From positions 41,232,001 to 41,296,000 of the forward strand of contig NC_086108.1 in the NCBI RefSeq assembly GCF_963921235.1: DNA of 64,000 bases, read 5' to 3'. The notes below the pieces were generated by a model that did not search any database, was not told where the DNA came from, and saw only the letters and a list, made by a program, of their open reading frames with translations. The stretch's first letter is position 1. Each line of letters opens with the position of its first letter. The DNA comes from Mobula hypostoma. Lineage: Eukaryota. Of this stretch, positions 1-64,000 are shown in pieces. A program made the translations under genes and the position numbers.

Positions 1-51
1 GAATGTGTATTCTCAAATGCTCACCCAGGAGCCAGTGGAGGTTGCCAGCAT

Positions 52-990
52 GTTCAAAGTTCAAAGTAAATTTTATTATCAAAGTGCATATCCGTCACCA
101 TTTTCCACCTTGAGATTTATTTTCCTACGGGCATACTCAGCAAATCTATAGAATAATAACTATAACAGGATCAATAAAAGATCAGCCAGGGAGTGCAGAA
201 GACAACAAACTGTGCAAATGTAAATAAATAATGAAAACATGAGATAATGAGACATAGAGTCTTTAAAACGAGATCATTGGTTGTGCGAAAATCTCAGTGA
301 TGGGCAAGACCCTGATGGTTGAGGAGAAGAAACTGTTCTTGAACCTGGTGGTCTTTACTTTACTTTACTTTACTTTATTGTCGCCAAACGATTGATACTA
401 GAGCGTACAATCATCACAGCAATATTTGATTCTGCGCTTCACGTTCCCTGGAGTACAAATCGATAGTAAATATAGTAAAAATTTAAATTATAAATCATAA
501 ATAGAAAATAGAAAAGGGAAAGTAAGGTAGTGCAAAAAAACCAAGAAGCAGGTCCGGATATTTGGAGGGTACGGCCCAGATCTGGGTCAGGATCCGTTCA
601 GCAGTCCTATCACAATTGGAAAGAAGCTGTTCTCAATATCTGGCCGTACAAGTCTTCAAGCTCCTGAACCTTCTCCCGGAGGGAAGAGGGACAAAAAGTG
701 TGTTGGCTGGGTGGGTCGTGTCCTTGATTATCCAGGCAGCACTGCTCTGACAGCGTGCGGTCTAAAGTGAGTCCAAGGACGGGAGATTGGTTTGTGTGAT
801 GTGTTGCGCTGTGTTCACAATCTTCTGCAGCTTCTTCCAGTCTTGGACAGGACAACTTCCATACCAGGTTGTGATGCACCTTAGAAGAATGCTTTCTACC
901 ATGCATCTATATGCTCTTGTACCTTCCACTTGATGGCAGCAGCAAGAAACGAGTGTGGCCTTGGTGGTGGCAATCTCTGATGATGGATGT
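52..990 (-). mobile_element. Rex1/Babar-type non-LTR retrotransposon 3' fragment (host), interrupted by a second Rex1-type copy
   Basis: (TTTGAAC)n-type tail at 52-66 next to an AATAAA on the minus strand. The 3'UTR and C-terminal coding remnant resemble other Rex1 copies in the window, and the host resumes at ~912 after the nested insert. Confidence 0.75.
353..911 (-). mobile_element. Rex1/Babar-type 5'-truncated copy with (GTAAA)n tail, nested
   Basis: (CTTTA)n at 353-376 followed by TTTATT. ORF 610..906 ends '...HTFCPSSLREKVQELEDLYGQILRTASFQL', overlapping the Rex1 C-terminal region. Confidence 0.75.
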
Positions 991-1276
991 AAAGGGTATG
1001 ATGTATTTGGAGCTTTTGACTTAACCCTCTGTCATTGACCTTTATATTCCTTTCCATTGATGTATTCTATCTAGCTGAGTATCTCCAGTATTTGCTGCTT
1101 TCATTTCCGATTTTCAGCACTCTTTCTACTTTTCAGTTATTGAGAAGGTAGAGCTAAGAATTATCAACAGACATGTAGAAGCTGATGCTCTTTTTTTTTT
1201 GCGGTGAGGAACATCATGTGGATCAGATATAAGACTGATTCCAGACAGCCAATTGCCTATAGAGGTAGCGATCATC

Positions 1277-1502
1277 CATCTGTGGAATTCTCTGCCACAG
1301 GAAACAGTTGAGGCCAATTCATTGGCTATATTTAAGAGGGAGTTAGATATGGCCCTTGTGGCTACAGGGATCAGGGGGTATGGAGGGAAGGCTGGTACAG
1401 GGTTCTGAGTTGGATGATCAGCCATGATCATAATAAATGGCGGTGCAGGCTCGAAGGGCTGAATGGCCTACTCCTGCACCTATTTTCTATGTTTCTATGT
1501 AT
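1277..1502 (+). mobile_element. CR1 LINE 3' end, same subfamily as the full-length copy at 41.8-46 kb
   Basis: Nearly identical to the reverse complement of 41818-42045. Ends in the (TTTCTATG)n tail. Confidence 0.9.
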
Positions 1503-1910
1503 CTGAAATGTTTAATCTTAATTATCTCCTCACAGATTCTCCCTGACTTGCTATTTCTATCACTTTCCGTATTAGACCAAATCTTCTACAATTTGACCTG
1601 TTGCCAGTGCTAACTATTCATTTGACTGCAAAACCTACAATGGGGTTCCTCAGCAAACATTCTCTATGAAGACAGCTCCAACTTAATTGATAAGGTCCAA
1701 CATAGATTGGGCTCTTTCATTTACTTACAGGAGCCCCAAGGCATAGAAATTCATCTCAGTAAACTATACTCCAGATTTACAGACTGTTAGATAAATCCTA
1801 TGAATATCTAATATTAAAAAAAGCTATCAAAATTCCTGTTACCTTTTTAAAAAATAAAACAATATTTAAAAACTAATTAATTTGTAACTTTCTTTATTCA
1901 TACCTTCCTG

Positions 1911-3000
1911 ATCAGAATCAGAATCAGGTTTATTATCATTGGCATGTGTTGTGAAATTCATTAACTTGGCAGCAGCAATTCAATGCAATACGTAATACAG
2001 AAGAAGAAGAAAAATAATAAATATTGAATACATTAAAATCATGCAAAAAACAGAAATAATTGTATATTAAAAAAGAGAGGTAGTGTTCACGGGTTCAATG
2101 TCCATTTAGGAATCAGATGGCAGAGGGGAGGAAGCTGTTCCTGAATCGCTGAGTGTGTGCCTTCAGGCTTCTGTACCTCCTACCTGATGGTAACAGTGAG
2201 AAAAGGCCATGCCCTGGGTGCTGGAGGTCCTTAATAACGGACGCTGCTTTTCTGAAACACAGCTCCTTGAAGATATCCTGGGTACTTAGTAGGCTAGTGC
2301 CCAAAATGGAGCTGACTAGATTTACAACCCTCTGCAGCTTCTTTTGGTCCTGTGCAGTAGCCCCCCCCCCCCACAACCAGACAGTGATGCAGCCTGTCAG
2401 AATGCTCTCCACAGTACATCTATAGAAGTTTTTGAGTGTATTTGTTGACATACCAAAACTCTTCAAACTCCTAATGAAGTACAGTCGCTGTCTTGTCTAC
2501 TTTATAACTGCATCGATATATTGGGACCAGGTTAGATCCTCAGAGATCTTGACACTCCAGGAACTTGAAGCTGCTCACTCTCTCCACTTCTGATCCCTCT
2601 ATGAGGATTGTTGTGTGTTCCTTCGTCTTACCCTTCCTGAAGTCCACAATCAGCTCTTTCATCTTACTGGCATTGGGTGCAAGGTTATTGCTGTGACACC
2701 ACTCCTCTAGTTGGCATATCTCACTCCTGTACGCCCTCTTGTCTCCATCTGAAATTCTACCAACAATGGTTGTATTGTCAGCAAATTTGTAGATGATATT
2801 TAAGCTATACCTAGCTACACAGTCATGGGTATAGAGAGAATAGAGCAGTGGGCTAAGCACAAATCCCTGAGGTGAACCAGTGTTGATTGTCAGCGAGGAG
2901 GAGATATTATCACCAACCCACACAGATTGTGGTCTTCCGGTTAGGAAGTCCAGGATCCAATTGCAGAGGGAGGTACAGAGGCCCAAGTTCTGTAACTTAT
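1911..3000 (-). mobile_element. Rex1/Babar-type LINE, 5'-truncated, RT C-terminal half with frameshifts
   Basis: ORF 2540..3019 ([30 protein letters not shown]) and ORF 2113..2466 (FYRCTVESILT...HPGHGLFSLLPSGRRYRS). (ATTCTG)n tail at 1911-1926. Confidence 0.9.
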
Positions 3001-3759
3001 GAATGGGCTTGCTGTTCACATGCCAGGCCTAACCTTGTGACTCTTCATTTGTTACATTTCACAGCATAAGTCGTTACGTATCTAGATAGGATGCTTTCTA
3101 TGGTACATTGATAAAAATTGGTAAAGTTCGATAGGGACATAACAAATTTCTTTAGCCATCTGTGGAATTAGAGGCTGTGGCACTTACGTGGCTGGGCCAG
3201 GACAGGGCATTTATAATGTTCATTTCTACGAACTTGAAACTCAACCATCTCAACCTCAACACCATTGATGTAGACAAAGACAAAAATCTAATATGCAAAA
3301 GAGGACAATCTGTGCCAATAAAAATAATACTGCGAATGTGAGTTGTAAAGAGACCCTGAATGAGAGTCTGTAGATAATAGAATCATTTCAGAGTAATGGT
3401 GACTAAACTTATCTATGCCGGGTTCAGGAGCCTGATGGTTGTTGGGTAATAATTGTTCCTGAACCTGGTGGTGTGGGCACCAAGGATTCTGTATCTCCTC
3501 CGTCATGGTAGTGGCAAGAAGAGGGCATAGGCTTGATGGTGAGGGTCTTTGATGATGAATACTGCTTCCTGAAGTCAACGTCCATTTCTTCTGTTTTGCT
3601 GATCTTAATGGATAGGCTGTTGTCATGACACCATGTCACTAAGCTCTCTAACTCCTTATTGTTCTCCAACTTATCAATATTTATGAAATGCCCATGACAG
3701 TAGTGTCATATACAAACTTGTAAATGTAGTTAGAGCACAGTCTGGCCATGTAGTTTGGA

Positions 3760-5196
3760 GTATTCATAAGTTTTCACCTCCTTTAATATGACACACCCAA
3801 TCATTACTGTTGCAGCCAATTGGTTTTAGAAGTAATATCATTAGTTAAATGGAGATCACCGTGTGCAGTCAGGGTGCTTCAATTGATAGTAGTAAAAATA
3901 CACCTGTACCTGTAAGGTCCAACTGCAGGTGAATCAGTATCCTAGCAAAAAACTACACTATGAAGACAAAAGAACACTCCAAGCAATTCCATGAGAAGGT
4001 TATAGAAAATCACAAGTCAGGAGATCAATATAAGAAAAGTTCCAAGACACTGAATATCCCTGGAGTACAGTTAAGTTAGTCATCAAGAAATGGAAAGAAT
4101 ATGGCACAATTGTAAATCTGTCTAGAGTAGGCCATCCTCAAAAACTGAGTGACCAGGCAAGAAGGGGACTAGTGAGGGAGACCACCAAGAGACTTATGAT
4201 AACTCTGGAGGAGTTCCAAGCTCCAGTGGCTGAGATGGGAGAGACAGCGCATGAAACAACTGTTGCCAGGTTGCTTCAGCAGTCTCAGCTTTATGGGAGA
4301 GTGGCAAAGAGAAAGACACTGTTGAAAAACACTCACATGAAATCTCAGCTAGAGTTTGCCAGAAGGCATGTGGGAGATTCTGAATCGGTTAGAAGTAGGT
4401 TTTATGGTCTGACGAAACCAAAATTGAGCTTCTTCCTCATTATACTAAGTGCTATGTTTAGCATAAGCCAAACACAGAGCATCATCATCATCACCATCCC
4501 TACCATGAAGCATGGTAGTAGCTACATCATGCTATGGGGATGCTTCACTGCAGCATGTCCAAAAGAGCTTGTGAAGATAGAGGGTAAACGGAATACAATA
4601 AAGCACAAGAAAATCATGGAAGAAAACCTGCTGCAGCCTGTAAAAGACCTGCAACTTGGGAGAAGATTTGTTTTCCAGTAAGACAATAACCCCAAGCATA
4701 AAGCCCAACCCACACAGAAATTGCTTAAAACAACTAGGTTAATGTCTTGGAGTGGCCAAGTCAGGGTCCAGACCTCAATCCAATTGAGAATTTGTGGCTG
4801 GACTTGAAAAGGACTGTTCATGCATGATCCCCACGCAATCTGACAGAGTTTGAGCAGTTTTGTAAAGAAGAATTGGGAAAAATTGCAGTGTCCAGATGTG
4901 CAAAGCTGATAGAGACCTATCCCCATAGCCTCAAGGCTATAATTGCTGCCAAAGATGCACCTACTAAATACTGACTTGAAGGGGGTGAGTAATTATGCAA
5001 TTAATTATTTTTTGTTTTATATTTATAATTAATTTAGATGACTTTGTAGAGATCTGTTTTCCCTTTGACATGAAAGAGTCTTTTTCTGTTGATCAGTGTC
5101 AAAAAAAAGCCAAATTAAATCCACTGTGATTCAATGTTTTAAAACAATGAAATATGAAAACTTCCAAGAGGGGGTGAGTACTTTGTATCGGCACTG
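3760..5196 (+). mobile_element. Tc1-like DNA transposon of IR/DR type; left TIR missing
   Basis: Transposase remnant plus a ~220 bp right TIR ending CACTG (5196), with direct repeats GGGGGTGAGTA at ~4981 and ~5170. Confidence 0.9.
3960..4974 (+). pseudogene. Tc1 transposase pseudogene (frameshifts and stops)
   Basis: ATG at 3960 reads MKTKEHSKQFHEKVIENHKSG..., then KKWKEYGT..NLSRVGHPQKLS, ORF 4172..4681 (KHGSSYIMLWGCF...FVFQ*DNNPKH), WPSQGPDLNPIENLW, and ends TKY* at 4974. Confidence 0.9.
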
Positions 5197-5890
5197 AAGC
5201 TGATGAGGTACGTTATCTCATTTTTCTTAGGTACTGTGATGATAGTTGTCTTCTTAAAGCAGTTGGGAAACTCAGATTGATGCAGGAAGAGGTTAAAATG
5301 CCTGCAAATACCCCAGGCAGCTATGCAATGTCTAAGGACATGGGGTGGTACTCCTATCCAGGGCAGATACTTTTCAGGGATTCACTCTGCAGAAGACTGA
5401 TCTTACATCCACAATAATGCCTGTGGGTTCAGGTGCATTGAAGAATGTCGAGATGGGTGGTACCACCCATGTCTCTTCTGGTCAAAACATGCATAGAATG
5501 TATTCAGCCATCAGGAAGGGGTGTGTTGCTGTCAGTGATGCTGTCCAACCTTGTTTTGCAGCCAGTTATATGCTGCAGGTCCTGCCGCAACTGATGGCTG
5601 GTCTTGGGCTCTATTTTGGAAATGTATCATCTCTTAGCGCTCCTGATAGCTTTCTTGTAGAGGTCAGGGTCGCCTGATTTGAATGCCACAGATTTAGCCT
5701 TCACTATGGAGTGGATCTCCCAGTTCATTTATGGTTTCCCATTGGGAACATATGGATCGCCATCTCTGATGCTCAGTTTCAAGACGTTTAATAGTTTGTC
5801 TCATTTGCTTTGTTCATCTTCATTCCTATCTGCTTTTCTTCCGGTTTTTAAATCAAAATTTAATGAAAAGACTCCTCTTTTGCTTCTTTA

Positions 5891-7629
5891 ACAACACACA
5901 CAAACTGCTGAAGGTACACAGCGGCCAGGCAGCATCGATGGAAAACACTACAGTTGATATTTTGGGCCGGAACTCTCCAACAGGACTGGGGTAGGAGGTA
6001 AAAATAGGAGGTTCCGGGTGTGGGAACCGTGAGGTTGGTGGCAGTGGATGGGAGATCCCAGTTAATAAGGTTGATGATGGTGTGGGAGACGATGGACTGG
6101 TGCTCCTTCGTGGGGTCCTGCTCAAGGGGTAAGTAAGAGGAGGTGCCTGAGAGTTGTTACAGGGCCTCAGTAAGGGAAAGGGCAGTTCACCGGACTACTA
6201 CAATACCCTCCTTATCTGCGAATTTGATGGTGAGGTTAGGATTGGTGCAGAGGGAGTGGAGGGCAGAGTGTTCGGAAGGAGTGAGGTTGGAATTGGAGGG
6301 AGTCAAGAAAGTTGATGCCCCGTTGGCAGTTGGCAATGAAAAGGTCCAGAGCAGGCAGAAGACTAGGATGGGGTTTCCAGGAAGAGAAGGAGGGTTGAAG
6401 ATAGGAGAAGGGGTCATCGGTACAGGGAGAAGAGTCTAAGCCAAAGCAGTAGGCTTGGAGACAGAGGTGGCGGAAGAAGAACTCAGCATCATGACGGTGG
6501 AACTCACTGCGTCGTGGGTGCAGGGTGACAAAGGTGAGACAGTTCTGCCTCAGAGAGGGGAAGGTCAGAGGGAATAGATAAGAACTGGTACTGAGGAGAG
6601 CTGAGATCAGAAGGAGGATAGTCTGAGAAGAAGGGGGGGGCAGTCTGAGGTGTTCAGGGAAGGTGCGGTGAGAAGAAGATGGAGTCTCTGAGGACCCAAG
6701 AGCTGGCAGTAGAACCTGAGAGACAGGGGATTGGAGAGTGGTAGTAGGGGAAGGGGAGACGGGGGTTCCAGTGACAGTGCGTGAAGACCTAGCCTGGATA
6801 TACTGACGGTCAAGGCTGGAGGTTGCGCAATTGGCACTGTGGAGGTGTCCGAGGTCATTGGAACCCGCATTAATGGCGGTGCAGTCTGGGTTTTGAATCT
6901 GCTCTGGATCATGAGCGCCGTTGAGGTCAGTAGCAGGGATTGAGGTCTGGATTCATCCGGGCTTGCCAGCATTGGAGACAGCAGGTTCTGTGGTCTGTAG
7001 ACGGGCAATCTTCCGATCCTTGCAGAAAGTGGGTAAGTCAAAGAACCGGTGATTGAAAGTGTGGATCCAGCGGAGGATAAAGTAGCGGATAGGTGGCAGA
7101 GAGAGAATTCCTGAGTTGTGGAAATGACTGGGATAGGGACACCAGGTACCTCCTCATGGAGGAAAGCATGGAGCATAGAACGTGATGGGAGAAGGAACAG
7201 CAGAAGCAATCAATTTAATGTGAGTACCTGGAGTCCTCAGAGGGTCCAAACCAAGAAGCTTGAAAACAAATCTGGAAGCTGTGTGGTACAAGATGGCAGC
7301 GAAGACATGTCCCCAGAAAGGATATGTAGCTGTGGTAGTGGGCCTGGGTAAGCACATGGTCGAAGAGTCAGCGGGCTGCAGAGATCACGAGAGGAGAGCA
7401 GTGACGGTGGGTTTCGCTGAACTCCTGTCGAAGGGAAGATTTAAACTTCTTCGGGGTAGACATCCCTAGAAGAGTCTTCGCAATGCAGTAAACCTCTTCA
7501 GTGCCACTGAAGGGTCTCAGCCCAAAACGTCGACTGTACTCTTTTCCATGGATGCTGCCTGGCCTGGTGAGTTCCTCCAGCAGTTTGTGTGTTTTGCTTG
7601 GATTTCCAGCATCTGCAGATTTTCTCATG
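5891..7629 (-). mobile_element. Penelope-like element: 5' ORF part between inverted pseudo-LTR (pLTR) ends
   Basis: ORF 6187..6417 'LHSLCTNPNLTIKFADKEGIVVVR' is the Penelope IKxADKG motif. Ends 5891-5988 and 7498-7629 are inverted copies of the pLTR. 14-bp TSD CTTTTGCTTCTTTA at 5877-5890 and 7630-7643. Confidence 0.85.
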
Positions 7630-10374
7630 CTTTTGCTTCTTTACATCATTTTCATTGAGTTCTCTCTTGATTTCGAGGAACAACTTTTTTGCCAATTAAT
7701 CCCACCTGCTTTCCTCTTTATCTTACAAATTTACTCCTTCTCTCCCCTTCACCACGTATAAACATACATTTCTCTACAACTTTCTCTGTTTATAATTAAA
7801 TGCAATCAATCTGAAATGTTCACTCTGGTTTTCTCTTAACATCTGTTGTCTGATTTTCTGAATATTGACAGCATTTTTCTGGTTTAAGTTCAGAATTCCG
7901 TCATTCGTAATATCCCGCTTTCATAGCCTGCATGGAATGGCAATCTGCAGTTGATAAGGCACGAGTTTTGTTTACAGGAATAGTCATCAATACAAAGTCA
8001 TTAGAGTAACATTCGAAAATGTAACAAACTATATATTTATAAAGGATGTTCTTGGCATTGTTACTGGAAATAAAACCAATGCCAAGATTGCCAAATGCTC
8101 CGTGACATGATCCTATATTCAGTAAGCCACTGTTAAATAAATTAGGGATGGACACCCTTTCTCGACTTGGACGCTAAACATAAATTTGGATCAAACTTCC
8201 TAGGTGTGGGTCAAATAAGACGGCTTTTCAAATGAACTGCCTTAGGGCTGATGGAGCTAAGAGCCATAATACGTGTGACCTCTGTAATATTGTGAGTGCA
8301 GCTCTTCCAAGAATTGAAGCCAGTGACTAACTGCTCAATGTATGTTGTTGTTGCTAATATTTTAATGTAGAACTAGTCAACTCAGATCTGTCTATTGTAG
8401 AGCCACAGCAGGTTTCAGCATATAAGTCCCTAGTGGGTAATGGAAATTATTACTTCAAACTAATGCAAGACTGGTTCACAACTACCCTCAATTATGTATC
8501 GTTGTTGTGCTGTTTCATTGCATCCAAATGCTGCAAAATGTAAACCTCATACTTATATTTATGACTATTTTCGGTGTTTCTAAGCAACAACAAAATAAAA
8601 TCAAACTGGTTTCAATCAGTAATTTTAATTGTAATATGAACCAGAATTATCTTAACACAGTGGATGAAGATTTTCCCTGTGAAGGATTGGTGAATAAATC
8701 AAATATTTATAAACAGGTTAACAGTTCCCTTACAAAGAAATTGTACTCTATTTTTCTCACACATTATTCATGATGTTTCTTTTCAATGAGTAACTTAGAG
8801 TAATAATATTACTTCATTATCCAAATACATAAGTTAAGCATTTTGCATTATTGTATTATTATAGTTAATATTGAGTTGCACTAGGAAATAATCCTTATAA
8901 ATTGCTGGGTGTATGCAAACCCGAAAATGACCTTTTTTTTACACCGCTTTTTGCGGAGGGAGAGCTTGGAATGCTTGCAGTTGGCCTCAATTTCCTAGCT
9001 AGGCAGAGAGAACGTCCATCTCAGTCCACCTCTGAATCACCTTTCAACGTTTGCTGCTGGAGAGTGTGCTTATCTAAGCAATGGAAAAAGCAAGTGTGTG
9101 TTACATCTGTCCTCAATCCGTGTTTACAGTCAATGACAAAATTTGAGGAAAGGATCTGAGTTATGTTCGGCTCTGTGGCTTACATTTAATCCAAAGATCC
9201 TGTGTTCTCTGAGTGAGAAATATCAACATGCCAGGGAAATCTTAAAAGTGGGAATCAATCATTTCCATGTCATTTCCCTTTTCATTTGAACAACAGGTTT
9301 TCAATGTGTTGCACCTGCTTTTGTAACTTTCAAGAACCCGCTTCCAGTGACCCTACCCGCATCTAGGTAAACTGTTAATATTATTCAATTATAATGTGTC
9401 CATGCTGAAGTAAAATAAGAAATTTCATTAGATTTCAGCTGTAGCATAATGGCTGGAGAAGTTAATGATGAAGAAACAGCTCAGGAAAAAACAATGCTGA
9501 AGGTAAAACAGCTTAAAAAATAATGGCGGGCGAAGCAAAACACATTTGAAGATTCGATAAGGTTTTTACAGCTTTCAAAGTTACTGTATTGCCTTTATGG
9601 GAACCTTGGTGAGACACCTATAACTATTTACATTGACATAATGTTCATAATCACAAAAATAGTGATCCAAGGCCATTCCAGCAAAGATAACTAAAGGAAA
9701 ATGATTGGACAAAAGAAGGAAGGGTAAAGAGGCACAGAACTCAGAAATAGGTCCATAGACCTTTGGATATTCTTGCCAATGGGCCAACAGCTCACACTGT
9801 CAAGCCCATGTTGTGGCTCGTATGCAAAGGCTAATCCATGTCAGAGGAATCATGCACAGACATTTCCAATCCTCAAAACAGTTGTGAAAGCAAACCAACC
9901 TGAACCACGAATAGCCTCCAAAAAAAAACAAATAATCTGGTAGTGCTAGAGCGTTGATGATTAAGTGGCCAAAATCCAGACTTATAGCAGACATCTTCTA
10001 CAAACATTCAGTTTGTGGAATCATGCATAAAATATTCATAAATTGCTTGAAAATTACATGGAGATCATTGAATGAAAGGAATGCACAAATGGATTTGTTT
10101 CAGGTTGAGAGGAGGTATAAGAACTTGTTTAGAACTTTGTTGCTCCATTGAAAGAATCTTGCCTTTTGCTTTCACCAGTAGTTCAGGGAGTTGTCTGCAT
10201 CTGAACAGAACTTGTGAGCTGCTTCAGAGATCAGACCATCATATTATCAAAAGGCTATGAAAAAGCTTCTTGAGCTTTAACATTCAGCTTATCTAGTCCA
10301 GGGTGGCAGAATTTCCCTTTCCTAATCTAAAATTCTCAGAAAACTTCAGCAAAGCTCTTAAAGATATAATTTCA

Positions 10375-10550
10375 TAAACATAAGAGATTCAGCAGATGCT
10401 GAAAATCTTGGAGGAACTCAGCAAGTCAGACAACATCTATGGAGGGGAATGAATCTGGACTGAGGAAAGGTCTCAAAGATGAACCGTTTGTTCCCATTCA
10501 TTGCTTCTGCCTGGTTTGTAAAGTTGCTCCTGCACTTTGTGTGTGTCGCT
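10375..10550. mobile_element. Degraded Penelope pLTR fold-back mini-element
   Basis: pLTR motifs (cagatgctg..ggaggaactcagc) and their reverse complement (ctcctgcactttgtgtgtg) in inverted arrangement. Confidence 0.6.
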
Positions 10551-12229
10551 TAAGATGTATCTTATTCATAATCACTGCAGCGGGGGTTAATATGATACAG
10601 AATGCAGCTACCTCCAAACCAAAGCTATACTGACACTTTTGAAATGCCCGGTCCAGGGCATCACTTAGAAAGACAAGGACACTACCATAATGCAAATTAT
10701 GTCACTGCACCTGAAACTCCAAGTACATGCAGGTCAACACAACCACTTTATTGCACATATCACTTTCAGTTTCATAATACAGCCCAACAGGAGGTGGAAA
10801 TGGACCATCTTCACCCAGCACCAAAGCACTGGTACCCAGTACACATGATCTCCTTCCTCCTTTCAGGTTGGAAGTGGAAGTGCTTAGAAGCAGCACAAGA
10901 TTAGAAAGAAGAAAGCTAATACTATGAGCCTGATGTTGAAAGAGATTGTAACACGTATCAGTGAGTACCACCTCTTTAATAATTGTAGTATTTGACTACA
11001 ATTTTACTCTCTGTAGTTATTTGTTTCATTGTTAGTGTGAAATTTGCTAGAATCGATCTGTCTGCATGGGAATTATACACATGGTAGTTGAAAGACACAG
11101 TCCTATACATGGATGTAGAGTGCTCTCAGTGTGAGTGGTAACTCACCACAAGGATTACTAACTAATACCACAGAAAGTTTAATCACAAAATTGGGATAAG
11201 TAAGTTAACACATCAACTGTTTCTTGTCTTTGTCCTTGAACATGATGAGCACCAACTGACTCGTTACTTTGTAAGAGAATCAGCTTGCCTTTTATAATGC
11301 ACTCTGATCAAGCGAACAGTTAGGATTGAAGGGGATGTATTGGGAAATGGTCATGGTGAATAAAGGACGACAAACAGCAATTGCTTAAACCTCCTTTCAC
11401 CACTTAACAACTTGTTGACTGCTTGATAGTGCCCACTAATGGAAGGTCACTAATAAGCCGTCCACTCTCTGATTTCTTCGCACTCTAAAAAGAGCAAATG
11501 GCTGTGAACACAATGGAATTTACCGCATTCAAATAGCATGTGCACATGCCTTGCTTTGGTATTTACAGAATTTTGATTCACACAAGGGAGGGCACGCTTC
11601 ACCAGCACTGGCATTCACTCTACAATTATTACTGGCAATGCCATACAAGGAAAATGGAGAGTTGTGTTCTGGAAACATTTAGTGGGCTAATTTATTAATT
11701 GAGGATGAAAGAGCCAAAACATTGGTATTAAAGGTAAACTGAAGGAGTGACCACGCACGGTTGCAGCCTGGTAAGATCATAATCTCACTGTGCAAACAGA
11801 CATTGCTAGACATCTCAGTTCTAGGCAGCTGCAGAGCTGAGAATACACGTCATTGCTGAAGTCCACGAAGTGGTTTGACCTCATGGAAGTAAAAGGAAGT
11901 AGCAATTATATATTGTTTTTAATGTGGTAACTTGTCTCATTGGAGTGCAAGCCTTCAAGATTCTCTAATTCCTGAAGGAGCTCTGTGGAGACGCGTTGAG
12001 AGATCTCCTCTGCAGAGAACAACACTTTGCCTGACTTTAATCTGCAGGAACCGTAACTTCAGAGCAATGCAAATTTGCTTTTGGGAAAGCACTTGTGGTG
12101 TTTTCTGGGTCTGGGTAATGACTTAAATGAACTGGAATTAGTTTAGTTGTTTAGGAGGATAAGTGATTATATCCCATCTTTAAAATTTCCCACAAGTAAT
12201 GAATCTTGGAATAAGAGTACAACAGATGT

Positions 12230-12640
12230 GTGGTCCAGACTGATAATTGCCATTGAAATGCAGCATGAGACATAGTCCTGGAAATGAAACCTCAGCTAAC
12301 GCATCGGTGCAATCCAGTAAGTGAGCTATGATGACAGAGGTAGGTCTTCTTGTGGAGGCATTAAACCAAGATCCCTTCTGACTCCCTCAAGTGGACAAAA
12401 CAAACTCTCATGGCACAGTGTGGAAAGAAAAAGGAGAAACTCCTAAATGCTGAGCAATAATTATTCCTCCATTAAAGTCAGGTTTGTGCGCATTGTCCCA
12501 TCACTATTTATCAAAGCTTGCTGAGTGCAAACTGGGTGAGGTGTTTCATCATGTTGAAACAGTATTTGCACTTTAAAATGTTCTGTTATGCCCTGAGGTT
12601 GTCAAAGCCAGTACACAAAATGCATCTCCTCCTTTTCATC
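12230..12640 (+). mobile_element. Ancient Deu-domain SINE (SacSINE1/AmnSINE-like)
   Basis: Degenerate Deu-like core 'gaggcattaaaccaagatccc...ctcaagtggacaaaacaaactctcatggcacagt' and tail 'ccctgaggttgtcaaagcc...aatgca'. Recognised from memory of the consensus. Confidence 0.55.
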
Positions 12641-12934
12641 TTTCCAGAATTATTGCAGTCTGATGAACAGCCATCACATTAAGTTCTCGAATTCCTTGAC
12701 TCCACTTTATCTTTAGGGTGCATTTTTTTTGTAAGTGATTGAGTGAATGTTTATCTGGTTAATTATACTAAGGATTTTTTTTCCTTCTTCCAGATCAATA
12801 GGATTGAATGGCTATTCTGCTCTCATCTCAGCCTCATCTCCTGAGACCCTGCTGTAATCCAGTATTTTCCCCCTTGCTTAGTGAAATCTATATCTTCAAC
12901 CTACACTACATCCCCATTCTCTGCACCATCATAA

Positions 12935-13567
12935 TCAATCATAAGGAAAGCACAACAGTGTCTTCACTTTCTTAGAAGGTTAAGGAGGTTCAGCTGATCA
13001 TCGAACTCTCTAACAAACTTTTACAGATGTGCTGTTGAAAGTATCCTGAGAGTTTTGGTTTAGAAATTCTAATGCGCAGGAATGTAAGAAGCTGCACGTC
13101 GTAGTGGACTCTGTCCAACAGATCACAGGCACATCCCCCTCCACCCATCATAATACCTACAGGAGATGCTGCCTCAAGAAGGCAATGTCTATCATCAAAG
13201 ATCCCCACCATTCAGCCACTGTCATGCTTTTGTGGCTACTATCAGGTAGGAAGTACAGAAGCCTGATGTTTCATCCCACCAGGTTCAAGAACAATCATTT
13301 GGTCATGAACCATTTAGCAAAATCCTCATCGCCACTATTTAATAACACTGGGAACACTTCGACCACTTTGCACTGAAAAGGACATTTTTTGTTCTAATTA
13401 TGTTTTCTTGTAAAAAAAATACATAACTTATGTTTAAATTTTGATTTTCTTGTGAATGCTGCTTAATATGCTGTTTGCCTGTGATGCTGCTGCAAGATCT
13501 TTTCTGTACCTGTGCATAATGAACATGTGCTGGTGGATATGACGATAAACTCAGCTTTGACCTTGAG
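12935..13567 (+). mobile_element. Rex1/Babar-type 3' fragment
   Basis: ORF 13104..13376 (RRCCLKKAMSIIKDPHH...LLSGRKYRSL), followed by a 3'UTR and degraded tail. Confidence 0.8.
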
Positions 13568-13961
13568 CAATTGTTATTTTCAGAAGAGGCAAAGCAACAA
13601 TAAAATACCAGTCCAATGCATGTATGAATGCCGAGTTAACATATCAAAAATTAGTAACTATATCAAGTATTTGGCATATTGTGTGAGAGCAAAATAAAAT
13701 GTCTGCGGTAGATAATATCTTATGGTATCTCAATTTCCATGTAGAAAGTTACCTTATCAAGCACCGCTTTTGGAATGCTCACTTTATAGTGCAATAAATG
13801 TAGAAGTGTTTCTTTGCTCAGTAGTGTCATTTCCCAAAATGCTTTAGAAGCTTGAGGGTTTGAGGCTACTTCAGACGATTATTGCAAAGTGAAAAAAAAC
13901 TGAACTTCAGGATCCAGGAATAACAACGCAAAATACTAAGTTGCATGATAAATGCAACTTT

Positions 13962-14099
13962 ATTGGCCTACCGAAGGGTGTCGGCCCGAAACATCGACTG
14001 TTTACTCTTTTCCATAGATGCTGCTTGGCCTGCTAAGTTCCTTCAGCATTTCGTGCATGTTGCTTGCATTTCCAGCATCTGCAGATTTTCTCCTGTTTG
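13962..14099 (+). mobile_element. Solo Penelope pLTR with degenerate hammerhead
   Basis: 'gaagggtgtcggcccgaaacatcgactg...ccagcatctgcagattttctc', flanked by TGATAAATG on both sides (13946 and 14100). Confidence 0.8.
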
Positions 14100-16389
14100 T
14101 GATAAATGTCAATACATTTTTGAAAGGTATGACCATTATTTGACTGTCCACAAGAGCCATTGGCCTTTGGAAGCTGACATCCTCCACCTTTTCACAACCA
14201 ATCACAGAAGGGAGCCATTCCTTGAAGTTCTGAATGCTGAGCTTTATCTCCAGTGTGGTGTCTGCATTTGCAGAGGTGGAGTGGTGACCATTCACCTTCC
14301 CACTTCCCTCACCCTCACCACTCATCCCTTCTGCCCCAGTCAGGCATGTGAAATATACAGAAGAAAAGAGATTTTGCTTCTGACGGAAACAGTTCTTTCT
14401 AGTGCAATGTAGTGGGAGAGATGGAATATCAGAGGAACCGTGAAGTGAATGAGAAAGCTGGAGCAGTGAACCGTGGAGTTTTGCCCCAGGCCTGTGATTA
14501 ACCCATATGCCAAGTTTTCAGTTTCACACAGGTAGTCATAGCCTAATCATGGCATGCAGAAGCCTTGCTTTAATGGAGTAAAAGAATGTAAAATAAATCT
14601 ATAATATGTAAATAGAAAATTTTGGTCTTTAAACACATTATTGTTCTCAATCCCAGATTTATTCTGAATTATGTTCTTATTGCAACACTCACTGTCCGAA
14701 CTATTATTCCATTGCATAGTGTTTATTACTGTTTACATGGAAAATTGCTTAGGGGTAAGTATTTTCAGTTTTCTAAAATAAGGGTTCACTTTGATACCTG
14801 CATTCAAAAGGTGAAAGACATCAGGACTGTTTAATCATATATGCTCTCATCAAAAATGATTACATTATACAGTCCATTGGAACCAAGACTGAGATTTGGA
14901 GGCAGTTAATTAAATAAATTACTTGTCTAATATCCATTATGTTTATGTTCAGAAGAAAAGGATCAATATATGCATGGAATGATGACCAGCTTGAATACTT
15001 TGTAATTCCAATTAACCCCAAGAATTCTTTGGACTATGTGGCTTTATCGGTAACTGATATTGGTTGATTATCAAATGGGTTATGCACTTCTGCTCTATAA
15101 ATCTGACATAACCACACGTGATAGCCCAGCTCTATTTATTTATCAACTGGTGGATGAGTTACATTTTTGGCAGATATTATGGATTAGAGTGCTTCTGTTC
15201 TCCAGGAAGTGCTGTTCAATCATCACACCTGCCTGCTGGCTGCTTCGCTCAACAAACTGTTTCCGCACTGAGCTACAACATCAAAAAAACTTCCAAGTCG
15301 TGGGGCAGCTTTGCAGAATGTGCAGAGTACAGTCTTTCATGCACACCATCTATAGATATAATTTTATTCTGGTGTGCCTTTGATATGTATGCTGCAAAAC
15401 TATTTAGTTGAAGGTCCGTTCATTGTTTTACCAGCTGCTCTTTTATAGATTATTTCACCAGCTACCACTCCAGTTGTAGCTTGTCAGAAATGCTGGTCAT
15501 GCTACTCACTATTTGAGATGTACCATTCCAGTGACTGCCATTTTGATGTGGTCTATCTGATACGAATTGTGAAAAAACAGGGTTATATTTTGAACCATAC
15601 AGGGAAGGAAAACAAGTTGAGCAGTGAAACTTGAGGTGGTGGTTCAGGTCTGTGATTACTTTCATTCACCAAGTTTCTAACCTGACAATGCAAATTTTGT
15701 AGAACAAAAGGTTTAGAGTTAATGCACTCTGGCCTGTTTACTTGTGACATGTTTGATGTTACCTTCAACTATATTACTCAACACAGCAACTTTTCTACAC
15801 AGAGCTTTATAAGACAGTTTTACAACCTGTATTAGAAACCACAAATCTACACTTTCATGCAGACACTTGAAGCTAAACAACTTGAGATGCTGGATCAGGT
15901 TGTTCAGTTAGGATGAAACAGGAAGAACATTTGGGAATTTTGGAAGTCATAGGTTGAACACCCATGTTAGAATAATTTTATCTCATCACTCTCCAGAATA
16001 TGAGTATAGCTGGTAAGGCCAGTGTTTTACTTATACACATTCTTAACTTTCCTGAAACCGAGTAGCTTGTTGGGTAATTTAAGAAGTTATTCACACATAA
16101 GATCTGAAGCCACGTGTGGACTGGAGAGGATAAAATGATAGGACTCCTCCCCTGAATGACATTAGGGAACCCAATTTTATGATCCTGTCATCATTACTAT
16201 GCATTTAAGTTTTGCAACTGTCATAACAGCGCTTCGAACTCAGACTCTGATCTGGTAATTCAGGCCTTTTGTTTGCTTCTCCAGTAATTTAACCAGTTCA
16301 TCACCAGCACAGCCATGTTCAAACTATCATGCATTGGAGGAGCAAAAATAGCTTGGTGAGCAGCAGGGGTTGATGAGATTACATAGGTC

Positions 16390-16530
16390 TCTACTATCAG
16401 AAAGGAGGTACAGGAGCCTGAAGACATACACTCAATGTTTTAGGAACATCTTCTTCCCCTCCAGCATCAGATTTCTGAACAGACAATGGACCCACCCATG
16501 AAAACTACCTCAGTATTTTTGCTCGCTTTG
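16390..16530 (+). mobile_element. Rex1/Babar-type 3' fragment
   Basis: 'aggaggtacaggagcctgaagacatacactcaatgttttaggaac' encodes RRYRSLKTYTQCFRN. Confidence 0.7.
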
Positions 16531-16532
16531 AC

Positions 16533-16885
16533 GACACTCGGTGGCCACTTTACTAGGTACAGGAGTGGAACCCAGTGTGGTCTTCAGCTGCTGTAGCCAT
16601 TCCACACAAAGGTTCGACTTACTGTGCTTTCAGAGATGTTCTGCTATAATGTGCGGTTATTTGAGTTACTGCCACCTTCCTGTTAGGCTAAACCTGCCTG
16701 ACTATTCTCTTCTGACCTCTCTCATTAACAAGGCTTTTTCGCCCACAGAACTGCTGGTCACTGGACGTTCTTTTGGTTTTTTGCACTATTTTCTGCAAAC
16801 TCTACAGAAAGCTGTGCGTGAAAATCCCAGCAGACTAGCAGTTTCTGAGATATCAAACCACCCTGTATGGCATCAACAGTCATTG
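16533..16885 (-). mobile_element. Internally deleted Tc1-like element of a second family
   Basis: TIR-like 'cactcggtggccactttactaggtac'. The minus strand encodes the Tc1 N-terminal HTH remnant ISETASLLGFSRT. Confidence 0.7.
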
Positions 16886-16944
16886 CTGACGATAGATAGA
16901 CTGGATGGATGTTCAACCAATGAAACTTATACACCTCAGATGGA

Positions 16945-17310
16945 TCTGGAAGTGCATAAGATGATGAGAGGCATTGATCGTGTGGATATTGATCGTGGGC
17001 TTTTTCCCAGGGCTGAAATGGCTAACACGAGAGAGCACAGTTTTAAGGTGCTTGGAAGTAGGTACAGAGGAGATGTCAGGGGTAAGTCTTTTACGCAGAG
17101 AGTGGTGAGTGTGTGGAATGGGCTGCCAGCGATGGTGATGGAGTTGAATATGACAGGGTCTTTTAAGAGACTCTTGGATAGATACATGGAGCTTAGAAAA
17201 ATAGAGGGCTATGGGTAATCCTAGGTAATTTCTAAAGTAACGACATGTTCAGCACAGCTTTGTGGGCCGAAGGGCCTGTATTGTGCTGTAGGTTTTCTAT
17301 GTTTCTATAT
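16945..17310 (+). mobile_element. CR1 LINE 3' end, second subfamily
   Basis: KMMRGIDRV...HSFKVLGSRYRGDVRGKSFTQRVVSVWNGLP, then a 3'UTR stem-loop and (TTTCTATG)n tail. Confidence 0.9.
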
Positions 17311-17679
17311 GAACACTGGAAACAGAGTCCTGATCCTTAAGCTTATGGATTATAAAATGAGAGAAGCCTGCCAAGAGGGTGTTGAAATAGTGAGATCCAG
17401 AGTCTTATCCTCACATTAAATTACTTTCATTCTCCCAGGTACTTCCATGGATTTCGGAAGGCAGCTGCAATCACTGGCAACATTGCCATCCACACAAATG
17501 GTGGACAGCTTGAAGCAATGGGTCTGGAGGTTCTGAACTACATAATAAAGCATTGGTTAGACCACATTGGAGAGTTGTGTACATCATAGAAAGAGTAGGA
17601 TTGTGCTAGAGGAGGTGAAATGGTGATTCACAAGTTTGTTGTCTAGGTTGGGGCTTTGCAAGTGTAAGGAGACACAAAC

Positions 17680-17990
17680 AGTAAAGCTGATACCTCACAG
17701 AGCCAGAGTTCAATCTGACTTCAGGTGCTGCCTGTGTGGCGCATAAGCATTTTCCATGTGACCATGTGGTTTTCTTCAGGGTGCTCCAGTTTCCCAATTT
17801 CCAAAGCCATGGACATTAGTAGGTTAATTAGCCACTATAAATTGGCTGCAGTGTGTAAGTGAGTGGTGAAATCTGCAGCTATTTGATGGGAATATGGGGA
17901 GAATTAAAATGAATAAGAGTGAGGTAGGACTAGTGTAAATGGATATCCGACTGCCAGCACTGAAGGGCTTATTTCTGTACTGCATCTCCG
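17680..17990 (+). mobile_element. V-SINE (HE1-like)
   Basis: Box B-like GAGTTCAATC, V-domain 'gtgaccatgtggttttcttcagggtgctccagtttccc...ccaaag', and a CR1-like tail 'gaagggcttatttctgtactgcatctc'. Confidence 0.7.
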
Positions 17991-18144
17991 TGAGAGGCTG
18001 GATAGGACGGGCTTCCTTTCTCTGGTACATAAGGGGTGACTTAATAGAGGTAGACAAAATTATGAGGGGTATAAAGTAGATAGGGTAGATGGTATTAATC
18101 TTTTACCCATAGTGGGAAAAAGTATCTAAGACAAGAGGGGACAT

Positions 18145-18775
18145 TAAGCAGTTGTAAATCAAGGTAACTGGACTTGCTGTGTTGTCTAGAAGACATTTCA
18201 CCACTCATCTGAAAGGCTTCTTCAGTTCTGATCCATGGTGGCTAGTTTTCCAGTTATTAAACTCTGTGAAATGTTTAAAGGTATAGCAATTACATAAGGG
18301 TTGTTAAGAGTCGCAGAGGTAGTAAGAGGGTCATTGCGTGAATAGAGGTGCAAATTGTTGTGGAGCTGCTGGGTTAGAGATGTTCGGATCGCTTTGTAAG
18401 TAGCTGATAGACAGTGTCATACCCAACCCCCTCTGTTTAGGGATGGGTTTTCCAGTTTGACAAAGATGGCTTTCCCTGTCCAAAATGTGCACATTGTTAT
18501 CATCAATGGAGTGTCCCTTGTCCTTTAGATGTAGATATACAGTCAAATCTTGACCTGAGGTGTTAGACCTTCTATGTTGTGCCATCCATTTGTGAAGTGG
18601 TTGTTTTGTCTTACCATCTGTGCAGTTCTCATTGCTTTGGATAGCATATACAATATTGTTCTGTTTATGTCTGGGTGTAGGATCATTGGGGTGGACAAGT
18701 TTCTCTCAGAGTGTGTTTGAGGATTTGAAAAACCCAGGGATTTGGTGTTTGTTGATCAAAGAAGGGCTAACACCT
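18145..18775 (-). mobile_element. Penelope-like element, second family: GIY-YIG remnant plus pLTR
   Basis: ORF 18331..18585 'MAQHRRSNTSGQDLTVYLHLKDKGHSIDDNNVHILDRE' is a Penelope endonuclease C-terminal segment. A hammerhead motif lies downstream. Confidence 0.85.
18187..18230 (-). ncRNA. Minimal type I hammerhead ribozyme motif
   Basis: Minus strand: AGAA-CUGAAGA-A-GCCUUUC AGAU GAGUGGU-GAAA-UG-UC^-UUCU. The core is intact, stem I has 4 bp and stem II can form. Confidence 0.75.
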
Positions 18776-18779
18776 GACG

Positions 18780-19150
18780 TTATTATGAAAGGAATAGATA
18801 AGGTAGGGACAGGAAAGTTGTTTCCACTGGTAGGTGAGACTAGAACAAGGAGACATAGCCTCAAGATTCGGGGGAGTAGATCTCGGACAGAGATGAGGAG
18901 GAACTGCTTTTCCCAGAGAGTGGTGAATCTGTGGAATACTCTGCCCAATGAAACAGTGGAGGCTACCTCTGTAAATATATTTAAGATAAGGGTGGATAGA
19001 TTTTTGCATAGTAGGGGAATTAAGAGTTATGGAGAAAAGGCAGGTAGGTGGAGTTGAGTCCATGGCCAGATCAGCCATGATCTTATTGAATGGCGGAGCA
19101 GGCTCGATGGGCCTGATGGTCCACTCCTGCTCCTATTTCTTATTTCTTAT
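18780..19150 (+). mobile_element. CR1 LINE 3' end, third subfamily
   Basis: ORF 18620..19057 C-terminus (RTRRHSLKIRGSRSRTEMRRNCFSQRVVNLWNTLP) and tail TTTCTTAT repeats. Confidence 0.9.
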
Positions 19151-20083
19151 GAACAGGGACTCTCAGAACTTCTAAGAAGAATCTAGGCAAGCACATGAAT
19201 CACCAGCACATAAATGTCTACATACTAAATACAGGTAACTGGCACTTGTACAGCTATGTTCAACGAATGGCATGGATATGATGGCTTGAAGAGCCTATTT
19301 CTCTGTTCTACAGTGAATGCCTGTAAGAAAATAAATCTCAAGATAGTACATGGTGACATGTATGTACTTTGGTAACAAATTTATTTGAACTTGCTTTGAA
19401 CCTTGAACTATTTCAGTGCAGTATGACTCAATGACTCTTTGACATTTAAAATGTGACCAATGCATTCTAGTCTGGCTGGTGTCGATCATGTACCAACATA
19501 TTTCAGTTGTTTTTGTGTGAGGTCATTTGCAGTATTGATCCTGGCTCACTGTCATTTTTCATATACATAGCATTGTTAAATGGAGACCAGTAAATAGGGT
19601 TCCATATTCATCTTCCCCTGTGGAAAAGGGAAAAATATTTGGTAACTGAAGTCAGTCTTCTGGGAGGCATTGAAAACATTCAATGAAACAGTGAAGTGAG
19701 TGGGGACAAACAAACTACATGAGAGTGTCTAAGGTAGATTGGAAAGACTAAGTGGCAAAAAGGAAAGATTGCACAAGTAATGAAAGAAAATTTGGGTCTG
19801 GAGGAAATGTAATGGGAATATCAGAATCATAACCTGAAATTGTTAAACAGAGTGCTGAGTCCGATAGCCAATAGTAATGATATATATGGACAAAAAATGC
19901 CTTGCTATATCAAAAAACTCACATTAGAATGGTGTAGAAGGTAAAGACAGCAAGGTCAATGTGGGTCCAAGACAGAGAATTAAGGTGACAGATGATCGAA
20001 GGGTCAGAATATAGAAGCATATGAATCTGTTTTCCAGATGTTGGGTCTTGGAAGATCCTTAGGAGACTGTTATGTTTTAGGTA

Positions 20084-20690
20084 CTACAGCGGTTAATTGG
20101 ACCTTCAGTTAACCTGCACAGCCGCTTATTTGGGACAACTGTTAAAGAACAGAAAACAATCAAAAAATAGCCAGGATTCCCTTAATTTACTTAAAACACT
20201 AAGTTGCTTAATTGGGATAGGAGACTGGTACTGGACAGTTTCTAACTAATGTTAGTCATGTGCACTTGTCTGGATATTAGATATGACACTGTGCTTAGTT
20301 TTTAAATAGCAGTAGTTGTTTGTGCTTGTGTTCAAAAAGCAGTGATTCTTATAACTGAGAAGTTGGAGACAAATTAATAGGAAAGACAACTTGTAACTGT
20401 TTTGCTCACTGCAGTTTCAAGCATTAAGATTTAGCAATGCCAGAAACGGCTGGGAGTGAAAGTGAAATGATTTCACTACTTCAACAAGTTAGGACCTACA
20501 CAAAGTTTTAAGATATCAACAATCATCTTGAATGTTACAATGAAAATGAAGATTTGGAGATGCAATCTTCAAAAGCATTGTATGAAAGTATTATCTGCAC
20601 TTGGTGTCCATGCTGATTTTGCTAATTTACAGAATCAAAAGAACACGAAGGCATACACTCAATGAATTCCTCTGCTGAAAACTATTAGGA
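20084..20690 (+). mobile_element. Tigger/pogo-like DNA transposon remnant
   Basis: Starts TACAG with repeated (TT)AATTGG(GAC) subterminal motifs. Coding remnant 'NCFAHCSF' resembles the pogo C-terminal NCFxxxGF. Confidence 0.55.
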
Positions 20691-20699
20691 ACCTTCGTC

Positions 20700-21270
20700 C
20701 TCTTGTTTTAGACTCTTTTGCCCTGGGAAAAAGCCTGTGAACATCCAGTTTACTTATGACCTGTATAATTTTCTATGCCTCGATAAGGTGACCCAAGGGG
20801 AAAATTCCTATTCTATTTCCTTTTTATTTATATCTCAAGCCCTCCTGTTCCAGAAAGTTCCGTATGAGTGTTTTCTATAATTTTTTCCAGTTTAATGACA
20901 TCCTTCCTATGGCTTGGTGACCGAAACTGTGCACAATACTCCAGGTGTAGTCCCACCAGCGACTTGTATTTTTACAACTCATGTGCTCAATGCCCTGAGT
21001 GATGAAGGCAAGCAAGCCAAATGCCTTCTTCACTACCCTGTCTACCTGTGTCACCACTTCTATGAAACTATGTACCTGTAGCTCCAGTTCTTCCCATTCT
21101 ACAACACTCACCAGAGCACTGCCATTTAAGGTTTAAATTCTGCCCTAGTTTAACTGACCAAGATCCAACACTTCACATTTGTCAGTTAAACTACATCTAT
21201 CATCCTTTTGTCTATTTCCCCAGCTTACCTAGATTCTGCTGCAATTTTTGATAATCTTCATCACTGATTC
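20700..21270 (-). mobile_element. Degraded CR1 ORF2 fragment
   Basis: ORF 20875..21111 (QVDRVVKKAFGLLAFITQGIE). Confidence 0.8.
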
Positions 21271-21289
21271 ACGTATTTTAAGCTACAGA

Positions 21290-22345
21290 TATAAAGCAAG
21301 GAGGCATGGGATCTAAGGGGACATTGCTTTGTGGATCCAGAACTGGCTTGCTCACAGAAGGCAAAGAGTGGTTGTAGACGGGTCATATTCTGCATAGAGG
21401 TCGGTCACTAGTGGTGTGCCTCAGGGGTCTGTTCTGGAACCCCTCCTCTTTGTTATTTTTATAAATGACCTGGATGAGGAAGTGGGGCAATGGGTTAGTG
21501 TGGAGGGCTGTCAGAGAATACAGCGGGACATTGATAGGATGCAAAACTGGGCTGAGAAGTGACAGATGGAGTTGAACCCAGATAAGTGTGAAGTGGTTTA
21601 TTTTGATAGGTCAAATATGATGGCAGAATATAGTATTAATGGCAGTGTGGAGGATCAGAGGGATCTTGGGGATCGAGTCCATAGGACACTCAAAGCTGCT
21701 GTGCAGGTTGACTCTGTGGTTAAGAAGGCATACGGTGTATTGGCCTTCATCAATCGTGGGATTGAGTTTAGGAGCCGAGAGGTAATGTTGCAGCTATATA
21801 GGACCCTGGTCAGACACCACTTCGAGTACTGTGCTCAGTTCTGGTCGCCTCACTACAGGAAGGATGTGGAAACCATAGAAAAGGTGCAGAAGAGATTTAC
21901 AAGGATGTTACCTGGATTGGGGAGCATACTTTATGAGAATAGGTTGAGTGAACTCGGCCTTTTCTCCTTGGAGCGACGGAGGATGAGAGGTGACCTGATC
22001 AAGGTGTATAAGATGATGAGAGACATTGATCGTGTGGATAGTCACAGGCTTTTTTCCAGGGCTGAAACGGCTAGCATGAGAGGGCACAGTTTTAAGATGC
22101 TTGGAAGTAGGTACAGAGGTGATGTCAGGGGTAGGTTTTTTATGCAGAGCGTGTGGAACGGGCTACCGGCGACAGTGGTGGAGTCGGATACGATACGGTC
22201 TTTCAAGAGACTCCTGGCTAGGTACATGGAGCTTAGAAAAGTAGTGGGCTATGGGTAACCCTAGGTAATTTCAAAGGTAAGGACAAGTTCGGCACAGCTT
22301 TGTGGGCTGAAGGGCCTGTATTGTGCTGTAGGCTTTCTATGTTGC
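21290..22345 (+). mobile_element. 5'-truncated CR1 LINE, second subfamily, with RT C-terminus
   Basis: [20 protein letters not shown] at ~21410-21480, ORF 21566..22258 (NPDKCEV, LYRTLVR.HFEYCAQFWSPHY), and tail. Confidence 0.92.
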
Positions 22346-22714
22346 TATAACAATATTGCAAATGTTGATTAACCAAATGCTTAAAAGAAACAGCAGCTCA
22401 AATATGAGCTTAAAGAGGAAAAAGCATCTTTCACAGGTATTGTAATTGAAGGTCTGCATTCACTTGCATTGGAGAACCATAGAATAACATTACATTGAAA
22501 GGATGTCATTTGTTTCATAATGTCTATGTCAGCTCTTTGAAAGAGATAACCAAAGTTGCATGATCCAATCACTACAAGTATTTATTCATTCATTTTTGAA
22601 AGTTACTGTTGAATTTGCTTGCACCCTCCTATCCAAACACGGGCTTGAGTCCACAGATGTAAATTTGTGTTAGCATGATGTTCAGAATTCTTAGACACCC
22701 CATAACACCTGTCA

Positions 22715-23125
22715 TAGGAAAGTAGCATCCATCATTAGAGATTCCAGCCAGCTAGGTCATGGTCTCTTCTTGCTGTTGCCATCAGGTAGAAGGCAGAAGA
22801 GCCTCAGGAACTCGAGCAACTTCAAGAAGAGTTACTACCCTTCAACCATCAGGCTCTTGAATAGAAGGAGCTAACTAAACTCACTTGCCCCATCATTGAA
22901 ACGTCCTTAGAAGCAATGATCTCACTTTAAGGAGTCTTTATCTTATTATCTCATGGTCTTGTTATTTATTTATATTTGCATTTGCACAATTTGTTACCTT
23001 CTTCACTCTAGCTGAGTTTTCACTGATCCTGTTAAATTTGCTGAGTATGCCCAAAAGAAAATGAATCTCAGGGGTGTATATCATGATGTATATGTACATT
23101 GATAATCAATTTTACTTTGAACACC
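22715..23125 (+). mobile_element. Rex1/Babar-type 3' end
   Basis: ASIIRDSS..GHGLFLLLPSGRR remnant; 3'UTR ending 'tttactttgaac'. Confidence 0.75.
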
Positions 23126-23969
23126 TGTGTTTATAAAGTACCTTTTACGAGTAAAACTGGGCAAGATTTCTTATCACAGATATTAGCAGGTAAATTTGAC
23201 ACTGATCTAACACATTGGGGTTTAGTTGTGCTCACTTTTGACAAATGATTCCAAGTCAAATTGTCAATGACCATAAGTAGAGCACTGCATCATGTACTGT
23301 GAAGCACTGAGCCCAGCAACAGGGCCCAGACTTGCTGGGATTCTCCACTGTTACACCGGGGAATTCATTCCCAGACCCTGTGCCAAATGGAAGTTCAAGC
23401 CAGTTTTCCATGACCCCATCAATTACAATGTGATTGCAGGTTTATAAGTTAGGAGGCAATGAGCAACATGAACATCCTTAAAAATATTTTGCTTTTCTTT
23501 GATTGTCATATTTTAATATTTTGAATTTTAATAGTTCATTTCAATTTCAGATCAGAATCAGTTTTAATATCACCAGCATATCAAAGCACTTCATCATTAT
23601 AGATCTTAGTGCTACTGGATGATAATCATTAAGGCAAGTCACCCTACTCTTCCTGGGCACTTGTTCAGTATCTTTTCAATGATTCTGTTTCCACTCCACC
23701 TCCGCTGCTCTCTCCTCCTCATCAACTTCCTTACCTCTGACCCTTTGCCAGCAATTCGAGGCCGTTCAGGGACAACGCTGCACTATCCAACACCCAACTA
23801 TATGCAACAAGACTCCAAGAAAGGATCAGCAAGAGAGACGTTCCATCCTAGCCTGTGTAATTGTAGGTGTGGCTGTCACTGCAAGCCTGCTCCAAACTAG
23901 AAACCAAATTTGAAACCCACAGCTCCCAGCAGTCGACTAATTGAAATGCACAACAGACTAGAACTAAAT

Positions 23970-24165
23970 GCATACAGGGATTTGTACATTTTCATTGTGG
24001 CCATATGGGTTTCTTCCGGGTACTCAAGTTTCCACCCAAGTTCCAAAGTTGTACAGGTTAGTAGGTCAATTGGTCACATAGGTGTAATTGGGTGCATGGG
24101 ATCATTGGGCCAGAAGAGCCTGTTACCATGCTCTATCTCTGAATATATAAATAAAAATAAAATAA
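23970..24165 (+). mobile_element. V-SINE (HE1-like), 5'-truncated
   Basis: V-domain 'gggtttcttccgggtactcaagtttccaccc..ccaaag', tail 'gggccagaagagcctgttaccatgctctatctct', and an A-rich end. Confidence 0.7.
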
Positions 24166-25049
24166 TTTTCAAAGAGCCATAGGGCTGGAGGATGTTGGAG
24201 AGGTTAGGAGAGATTTGAAAGTATTGATGGGAATTTTAAAGTTATGGCACTACCAGAGAGGGGTGCAGCATTGAGCATAGGGCCAATAAGTGCACATGAT
24301 CTAACCAATGCAACAGATTCTTGGATGAGGTCAAATTTGCAGACTGTGGGGGAAAATGGGAGACCGGCAATGAAATCGCCTTAGGAAAAGGATACCTAGA
24401 AGTTTTGTCTCCTTCTCCCCAGCATCCACTGGCTCTGGTCCACAGGAAATCTGCACTTCTAACCCCCTGAAGCCTAATCTTGCCAACACGCACTTTGTCA
24501 AAGCAACCTGGCTAAGAATTTTTGTTTGTTTTACTAAAGGCAAATATAAGCACCTAATTTTGCCTCAGCGCCTGCAGAATTGTCTTATTCATTAGTCATT
24601 CATCCGCTGCTTTTTAAAAAGTAGGAACCTAATGCCCAAGTTGTTGAGTGCTGTTCTCATGGCTTTTCACAAAAGGTTATCAGCTAATATCGAGGCGGTG
24701 GTCAGATTGCAGTGAAAGAGGGAGCAGAGGCTGGAGTAAGTGGTGTGGAGGAAGAGGGAATGGATCACAAGTAATGAAGCCTGTAATTTTTGAATGGACA
24801 ATGAATCCCTGAACATTGTCTCACTTTTTATTCCCCTCTCTTTTAGCGGGATTTGTTTAATTTGAGTTTTTAAATATATACCTATTGCAATTTACAGTTT
24901 TATTATTATGTACTGCTGCCGCAAAACAATATATTTCACAATATATGCCAGTGATCTTCATTCTGATTCTAATTCTGAGAGGGTACTGGCTGACAGGTCA
25001 GCAGGGAAGGAAAAGAAGATGGCTAGAGGAAATAGACACTTCAATGCTT

Positions 25050-26210
25050 CAAGTCAAGAAACTTTATCTGGAATGAAAGGAAGAAGAGAGATAGTCAGTG
25101 CAAAGAAGCGAAGGGAAAGGTGGAGCAAGGGCTATCTAGACTTGAGGATTAGAGTGAAGGTGGGGTGAAAGGCAGGGGGAGGAAGGAAGTGTAGATATAT
25201 CGACAGAGGCTGGGCGGGGATAGGAGACGGCAGTGAAGGGCTGAAGATGATGGAATCTGATAGAAAAGGAAGCCAGAGCATGGAATCAGATAAGGAAGGT
25301 GAGGTGGGAAGAAGGGGACAATGAGGAGAGAATCCAATATAATGGGCAGATGGGGTGGTTGAGGAGGAGAAAGAAGCAGTTTGCTTAGGGGCTGGATGGG
25401 GTAGGTGTAGCAGGATCGGTGGGGGGGAAGGGAAGAGAAAGAAAAGGGACAAAGGGAAAGCAGGCTTTCTGAAGCTGGAAAATTCAATGTTCATGTGATG
25501 GGGTTGTAAGCTACTCTTGAGGTGCTGCTCCTCTAATTTGCGCTTAGCCTCTAACTGGCAGTGAAGGAGGCTGAGGACAGACAGGTTGGCGTGGGAATGG
25601 GAAGGGGGATTAAAATGACTGGCAACCAGGAGCTCCAGCTGGCTACAGCAGAGGGAACACAACATTTTTTTTTGTAAAGTGCTCACCTATTCTGTGTTTG
25701 GTGTCATCGAGAGTACCGAGTACAGTAAACAATGTTGGAGGTGTGCACGTGAGTCTCTGTCTCACCTGGAAGGGCTGCGGATGGTCTTGGACGGTGGTGT
25801 AGGAACAGGTGCTACACCTCCTAGTGTTGAGTGGGAAAATGCCAGGAGAGGGGTGAGCAAACCAAGAAGTCACAGAGATTGAACCCCGCAAAAAGCAGAA
25901 AGGGGTGAGGAGAGGCATATGTGGGTCACAGTGGGATCCCATTAATGGGGAAGGTCTAGTCAGGGCATCAGTTGATCTGTGGAGTATAGATTTTATCAGA
26001 TAGAGATTGTAAGACTGGGGCAAGTTGGGGATTTGTCTTGGAAGGAGGTGGAAAGCCTATGGGACAACTGAGCAGTAAATAAATTGGGATCAATACAAAG
26101 TACTGTGAGCCAGAACTGGAATGGGTCCTGCTTAAAGAGGTTTGTTTTAAGCCATGCAGAGCAGACACATGGGGGTCTTAGAGAGCCTCTATATCTGGAT
26201 GGCGTATAGG
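25050..26210 (-). mobile_element. Degraded Penelope-like element (GIY-YIG region and purine/pyrimidine-biased 3' region)
   Basis: ORF 25132..25686 (VASHFN..SHSH...KRKLEEQHL) and ORF 25643..26023 (RRCSTCSY...FQVRQRLTC). Confidence 0.8.
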
Positions 26211-26899
26211 CTATTCTCCCAGTTCTGAAGTAAATACAAATTACGGATTTATTTACAGCAAATATGAACTACACAGTCATTGTATGGTGTTATGACACTG
26301 CTTACCTGGGCCCCTTGTGCTTGCAGCAGCCACACATTGGACCCCAGAACAATATCATAAGCTATACTAAGCAATTTTTGTCCCTGCTTTATTCCTCCCC
26401 CCCCAAAAAAAGTCAGGTGTTTTCTCGCATAAAATCTTGCTTCTATGAAATCTAATTATTGGTGAGTCATTCCAATTGCCCCGGAGGTGGCGCGGAGAGG
26501 AAGATTTCAGACTGTCGGATGAATTAGTCACCAGCAGTGGGCTGAGTAAGAACTAAACAATGTGGACAGGGGAAGGGACACAGTAGAGAATAATGCCTGT
26601 AGTACAAACTGTACAAAAAAAAAACTGATACACTGAGTATCAGGATCACAGAGTATTGCTTACATTGTTATTGTAGCAGTGTTTTATAACAGAGTTAACA
26701 ATCTACAAATAAGCTAGCTAAAATCAAAATGTAAGTCAAAAACAGGTGAAAATGCGAGCAAAAGAAATGAGAACAGAAAATGCTGGGAATAATGCTGAGA
26801 TGTTCCCAATATTTTCTCTCTTTATTTCAGCTTAAATCTAATTTGGCCTTTGGTCCACACTCAGAATTTGCTTCATTCTGCAATCTCTATCCATGCAAT

Positions 26900-28850
26900 G
26901 AAAACGATAATGGCTAGAAATACTCTTTGGGTCAGGCAGCATCTGCAGAGTGAGAGGAAGAGTGAACATTATGGGTCCTTGAAACTTTCATTAGAGCGAG
27001 GAACAATTAGAAATTAAAGACATTCTAAATCGTAGAGGATGATGGGAGATTGAAAGGAACGGAGGCAGATGGAAATGTGAATAGTGGTGCTGCTGAGTGG
27101 TTCTGAAGACCTTTTAGCTGCAAGTGATCATTCTGGAGGAGGAACAGATAGGAAATGAAAATAAACACAGAGTGAAAAGAGAAATCGAAGGTGTAGCCAT
27201 GGGTACCCGTGTAAGCTCAACTGTGCCTGCCTTTTTGTATGTTACGAGGAACAGCCCCTTCTCCACACCTTCTCTGGTACCACTCACCAATTCTTTCTCC
27301 GTTACATTAACTACGGCATTAGTCTGGAACATATTAGTTTATCACCTTCCCACCCAGTTCTAAATTCATGTGGACCATTTCTGACACTTTGCTCCCTTTT
27401 CTAGATCTATCTGTCTCTATCCCAAGAGACAAGCTATCCACTGACACTTACTATAAGCCTACTGACTCCCGCAGCTACGTAGACTACACCTCTTTTTCTT
27501 CAGTGATGTCACTTCATTATCTCTATTTCTATGACTTCTCTGTATTTGCTCTAAAGATAAGGCTTTCTGTTCCAGGACATTTGAAATGTACCCCCTTTTC
27601 AGGAACTGTGGCTTCCCTTCTATTGTGATTAATGGAGTCTGATATAGCATCTCCTCTGTTCTTCATACTTCTGCTCCAGTCAGAACAGGAATGGAGTTCC
27701 CTGGTTCATATCTTTCCCCCTATGAATCTCCACGCCCAGTATCCCATGCTTTGTTATTTCCACTAGCTGCAGGATGATCCCATCAGCCAAATCTTCTCCT
27801 CCCCAAAATTTTCCACCTGCAAAGGAACCACTCCCTGCATGACTGCCTGGTACACTCAACGTTCTATACCCATCCATCCCTTACCCCTGCCCTCAACAGT
27901 AGATGTAACACTTGTCCCTTCACCTCCTCCCTCACCAACACCCAGGAACTTAAGCAGCCATTCCAGATGAGGCAAAGTTTCAGATGTCTCGCTCCAACCT
28001 TGTTTACTGCATTTAATGCTCCTGGTGTTGCCTCCTTTACACCCTCAAGATCAGAAGCAGACTCTGGGACCGTTTAGCAGAACACCTACACGTGGTCTGC
28101 AGTGGCCTATCCAAGCTTCCAACTGCTGACCATTCCAACTCCTCTTCCCATTCCCACACTGACCTATCTATCCTCAGCTTTCTCTTTTACCAGGCTGAAG
28201 CCCAGTGCAAACTGGAGGAGCAACACCTTATACTCTGCCTAGCTAGTCTACCATCTTAGTCATGACCATTGAATTTTAGGTATATCCTCCACTCCAGTGA
28301 GTTGTTTCATCCCTTCTCCCCTTATCCTCCCCTCACCTATTTCTTTTTCCACCATCCAATCCTTCTCTAGTCCACCTACATGTGTCCCCTTTCTCTCATA
28401 CCTTCTCCAGATCCTTTTTACCCAACTTCATAACACCTCCACTCCAGATTCCATGCTGTTCACCTACAGGTTTCCCATAATCAACCACCCCACCCCACCC
28501 CCATCCCATCTGATTCCCGTTCCGACTTCCTATTCACCTCTCCCTTTTCTCATCTTCTTTACTTATCAGTCTTGCACTAAACATTCCTTGTGTTTCTGCT
28601 GTTCTGCCTATAGAAGCTATCTCCAAGTTTCACACTTCCCATGACCTTCTTTGCTTCATTTGCCTCTCCGTATTATTTTTCCTCTCTCTCTTTGTCTGTC
28701 TCTACCTATCATTCACCTGCTCCCAACCCACACCTACTTTGCTCCCCTCACTGACACTACCTGCCTGCCACTTTACAAACATCTCCAGTCCACTAATCAC
28801 CTCACAATCCTTTCTCACCCTTCCCCTTCAGACATGCCCTCTTCTTAATG
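26900..28850 (+). mobile_element. Degraded Penelope-like element (RT and GIY-YIG remnants)
   Basis: GVAMGT (~27190), LPFLDLSVSI and YYKPTDS (ORF 27368), KLEEQHL (~28210), and a pyrimidine-rich 3' region. Confidence 0.8.
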
Positions 28851-28970
28851 CCATCATTAGGAAGGAGGTATAGAAGGCTGAAGATGCACACTCAATGATT
28901 CAGGAGTAGCCTCTTTCTCCTCTGCTGTCCATTTTCTGAATGGACATTGAACCCATGAGCACCACCTCAC

Positions 28971-30041
28971 TACATCTGCTCTCACCCCATCCTCCCGCCA
29001 CCCCACTAGGGATAGCGTTCCCCTTGTCTTCACCTACCACCCCACCAGCCTCCGGGTCCAACATATAATTCTCCGTAACTTCCACCACCTCCAACGGGAT
29101 CCCACCACCAAGCACATCTTTCCCTCCCCTCTCCCTCTGCTTTCCGCAAGGATCGCTCCCTACGCGACTCCCTTGTCCATTCGATCCCCCCCATGCCTTC
29201 CCACCCATCTCCCTCCTGGCACTTATCCTTGTAAGTGGAACAAGTGCTACACATGCCCTTACACTTCCTCACCACCATTCAGGGCCCCAAACAGTCCTTC
29301 CAGGTGAGGCAACACTTCACCTGTGAATCAGCTGGGGTGATATACTGCGTCCGGTGCTCCTGATATGGCCTTCTATATATTGGCAAGACCCGATGCAGGC
29401 TGGGAGACCGTTTCGCTGAACACCTACACTCTGCCGCCAGAGAAAGCAGGATCTCCCAGTGGCCACACATTTTAATTCCACGTCCCATTCCCAGTCTGAT
29501 ATGTCTATCCATAGCCTCCTCTACAGTCAAGATGAAGCCAAAAGCCACACTCAGGTTGGAGGAACAATACCTTGTATTCCATCTGGGTAGCCTCCAACCT
29601 GATGGCATGAACATTGACTTTTCTAACTTCCGTCAATGCCCCACCTCCCCTTCGTACCCCATCCGTTATTTATTTATTTTCTATTATTATTAATTTTTTT
29701 CTCTTTCTCTCCTTTTTCGCCCTCTGTCTCTCTCATTATACTCCTTGCCCATCCTCTGGGCTCCCCCCTCCCCCTTTCTTTCTCTCTAGGCCTCCCGTCC
29801 TATGATCCTCTCATATCCCTTTTGCCAATCAACTTTCTAGCTCTTGGCTCCATCCCTCCCACTCCTGTCTTCTCCTATCATTTCAGATCTCCCCCTCCCC
29901 CTCCCACTTTCAAATCTCTTACTATCTCTTCCTTCAGTTAGTCCTGATGAAGGGTCTTGGCCCGAAACGTCGACTGTACCTCTTCCTAGAGAAGCTGCCT
30001 GGCCTGCTGCGTTCACCAGCAATTTTTAGGTGTGTTACTTC
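28971..30041 (+). mobile_element. Relatively young 5'-truncated Penelope-like element (GIY-YIG domain plus pLTR)
   Basis: Reads PLVFTYHPTSLRVQHIILRNF..., CKWNKCYTCPY, FTCESAGVIYCVRCS*YGLLYIGKT..RLGDRFAEHL. The pLTR ends '...gctgcgttcaccagcaatttttaggtgtgtt'. Confidence 0.9.
29939..29976 (+). ncRNA. Minimal type I hammerhead ribozyme motif, intact
   Basis: UAGUC-CUGAUGA-A-GGGU CUUG GCCC-GAAA-CG-UC^-GACUG. Stem I has 5 bp, stem II 4 bp, stem III is palindromic ACGU. Predicted cleavage after C29971. Confidence 0.85.
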
Positions 30042-30225
30042 TTACTTCCTATTTTTTTGCAATACTTATTTAATTTAACTACTTAATACATGTACACATA
30101 TACTTGCTGTAATTCACAGTATTTTTTTCTCTCTGTTATCTTGTATTGCTTTGTTTGCATCATGCATTGCTGCCATAAAGTTAATAAATTTCATGACACA
30201 TGCTGGTGATGTTAAATCTGATTCT

Positions 30226-31145
30226 AAGGTATAAGGGTACAAGTTCAGTGGGACAGGAGCAGGCAGGGACAATGGGCTTTCCCAGACAGTCTGGTTTGTG
30301 GATCTTGGGTAGGAGGTAGAAAGGAGCAGTATGTGATAAGGGAAGCCTGAGTTCGGTGGCAGAGTATGGGAGTTTTCCAGAATTACTGAGGTGTTGGAGA
30401 CAATTTTCTGATTGTCTGGAGTGGGGTCCTTTTCAAGGTGTAGGTAAGTGGAGGTGTCTGAGAGTTGCTGCTGGGCCTCAGCACAGTAGAGGTCAGCCTG
30501 CCAAATTATAACAGCACCCCATTTGTCTGTGGGCTTGATAGCAAGGTTGGAATTGGGGCAGAAAGAATATAGGGCAGTACTTTTATAAGGGGTAAACTTT
30601 GAGGAGGACTGCTGACGTTCAGCCATTGACGTCTCATCGGCAATTAGAGATGAAAATGATCCAGGGCAGGCAAAGAACCTGAGTGCAAAGTCCAAGAAGA
30701 GAGATACCTGGCATTACCTTGCAGATTAGAGAACATCTGTGGAGAGAGAAAAAATGAATTAACATTACAGGTTGATGACCTTTCAATAGAACTGGCTAAT
30801 CTGGCAATGTTAATGATCTTCAAATTGCTGAATCCTTTGGAGTGTAATGTTCCTAGACTGAAGATGAGTTGCTATTATTGGGCTTTGACGGAATGGTGCA
30901 ACAAGCCAAAGACAGAGAGGTCAGACTGGGGTTGAAATGGAGAATTAAACTGGCAGGCAACAGGAAGCTCGGAGTCTCACTTGTGGAGATAGTACTGCAG
31001 TTTAAAAATAAGATTGATTTCTAACTTCTAGCTCTGAAGAACTTGAGATTCTAATTCTTTCCTCAAAATTTGCCTGACCTGCTGAGTAGTTCTAGCATTT
31101 TCTGTGGGTATTTCAGAGTTCTAGCATCTGCAGTTTTTTCATCTT
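30226..31145 (-). mobile_element. Degraded Penelope-like fragments
   Basis: ORF 30114..30695 (NLAIKPTDKWGAVIIWQADLY...QLSDTSTY...DPT) and pLTR remnants at ~30720-30795 and ~31065-31140. Confidence 0.75.
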
Positions 31146-34100
31146 TTCCTTTCAGTGGCTTTTATCATACGGTCTAATTACAAGTGGAGCAATCTCTCTG
31201 GGAACAAAGAGCACTACTTTAAAAATGCCTGGTGACTAAGCAGTGATTTGTCCCTTGTAGGGAAGGATGAGATTGATTTCAATGGCAAGGCAGCCTCAGC
31301 TGCTATAAATCTGGTCTTGCATTCAGCAATATTACATTTATATGTTTGCACACAAAGGTATACTGCACATTCCGCTTGCTGCTTTGAGATCTATAGCTGC
31401 GCATTTGATCGCTTTGCTTTTGACCCCTTTTACATTCAATCATCTTTAAATACGAATCTTATGTCAGAAAATTGTATTGTGATATAGAAGGTTTTACATT
31501 AAACATTCTGCAAAAAAGGGTCTTTTGTGCAAGCCTGCACTGTTTACAATGACATTTGGAGCACAGTTTCTAATGGGATTCTCATTATACTGAAACCTAT
31601 TGAAGACGAGATTGCACTTTCCAGCAACTATCTTGAATCCAAATAAACTCAGAACCAATCATCTGCATATCCTATAAACAATATAAATTAAACATTATAT
31701 TCTTCTACAGTGTTTGATTATTGAATTTCATCATAATTTAAATTCTGATTCTGTCAAGATGTACATTCAGTGCCTGACTTAAGCAAGGATTTCAAGGTCA
31801 GAGAGTAGGTGCAGAAGAGATTCTCTCATATGAATCTAGAGATAAGAATCCTAGGGGATGAAGAGAAATTAAGTCTCCATTTGCTACAAAAAAAGAGCTA
31901 TGATTAAATCCAAAATTAGGAGAAGATTTTCATCGGTTAACAGTATAACTAGAAACTGGAAGTGAAAAACAGTTAAACTGTTACCTTCCACAATCTGAAT
32001 TTTCTAAAAACCTTTTCAGGCAATGCTATTATTTTATTGGAATGGAGATTAGAGGGCATTAGTATGAGCCCAACTCTGATAATAACAAGGAAACGATGGG
32101 GATGTTTTAATACAGAGATTTGTATGAGTGTAGAAAGTTGAATTAATGTATTACTTGAAGTGGAATTTATAACTGTTTTCCAGAGGGGAAGTGCGAAAAT
32201 ATGTGGAAAGCCACATTTTGAAGGGGAGTGGCACAGGGCAAGGAGTGCAATGGATTGCTCCTACTGCAAACTGACATAGGCACGATAGACCGAATAAAAT
32301 TTTCTGTTACTTCACGTATACTAATGACTACATACACTAATGTCACAATTACAAAGAAAACCTTTAGGATAGAATGTGCTGTGAATGAGAGCCAGTTGAT
32401 TATAATTTCACAGCAATTTTGGTGCAATGGACTTAAAATGGGGAGTAAACTCTGGCAGTGATAATAGGAAACCCGAGCCAGCCCTCGTCTCTGAACACTA
32501 ACCCTCCCAATGAACTGGCATGGCGAACACATGCTCCATCAAAAATAACATTGTACTCCTCTGATATTTGTCCCTCTCAAGTTTCTAGCTTGAATGTGCA
32601 GCCGTTGACAATACTACATGTGGCTAGATATTGTGTTACTGTTTTGCGCAGGATTCAAAAGAGCAGATGAAAACTGAGTCTTATTGTGCAACCGCACCTC
32701 CTTAGAATTTGATGTCAAAGTAATTTAGCCTCTTGTTATTTATAAGTGGCTTTTGCCTTTCAGTGTTGTGCTGTGTGTTTTGATTGCTGTGCAGGTTGCA
32801 CCATTCAATATTGTGTGCTAATGTCTTTGACGTTACTTGCAGCTGTGTCTAAAAGCACTTACAGAGAATATTCAAATTGTTTTGCAGATTGAAGCAGTAT
32901 CATTCAGAATACGGGACTCCTTTTCACAAGTTTATCTTTTGGTACTTTTTGTTGGAAGTGCATTAGTCCCCTCCATCCCTCATCCTCTGAGTATTATATG
33001 AATTTCAGAAAGTACAGAGTCACTTGTGCTAGTGCTGACAGAGGGGAGGTGGGTGACATAATGGAAGTAAAGAGTAAATCTAGGCTCACTCAAAAGTATT
33101 TCACGGATTAAATTTTAAAAATCAAAACACTCAAAAAAAAATCAACTTTTAACTTGCAACTCAGTGCTTGTATTCAGGAATACCCCCTCTTGCCATTTTG
33201 TATGATCTTTAATTCAGCCAGATTTGTTTTGTTTTCCATTTAAAGCCAGTATCTAATTTAGTGATAACCCATGGAGACACAGGAGACTGGTAGAGGGTGT
33301 GACTCATGCTACTTTCCTTGTCTCTCTCTCTCTTTTGGTGACACCATGGTTATAGCTTTTGTTTCTGTGGAGGTGGAACCACTGATGGCTCCTGCTGCAC
33401 GTTCCATTGATACCTGCAAGGAGGACAATACTCTTCTTTTGGGGATTGTCAGGCCCTGTGATTTCCTAAACGCGAATCAGTACCAGTAGTAAGCGATGCA
33501 TGGTGACGCACCTGCTGCATGACAAGAACCATTTGCGATATTGGCATAGGTATTACAGCTTGTGGATGTTCTCGGAGTCCGTAAGTTTGAAGGTTTGTTA
33601 TGCAGGTTGTGACAACAATCCACGTGCAATGCTGATTTGATATCAGCTGTACCAGAGGGGACTTCAGTGATGCAGGCTCCATACGTTAGGCCTGCATGGG
33701 GGAGCCAGCTCTCTGCAGGAATAAAGACTTCCCACCTATTATATTTTGAGCAATATTCAGTTCGTAGCTTGATACTGATTAATTCAAGGAGTGTTGTGTT
33801 GAAGAATTTTAGAGGCTTACATTTCTGAACTTTATGTGGACTATTTTAAGTCAATAAATAGTGGTTTTCCAGAAGGAGTGGTTTTAGCAGAAGGAAAGCC
33901 GTCAGACACAGAAAGGCTTGTCGTATGTTTAGAGTACGTTGTGAAGTTGGGAATGGATCTGCAAAGTAAGATTGGCAAAGTAAAGTTAACTTGGCATTGT
34001 CTGATGAGGCCGTATAACTATTTTTCATCACCCACCATTTCCAAGTGGAATGTTTGAGCTGGCGTGCCAATGCCCACGTACAGAAGTTTCCTTTTATCCT

Positions 34101-37100
34101 TTTAGAGAGCTAGACTCTGTAATGACAAAGCTATCACAGGCTTCTCCTGGCAAGCAATAGCCACGGCTTACAAAACCATTACCCAACAGTATTTGGTTCT
34201 GAAGTGCATGAGTAGAAATTGAAGCCGGTGACCAAGAGCTTGGACACAAAAGTGACTAAAAGCTTCAAACAGATGTAGAAAAGTAGAGAGGGTACCTCAG
34301 AGCTCAGGACCATTGAACGGTGAAGGATGATGCCATACCTGCTAAAAGCGGGGGAGGGGGGAAATTTGGACGTAGTCAGTGAAAGCAAAAATGCGCAGAG
34401 TTGCGGCACTGGAGGAGATGACAGAGTTAGAGAGGGACAGGCCACACGGGGATTGAGTTTAAAAATATAGCTTCACTAATCACTTGGTGAATGTGCACAG
34501 AGATAAAGCATTACTGGGGCTTGGTAAGACCCAATACCCGGGCAGCAGAGACATGGGTTGGCAGGGGTGGCTTCATGCCTATATAGTGTAAAACAAAAGT
34601 GACCAACTATTGGAATAGCTAAGTATAGAGATGACTAGATAACTTCTCGTTTGGCAGGGAAGAAGCAGGCCAGGTTGCATAAAGGTTTTTGGACTGATAG
34701 TGCAGACACATAAGCCTAACCTCATCCTGATATCACACATGGTCCCAAGGTTGCCAATAATCTGGTTCATATAAACACAGATGCCAGAGAAAGGGTGATG
34801 GTGGTGACAAGGATGAAGAACACAGAAAACTAAATGTAATGCCTGTAGTCTTCTGAAAATTAGATTTTGAAAAATTCTGTTCATTCACTCATCATAGTAA
34901 TCTATTAATTTAGAGACCATGGAAGAGTTAATGTGAGTGCTGATGAGGCAATAGTAACTTCTGCATACTTTCTTTGCTTCTATTCCCCTGCAACCATTAA
35001 AGGAAGTACTTTTTAAAACAGCCCTTCTCTACTTGTTCTGCCATCTTCAATGATTTATGCATCTACGCCTGCTTCTATGCTCCTGCTACCCCTTTAAAAC
35101 TCTCCCATTAAGTTGTTATTTCCCTAGTTAATATTTGTCAATCAGCTGTGACCAACAAGCTGCAATCAGCATGAGAGGACATTCACTGGTGATGTAGCAC
35201 AAGGATTAAAAAAGCTCTGCTGCTTTTGGCTCGTTTCGGTGGGCTGCAATCAGCGCGGAGCCAATAAACAGATGGGAAGTGAAAGTGGAGCGGCCATTAT
35301 CAGACTGGAACAGTGTTAAAGTGGTCAGGCTTTGGGTCAACAGGCTTGCATGAGAACAGGCTTGGGAAACACAGGTGGAGGTTCTAAGTAAATAAATAAG
35401 AGAGTTTCTAGTAAGTTTTTTTCCGTTTGGCACACTAGCTATGTACAAGAATGGGTCTGGAAGTAGTAGTGTGTTCTTTGTGTGAGATGTGGGAACTCTG
35501 GGAGACCTCCAGACTCCATGAGAACTACATCTACATGAAGTGCAGTGAGCTGCAATTCCTTAGAGACCATGTTAAGGAACTGGAGCATGATCTTCAGCTC
35601 ATATGAGAAAATGAGGAGGTGATAGATGGGAGCTACAGGGATGTAGTCACCTCTAAGTTGCAGGAGGCAGGCACCTGGGTGACTGTCAGGAGAGTGAAAG
35701 GTAACGGGCAGCAAGTGCAGAGTCCGTCTCTGTCTGTTGCCCTCATTAATAAGTACACTGCTTTGGATTGTGCTGAGTGGGAGATAACCCACCAGGGGAA
35801 GCTGCAGTGACCAGGTCTCTGGCACTGAGTCTGACTCTGGGGCTCAGAAGGGAGAAGAGGAGTGCAGTACTGACAGGGGATTCTATAATTTGAGGGGCAG
35901 AAAGTGGATTCGGTGGACGTGAAAGTGACACCCGAACGGTAGGTTGTCTCCCAGGTGCCAAGGTCAAGGATATCTCAGACTGGGTCCACAGCATTCTAAA
36001 GGGGTGGGTGAGCAGCCAGAAGTCGAGGCACATATTGGTACCAATGTCATAGATAGGAAAAGGGAGGAGGTCCTGTAAAGAGAATATAGGGAGTTCGGCA
36101 AAAAGCTGAAAAGTAGGAACACAAGGGTATTAATCTCTGGATTGCCGCCTGTGACACGTGCCAGTGAGAGTAAGAATAGAATAATTTGGGAGATGAATGC
36201 ATGGCTGAAGAATTAGTGTAGGGGACAGTGTTTCAGTTTTCTGGATCCTTGGGATCTCCGCTGGAAAAGGTATGACCTGTACAAAAAGAAAGGGTTATAA
36301 CTGAACCCAAGGGGGACCAATATCCTTGTGGGCAAGTTTGCTTGAGCCGCGGGGGAGGGTTTAAACTAATTTGGCAGAGGTTTGGGAACTGGAGTTATAG
36401 GGCTGAGAATGTGGCCATTGGTATACAGCTATATGCAGTGTGTAATGAGACTGTGTGGAAGGACATGCAGATTACAGGGCAACAATACAGTCTGTGGGAT
36501 GAGTTAAAGTGTAACAGAGATCCTAGATCAAAAAGGGTGATGAATGCACGACTGAAATTGTTATATTTGTATACATGCAGTATATGGAATAAGGTAGATG
36601 GGATCCTGTTGCACAATTGGAGATTGGCAGGTTTGATATTGTGGGCATCACTAGGTCATGGCTGAAAAAAGATCATATTTGGGAAATGATAATCCAAGGC
36701 TACACATTTGACAGGCAGGTAGACAGTGGGGGTGGGGTAGCTCTGTTGGTAAAATTAAAATCAAAACTTTAGAAAGAAGTGGCATAGGATCGAAAGGTGT
36801 AGAATCCTTGAGGATAGAGTTAAGAAACTGCAAGGGTTAAAAAAACACTAATGGGAGTTTTATACAAGCCCAGGATGTGGGCTACAAATTACCACAGGAG
36901 ATAGAAAAGACATGTAAAAAGGGCAATGTTGTGTGGGCCATGGGGGGTTTCAATGATGGAATTTATGGCTTTCTGTCCAGGACTGTGGATGATATGCAGA
37001 AATGTGAGGGGCAGGTAATATTGAGGAAGCAGGAATTAGACAGAATAGGGAATGGGCAAGGAACTGGCAGATGGAATATAGTGCGGGGAAGAGCATGCAT

Positions 37101-37377
37101 TTTGGGAGAAGGAATAAAGGAGTGGAATTTATTGTAATGGGGAGAAAATTCAAAAATCAGTTGTGGAAAGGGACTTGGGAAACGTCGTGCAGGAATCCCT
37201 AAAGGTTAACTGACAGGTTGAGTCAATTGAAAGGAAGTCGAATGCAATGTTAGCATTCATTTCAAGAACACTAGAATACAAAAAACAAGGATGTAAAGCT
37301 GAGGCTTTATAAGGCATTGGTCAGACCGCACTTGGAGTGTTGTGAACTGCTTTGGGCCCCTTATCAAAGAAGAGATG

Positions 37378-37740
37378 GATCATGGTGTGTGGAACGAAGA
37401 CAGACTCCCATGTTGAGACAGAAACAAGAGTTTATTCTTCAGAGTTTGAACTGAACATCGGTGGCTTGCCAAGTGAAACCGCGAGCTGAATCTTTCTTGT
37501 AACACACACAAGGACCCCGCAATAAGCACTAATTGTGGGTCCAATTTACATCATCACAACAGGCTGAAAACCCATGCCAGTCAAAATAAATTCAACAAAA
37601 TTAAACAGAAAGCAACACACACAAAATGCTGGAGGTTTGTGTGTGTTGCTCAGATTTCCAGCATCTGCAGATTTTCTCTTGTTTGGTTTTAAACAGAAAG
37701 CACAAGGGTTTAACGGCTCTAAGTAAGATGGCTCATGACA
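37378..37740 (-). mobile_element. Probable solo LTR inserted in the CR1
   Basis: 5-bp TSD AGATG (37373-37377 and 37741-37745). Ends GATCATG...CATGACA are a degenerate TG..CA inverted terminus. AATAAA lies on the minus strand near 37430. Confidence 0.7.
37615..37688. mobile_element. 74-bp Penelope pLTR-derived fold-back mini-insert
   Basis: 'acacacacaaaatgctggagg|tttgtgtgtgtt...ccagcatctgcag'. 14-bp TSD TTAAACAGAAAGCA at 37601-37614 and 37689-37702. Confidence 0.85.
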
Positions 37741-38256
37741 AGATGTGCTGGCGTTGAAGTTGGTCCAGAGCAGGTTTATGAGAATGATCTCAGGAATGAA
37801 AGGGTTAACATATGAGAAGCATTTGACGGCTCTGGGCCTGAACTCGCTGGTGTTTAGAAAAATGGGGGGGGCGGTGGGGGGGGGAATCTCATTGAAATCT
37901 ATCGAATAATGAAAGGTCTAGAGAGATAGGATGTGGAGAGGACGTGTTCTATTATGTTGGGGAGGGGTGGTCTAGGACCGGAGGGGTTCAGTTTTAGAAC
38001 TGAGGGACGTCCATTTAAAACAAAGATGGGGGAAAAGAATTAATTGCCACAGACATGTGTGCAGGCCAAGAAACTGGGTATTTTTAAGACTGTGGTTGAT
38101 AGGTTCTGGATTAATCAGGGTGTCAAAGGTTACAGGGAGAAGGCAAGAGAATTGAGTTGAGAGGGATAATAAATCAGCCATGATGGGATGGCACAGCAGA
38201 TGCAATTGGCCTAAAGGCCTAGTTCTGCTCCTATGTCTTATGGTCTAACACTAGTG

Positions 38257-38559
38257 TTGGCGCGTGGCCAAGAGGTTAAGGCATTCGTCTAGTGATCTGA
38301 AGGTCGCTAGTTCGAGCCTTGGCTGAGGCAGCGTGTTGTGTCCTTGAGCAAGGCACTTAACCTCACGTTGCTCTGCGACAATACTGGTGCCAAGCTGTAT
38401 GGGTCCTAATGCGCTTCCCTTGGACAACATCAGTGATGTGGAGAAGGGAGACTTGCAGCACGGGCAACTGCCGGTCTTCCATACAACCTTGTCCAGGCCT
38501 GCGCCCTGGAAACCTTCCAAGGTGCAAATCCATAGTCTCACAAGACTAACGGATGCCTA
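38257..38559 (+). mobile_element. Full-length tRNA-head SINE with CORE-like segment and RTE-derived body and tail
   Basis: Box A TGGCCAAGAGG, box B GTTCGAGCC, 'gtgtccttgagcaaggcacttaacctc' (MIR/CORE-like), RTE-like 3' end, and a perfect 11-bp TSD TAACACTAGTG (38246-38256 and 38560-38570). Confidence 0.9.
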
Positions 38560-38734
38560 TAACACTAGTGAGTAAATTGCATCTACTGTGTACCTGCCGT
38601 TTCCACCTACTGCCAACAGATTCCATAATTCAGGTTGGTCTGTAAAGATTTTTGTGACATTTCTAAGTATGTAATCTTAAGATTAATGCTTTGGAAGTGA
38701 AACGGCACTTTACTGTTCTTTTTATATTTTCTAA

Positions 38735-38965
38735 TTTTATTTATTTAGTGATGCAGCACAGGAACAGTCGCTTCTGGCTCACCGAGCCTGCGCTGCCAGA
38801 TTACAGCCATGTGACCCGTACGCCTTTGAAACGTGGGAGGAAACCGGAGCACCTGGAGGAAGCACATGCAGTCATGGGGAGAATATACCAACAGACAGTG
38901 ATGGGAATTCAACCTGGTTCACTGGCATTGAGGTAGCATTACACTAAGCACTACGTTACCATGCC
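38735..38965 (-). mobile_element. V-SINE (HE1-like)
   Basis: Reverse-complement V-domain 'tgggaggaaaccggagcacctggaggaagcacatgcagtcatggggaga' plus a tRNA-like head. Confidence 0.8.
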
Positions 38966-40287
38966 TCCCTAAGGGTAGTGTAGCGGTTAGCAGATTTCGT
39001 TGAATACTTCTTAAAAAGAGAAATATTGTGGCTATAATAATTGGCCGCAGTGAAGACATTATTGGAGGTAGAATGGAGACTTTTATCATTATCAGTGTAT
39101 TGGGATTTCTGTGTGGTGCTCATGGAAACCTTTGGAAAAGTGCCAGACACCTCAGAGCCATTAAAATGCAACAAGAAACTGCTAATGGATTCAGTGCACA
39201 ACAGTGAGCACTTTATATAAAAATATAAATATTTAATAAAATGCAATTTTGGTCCCTGCCTTTTAATTTAAAACCAATCAAACTGAGATTATTTTAATCA
39301 TCATTGCTAAATTTTATTGGTCAAAATATGAGCAGTTGTGATTGGTTACTTTGTTCACCTTGAGTCCAGACCTCTTTCTTCATTGTTCCAATGGCTGTCA
39401 ATCTGATTTGAAAGAATTAGCGCTTTTTGGTCTCACCTTGATGGGATAGAAAAAGGTCAGTGTCAGAGGATTCTGGCAAGCGTTTGGGATGTGCCAATAG
39501 ATCTCACACAAGAGGAATAACTCGTATCAAGTACTTAATATAGTTAGTCACCAAATTCACAGTAGAGCAGAGTAGGGTCAAGTCTTAGTGTCAGCATTGT
39601 GCAATATTAGTAATTAAGTGGAATATAACTGAATGCACTCATATTGGCCAATTGAATAATGGACCCAGATGGGTGAACACAAACATGTCAACTCATTCCT
39701 GAGACAGTGGAAGAAAAGGTACCTATGTAAGAACCAAGGTGCTTTTTTGCCAAAATCATCCACCATTTTAGCAGAAACGTTTAGCTGTTATGGGATAGGA
39801 ATCAGAATATGGAAACATTGTTGAGTATAATTTAAAGGGTCTGGGGACCTTCTCAAATCATTTAATTAAAATATTTTCTTCACTTTATATAACTGATAAG
39901 ATGATGCAGAATGGGAAACCTACATCTATTTATCACAATAACTTCCTTTAATTTTCCTTTCTTGTGGGCCAAAATGGATGTGTTTGTTTTGAAGCATAAG
40001 GATGGTCTATCCAATAATTGGGTGACTGATGATGGTTGGTCCTTTATGTAGCACAACTGCTATGAATGGAGTATGATTTTCTGTGAGGCCCAACATGTTT
40101 CCTAATCAGATGAACATAATAGCATGCCTGAGGAATTTGCACTTTACATCATCCATGCGAGCTTCACATACAAATTATACTCAGCATTTCAGCATATACT
40201 CAGCACAAATGTGGGCTGTGCACATTGTGCAGTTCTACCACATTGGCAAAAAAGTATGCAATTAGCCTCACACTGCATGAAAGTATT

Positions 40288-40382
40288 ACACACAAAATGC
40301 TGGAGAAACTCAGCAGGTCAGGCAGCACCTATGGAGAAGAGTTAACAGTCGACATGTTAGGCCAAGACCCTTCGTAGGACCA
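40288..40382 (-). mobile_element. Solo Penelope pLTR with degenerate hammerhead
   Basis: 'cacaaaatgctggagaaactcagcaggtcaggcagc...cagtcgacatgttaggccaagacccttcgtaggac'. Confidence 0.8.
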
Positions 40383-41905
40383 CAGGCACGGAAGTATTGT
40401 TCATGTAGAAAAAATTCTTGCCCAGTAAATGAAAGTTAAAATAGCCAACATCAAAGTTTCACTCCCAATGTCAGTATTGAGTTTTTTTCCATTAATCACA
40501 GTTAATGATTCCATCTTGATGCAACAGCTGCACCTTAATTTTTTTTGATAAGTTACTTATTAATTTTAAAACTTCATGGGTTTAATCTGATCATGCCATT
40601 AACATCAAATACTCAAAAGTTTTATTCACAGGTGACTATTTACAATTTTGTACTTTACTGATTAAATTTCTACTTCACATTAGGAAATGTAGGAAGCTAT
40701 ATGGATATTAAAACTAAAAAAAAAATCCAGTATTCTCCTAGGCTCAAAGTTAAAGGTTGGAATTGAATGGAATATTCTTTGCTCTGGATAGGATTAGAAA
40801 CTTTCAAACTGAAATTAAAGAAAGAAAATCATAGATTAATATAATCTTCGTCACAACCTCAAAACATCCAGAATAATCTATAGCTAATTTAAAATATATA
40901 GTCATTAGCGAAGCAGGAAATGTCTACTGACAACAAAGTAATAAAGTTCAGCTATTCTATATGTGTATTATTAGCCACTTGCAGCAGCTATCCTTCCAGA
41001 TCTTCTTCAACATAGTGCGATAGAATCTATCAAATACACTTGAAATAGCTAGAATAATTGTACAGAACATGTTTCATTATGAATAATCTTTTTTTCTTTG
41101 CTGCTATTTGTTTAGGAGGTGTATTCATTCCTACCACATACTTGAGAACCAGGGTTTGGAACCAACTGGTTCAGATGGAAATAAATTAATTGTTGACAGT
41201 GCTGTACGTTCATTCTAAAATTGATCAATTATGTTTAACTCTTTACCATTTGAAGCATCTCCAGTTTTAGGCTATGGAATAATTAAAGTTCACTTAAATG
41301 CTTAACAACTGCAGGAAGCTCGATAGTGCAGGTTGACATTATGAACTAAACAAAAGTTACTGTTACTTTTAGAAATGCACAAATATCTCCATCTGGAAGC
41401 TAGCAAAGAAACAAATGTACTTCTTCAGGAAGTTCTGTCAGCTGATGATCAGTGAAAACAATTGCATCTCATGAAAGTGAGTGACTTCCTCGGCCAAGGC
41501 ACGGTACAGTGAGATAATATGGCACAAAGCAGGAATTGTGGAATGATAAACAGTATAAATGCCTAGAAATTTGAAGACTTCATCTGAACTGATTGATCTA
41601 ACAATGGATAAATCCGTACTCCCTGATCTTTTGATCGGCGCAGCTACACTGGGATCAGGGACACTGAGCAACAGGTTGCAGAGACCACAAGGTGTTTCCT
41701 TTTGAGAGTGAAAGGGAGATCTTCCTTAAGTGTTGTACAAAATATAGTAATGAAACATTGACAGCAGGCACCAAATAATGGGAACCATAGTCAGTGTTGT
41801 AGCTCAGTTCCACATATAGAAACATAGAAAATAGGTGCAGGAGTAGGCCATTCGGCCCTTTGAGCCTGCACCGCCATTTATTATGATCATGGCTGATCAT
41901 CCAAC

Positions 41906-44900
41906 TCAGAACCCCGCCCCAGCCTTCCCTCCATACCCCCTGACCCCCATAGCCACAAGGGCCATATCTAACTCCCTCTTAAACATAGCCAATGAACTGG
42001 CCTCAACAGTTTGCTGTGGCAGAGAATTCCACAGATTCACCACTCTCTGTGTGAAGAAGTTTTTCCTAATCTCGGTCCTAAAAGGCTTCCCCTCTATCCT
42101 CAAACTGTGACCCCTCGTTCTGGACTTCCCCAACATCGGAACAATCTTCCTGCATCTAGCCTGTCCAATCCCTTTAGGACCTTATACGTTTCAATCAGAT
42201 CCCCCCTCAATCTTCTAAATTCCAACGAGTACAAGCCCAGTTCATCCAGTCTTTCTTCATATGAAAGTCCTGCCATCCCAGGAATCAATCTGGTGAACTT
42301 TCTTTGTACCCCCTCTATGGCAAAGATGTCTTTCCTCAGATTAGGGGACCAAACCTGCACACAATACTCCAGGTGTGGTCTCACCAAGACCTTGTACAAC
42401 TGCAGTAGTACCTCCCTGCTCCTGTACTCGAATCCTCTCGCTATAAATGCCAGCATACCATTCGCCTTTTTCACCGCCTGCTGTACCTGCATGCCCACTT
42501 TCAACGGCTGGTGTATAATGACACCCAGGTCTCGTGGCACCTCCCCTTTTCCTAATCGGCCACCATTCAGATAATAATCTGTTTTCCTATTTTTGCCACC
42601 AAAGTGGATAACTTCACATTTATCCACATTAAATTGCATCTGCCATGAATTTGCCCACTCACCCAACCTATCCAAGTCACCCTGCATCCTCTTAGCATCC
42701 TCCTCACTGCTAACACTGCCACCCAGCTTCGTGTCATCCGCAAACTTGGAGATGCTGCATTTAATTCCCTCATCCAAGTCATTAATATATATTGTAAACA
42801 ACTGGGGTCCCAGCACTGAGCCTTGCGGTACCCCACTAGTCACCGCCTGCCATTCTGAAAAGGTCCCGTTTATTCCCACTCTTTGCTTCCTGTCTGCTAA
42901 CCAATTCTCCACCCACACCAATACCTTACCCCCAATACCGTGTGCTTTAAGTTTGCACACTAATCTCCTGTGTGGGACCTTGTCAAAAGCCTTTTGGAAA
43001 TCCAAATATACCACATCCACTGGTTCTCCCCTATCCACTCTACTAGTTACATCCTCAAAAAATTCTATGAGATTCGTCAGACATGATTTTCCTTTCACAA
43101 ATCCATGCTGACTTTGTCCGATCATTTCACCACTTTCCAAATGTGCTGTTATCACATCCTTGATAACTGACTCCAGCAGTTTCCCCACCACCGACGTTAG
43201 GCTAACCGGTCTATAATTCCCCGGTTTCTCTCTCCCTCCTTTTTTAAAAAGTGGGGTTACATTAGCCACCCTCCAATCCTCAGGAACTAGTCCAGAATCT
43301 AACGAGTTTTGAAAAATTATCACTAAGGCATCCACTATTTCTTGGGCTACTTCCTTAAGCACTCTGGGATGCAGACCATCTGGCCCTGGGGGTTTATCTG
43401 CCTTCAATCCCTTCAATTTACCTAACACCACTTCCCTACTAACATGTATTTCACTCAGTTCCTCCATCTCACTGGACCCACTGTCCCTTACTATTTCTGG
43501 AAGATTATTTATGTCCTCCTTAGTGAAGACAGAACCAAAGTTATTATTCAATTGGTCTGCCATGTCCTTGCTCCCCATAATCAATTCACCTGTTTCTGTC
43601 TGCAGGGGACCTACATTTGTCTTTACCAGTCTTTTCCTTTTTACATATCTATAAAAGCTTTTACAGTCCATTTTTATGTTCTCTGCCAGTTTTCTCTCAT
43701 AATCTTTTTTCCCCTTCCTAATTAAGCCCTTTGTCCTCCTCTGCTGAACTCTGAATTTCTCCCAGTCCTCAGGTGAGCCACTTTCTCTGGCTAATTTGTA
43801 TGCTACTTCTTTGGAATTGATACTATCCCTAATTTCTCTTGTCAGCCACAGGTGCACTACCTTCCTTGATTTATTCTTTTGTCAAACTGGGATGAACAAT
43901 TGTTGTAGTTCATCCATGCAACCTTTAAATGCTTGCCATTGCATATCCACCGTCAACCCTTTAAGTGTCATTTGCCAGTCTATCTTAGCTAATTCACGTC
44001 TCATACCTTCAAAGTTACCCCTCTTTAAGTTCAGAACCTTTGTTTCTGAATTAACTATGTCACTCTCCATATTAATGAAGAATTCCACCATATTATGGTC
44101 ACTCTTACCCAAGGGGCCTCTCACGACAAGATCGCTAATTAACCCTTCCTCATTGCTCAAAACCCAGTCCAGAATAGCCTGCTCTCTAGTTGGTTCCTCG
44201 ACATGTTGGTTCAAAAAACCATCCCGCATACATTCCAAGGAATCCTCTTCCTCAGCACCTTTACCAATTTGGTTCACCCAGTCTACATGTAGATTGAAGT
44301 CACCCATTATAACTGCTGTTCCTTTATTGCACACATTTCTAATTTCCTGTTTAATACCATCTCCAACCTCACTACTACTGTTAGGTGGCCTGTACACAAC
44401 TCCCACCAGCGTCTTCTGCCCCTTAGTGTTACGCAGCTCTACCCATATCGATTCCACATCTTCCCGGCTTATGTCCTTCCTTTCTATTGCGTTAATCTCT
44501 TCTCTAACCAGCAACGCCACCCCACCTCCCCTTCCTTCATGTCTATCCCTCCTGAATATTGAATATCCCTGAACGTTGAGCTCCCATCCCTGGTCACCCT
44601 GGAGCCATGTCTCTGTGATCCCAACTATATCATAATCATTAATAACAATCTGCACTTTCAATTCATCCACCTTATTACGAATGCTCCTTGCATTGACACA
44701 TAAAGCCTTCAGGCGCTCTTTTACAACTCTCTTAGCCCTTGTACAATTATGTTGAAAAGTGGCCCTTTTTAATGCTTGCCCTGGATTTGTCGGCCTGCCA
44801 CTTTTACTTTTCTCCTTTGTACTTTTTGCTTCTACGCTCACTTTACACCCCTCTGTCTCTCTGCACTGGTTCCCATCCCTCTGTTGTGAACTAACCTCCT

Positions 44901-44952
44901 CACGCCTAGCCTCTTTAATTTCAGTCCCACCCCCCAACCATTCTAGTTTAAA
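41906..44952 (-). pseudogene. CR1 ORF2 (AP endonuclease plus reverse transcriptase) with one nonsense codon and one frameshift
   Basis: [61 protein letters not shown]. ORFs 43882..44937 and 42100..43857 are in the same frame, separated by TGA at 43882-43884. A frameshift near 42138 leads into ORF 41906..42136. Confidence 0.95.
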
Positions 44953-45878
44953 GTCACCTCAGTAGCCTCCACTAATCTCCCTGCCAGGATATTGGTCCCC
45001 CTAGGATTCAAGTGTAACCCGTCCTTTTTGTACAGGTCACGCCTGCGCCAAAAGAGGTCCCAATGATCCAAAAACTTGAATCCCTGCCCCCTGCTCCAAT
45101 CCCTCAGCCACGCATTTATCCTCCACCTCATCGCATTCCTACTCTCACTATCGCGTGGCACAGGCAGTAATCCCGAGATTACTACCTTTGCGGTCCTTTT
45201 TCTCAACTCCCTTCCTAGCTCCCTATATTCTCCTTTCAGGACCTCATCCATTTTCCTACCTATGTCATTGGTACCTATATGTACCATGACCTCTGGCTCC
45301 TCACCCTCCCACTTCAGGATATCTTGGACACGATCAGAAATATCCCGGACCCTGGCACCAGGGAGGCAAACTACCATCCGGGTCTCTGGACTGCGTCCAC
45401 AGAATCGCCTATCTGACCCCCTTACTATCGAGTCCCCTATCACAACTGCCCTCCTCTTCCTTGCCCTACCCTTCTGAGCTACAGGGCCAGACTCTGTGCC
45501 GGAGGCACGGCCACTGTCGCTTCCCCCGGGTAAGCTGTCCCCCCCAACAGTACTCAAACAGGAGTACCTGTTGTTAAGGGGCACAGCCACCGGGGTACTC
45601 CCCATCACCTGACTTTTCCCCTTCCCCCTCCTAACCGTGACCCACTTGTCTGCCTCCCGTGGCCCCGGCGTGACCACCTGCCTTCCACTCCTCTCTATCA
45701 CCTCCTCACTGTCCCTGACCAGACGAAGGTCATCGAGCTGCAGCTCCAGTTCCGTAACGCGGTCCCTTAGGAGCTGCATCTCGATGCACTTGGCGCAGAT
45801 GTAGCCGTCCGGGAGGCTTGGAGACTCCAGGGCCTCCCACATCCGACACCGAGAACAGCAAACTGCCCTCACACTCAT
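44943..45878 (-). CDS. CR1 ORF1 protein: Cys-rich zinc-binding motif, leucine zipper, SGNH/GDSL esterase; intact
   Basis: CSRC...CAKC, LRDRVTELELQLDDLRL, and SGNH blocks IGDSIVR, CLPGA, HIGTND, DGLHLN. First ATG at 45878. Confidence 0.93.
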   Translation of the reverse strand: MSVRAVCCSRCRMWEALESPSLPDGYICAKCIEMQLLRDRVTELELQLDDLRLVRDSEEVIERSGRQVVTPGPREADKWVTVRRGKGKSQVMGSTPVAVPLNNRYSCLSTVGGDSLPGGSDSGRASGTESGPVAQKGRARKRRAVVIGDSIVRGSDRRFCGRSPETRMVVCLPGARVRDISDRVQDILKWEGEEPEVMVHIGTNDIGRKMDEVLKGEYRELGRELRKRTAKVVISGLLPVPRDSESRNAMRWRINAWLRDWSRGQGFKFLDHWDLFWRRRDLYKKDGLHLNPRGTNILAGRLVEATEVTLN

Positions 45879-46609
45879 AATGCCCCTCTCGTCAAATAGC
45901 AACAGAAAATGAATGTCAAACCTTCCTCGCCTCGCCCGCTTCCGCCTAAGCCCCTACTTCCCTAAAAAAAATAAATGTAACATTTTGATCAATCATTTTG
46001 AGACAAAGAATAAAACTAATAAAAGAATAAAAGAATAAAACTAATTTTATCTATGTGGCAAGCATAGGGAGGCACTAATTTTCAATCAGTTGTTCTCATA
46101 AATATCTTTATCCAGTGAAAAATGCGAAATACAGCACATAAGAAGAAAATGGTGCAAATGCTTAGCATCAGGCAGTAATTATGGAAGAAAAACACTTCGC
46201 AGTTTATCAACTTTTCATGCTCATTAAGCAATTGAGCTTGTGCACCAGATGAGATTTTCTTTGAAGATGAACCTCTGAAAATCCTTCGTCATCAGAATGG
46301 CAAATCTTGTCCAGAGACTTGACATGCGGTGGCCATGGGAAAAGCCAGTGCTCTTGAGGAAATGACATTATTAAACTTGTCCAAAGCACAACAAGGTCCC
46401 TGCAAACGGAATTGGGGGTGGAGAATTTGTGCTGCCGATGAGAATGCTCACCACTCACAGTGCTTTCCCACATTGCATCTCTACCATTAAAGTATATGTC
46501 AAACAGATGTGAATAAAATGTAACCAAAGACCATCACCTTTTTAATTCGAGCTACTTACTGAAGTTGAATTGGTACTACGTACTCAAATATTTGACAACT
46601 TTATTCACG

Positions 46610-47105
46610 AAGGAGGAGCAGAATTAGGCCATTCAGGCCATTGAGTTTGCTCCACCATTCCATCAAGGCTGATTTATTATCTCTCTCTCCCCTGCCTTCT
46701 CACCATAACCTTTGACACCCTTACTAAACAAGGAGCCATCAACCTCCGCATCAAATATACCCAATGACTGATCCTCGGCAGCCGTCTGTGGCAATGAATT
46801 CCATAGATGCAGATCCACTGGCTAAAGAAATTCCTCCTTGACTCTATTCTAAAGGGACGCCCTTGCATTCTGAGGCTGGGCCCTCTGGTTCTAAACTCCT
46901 CCACTATAGGAAACATCTTCTCGAAGACTACTCCATTCCAGGTCTTTCAATATTTGATAGGTTTCAGTGAGTTCTCCCCACTTCGATTCTTCTGAACTCC
47001 ATTTAGCCATCAAGAACTCCTCATATGTTAATCCTTTCAGTCCCAGGATCAGACTTATGAACCTGTTCTGGACCTTCTCCAATGCCAGCACATTATTTCT
47101 AGAAG
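46610..47105 (-). mobile_element. CR1 3' fragment
   Basis: ORF 46891..47091 (LALEKVQNRF) and ORF 46677..46916 (RTRGPSLRMQGRPFR). Confidence 0.85.
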
Positions 47106-47189
47106 CTGTGGCTCAGACAGGAGCATTTTTGCCTCTGATTAGGAAGGATGTGGTCCAGGAGCCTTAGTGCAAAGATCTAAGCTGAAGTT

Positions 47190-47335
47190 TTATTGCAGAT
47201 CTGAGGGAGTCCTGCACAGTCAGGACTGCTCACTTTTTGAATGAGACATTAAACCAATATCTCATTTGCTCTCTCGGGTGAGAACAAAGCACACCGTAGT
47301 ACTATTTTAAGGACGGCCAAGGATGGTATCCCATT
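47190..47335 (+). mobile_element. Deu-domain SINE fragment
   Basis: 'ctgagggagtcctgcacagtc...tgagacattaaaccaa...ctctcgggtgaga...gtactatttt', similar to 12300-12430. Confidence 0.55.
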
Positions 47336-49179
47336 CCTTAAATAATTTTGAAAATAAAATATGAAAACTAAAAGAAAATCAACTGCAGGTATTGGTAATC
47401 CGAAAGAAAAATAGAAAATGCTTGAAACATTCCCGGTTCTGAAGAAGCAAATCATTTTTCATTATCATGACTAGAAACTAAGTGCAAGAACAGCAAGATG
47501 TTCCACAATACATACAGTAATCCATTTTCTAAAAGGCATGTTGATTTGAATCTTTCATTAGCAGTCAGTTGAAATTTTAATGCTTCTGAAGAAATGGAAA
47601 TCATGTTGATTTATTGATTTGAATTAGCAGTTTGGTTTGGATCTTATCCCTTGTGAAAAATGGTAGAATTATCCACCCTATTAATGTATATTGACTAATA
47701 CATATAAATTCATTGCTGCATTTCACCAGTGGAGAAAATTTAGTCATCATAACTCTTTCGGAAATCAAAGAATTATGATTGCTTTCTATTTTATTTTTGT
47801 GCTCTATACCATTGATTTATTTTAAAACAATGTGTATTTTTGCTTTAAGATATAAATAATGGACTTTTGAGGAAGAAATAGCTTGTTGGAACAATTAACT
47901 TAACTTTCATGAAGGAAACTGTTGTGTCAAAGAATATATTCCATCACAGTGAATAGAATGGGTTGAATTTTGCAGGTGAATAGTTATGCAAATAACCTCT
48001 GAATTTTCCTGGTTTGCAGCAAGAAAGCTCAAAATTTACTCATACAACCACCAGAATATTAAAGTGATGAAGCAGATGTTTTACCAAAGAAAAAAGTTGC
48101 TGCAAACTGCCAATCCCAACTTCAGCGACAAAGCTCTGCGCTGATTTTCCAGCAAATAAAATAGGAAATCCACTCTGGATCTGGTTCACTTCAGTAAAGA
48201 AAACATCTGTCAGCAATTAAACCATTAGGATTTTAATGTTACCTTTAGAATTTATTGAAATGCTTTCAAGCTTTCTTAAACAATTTTTCAACTTGTTTAA
48301 TTTCAATTTTTAGCAATTGTTGAATTTTGTATATCAATCTGAACATCATCAATATTCAGTGTTTTGGCAACTGATGAACCTTAGGGGCATTTTCAGCTTC
48401 CTGACAAAGATTTCTTCCACAAGTTTCAAGGTGGACTTGTTTTAGCACCTCTATGTGAAAAGATTTGCAGACACAGGCCTTACTGGGGCACAGGTCTTTG
48501 TCGTAAACCAGGTTGGCATTTTGCAATAACATCTTTTACTAGGTTAAGTTAATTTCCTTTAATTTGCTCACAGGGCTTTTTCAAATGCCTAGCTTTGGTT
48601 ATTCCTCCATTTCCACCAGCTCCACATTTGGCACAATAATCCCTCACTTCTCATTTTGAAATTCTGAAGTTCCCTTCAGCCAACACGTTCCTTCCTCTAC
48701 AGGGAAGTGGCAGTTTTTGTTTCTTTCAGGAATAACAGAGCTTAATAGGCTGTTCAGACCCTAAAACTTTTCGATAAGACTGTATGATTTATCTTCATGC
48801 TTGTGCTTATACTCTTCAATCATTGATTGCCTTGCTTATTCAAAGTAGTTTGGCTTGTATTGGAAACCCCAAATTACTTGGAGTTGGGAATGGCTGTTCT
48901 AAACTTCCAGAACCCTTACCCAATTTCACTCCAAAAGGACCGATGTTTAATATTAACATAATGTCCTCTTGTCTTGGAATCTCATGCCAGAGAAAATTTT
49001 ATATCTAATCTTACCCCATAGTATTCCCAAATCACTTTTAAGATGTCAGGGAGACCACTGCTCATTTTTATGGACCTAACTGTTCCAGTCTATTATTGTG
49101 GTAACTGGAAATCCCCACTTTTTACACAGCAATGCATTTATTTAGCAGTGTAATGTTGGCAGTGAGTGGATATTCATCA

Positions 49180-49745
49180 GATAAGACCATAATATATAGG
49201 AGCAGAATTAAGCCATTCAGCGCATGGCTGATTAATTATCCTCCTCAGAACCATTCTCCTGCCTTCTCCCTGTAACTCTTGAATCCTTGACTAATCAAGA
49301 ACCTACTAACCTCCACTTTAGAAATACTCAACGATTTGGCCTCCACAGCTGTCTGTGGCAATAAAAATAATCCACAGATTCACTACCCTCTGAATAAAGA
49401 AATTCCTCCTCATCTTTGTTCTAAATGGACATCCCTTTATTCCGAAACTGTGTTCTCTGGTCTGAAACTCACCCATTACAGGATACATCTTCTCCACATC
49501 TACCCTATCTCAGCCTTTCAATAAGATTCTCCCTCATTCTTCTAAACTCAAACGAGTGCAGTCCCAGAGCCATTAAACACCCTTCATACATTAACCCTTT
49601 CATTCCCAGAATTATTCTCATGAAACTCCTCTGGATTCTTTTCAATGCAGCACATCTTTTCTTAGTTGAGGGGCCCAAAACTGCTCACAATACCCCAGAT
49701 GTGCTCTGACCAATGCTTAAAAAGCCTCAGTAGTACATCCTTGGC
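49180..49745 (-). mobile_element. CR1 3' fragment
   Basis: Tail 'ataagaccataatatataggagcagaatt' and ORF2 C-terminal remnants. Confidence 0.8.
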
Positions 49746-49919
49746 CACATTTACTCTCTGTGACTACCTCCCTGCCTACCAATGATTCTTTAATGGCAAG
49801 GTTAAGTATCACCTGTGGCTAATTGCCATTCAACAAGATGCATGGGCTCAATCTGACCACCTGCACAAAGGAAGAACTTCATTGGAAAGTTCTGAGAGTA
49901 GCAGCAGTTAATTTTGGTG

Positions 49920-51625
49920 TGACTGAGATTTCAGCCTCTGAGGCCGACGTGAGAGCATCCTTCAAAAGGGTGAACCCACAAAGGGGTAGCTGGCCAAGTA
50001 CTGAAGACCTGTGCTAATCAATTGGCTGGATTATTCACGGATACCTTTAACCGCTCGCTTCAGTGGTCTGAGTTTTCCATCTTCAAAGAAGCTTCAGTTA
50101 TACTGGTACCTAAGGAGAACACAGTAACCTGTGATAAAATGCTTTGAGAGGTTGGTGATGAAACATATCTACTCCTGCCTGAGCTGCAACTTGGATCTGC
50201 TCCAATTTGCCTACCAGAACAACAGGTCCACAGCAGATGCCAGTTCATTAGCTATTCACTCAACCTGGAAACATCTGGACTGCAAAGATGATGCTCTTTA
50301 TTGACTACAGCTTGGCATTCAATACTATCATCCCCTCAAAGCTAGTCAATAAGCTTCAAGACCTTGGCCTCAATACCTTCTTGTGCAATTTTATCCTCGA
50401 TTTTCTCATTTGCAGTTGGATTGGCAACAACATCTTCTCCGCAATCTCCATCAGAACAGGTGCATTGCATGGCTGTTGTTTAGCCCCCTGCTCTGCTCAC
50501 TTTGTACTCATGACTGAGGCCAAACACAGCTCCAATGCCATTTTTAAGTTTGCTGATTGTCATTGTTGTTGGCCGGATCAAAGGTGGTGACGAGTCAACA
50601 TGTAGGAGGGAGATTGAAAATCTGTCTGAGTGGTGCCAGAACAACAGCCTCTTATTCAATGTCAGCAAGACCAAGGAGCTGATTATTGATTTCAGGCAGG
50701 GAAAACTGGATGTTCGTGAGCCAGTCCTTACTGGGGGATCAGATGTGGAGAGGGTCCGCAACATTAAATTCTTTGGTGTTATCTTTTCAAAGGATCTGTC
50801 CTGGGCCCAGCATGTAGGTGCAATTATGAAGAAAGCACGGCTGTGTCTCTTCTTCCCTGAAAGTTTGGAAGGATTTGGCATGACATCTAAAACTTTGATA
50901 ACCTTCTATAGATATGTATGGAGAGTGTATTGACTGGTTACATTACAGACCAGTATGGAAACACCAATGACCTTGAATGAAAAATCCTGCAAAAAGTATT
51001 GGATATAGCTCTGTCCATCATGGGTAAAGCCCTTCCCACTACTGAGCACTTCTGTATGGAGCGCTGTCACAGAAATCAGGATCCATCATCAAGGACCCCC
51101 ACCACCCAGGCCATGCACTCTTCTCACTGCTGCCATCAGGAAGAAGATACAGGAGCCTCAGGACCCATACCATCAGGTTCAGGAACAGTTATTGCCCCTC
51201 AAACATTAGGCTCTTGAATCAATGGGGATAACTTCATGAGCACCAAGGCATGTCCACACACTGGTGGGCCTGTGTGCTACGTGTGCAGGGGCCAGACTTC
51301 TTCCCTGTCCTCGGTAGTTCAGCCTGAGTCCAAAAGAAGTTCAGTTTCCGTGTGTCGCCAGTGAGGAGGAACTACATGAGGCTTGCTGTTGGAGAGGTTA
51401 CGAACTGGCAGGGAAAGACTTACACACTCAGCATGCCTTTTTACAAAACTGCTAGCCAGCGGTGGAAGCTGAAAGGGAGAGTGACAAGCACTACCCACTA
51501 CACTACCACACTGGACACATCACAACAACCATTTTGATACATTGCTGAGTATACATGCAAGAAAATGAATCTCAGGATTGTATATGGTGACAAATGTTTA
51601 CTTTGATAATAAATGAACTTTGAAG
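49920..51625 (+). mobile_element. Degraded Rex1/Babar-type LINE (RT), interrupted at ~51236-51530
   Basis: ISASEADVRASFKRVNP, MLFIDYSLAFNTIIPSKL, WCQNNSLLFNVSKTKELIIDFR, and tail 'aataaatgaactttgaa'. Confidence 0.88.
51236..51525 (-). mobile_element. Short non-autonomous retroelement with an RTE/RTEX 5'UTR-like domain
   Basis: Interrupts the Rex1 3'UTR. The minus strand contains GTAGTGGGTAGTG and 'ctggcgac...ttcttttggac...cgaggacaggg', resembling 54977-55409. Confidence 0.45.
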
Positions 51626-51780
51626 TAGCCAGGAGAAAATGACGGCTGTCGGTAAAGCAAGAGATCAGCTGCACTTTAACGCAAAAGTTGCTTTTGAACC
51701 TCAGTATACACAGCATCCATTATTAAAAGCATAAACATTTTAGTAATGGGAGAAGGTTGTAGAAACCCTTAAAGAAGCAA

Positions 51781-51979
51781 CAAAACACACAAAATGCTGG
51801 AGGAATTCAGTAAATCAAGCTACATCTAGAGAGAGAAATGAACAATACTGGTGAAGATGCTTGGCCCAAAATATTGACTGTTTATTTCCCTCCAAAGATG
51901 CTGTCTAAAGTGCTGAGTTTCTCCAGCATTTTGTGTCTACTGCCCAAGATTTCCAGCATCTGCAGAATCTCTTGTGTTT
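51781..51979. mobile_element. Penelope pLTR fold-back mini-element
   Basis: Inverted arms 'acacaaaatgctggag' / 'ctccagcattttgtgt'. TSD CTTNAAGAAGCAA at 51768-51780 and 51980-51992. Confidence 0.8.
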
Positions 51980-52135
51980 CTTCAAGAAGCAAGTTCCTAA
52001 TAATCATTTAGATTAGTTTAAACGAGGATCTTCAAAGTATTGTATAACCATTGTATGTGATGACAGTTTGTTTGTAAAGAATCTAATTGGTCAAGACTTT
52101 GTGCTTTGCTGAGATGTGGCAGCAAAATGATGGAG

Positions 52136-52910
52136 ATGGCCGCACGGTAGCGTAGCGCTTAGTGAAACGCTACTACAGCAGCAGGAACCTGGGTTCAATT
52201 TCATTGCTGTCTGTAAGGAGTCTGTACATTCTCTCCTTGACCGTGTGGGGTTCCTCTCACATTCAAAGACATGCAGGTTAGTTGATCGCACAGGTGCAAT
52301 TGGGTAGTTCAAAGGTTTCAAAGGTACATTTAATGTCAGAGAAATGTATACAATATACATCCTGAAATTCTTTTTCTTTGCAAACATCCACGAAAACAGA
52401 GGAGTGCCTCAAAGAATGAGTGACAATTAAATGTCAGAACCCCAAAGCGCCCCCCCAGCTCCCCCCACCCACGCATAAGCAGCAGCAAGGCAACAACCCC
52501 CCCACCAGCAAAAAAAAACATCAGCGCACCCCCCCCCACACACACACCGAGCACTCACGCGTGCAGCAAAGCTTCAATAAAGACATAGATTTGCAGTACC
52601 CCAAAGTCTACTCGTTCACCCGGTAATCCGACATACCACAGGCTCTCTCTCTCCCTAATAAGGGAAAAAGAGGTGTCCCCGTTTCGCAGCAAGGGGGGAG
52701 ACATAACAACAACTCACTGATTTACGATGTTAAACGTCTGTTGCGTCGCTTCTTGTGAGCTCTGTGCCCAAAGAACTCGGGTCTCTGGGCACACAGCCAG
52801 CAGCCAGCTCAATGCTTTCCATCTTCCCACGACACATCAGCTAACGCTCATTAGGCCTGAAGAGCCAGTTCCTCTGCTTTATGCCTAAGTAGATAAGTAA
52901 GATAAAATGC
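52136..52910 (+). mobile_element. V-SINE interrupted by a minus-strand LINE 3'UTR-like insertion (~52307-52845)
   Basis: tRNA head 'ggccgcacggtagcgtagcg...gggttcaatt' and V-domain. The tail resumes at ~52848. The insert starts with a (TTCAAAGG)-type tail. Confidence 0.7.
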
Positions 52911-54976
52911 TGCTAAGAAAGATGCAGGCGACACTTTGGAATGACATTCTTTTTCCCAGCTGCTGGCTGCTGTGGTCAGGTGTCAGAAGGTCCCTGGAGT
53001 CCAGTGACAATGATGACATTGCACTTCCTGAGCAGCCAATCACATGGAAAGCTTCTCATGAATACAGGCTTAAACAATAATGTTCAGGTGATAACTTAAA
53101 CATTTCTTCAGAGACTGAAACAGGATTAGAGCATAAGAAGCTGAAATAAATAGTATTAAAAATAAAATTACAATGCATTGTATTATGAAGTACCTGTGTG
53201 AGGAAGCTACAAACTGCATGTCATTATATTGACATTCTGCATAGTAAATAATTGTCTTTCAAGGTCATTTGCATTGTGCTTACTTCAAAAATACCTGCTT
53301 TTTTGTCATTTCTATTAATTACAGTAGAAAAGAACATAAAACAGAGCAGCTCATGTTAGAACAGAGAATCACTACCAGCAACTTTTTGATTTCTCCTGCA
53401 AGCTGTAAATGTGGAAATCCTGAAGTTGTCAGTTTCACTTGTCAGTGGCCTATGCTAATAGTTCCACTGTCCTTGCAGCCACCAAAACAACAACAGAGCT
53501 CATTCTTTCATTTCTTTGCATCCTGGTGTTTCTCTGCGTGAATTACATGCTTCCTTGTAGCTTTTAATGTATGTAACACTGGAATAATGGGCAATTGTTC
53601 CAGGTGTCTCATTAGTGGGGAAAGACTCAACGAAAGGCAGAATAAAACTGGCAGATATTAAACTTTGACATCAGGTAAATGAATTGAGTGCATCAATTTG
53701 CGGTGAATATAAAAATGAATATCATTTATGAATGCAATGATATATACTGAGTTGTTCCCAGTTGCCATCATTGGTCTCATTAGAATCAAACCACACATGA
53801 TTAAAATGTAACATGGAAGCAAATAGATATCACAGATGTTAGACCGCAGTCTCTTCATGTGAATTATCAGCACTCTGTAGTCTGTCAATGGCCTAGTGTC
53901 TGATTAAAAAGGCTTTTTTGTAACTGGCGTGTTCCAAATCCTCAGTTTTTGTTTTTGTTGGCCTGAATTTAATGGGATTGAATTCAAAGCAGTGTAACGG
54001 TACAGCTATCTCTCTCAAGCCCTGTCATGAACATGATAAAAACATCGGGTTTTTAAGCCTGCATTCCCTTATGCAATAGTCTCCCCACATCTTACACAAG
54101 TGAATCTTGTGTAGTCTGTAAGAGAAAAACTGCTGCTCTGTTGTTCTGTGTTCCGGTGGAAGGCTTCTACTCTTTGGGTCTCTATAGCCCGAAATCATCG
54201 ACGTCCAGAGTACTTCAGTATTCTCTAAGCCACCTTGGAAGTGATTGCATCAACACACGGCACACCATATGAGCACTGATAGCAAATTAACAAAGTAGAT
54301 TGTTTTAATAGAAATTAATCAAGTAAACCACATGTAGAGTAACACAAGATTGCAGCGAATGGCTGATATTCAATAGTACATTCTTCTCCTATCAGTGGTG
54401 AATGTAACTCCTTTTTGATTCAGCTTTACCTAGAATTGGCACCATATCCAAAGCGTAGTCCCTCCCCCTCTCCCTCTTCCCCTCCTTCTTTTTATCTCAC
54501 ACTCTCTCTCTGTCTTTCAGACTCTCACACTTTCTCACTTCCCCTCTATCCCACACTTATTCAATCCATTTCTTAATCTTTGTTCTCCACTCTGTCCCTA
54601 TGCCCCTATGCCCCTCTGCTCCCCTCACCCTTTCTGTTTCTGACAAAAACTTTTACTATACTATAGCATGGTAAGGAAGGTGCAGCTGATGGTCAGAGAT
54701 TCTATAATCTGACTTATCCAAGCACTGTGCAACTGCCATGAAGTTATAGTTAAGTTCCCCGTTTTACTAAATTGTTCACAAGTGATATCCCTTATCCAGG
54801 ACAAGGAGATGCATAGTAGAACAGAATTATATCTAAACCATATATCCCCTGTTCCTATGTATGTTTCCTATACTTTTCAAAAGAAAGTAAAACTGCCAAT
54901 TTTGAAAACCTAGAAATTCATTTCCTAAGTTCTCTATAAGGTTCAATAAAATTATTCACATGTCTACTTTTGGTGG

Positions 54977-55409
54977 GTAGTGGGTAGTGGCTCCATATGT
55001 CACCACTACAGGGAGTGACGACTCTGCCTCACACGAGTCCCGGGCTCAGCTGGCTCCGGCTGACAGTACCCGGTATGGGCCCATATCCAGGGTTACGGAT
55101 CCCACTGCCTTGTGGGTATCTTCAGGGGAAGAGAAGGCTAAGGAGTAAACCCAACACAAATCCGGAGTGGAGCCCCTGAGGCAGTTGGATGATGTATCAC
55201 GTCACCTCCCGGCAACTCCTGCAGCCAAGCTGATGCCAAATGTACTGCTTCGCATTCCTTTGGAATACATCCGCGAGGCCGAGTGGGGGGTTCTTGATGT
55301 CTGGGCAGCCCAGGATCTCCATATTCATCGCCCAGATCTGCACCCCGGAAAACCGGGCGCATTCATTGTCTACTTAGACAGATGGAGCCATTAATAATTA
55401 ATAATTAAT
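54977..55409 (+). mobile_element. Non-autonomous bipartite RTE-type retroelement (5'UTR joined to 3' tail)
   Basis: 9-bp TSD TTTTGGTGG (54968-54976 and 55410-55418), RTE-like 3' end 'cattgtctacttagacagatggagcc', (TTAATAA)n tail, GC-rich structured body and no Pol III boxes. Confidence 0.75.
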
Positions 55410-55835
55410 TTTTGGTGGCAGCCTCTGGTTTGGAATGTGCCTGAGCAAAGTGACCACAATGAAGACAATCACCTACATATGCCTGTTAAAGATTTCAGTC
55501 CCAGCTCGAGTGGAGGATCACGCAGTACTGGGGCAATAAACTCATGCTTGGTGTAGAATGAAGCTGTATACACTGTCTTTTCGGACAGTTTGACGTCTCA
55601 TTTGCAGACATTATTATCCATAAATCAAAACCAGGATAGAAATACTACTCAACAAATAACTTTCAGTACATTCATCAACTTTGAGATCCTTAATATGCAA
55701 TTCATAGTCATAGTCATACTTTATTGATCCCGGGGGGAATTCTGTGCATGGTAAGAAGATCAGTGTCAGTACCACGCTTGCATTTCAGTTGAAGACTGAC
55801 AATAATGAAGATGGTGTTAAATTGAAAGTACAAGA

Positions 55836-56493
55836 GATTCTGCAGATGCTGTAAATCCAGAGCAAACACACACAGAAAGCTGGGGGAGCTCAGCAAGTCA
55901 GGCAGCATCTGGAGGGAAATAAGCAGTTGACATTTCGGGCCAAGACCCTTCATCAGGACTGGAAAAGCAGGGGGACAGAAACCAAAAAAAGAAAGTAGGA
56001 TAAGGGGAAGGAACACAAGCTAGCAGGTGACAGGTGAGACCAGGTGAGGAACGGGAGATGAAATAAGAAGCTGGGAGCTACTGCCCCTCCCTTTCTCTTT
56101 TGTCTTTTACCCCCATTCGGGTTACCCTCTTACCCTCTCTCTTCTCCTCACCTACCTATCACTTCCCTCTGGTTCCCTTCCTCCCTCCTTGTTCTCAATG
56201 GTTCACCATCCTCTCCTATTGGACTCCTTCTTAAACCCTTTGCTTCTTCCACTGATCACCTCCCAGTGTCTTCAGCGCCCTTCACCTGCTCTCACCTATC
56301 ACCTGCCAGCTTGTACTCCTCCCCGTCTCTCGCCTTCATATTCTGAATCCTGCCTGTTTCATTTCCAGTCCTGATGAAGGGTCTTGAACCAAAACGTTGA
56401 CTGCTTATTCCCCTCCATAGATGCTGCCTGACTTCCCGGGTTCCTCCAGCTTTCTGTGTGTGTTTGCTTTGGGTTTACAGCATCTGCAGAATC
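55836..56493. mobile_element. Penelope-derived fold-back element with >200-bp inverted arms
   Basis: 55836-56047 is the reverse complement of 56282-56493. Each arm carries a hammerhead-like motif. Confidence 0.9.
55924..55961 (-). ncRNA. Minimal hammerhead ribozyme motif (core intact, one stem I mismatch)
   Basis: Minus strand: CAGUC-CUGAUGA-A-GGGUCUUGGCCC-GAAA-UG-UC^-AACUG. Confidence 0.6.
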
Positions 56494-56647
56494 ACATTAT
56501 ATGATGAGTTTGTTTCGCAATGAGTTGGCTCAGGAATGAAACAAACTCCCTAAGTTGGGGTGGAAAACTTCACCAAACTGCTTTAGATCCAATAGGTAAG
56601 TGACACACCTCCCAACCAATTCGCACCAGAATTTTTGCCAGATAAAT

Positions 56648-57035
56648 GGGTCAGCACAGTGGCACATCTAGTAGAGCCATTGCCTCACAATTCCAGAGAC
56701 ATGAGTTCATTCTGATCTCCGGTTCAGTCTGTGTGGAGTTTGCACATTCTTCCTCCCTATAGCTGCATCAGATTCCTCACACAGACTAAAGACACGCAGA
56801 ATGGTTGCTTCAACTAGCCACCGTAAATTAGCGGAGAGGTGTGTTGTGGAACCTTGGGGAGTTTATGAGAAGAAATGTTAAAATGTAAAATTCATGTACA
56901 CGGAGTAGTTAATAGTAGGCATTAATCATTGCCAGGCTTTAGCTGAGAGAATTAATAAAATCAAGAAGTAATTTAAGCTCTTCAGCGCAAGTTTCGGTCA
57001 CCCAAAGGACCTGTTTCCGTGCTGTATCTCTCCAT
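56648..57035 (+). mobile_element. V-SINE (HE1-like)
   Basis: tRNA-like head, 'gtctgtgtggagtttgcacattct', and tail 'aaggacctgtttccgtgctgtatctctc'. Confidence 0.75.
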
Positions 57036-58021
57036 ATAATGATGCTTAATACGTCAAATGACAGATCTGTTTGTCATTTATAAACGGAGCATTTTATCTG
57101 CTCAACCTAATAGTTTTATAGCCTATTCTGATAACACATGGGGTAGCAAACACTAGTAGCCTTTGGTTAAGCAGCCTCCCGAAATCTTGTCTAGTCCACA
57201 GCATGATTAGTAACAATGAAGGCTTGTCAGATAGCAGTCATATAGAACGATAGTGCAGCTAAGACCTGACACCGTTTTTGAGATTATGCTGATTGTACCA
57301 CTTAAAACAGCATCAATGCTATTTTATATTACCTTGAGGAATGTCAGGCATGAACCCAGTTGAGATTCGTGATTTGCTAATCTAAATTCAGATTGACTAA
57401 ATTTACAAAGCATGCTGTCAAGTTGTTCAATGGCCACCTTGCTGCAAAGCTTAAAAGACGTGTATAATCTGAGTTCAAACCACATTCAATGGGCCAAATT
57501 TATTAGTGTAACAATGAACTCAAAAGCCCAAAACAATTCAGTTCTGATTCAGCAGAAAGTGTGGAATGGCAGCTTGGATTTCTTGAAGATACACCACAGA
57601 ATAATACCCTGCAAGTAGGGGACCACCCATTCTCTTTGCAGTTGAATGTCAAATTAATTGATGGATGTGAATTATGTTCAAAGGAATTGCACTAACAGAA
57701 CGTGGCAGTACAAGCCAGAATTAGCCAAAAGAAAATGCTGCAGAGATTGGACACTAAAATAAAAACAGAAAACACTGTAAATCATCAAAGATCTAAATTC
57801 AATTATCCCCTGCTTTTGCTATCTGATCTGCAGAGAGTTTACAGCGTTTTGTCTTTTCTTATTTAAAAACTTAGAGCTTATGAGGACTGGAAAAATTAGG
57901 TCCTGATCTAGAAAGCAATCTCATTCACTCCATGAAGCCATTTTCAAGTCTTCCACTGTGGATTTGGTTTGGCCAGTATATGCTGCATGTAATTAAAGTC
58001 TCTCATTGTTGTATTGTAGGT

Positions 58022-58140
58022 ACAAATGATTCTGCAGATGCTGGAAATCCAGAGCAGCACACACAAAATGTTAGAGGAACTCAGCAGATCAGGCAGCACC
58101 CATGGAAAGAAATAAACAGTTGTGACCCTTTATCGGGGCT
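58022..58140 (-). mobile_element. Solo Penelope pLTR, hammerhead partly deleted
   Basis: 'gattctgcagatgctggaaatcc...gaggaactcagcagatcaggcagc'. Confidence 0.75.
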
Positions 58141-58252
58141 ATTGAATTAGTACATTCCCATTATCATTATTGCATTATCTTTGCTACATGGACCTCTAAT
58201 TTCTTGATTTATACAATAGCTCACATTACAATATTCTTGCTCTGACTCTTTC

Positions 58253-59170
58253 TTAGATTAGATTAGATTCAACTTTATTGTCATTATGCCGAGTACAGAT
58301 ACAAAGCCAATGAAATGCATTTAGCATCTGACCAGAAATGCAAAGAATAGTGTTATTTACAACATAACTACGAATAAAAAGAAGTGCTATAACACACAAC
58401 TATAACAGTACTGAGACAGTACAATATGGGTGCAATACTGCTTAGCGCTGTGATGTGAGGTTCAGCAGTGTCACAGCCTCAGGGAAGAAGCTCTTCCTGT
58501 GCCTGCTGGTGCGGGAACCGAGGCTCCTGTAGTGCCTACTGGATTGGAGGAGAATAAAAAGTCCATGGTTAGGGTGAGATGCATCCCTGATAATGCTTTT
58601 CGCCCTGCCCAGGCAACGTTTATGGTAGATGTTCTTAATGGTGGGCAATTGGATGCCGATAATCCACTGGGCAGTTTTCACCACCCGCTGGAGTGCTTTA
58701 CGGTCTGATATGGAACAATTGCCATACCACACTGAGATGCAGTTGGTGACTATGCTCTCAATGGTACAGCGGAAAAAGTCCGTCAGTATCCTGGGACAGA
58801 GGTGAGCTTTCTTCATGCTCCGCCGGAAATAAAGCGCTTTTGCGCCTTTTTGATCAGGTTGGAGGAGTTCAGGGACCAGGTGAGATCCTCGGAAATGTGG
58901 ACACCAAGGATTCGGAAGTTTGATACACGCTCCACTACAGTTCCGTTGATGTAGATGGGGACGTGAGTGTGACTCCTGGCATGCCTGAAGTCCACAATGA
59001 TCTCCTTGGTCTTCTGGGTGTTAAGGGCCAGATTGTTGTTGGCACACCACGCAGCCAGGTGCTGGACCTCGTCCCTGTAGGCCGTCTCGTCATCCCCTCT
59101 GATCAGACCAACCACTGTGGTGTCGTCTGCAAACTTGATTATGGAGTTAGAACCATGTACAGGAACGCAT
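58253..59170 (-). mobile_element. Rex1/Babar-type LINE, 5'-truncated, (ATCTA)n tail
   Basis: ORF 58813..59115 (YRDEVQHLAAWCANNNLALNTQKTKEIIVDFR) and ORF 58442..58816, with KFADDTT upstream. Confidence 0.92.
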
Positions 59171-59984
59171 GTACAGTTAGCTCCACCCAGCTGAATCTAC
59201 CTAATTTTCTGGAGCTATATTTCATTATTTTCCTGCTTTTATGCAGTTCAATAATGCAGCCACAACCTTTTCTACTTTGCATATCACTTTTAAAAGTTAC
59301 GTAATCTAGAATGTGTAGTTCCCAGCCATACGCACATTGTAGCCAATTTGACAATGGCTATTAGACCTTAAATAATTATTTCTATGTGTTGTTAGCTTAC
59401 CTACATTTTGAATTCTTTGTAATGAATATCTCGTGCCCTTAGGTAAAAAGTCTTTAATTTTGTTAACTATGATTCATTCTGCCTTGTGATACTGTGCACT
59501 GTGGCCTTGCTCTTTCTTTAAAAATCTTTACGTTTCCCCTCACTTTTATTGACCAATTCCAAAGCTCTGTGCTCAGACAAAATCCGAAGCTGTGCAGAGA
59601 ACAGCTCAATGCTCCAGTAAACTGTATGGCTCTCGCTGGAGAAGGTGGTGCCAAGGAACTCCAAGTTCTTATCCCTTGGCGCTGGTTCCACCACCATAGT
59701 TATTCCCACCTCCCTCCATCCCAACCACCATCCTCACAGCCCCTTCATTATCACATGAACAGACCTGTGCCAAGTCTTCCTATTTCATCAGGAAGTGCTG
59801 CATGTTTGTCACACTTCTATTATTGCTGCTGTGGTGACTTGCATTACCGTAAACATCAATATATCAGCCTTATATGTCAATGATTTGGATAATGGAATTG
59901 ATGCCCCTGTTGCAAAGTTTGCAAACAATACGAAGATAAGTGGAGGGGCAAGTAGTTTTAAGGAAGTAGAACATCTACAGAAGG

Positions 59985-62160
59985 ATAGACAAATATCCAG
60001 TGTGCAAAAGACAAGAAAGTGAGCAAATACAAAAGATAAATAATAATATTAAAAAGCAGTGAATATTGAGAACATGAGATGAAGAGTCTTTCAAAGTGAT
60101 TCCATAGCTTGTGGGAACAGTTCAGTGATGGGGCGATTGAAGCTACCCTCTCTGGTTCAAGGGCATGATGGTTGAGGTGTTATTACTGTTGCTGAACCTG
60201 GTCATGTTGGTCTCGAGGCTCATGTACCTTCTTCCTGATGGCAGCAGTGAGAAGAGAATGTGGCCTGGGTGATGGGAGTCCTTGATAATGGATGCCGCTT
60301 TCCTGTGATAGCACTCAGTTTAGATCTGGTCAATGATGAGAAGGTTTTACCCGTGATGTACTGGGATGTATCCATTACTTTTTGTAGGATTTTCCATCAG
60401 GATATTAGTGTTTCCTTACCAAACATGGATGCAGCCAGTCAATACACTCTCAATCACACAAAGTTTTAGATATCATGCCAAATCTTCGTAAATCTCAAAG
60501 GAAGTCTAGGCACTGTCGTGCTTTCTTTGTAAATACACTTACATGTTGGGCCCAGGAAAGATCCTCTGAAGCCATAACACTAAAGAATTTAAAGTTGCTG
60601 ACTCTCTTCACCTCTGGTCCCCTGATCGCCGATGAGGACTGGCTCATGGACCTCCAGTGACCTCCTCCTGAAGTCAGTAGTTAGCTCCTTGGTCTTGCTG
60701 ACATTGAGTGAGAGGTTGTCGTTGTAGCACCACTCAGCCAGATTTTCCATCTCCTTCCTATATGCTGATTTGTCACCACCTTTGATTCAGCCATTAACAG
60801 TGTTGAACATAGAAATCTACAGCACATTACAGGCCCTTCGGCCCAAGATGTTGTGCTGACCATGTAACCTACTCTAGAAACTGCCTAGTATTTCCCCACC
60901 ACATAGCCCTCTATTTTTCTAAGCTCCATGTACCTATCTAAGAGTCTCTTAAAAGACCCTATCGTAACCGCCTCTACCACCTTCACTGGCAGTGCATTCC
61001 ATGCACTCACCACTCTGTGTGAAAAACTTAGCTCTGCCATCCCCCTGTACCTACTTCCAAGCACCTTAAAACTATGCCCCCCCGGTGTTAGCCATTTCAG
61101 CCCTGGGAAAAAGCCTCTGGCTATCCACAAGATCAATGCCTCTCATCATCTTATACACGTCTATCAGGTCACCTCTCATCCTTTGTGCCTCCCAAGGAGA
61201 AAAGGCCAACTTCACTCAACCTATTCTCATAAGTCATGCTCTCCAAACCAGCCAACATCCTCGTAAATCTCCTCTGCACTCTGGCTATAGTATCCACATC
61301 CTTCCTGTAGTGTAGGTGACCAGAACTTCAGCAAACGTATTGACTTCAGCAAACTTAAATATGGCTTTGGAGCTATGCTTAGCTCATAGTCAAAAGGATA
61401 AAGTGAGTAGAGCAGGGAGTTAAGCACAAAGCCTCGTGTTGCAAAGCCCTGTGCTGATGGAGATTGTGGAGGAGATGGTGTTGCCAGTCCAAACTGACTG
61501 GGGTCTGCATGTGAGAAAATCGAGGATTAAATTGCACAAGAAGGTATTGAGACCAAATCTTGAAGCTTATTGGTTAGTTTTAAGGGGATGATAGTATTGA
61601 ATGCCGAGCTGTAGTCCATAAAGAGCATCCTGATGTACTCATCTTTGCTGTCCAGATGTTCCCAGGTTGAGTGAAGAGCTAATGAAAAGGCAGCTGCTGT
61701 AGACCTATTCCTCCGGTAGGTAAATTAGAGCTGATCCAGGTTGTGTCTCAGGCAGGAGTCGATGTGTTTCATCATCAGCCTCAAAGCTCTTTGTCACAGT
61801 GGATGTACTGAATGCTACTGGACGACAGTCATCGAGGCAGGTTACCACGTTCTTCTTAGGCACCGATATAATTGAAGCCTGCTTGAAACAGGTGGATACC
61901 TCAGACTGCCAAAACAAATATTTAAAGATATCAATGAGTACTCTGGCCAGTTGATCAGCACAGGCCTTTCGTACTTGAGCAGGTACTCCATCTGGCTGGA
62001 CGCTTTCCGTGGGTTCACCCTCCTGAAGGATGCTCTCACGTCAGCCTCAGAGACTGAAATCACAGGGTCATTGTGGGCTGTGGGAGTTCATGAAGGTTCC
62101 TCCGTGCTTTGACAGGCAAAGCAAACATAGAAGGTATTGAGCCCATCTGGGAGCGAAGCC
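59985..62160 (-). mobile_element. Degraded Rex1/Babar-type LINE with a nested CR1
   Basis: ORF 61842..62063 (SVSEADVRASFRRVNPRKA) and ORF 61705..61917 (TCFKQASIISVPKK...RPVA), with a 3'UTR at ~60000-60130. Confidence 0.88.
60805..61327 (-). mobile_element. CR1 3' fragment (second-subfamily-like) nested in Rex1
   Basis: ORF 60885..61136 (GHSFKVLGSRYRG...WNALP...LLDRYMELRKIEGY) and tail 'gaacatagaaa'. Confidence 0.9.
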
Positions 62161-62977
62161 CTATTGTTGCCCATGTCACCAAAAAACATAAATAGGAACA
62201 GGTGAAACTGGGAGCATTCTGCTTGGGTGGAGGAGTTCTAAAACCCGTGAAGGGCCTGCCTAGACTGATTACGTAGAAAGAAACCTTTTCCTTTGTTATA
62301 TCAGTTTAAAGAAATCATGCGGGGGCGGGGGGGGGGGGGTCGTAGTTAGACTGACAAAAGAACCAAAGATGAGAAACACAAGGGAGTAGCATTTTGTGCA
62401 GCAAGTGGTTGAGGTGTGATAGCTTGAGAGGATTAAAGAGGTTGTGTAGCAAATTCATTTGTGATGTTTAGGAAGTAAGTAAACAAGTACTTAGAAGGAA
62501 GGAATTTTGCAGAACTCTGGGAAGAGGTCATGGAAGTAGGACTAGCTAGATTGGCTTTGTTTACACTGGCACAATCTCAATGGCGCAATTCAGCCAGTGG
62601 CAGTACTGACTGCCTTCTATGTATATCTTCCTTCTATGTTGTAACCTTTCCAAAATTCTGCATCCTCAAGCTGCCAGTTAGCACTGGTGGATACAAAAAT
62701 TGTGCCTTCCTGAGTTAGGATCTGGCCCAAGTGGAAAGTGCAAGTAGAAACTGACTGAAGTAAACTGAATACACTCAATCTAGTCCTTTGTTTGTTTTAT
62801 ATCGCCCTGTAATCTACAGTGTTCAAATGGAGTGGGGGTGACCCAATTTTTAAGGCTTTCTTCACATTTGCAATTCATGTGTTTTAATAGGACAGTGGAC
62901 AAACTGAATTACATTTACTCAAACAAAATCTTTCCTTTCACCTCCCACTAAAGCTAAGCTTTTTTATCCTTCTAGAG

Positions 62978-63057
62978 CAGGGGTTCCCAATCTGGGATCC
63001 TCAGACCTGGTGGCTAATGGTAGGGACTTATATCATAAAAGAGGTTCATAACCCCTG
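62978..63057. mobile_element. 80-bp hAT (Charlie-like) MITE
   Basis: TIRs CAGGGGTT / AACCCCTG and an 8-bp TSD TTCTAGAG / TTCTAAAG that fits the NTCTAGAN target preference. Confidence 0.8.
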
Positions 63058-64000
63058 TTCTAAAGTTTAAAGTGAACTAATCTTCATGATAATTTAATAC
63101 TAGCTTTAAAAACAGTTCTGAGAATTATATCAAAGAACCTAAATGCTAAGATGAGAGACGTGCTCTATGATTTTTTTAAGTATGAATTATTATGGGAAAC
63201 CTTTAGCCTGCATTAAATTTGCCTTACCTTTCCCAGCTGACACAGTTCCATTCAGCACAACTTAAAGGAAATATGTGAGAATAAGACAGATTGTTAACAA
63301 GAAAGTCACTGAGTTAGCTGCACAGAGTTTCTCAAGATTTCAGTCATTTATCCTCACACTAATATTAGTTTCTAATCATTAATTAAATGCTGCCTGTACT
63401 GCACTTTTTCTCATCCTTATCTCACTTACAGTGTGCCAAAATATGCACGCATTCAAACAGCTGAAAATTATGCTGGATAAGGGAAATTTTCTCACGTTTG
63501 CTTAGTTTGAAAATGGAGCGTATTTCAACTCAGTCGTTCTGCCACTGCTTTCTCATCACAAGGACACTGTGAAAATAAACCTTAAGTACTTGTACATCTG
63601 ATTATGCACGGCTTAAAAAGTAATGATTGAAAATTATTTGCACTGTTTTGTCAATTTTAGCGTCATTATGAAATCATGATGAGTAGTCAAATCTATATAT
63701 GTAAATAATGAAATTTAGCTTTTTGAGTTATCACTGCAGAAAAAAAATCTTCCTCATTTTCAAACATGATCATTCCTTTACTGTTTTTCCCTTTGATTGA
63801 GGAGGGTGTGGATAAACTTTGCTCGGTGTATCCCCAGCATCTGGGCTCTCCCAGATGTACCAGAAACTCGAGTATGAGCGGCCTGTGATTTGCTCCTCAG
63901 GCAACAGATTGATCTTGATCATGACCTTCCACAAATGGTCATTTTTCAGTCTAGATAACACAATTAGACAAATGATTTAAAGGACCATCACAGGTGAGCC

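Follow-up and report, generated by a model that had tools for sequence, protein, structure and literature searches.

A CR1 LINE of Mobula hypostoma probably translates its ORF2 by -1 programmed ribosomal frameshifting, as an ORF1-ORF2 fusion protein of ~1,320 amino acids. ORF1 ends on the slippery heptamer U_UUA_AAC followed directly by a stop codon, and ORF2 is read one base back without an AUG before its endonuclease, an arrangement that makes a -1 slip likely. A fusion of roughly 1300 residues had been put forward in the initial annotation of this DNA, and comparison of sequences lends it support: heptamer, stop and phase are conserved, and there is no conserved AUG. In essence, a minority of ribosomes would slip back by one base at the heptamer, with the Leu and Asn tRNAs slipping in tandem, to give a single ORF1-linker-endonuclease-RT protein with the junction L-N-L-E-W, and most would stop and release ORF1p, giving a ratio like that of gag to gag-pol. 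Somewhat less firmly, the slip may be promoted by a pause that arises from the adjacent stop and from a G run at a fixed 10-nt spacer.

The window, by which we mean the whole stretch of 64,000 nucleotides analysed, contains one near full-length copy of the element (Table 1), which we take to be a CR1 on the basis of its domain layout. Alignment of family copies showed 12 of 32 to match up to position 45953, and the 11 of these whose flank was listed run on there into common sequence that is absent from the window. The copy's 3' end carries a stem-loop and a short tandem tail. Residues 146-294 of ORF1 match Pfam PF13472 (E 2.6e-16), the cysteines of its N-terminal motif (C8, C11, C28 and C31) are conserved, and its closest named protein, 95% identical, is also from Mobula hypostoma. 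ORF2 matches PF03372 in the APE region (E 5.7e-13) and PF00078 in the RT (E 3.3e-34), the latter being 45% identical to a bird RT protein that does not bear the name CR1. The copy is inactive, with ORF2 broken by a stop at 43884-43882 and by a break of frame near 42140; most contigs from related runs have another base at 43882. CR1 LINEs are abundant in this genome, and a genome search with the window element returned 257 candidates, the best 40 of which are 97-100% identical. An esterase-type subgroup of vertebrate CR1 elements (type IVB, CR1_7), whose ORF1 joins zinc finger/leucine zipper and esterase, has been described (PMC4120745), and the window element shares the domain layout of both of its ORFs. 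The word "frameshift" is absent from that paper so far as its text was available, and the junction signal is an addition of the present work.

Several other features of the window were recorded in passing. ORFs at 16532-17218, 18596-19057 and 21563-22258, all on the plus strand, resemble by eye the C-terminal ends of ORF2 from other CR1-type families and are probably 5'-truncated copies, and those at 2540-3028 and 58442-59020 on the minus strand look, again by eye, like fragments of an RT, or of its C-terminal part, from a LINE of another type. The ORF at 4034-4681 (plus strand) resembles a fragment of a Tc1-type transposase. In one presumed-RNA run the contig depth summed over ORF1 (44984-45500) was ~6 to 270 times that over ORF2, although contig depth is a poor measure; the excess possibly comes from an ORF1-only derivative or from another family.

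Table 1. Positions of the LINE copy and of its junction features in the window
Feature	Position	Strand	Remark
CR1-type LINE copy, near full-length	41816..45953	-	5' UTR truncated; inactive; family copies aligned
ORF1, 311 aa + TAG	44943..45878	-	N-terminal Cys motif, SGNH/GDSL esterase domain, C-terminal T-L-N
ORF2 frame	41906..44958	-	APE endonuclease from ~44712, RT ~43236-42583
TGA closing the -1 (ORF2) frame upstream	44959..44961	-	limits any shift to 13 nt
Slippery heptamer U_UUA_AAC (TTTAAAC)	44946..44952	-	on the last two ORF1 codons, phased T TTA AAC
ORF1 stop TAG	44943..44945	-	directly after the heptamer
AUG 1 nt past the ORF1 stop	44939..44941	-	+1 frame; start of a 6-codon ORF; other lineages do not conserve it
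Conserved G run, GGGGGG-T-GGG	44926..44935	-	candidate 3' stimulator; starts 10 nt after the heptamer
Linker, heptamer to APE	44713..44952	-	80 codons in the -1 frame, free of AUG and of stops
3' UTR stem-loop	41834..41872	-	C-rich 3' arm; long-range pairing with the G run possible but unsupported

The position and correct phase of the heptamer were confirmed, as was the overlap of the two frames, which is 13 nt before the ORF1 stop because the upstream TGA closes the -1 frame. The first in-frame AUG of ORF2 was correctly placed by the initial annotation beyond the endonuclease motifs NARS and ETW, and its distance, given there as about 210 codons, is refined to 215 codons past the heptamer (position 44307); ahead of it lie NARS at codon 86, ETW at codon 113 and YRPP at codon 186. 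The G-rich tract reported after the heptamer is likewise present; its distance was put at 6 nt, and the conserved part in fact begins 10 nt after the heptamer, at 44935. Within the 64-kb window, counting both strands, the string TTTAAAC-TAR is found three times; with a G run at the same spacing it is found only once, at this junction.

Close copies of the element preserve this arrangement. Among 30 of them, the heptamer is exact in 29 and is followed by a stop in 27, and in 29 the APE lies in the -1 phase behind an open, Met-free linker. A linker of this kind is found in 31 of 33 family copies, with no AUG between heptamer and APE in any of the 31 open ones, and in a representative copy the other two frames of the linker contain 5 and 8 stops. 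An insertion or deletion in the run of six Gs could in principle place the nearby AUG in frame with ORF2, a state that had been named as fatal to the frameshift reading. It is not the state of the family: ORF2 stays in the -1 phase in 29 of 30 copies, and the lone copy with seven Gs is broken.

The same signal recurs in other CR1 lineages of this genome. Divergent ORF1 proteins and direct fetches led to seven groups with 122 copies, after removal of eight repeats (L131-L138). The heptamer is exact in 105 of these and runs directly into a stop (TAG or TAA, according to lineage) in 98; GGGG starting at +11 is present in 100. The linker is in the -1 phase in 86 of the 118 copies with an APE hit, and we infer that many of the out-of-phase copies are explained by decay after insertion. 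Group C, which is old, degraded and the weakest of the seven, keeps an exact heptamer in 10 of its 21 copies and an open frame in 2 of 21. The typical linker varies between group representatives from 129 to 312 nt, and overall linker lengths range from 96 to 312 nt. Two details call for comment. Matches of group H (L159-L170) to its query, P0050, are nearly confined to residues 136-344, so that either its N-terminal part is different or the gene model of P0050 is chimeric, and indels have often lengthened the G run in this group. L174 has its ORF2 end ~420 nt farther away from the junction than its sister copies do, which suggests an insertion.

Beyond this genome, 83 of the 120 ORF1 homologues listed end in L-N, with named examples from rays, sharks, coelacanth, frogs, turtles, squamates and a hummingbird, and many of those that lack this end are truncated or chimeric. 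The residue before L-N is one whose codons are unable to end in T in only 2 of the 83; at the two preceding positions the corresponding numbers are 36 and 35. Two of the L-N-ending records, P0020 and P0085, are labelled Pseudomonas aeruginosa and Protopolystoma xenopodis and are likely to be contamination from vertebrate hosts. A metagenome scan with an ORF1 alignment, the seed motif of which is far from the junction, returned 40 loci. The 19 that continue for at least 25 nt past the projected end of ORF1 were counted (the other 21 end earlier): the heptamer is exact in 15, reads G_UUA_AAC in one and TTTAAAT in another, and is missing from two, these last (L126 and L130) being loci in which ORF1 homology ends earlier. 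Fourteen of the metagenome loci, not chosen for phase, had an APE hit, and in 12 it was in the -1 phase behind an open linker; in a further locus, L112, the frame is broken. The closest ORF1 proteins of these loci range from bird-like to unnamed. Searches of plasmids and of prokaryote genomes found no relatives, and the sole match among viral contigs (L171) encodes an SGNH protein but does not have the junction. Longer, fused proteins gave 22 matches that look like chimeric gene models and tell nothing of natural fusions; one of them has F-K-L-x-x-x-G before the APE. An unnamed protein of 634 residues, P0210, runs in frame from the end of ORF1 through F-K-L into the APE motifs.

Could such conservation arise at the level of the protein, or by chance inheritance, with L-N ending an esterase helix and F-K-L-x-x-x-G beginning the ORF2 frame? 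Overlapping frames do constrain codons, and the lineages share ancestry, so that counts over them are not independent trials. We compared 20 representatives, with a median identity of 31% over the C-terminal part of ORF1; those from this genome were picked among open copies, and junction sites were located as the best heptamer match near the projected ORF1 end. Codons were examined in 18, L092 and L121 being excluded for breaks in the ORF1 frame. The last Leu of ORF1 is TTA in 18 of 18, against 33 of 256 Leu codons (13%) elsewhere in ORF1, and for the last Asn 17 of 18 use AAC, a codon that accounts for 35 of 88 elsewhere. At each of three other conserved Leu columns the number of codons in use is four or five, from which it follows that synonymous sites had time to change. 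The wobble base preceding TTA is T in 19 of 20 representatives, the exception giving G_UUA_AAC, a heptamer listed for equine arteritis virus (PMC5009743). The -1 frame is open for no more than 15 nt upstream of the heptamer in 13 of 20. From ORF1 codon usage, the chance of this exact coding of x-Leu-Asn is ~0.018 per independent lineage. These sequence comparisons indicate that the constraint on the heptamer acts on nucleotides, beyond what the protein needs. Moreover, F-K-L in the -1 frame is encoded only if that frame is translated, which requires entry at or upstream of the heptamer, and the fixed codons stand out against synonymous sites that are scrambled elsewhere. An origin in protein-level constraint or chance inheritance is thus exceedingly improbable. 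The comparative test that the initial annotation had proposed, across CR1 lineages, has accordingly come out in its favour, with heptamer, adjacent stop and -1 phase all kept.

The alternative with precedent among LINEs is termination-reinitiation, in which ribosomes that have finished ORF1 resume translation in the -1 frame, from an AUG or a near-cognate codon close by, and make a separate ORF2p. This has been documented for SART1 and is favoured for L1 (PMC3708506, PMC5009743), and the functions of ORF1 have been argued to need a separate product (PMC3708506). Our survey of representatives and copies found no AUG that is conserved near the junction, and no conserved stop-start overlap of the SART1 type with its AUG in the ORF2 frame. 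Of 19 representatives, 7 have no AUG between heptamer and APE and 12 have some in-frame AUG in the linker, which in 6 of them, belonging to some bird-like and some ray lineages, lies only 3-4 codons after the heptamer; reinitiation could operate in these lineages for that reason. In the window family, where AUGs near the junction are absent or out of frame as they are in other lineages, AUG-based reinitiation would lose most of the endonuclease; the family does have an in-frame UUG 5 codons from the start of the heptamer. What reinitiation leaves unexplained is that TTA, AAC and the preceding T are fixed upstream of the stop, and that other slippery heptamers appear to have been swapped in (see below). 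We therefore consider it unlikely as the general route to ORF2.

It has also to be asked whether ORF2 is expressed from a spliced or internally started RNA, so that the motif would be a splice or promoter signal, consisting of a TATA-like TTTAAA and a G box. G runs resemble splicing-enhancer or Sp/KLF sites, and most representatives have AG at +10/+11 (A at +10 in 13 of 20). The window family, however, has TG at +10/+11 and no pyrimidine tract before it, and a message started internally would still offer no AUG ahead of the APE. A DNA motif, furthermore, needs no lock to the ORF1 codon phase, to the stop and to the -1 frame. Among the 15 contig joints listed of 35, from four presumed-RNA runs, none has splice-type ends, although repeat contigs of this kind cannot show absence and the result is given no weight here. 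Expression from such an RNA is, in our judgement, very unlikely.

The frameshift reading raises the question of what would stimulate the slip, and here the G run is the principal candidate. In 19 of 20 representatives a GGGG is set off from the heptamer by a spacer of exactly 10 nt (first base at +11); at any offset beyond +18 it is present in at most three. The base at +11 is G in all 20, even though the residue specified by its codon varies between L, Q, R, G, K and S, and the codon that follows is GGG in 19 of 20, that is, in every one of the 19 representatives with Gly at this position. The RNA downstream of the heptamer is purine-rich, and its folding was no stronger than that of shuffled sequence, with z-scores of -2.2 to +1.8 (70 and 120 nt, 18 loci). 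Minimum-free-energy folding of the 18 loci, a model that does not include pseudoknots, found no conserved stem-loop downstream of the heptamer, and duplex scans found no pairing partner for the G run that recurs across lineages. A G-quadruplex was considered as a stimulator and rejected: a two-tier quadruplex is predicted in only 5 of 18 loci, and several lineages have no second G patch.

Pairing of the G run with the element's own 3' end was also considered. The element's own 3' UTR ranks high among downstream windows as a partner, but 16 elements showed no preference for the tail of their own group, and the C-rich arm is already paired in a conserved 3' stem. Five bird-like runs, which are of the GAAGG/GAGGG type and have a second G patch, favour the three bird-like tails available by ~5 kcal/mol, and three of seven ray G runs do so too, by 0.9-1.7 kcal/mol; the preference of the bird-like runs is a hint that falls short of support. 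As a separate observation, groups A, B, F and H have nearly the same 3' stem-loop (L172-L191, window 41872-41816) despite widely differing ORF1 sequences, and that of group E is different; the common stem-loop may reflect strong constraint or exchange of 3' ends.

Most likely, the G run would act as a linear or protein-bound element rather than as a local hairpin or pseudoknot, a role that is favoured because the 10-nt spacer and the two-patch form match the geometry of the C-rich motif at the -2/-1 site in nsp2 of PRRSV. At that site, which depends on nsp1beta and PCBP, there is no downstream structure; two homopolymer patches, set off by a 10-nt spacer, form a conserved linear motif that works through the proteins bound to it (PMC4937337). 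The PRRSV motif is C-rich and that of CR1 G-rich, the heptamers differ, and the stimulating protein is known for PRRSV whereas the CR1 case is known from sequence alone. A broader proposal is that, across the range from cartilaginous fish to birds, a -1 fusion is the only form in which esterase-type CR1 elements produce their RT, and that its stimulator is a linear G run at a fixed 10-nt spacer, recognised either by a protein, whether ORF1p or a G-tract binder of the host, or by the 3' end of the element itself. We offer this tentatively, as a possibility about which we have more doubt than confidence.

A further line of evidence comes from a separate clade of ORF1 proteins, with support of 99/99 in the tree, that was reached by a search from a distant homologue (30 proteins). 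At the position of L-N, 13 of the 30 have the end x-G-N, where x is Q, K, V or A, always a residue whose codon can end in G, and is Q or K in 11 of the 13. Such ends would fit the heptamer G_GGA_AAC, and a swap of heptamers is possible on this protein evidence; U_UUA_AAC and G_GGA_AAC have been counted among the most shifty eukaryotic heptamers (PMC5009743). Several proteins of the clade end in F-F or F-L-G, which, again judged from protein sequence, fits other slippery heptamers, and 9 of the 30 have ends that fit no slippery heptamer seen. Five proteins (P0144, P0146, P0155, P0157 and P0159) end in V-G-R, V-S-R, C-R-G or C-S-G and are nested among x-G-N relatives; in these the site may have shifted or the mechanism changed.

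The junction holds a real, deeply conserved signal, which is best read as -1 frameshifting with a non-canonical downstream element. If this reading is true, frameshifting sets the ratio of ORF1p to RT and keeps the esterase and the RNA-binding part attached in cis to the enzyme; annotations that begin ORF2 at an internal AUG are in error, and constructs that express ORF2 only may miss the natural protein. A fixed G run without structure is, in addition, a short and directly testable candidate for an unusual frameshift stimulator. Should a linear G run prove to be the stimulator, a retrovirus-like strategy would operate in a dominant vertebrate LINE and a new class of natural stimulator would have been found, and reading of the run by ORF1p, a host protein or the 3' end would open the possibility of feedback control of retrotransposition. 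The potential reach is considerable, CR1 elements making up ~12% of chicken chromosomes (PMC11835228). The translation of LINE ORF2 from bicistronic RNA has been described as unclear (PMC3708506). No proposal of frameshifting for CR1 was found in the literature searched, which did not extend to older subscription papers and Repbase, and the part examined of a 2016 review of recoding contains no CR1 case (PMC5009743).

The use of -1 frameshifting is textbook knowledge for viruses and LTR elements, and the CR1 junction can be set beside systems of several kinds. With SART1, which couples its ORFs through UAAUG, and with L1, where reinitiation is favoured, it has in common a bicistronic LINE RNA and entry into ORF2 at the end of ORF1 (PMC3708506, PMC5009743); it is unlike both in that neither a stop-start overlap nor an in-frame AUG is conserved, that the two frames overlap, and that the conserved signal is placed upstream of the stop. 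ORF1a/1b of coronaviruses and arteriviruses and retroviral gag-pol share with CR1 a phased X_XXY_YYZ heptamer, a polymerase ORF in the -1 frame without its own start, and a short overlap (PMC5009743, PMC7618472). Canonical sites of this kind have a structure 5-9 nt downstream (PMC7618472), whereas in CR1 no pseudoknot or stem-loop was found at that distance and a G run stands at 10 nt instead. CR1 also differs from these viral hosts of -1 sites in being a non-LTR retrotransposon, and no protease that would process the fusion was seen. Within the APE-type non-LTR elements there is a parallel in TRE5-A and TRE3-A of Dictyostelium, which are amoebal and have an unrelated ORF1: according to a legend in a review, a -1 frameshift is required for their ORF2 (PMC5911963).
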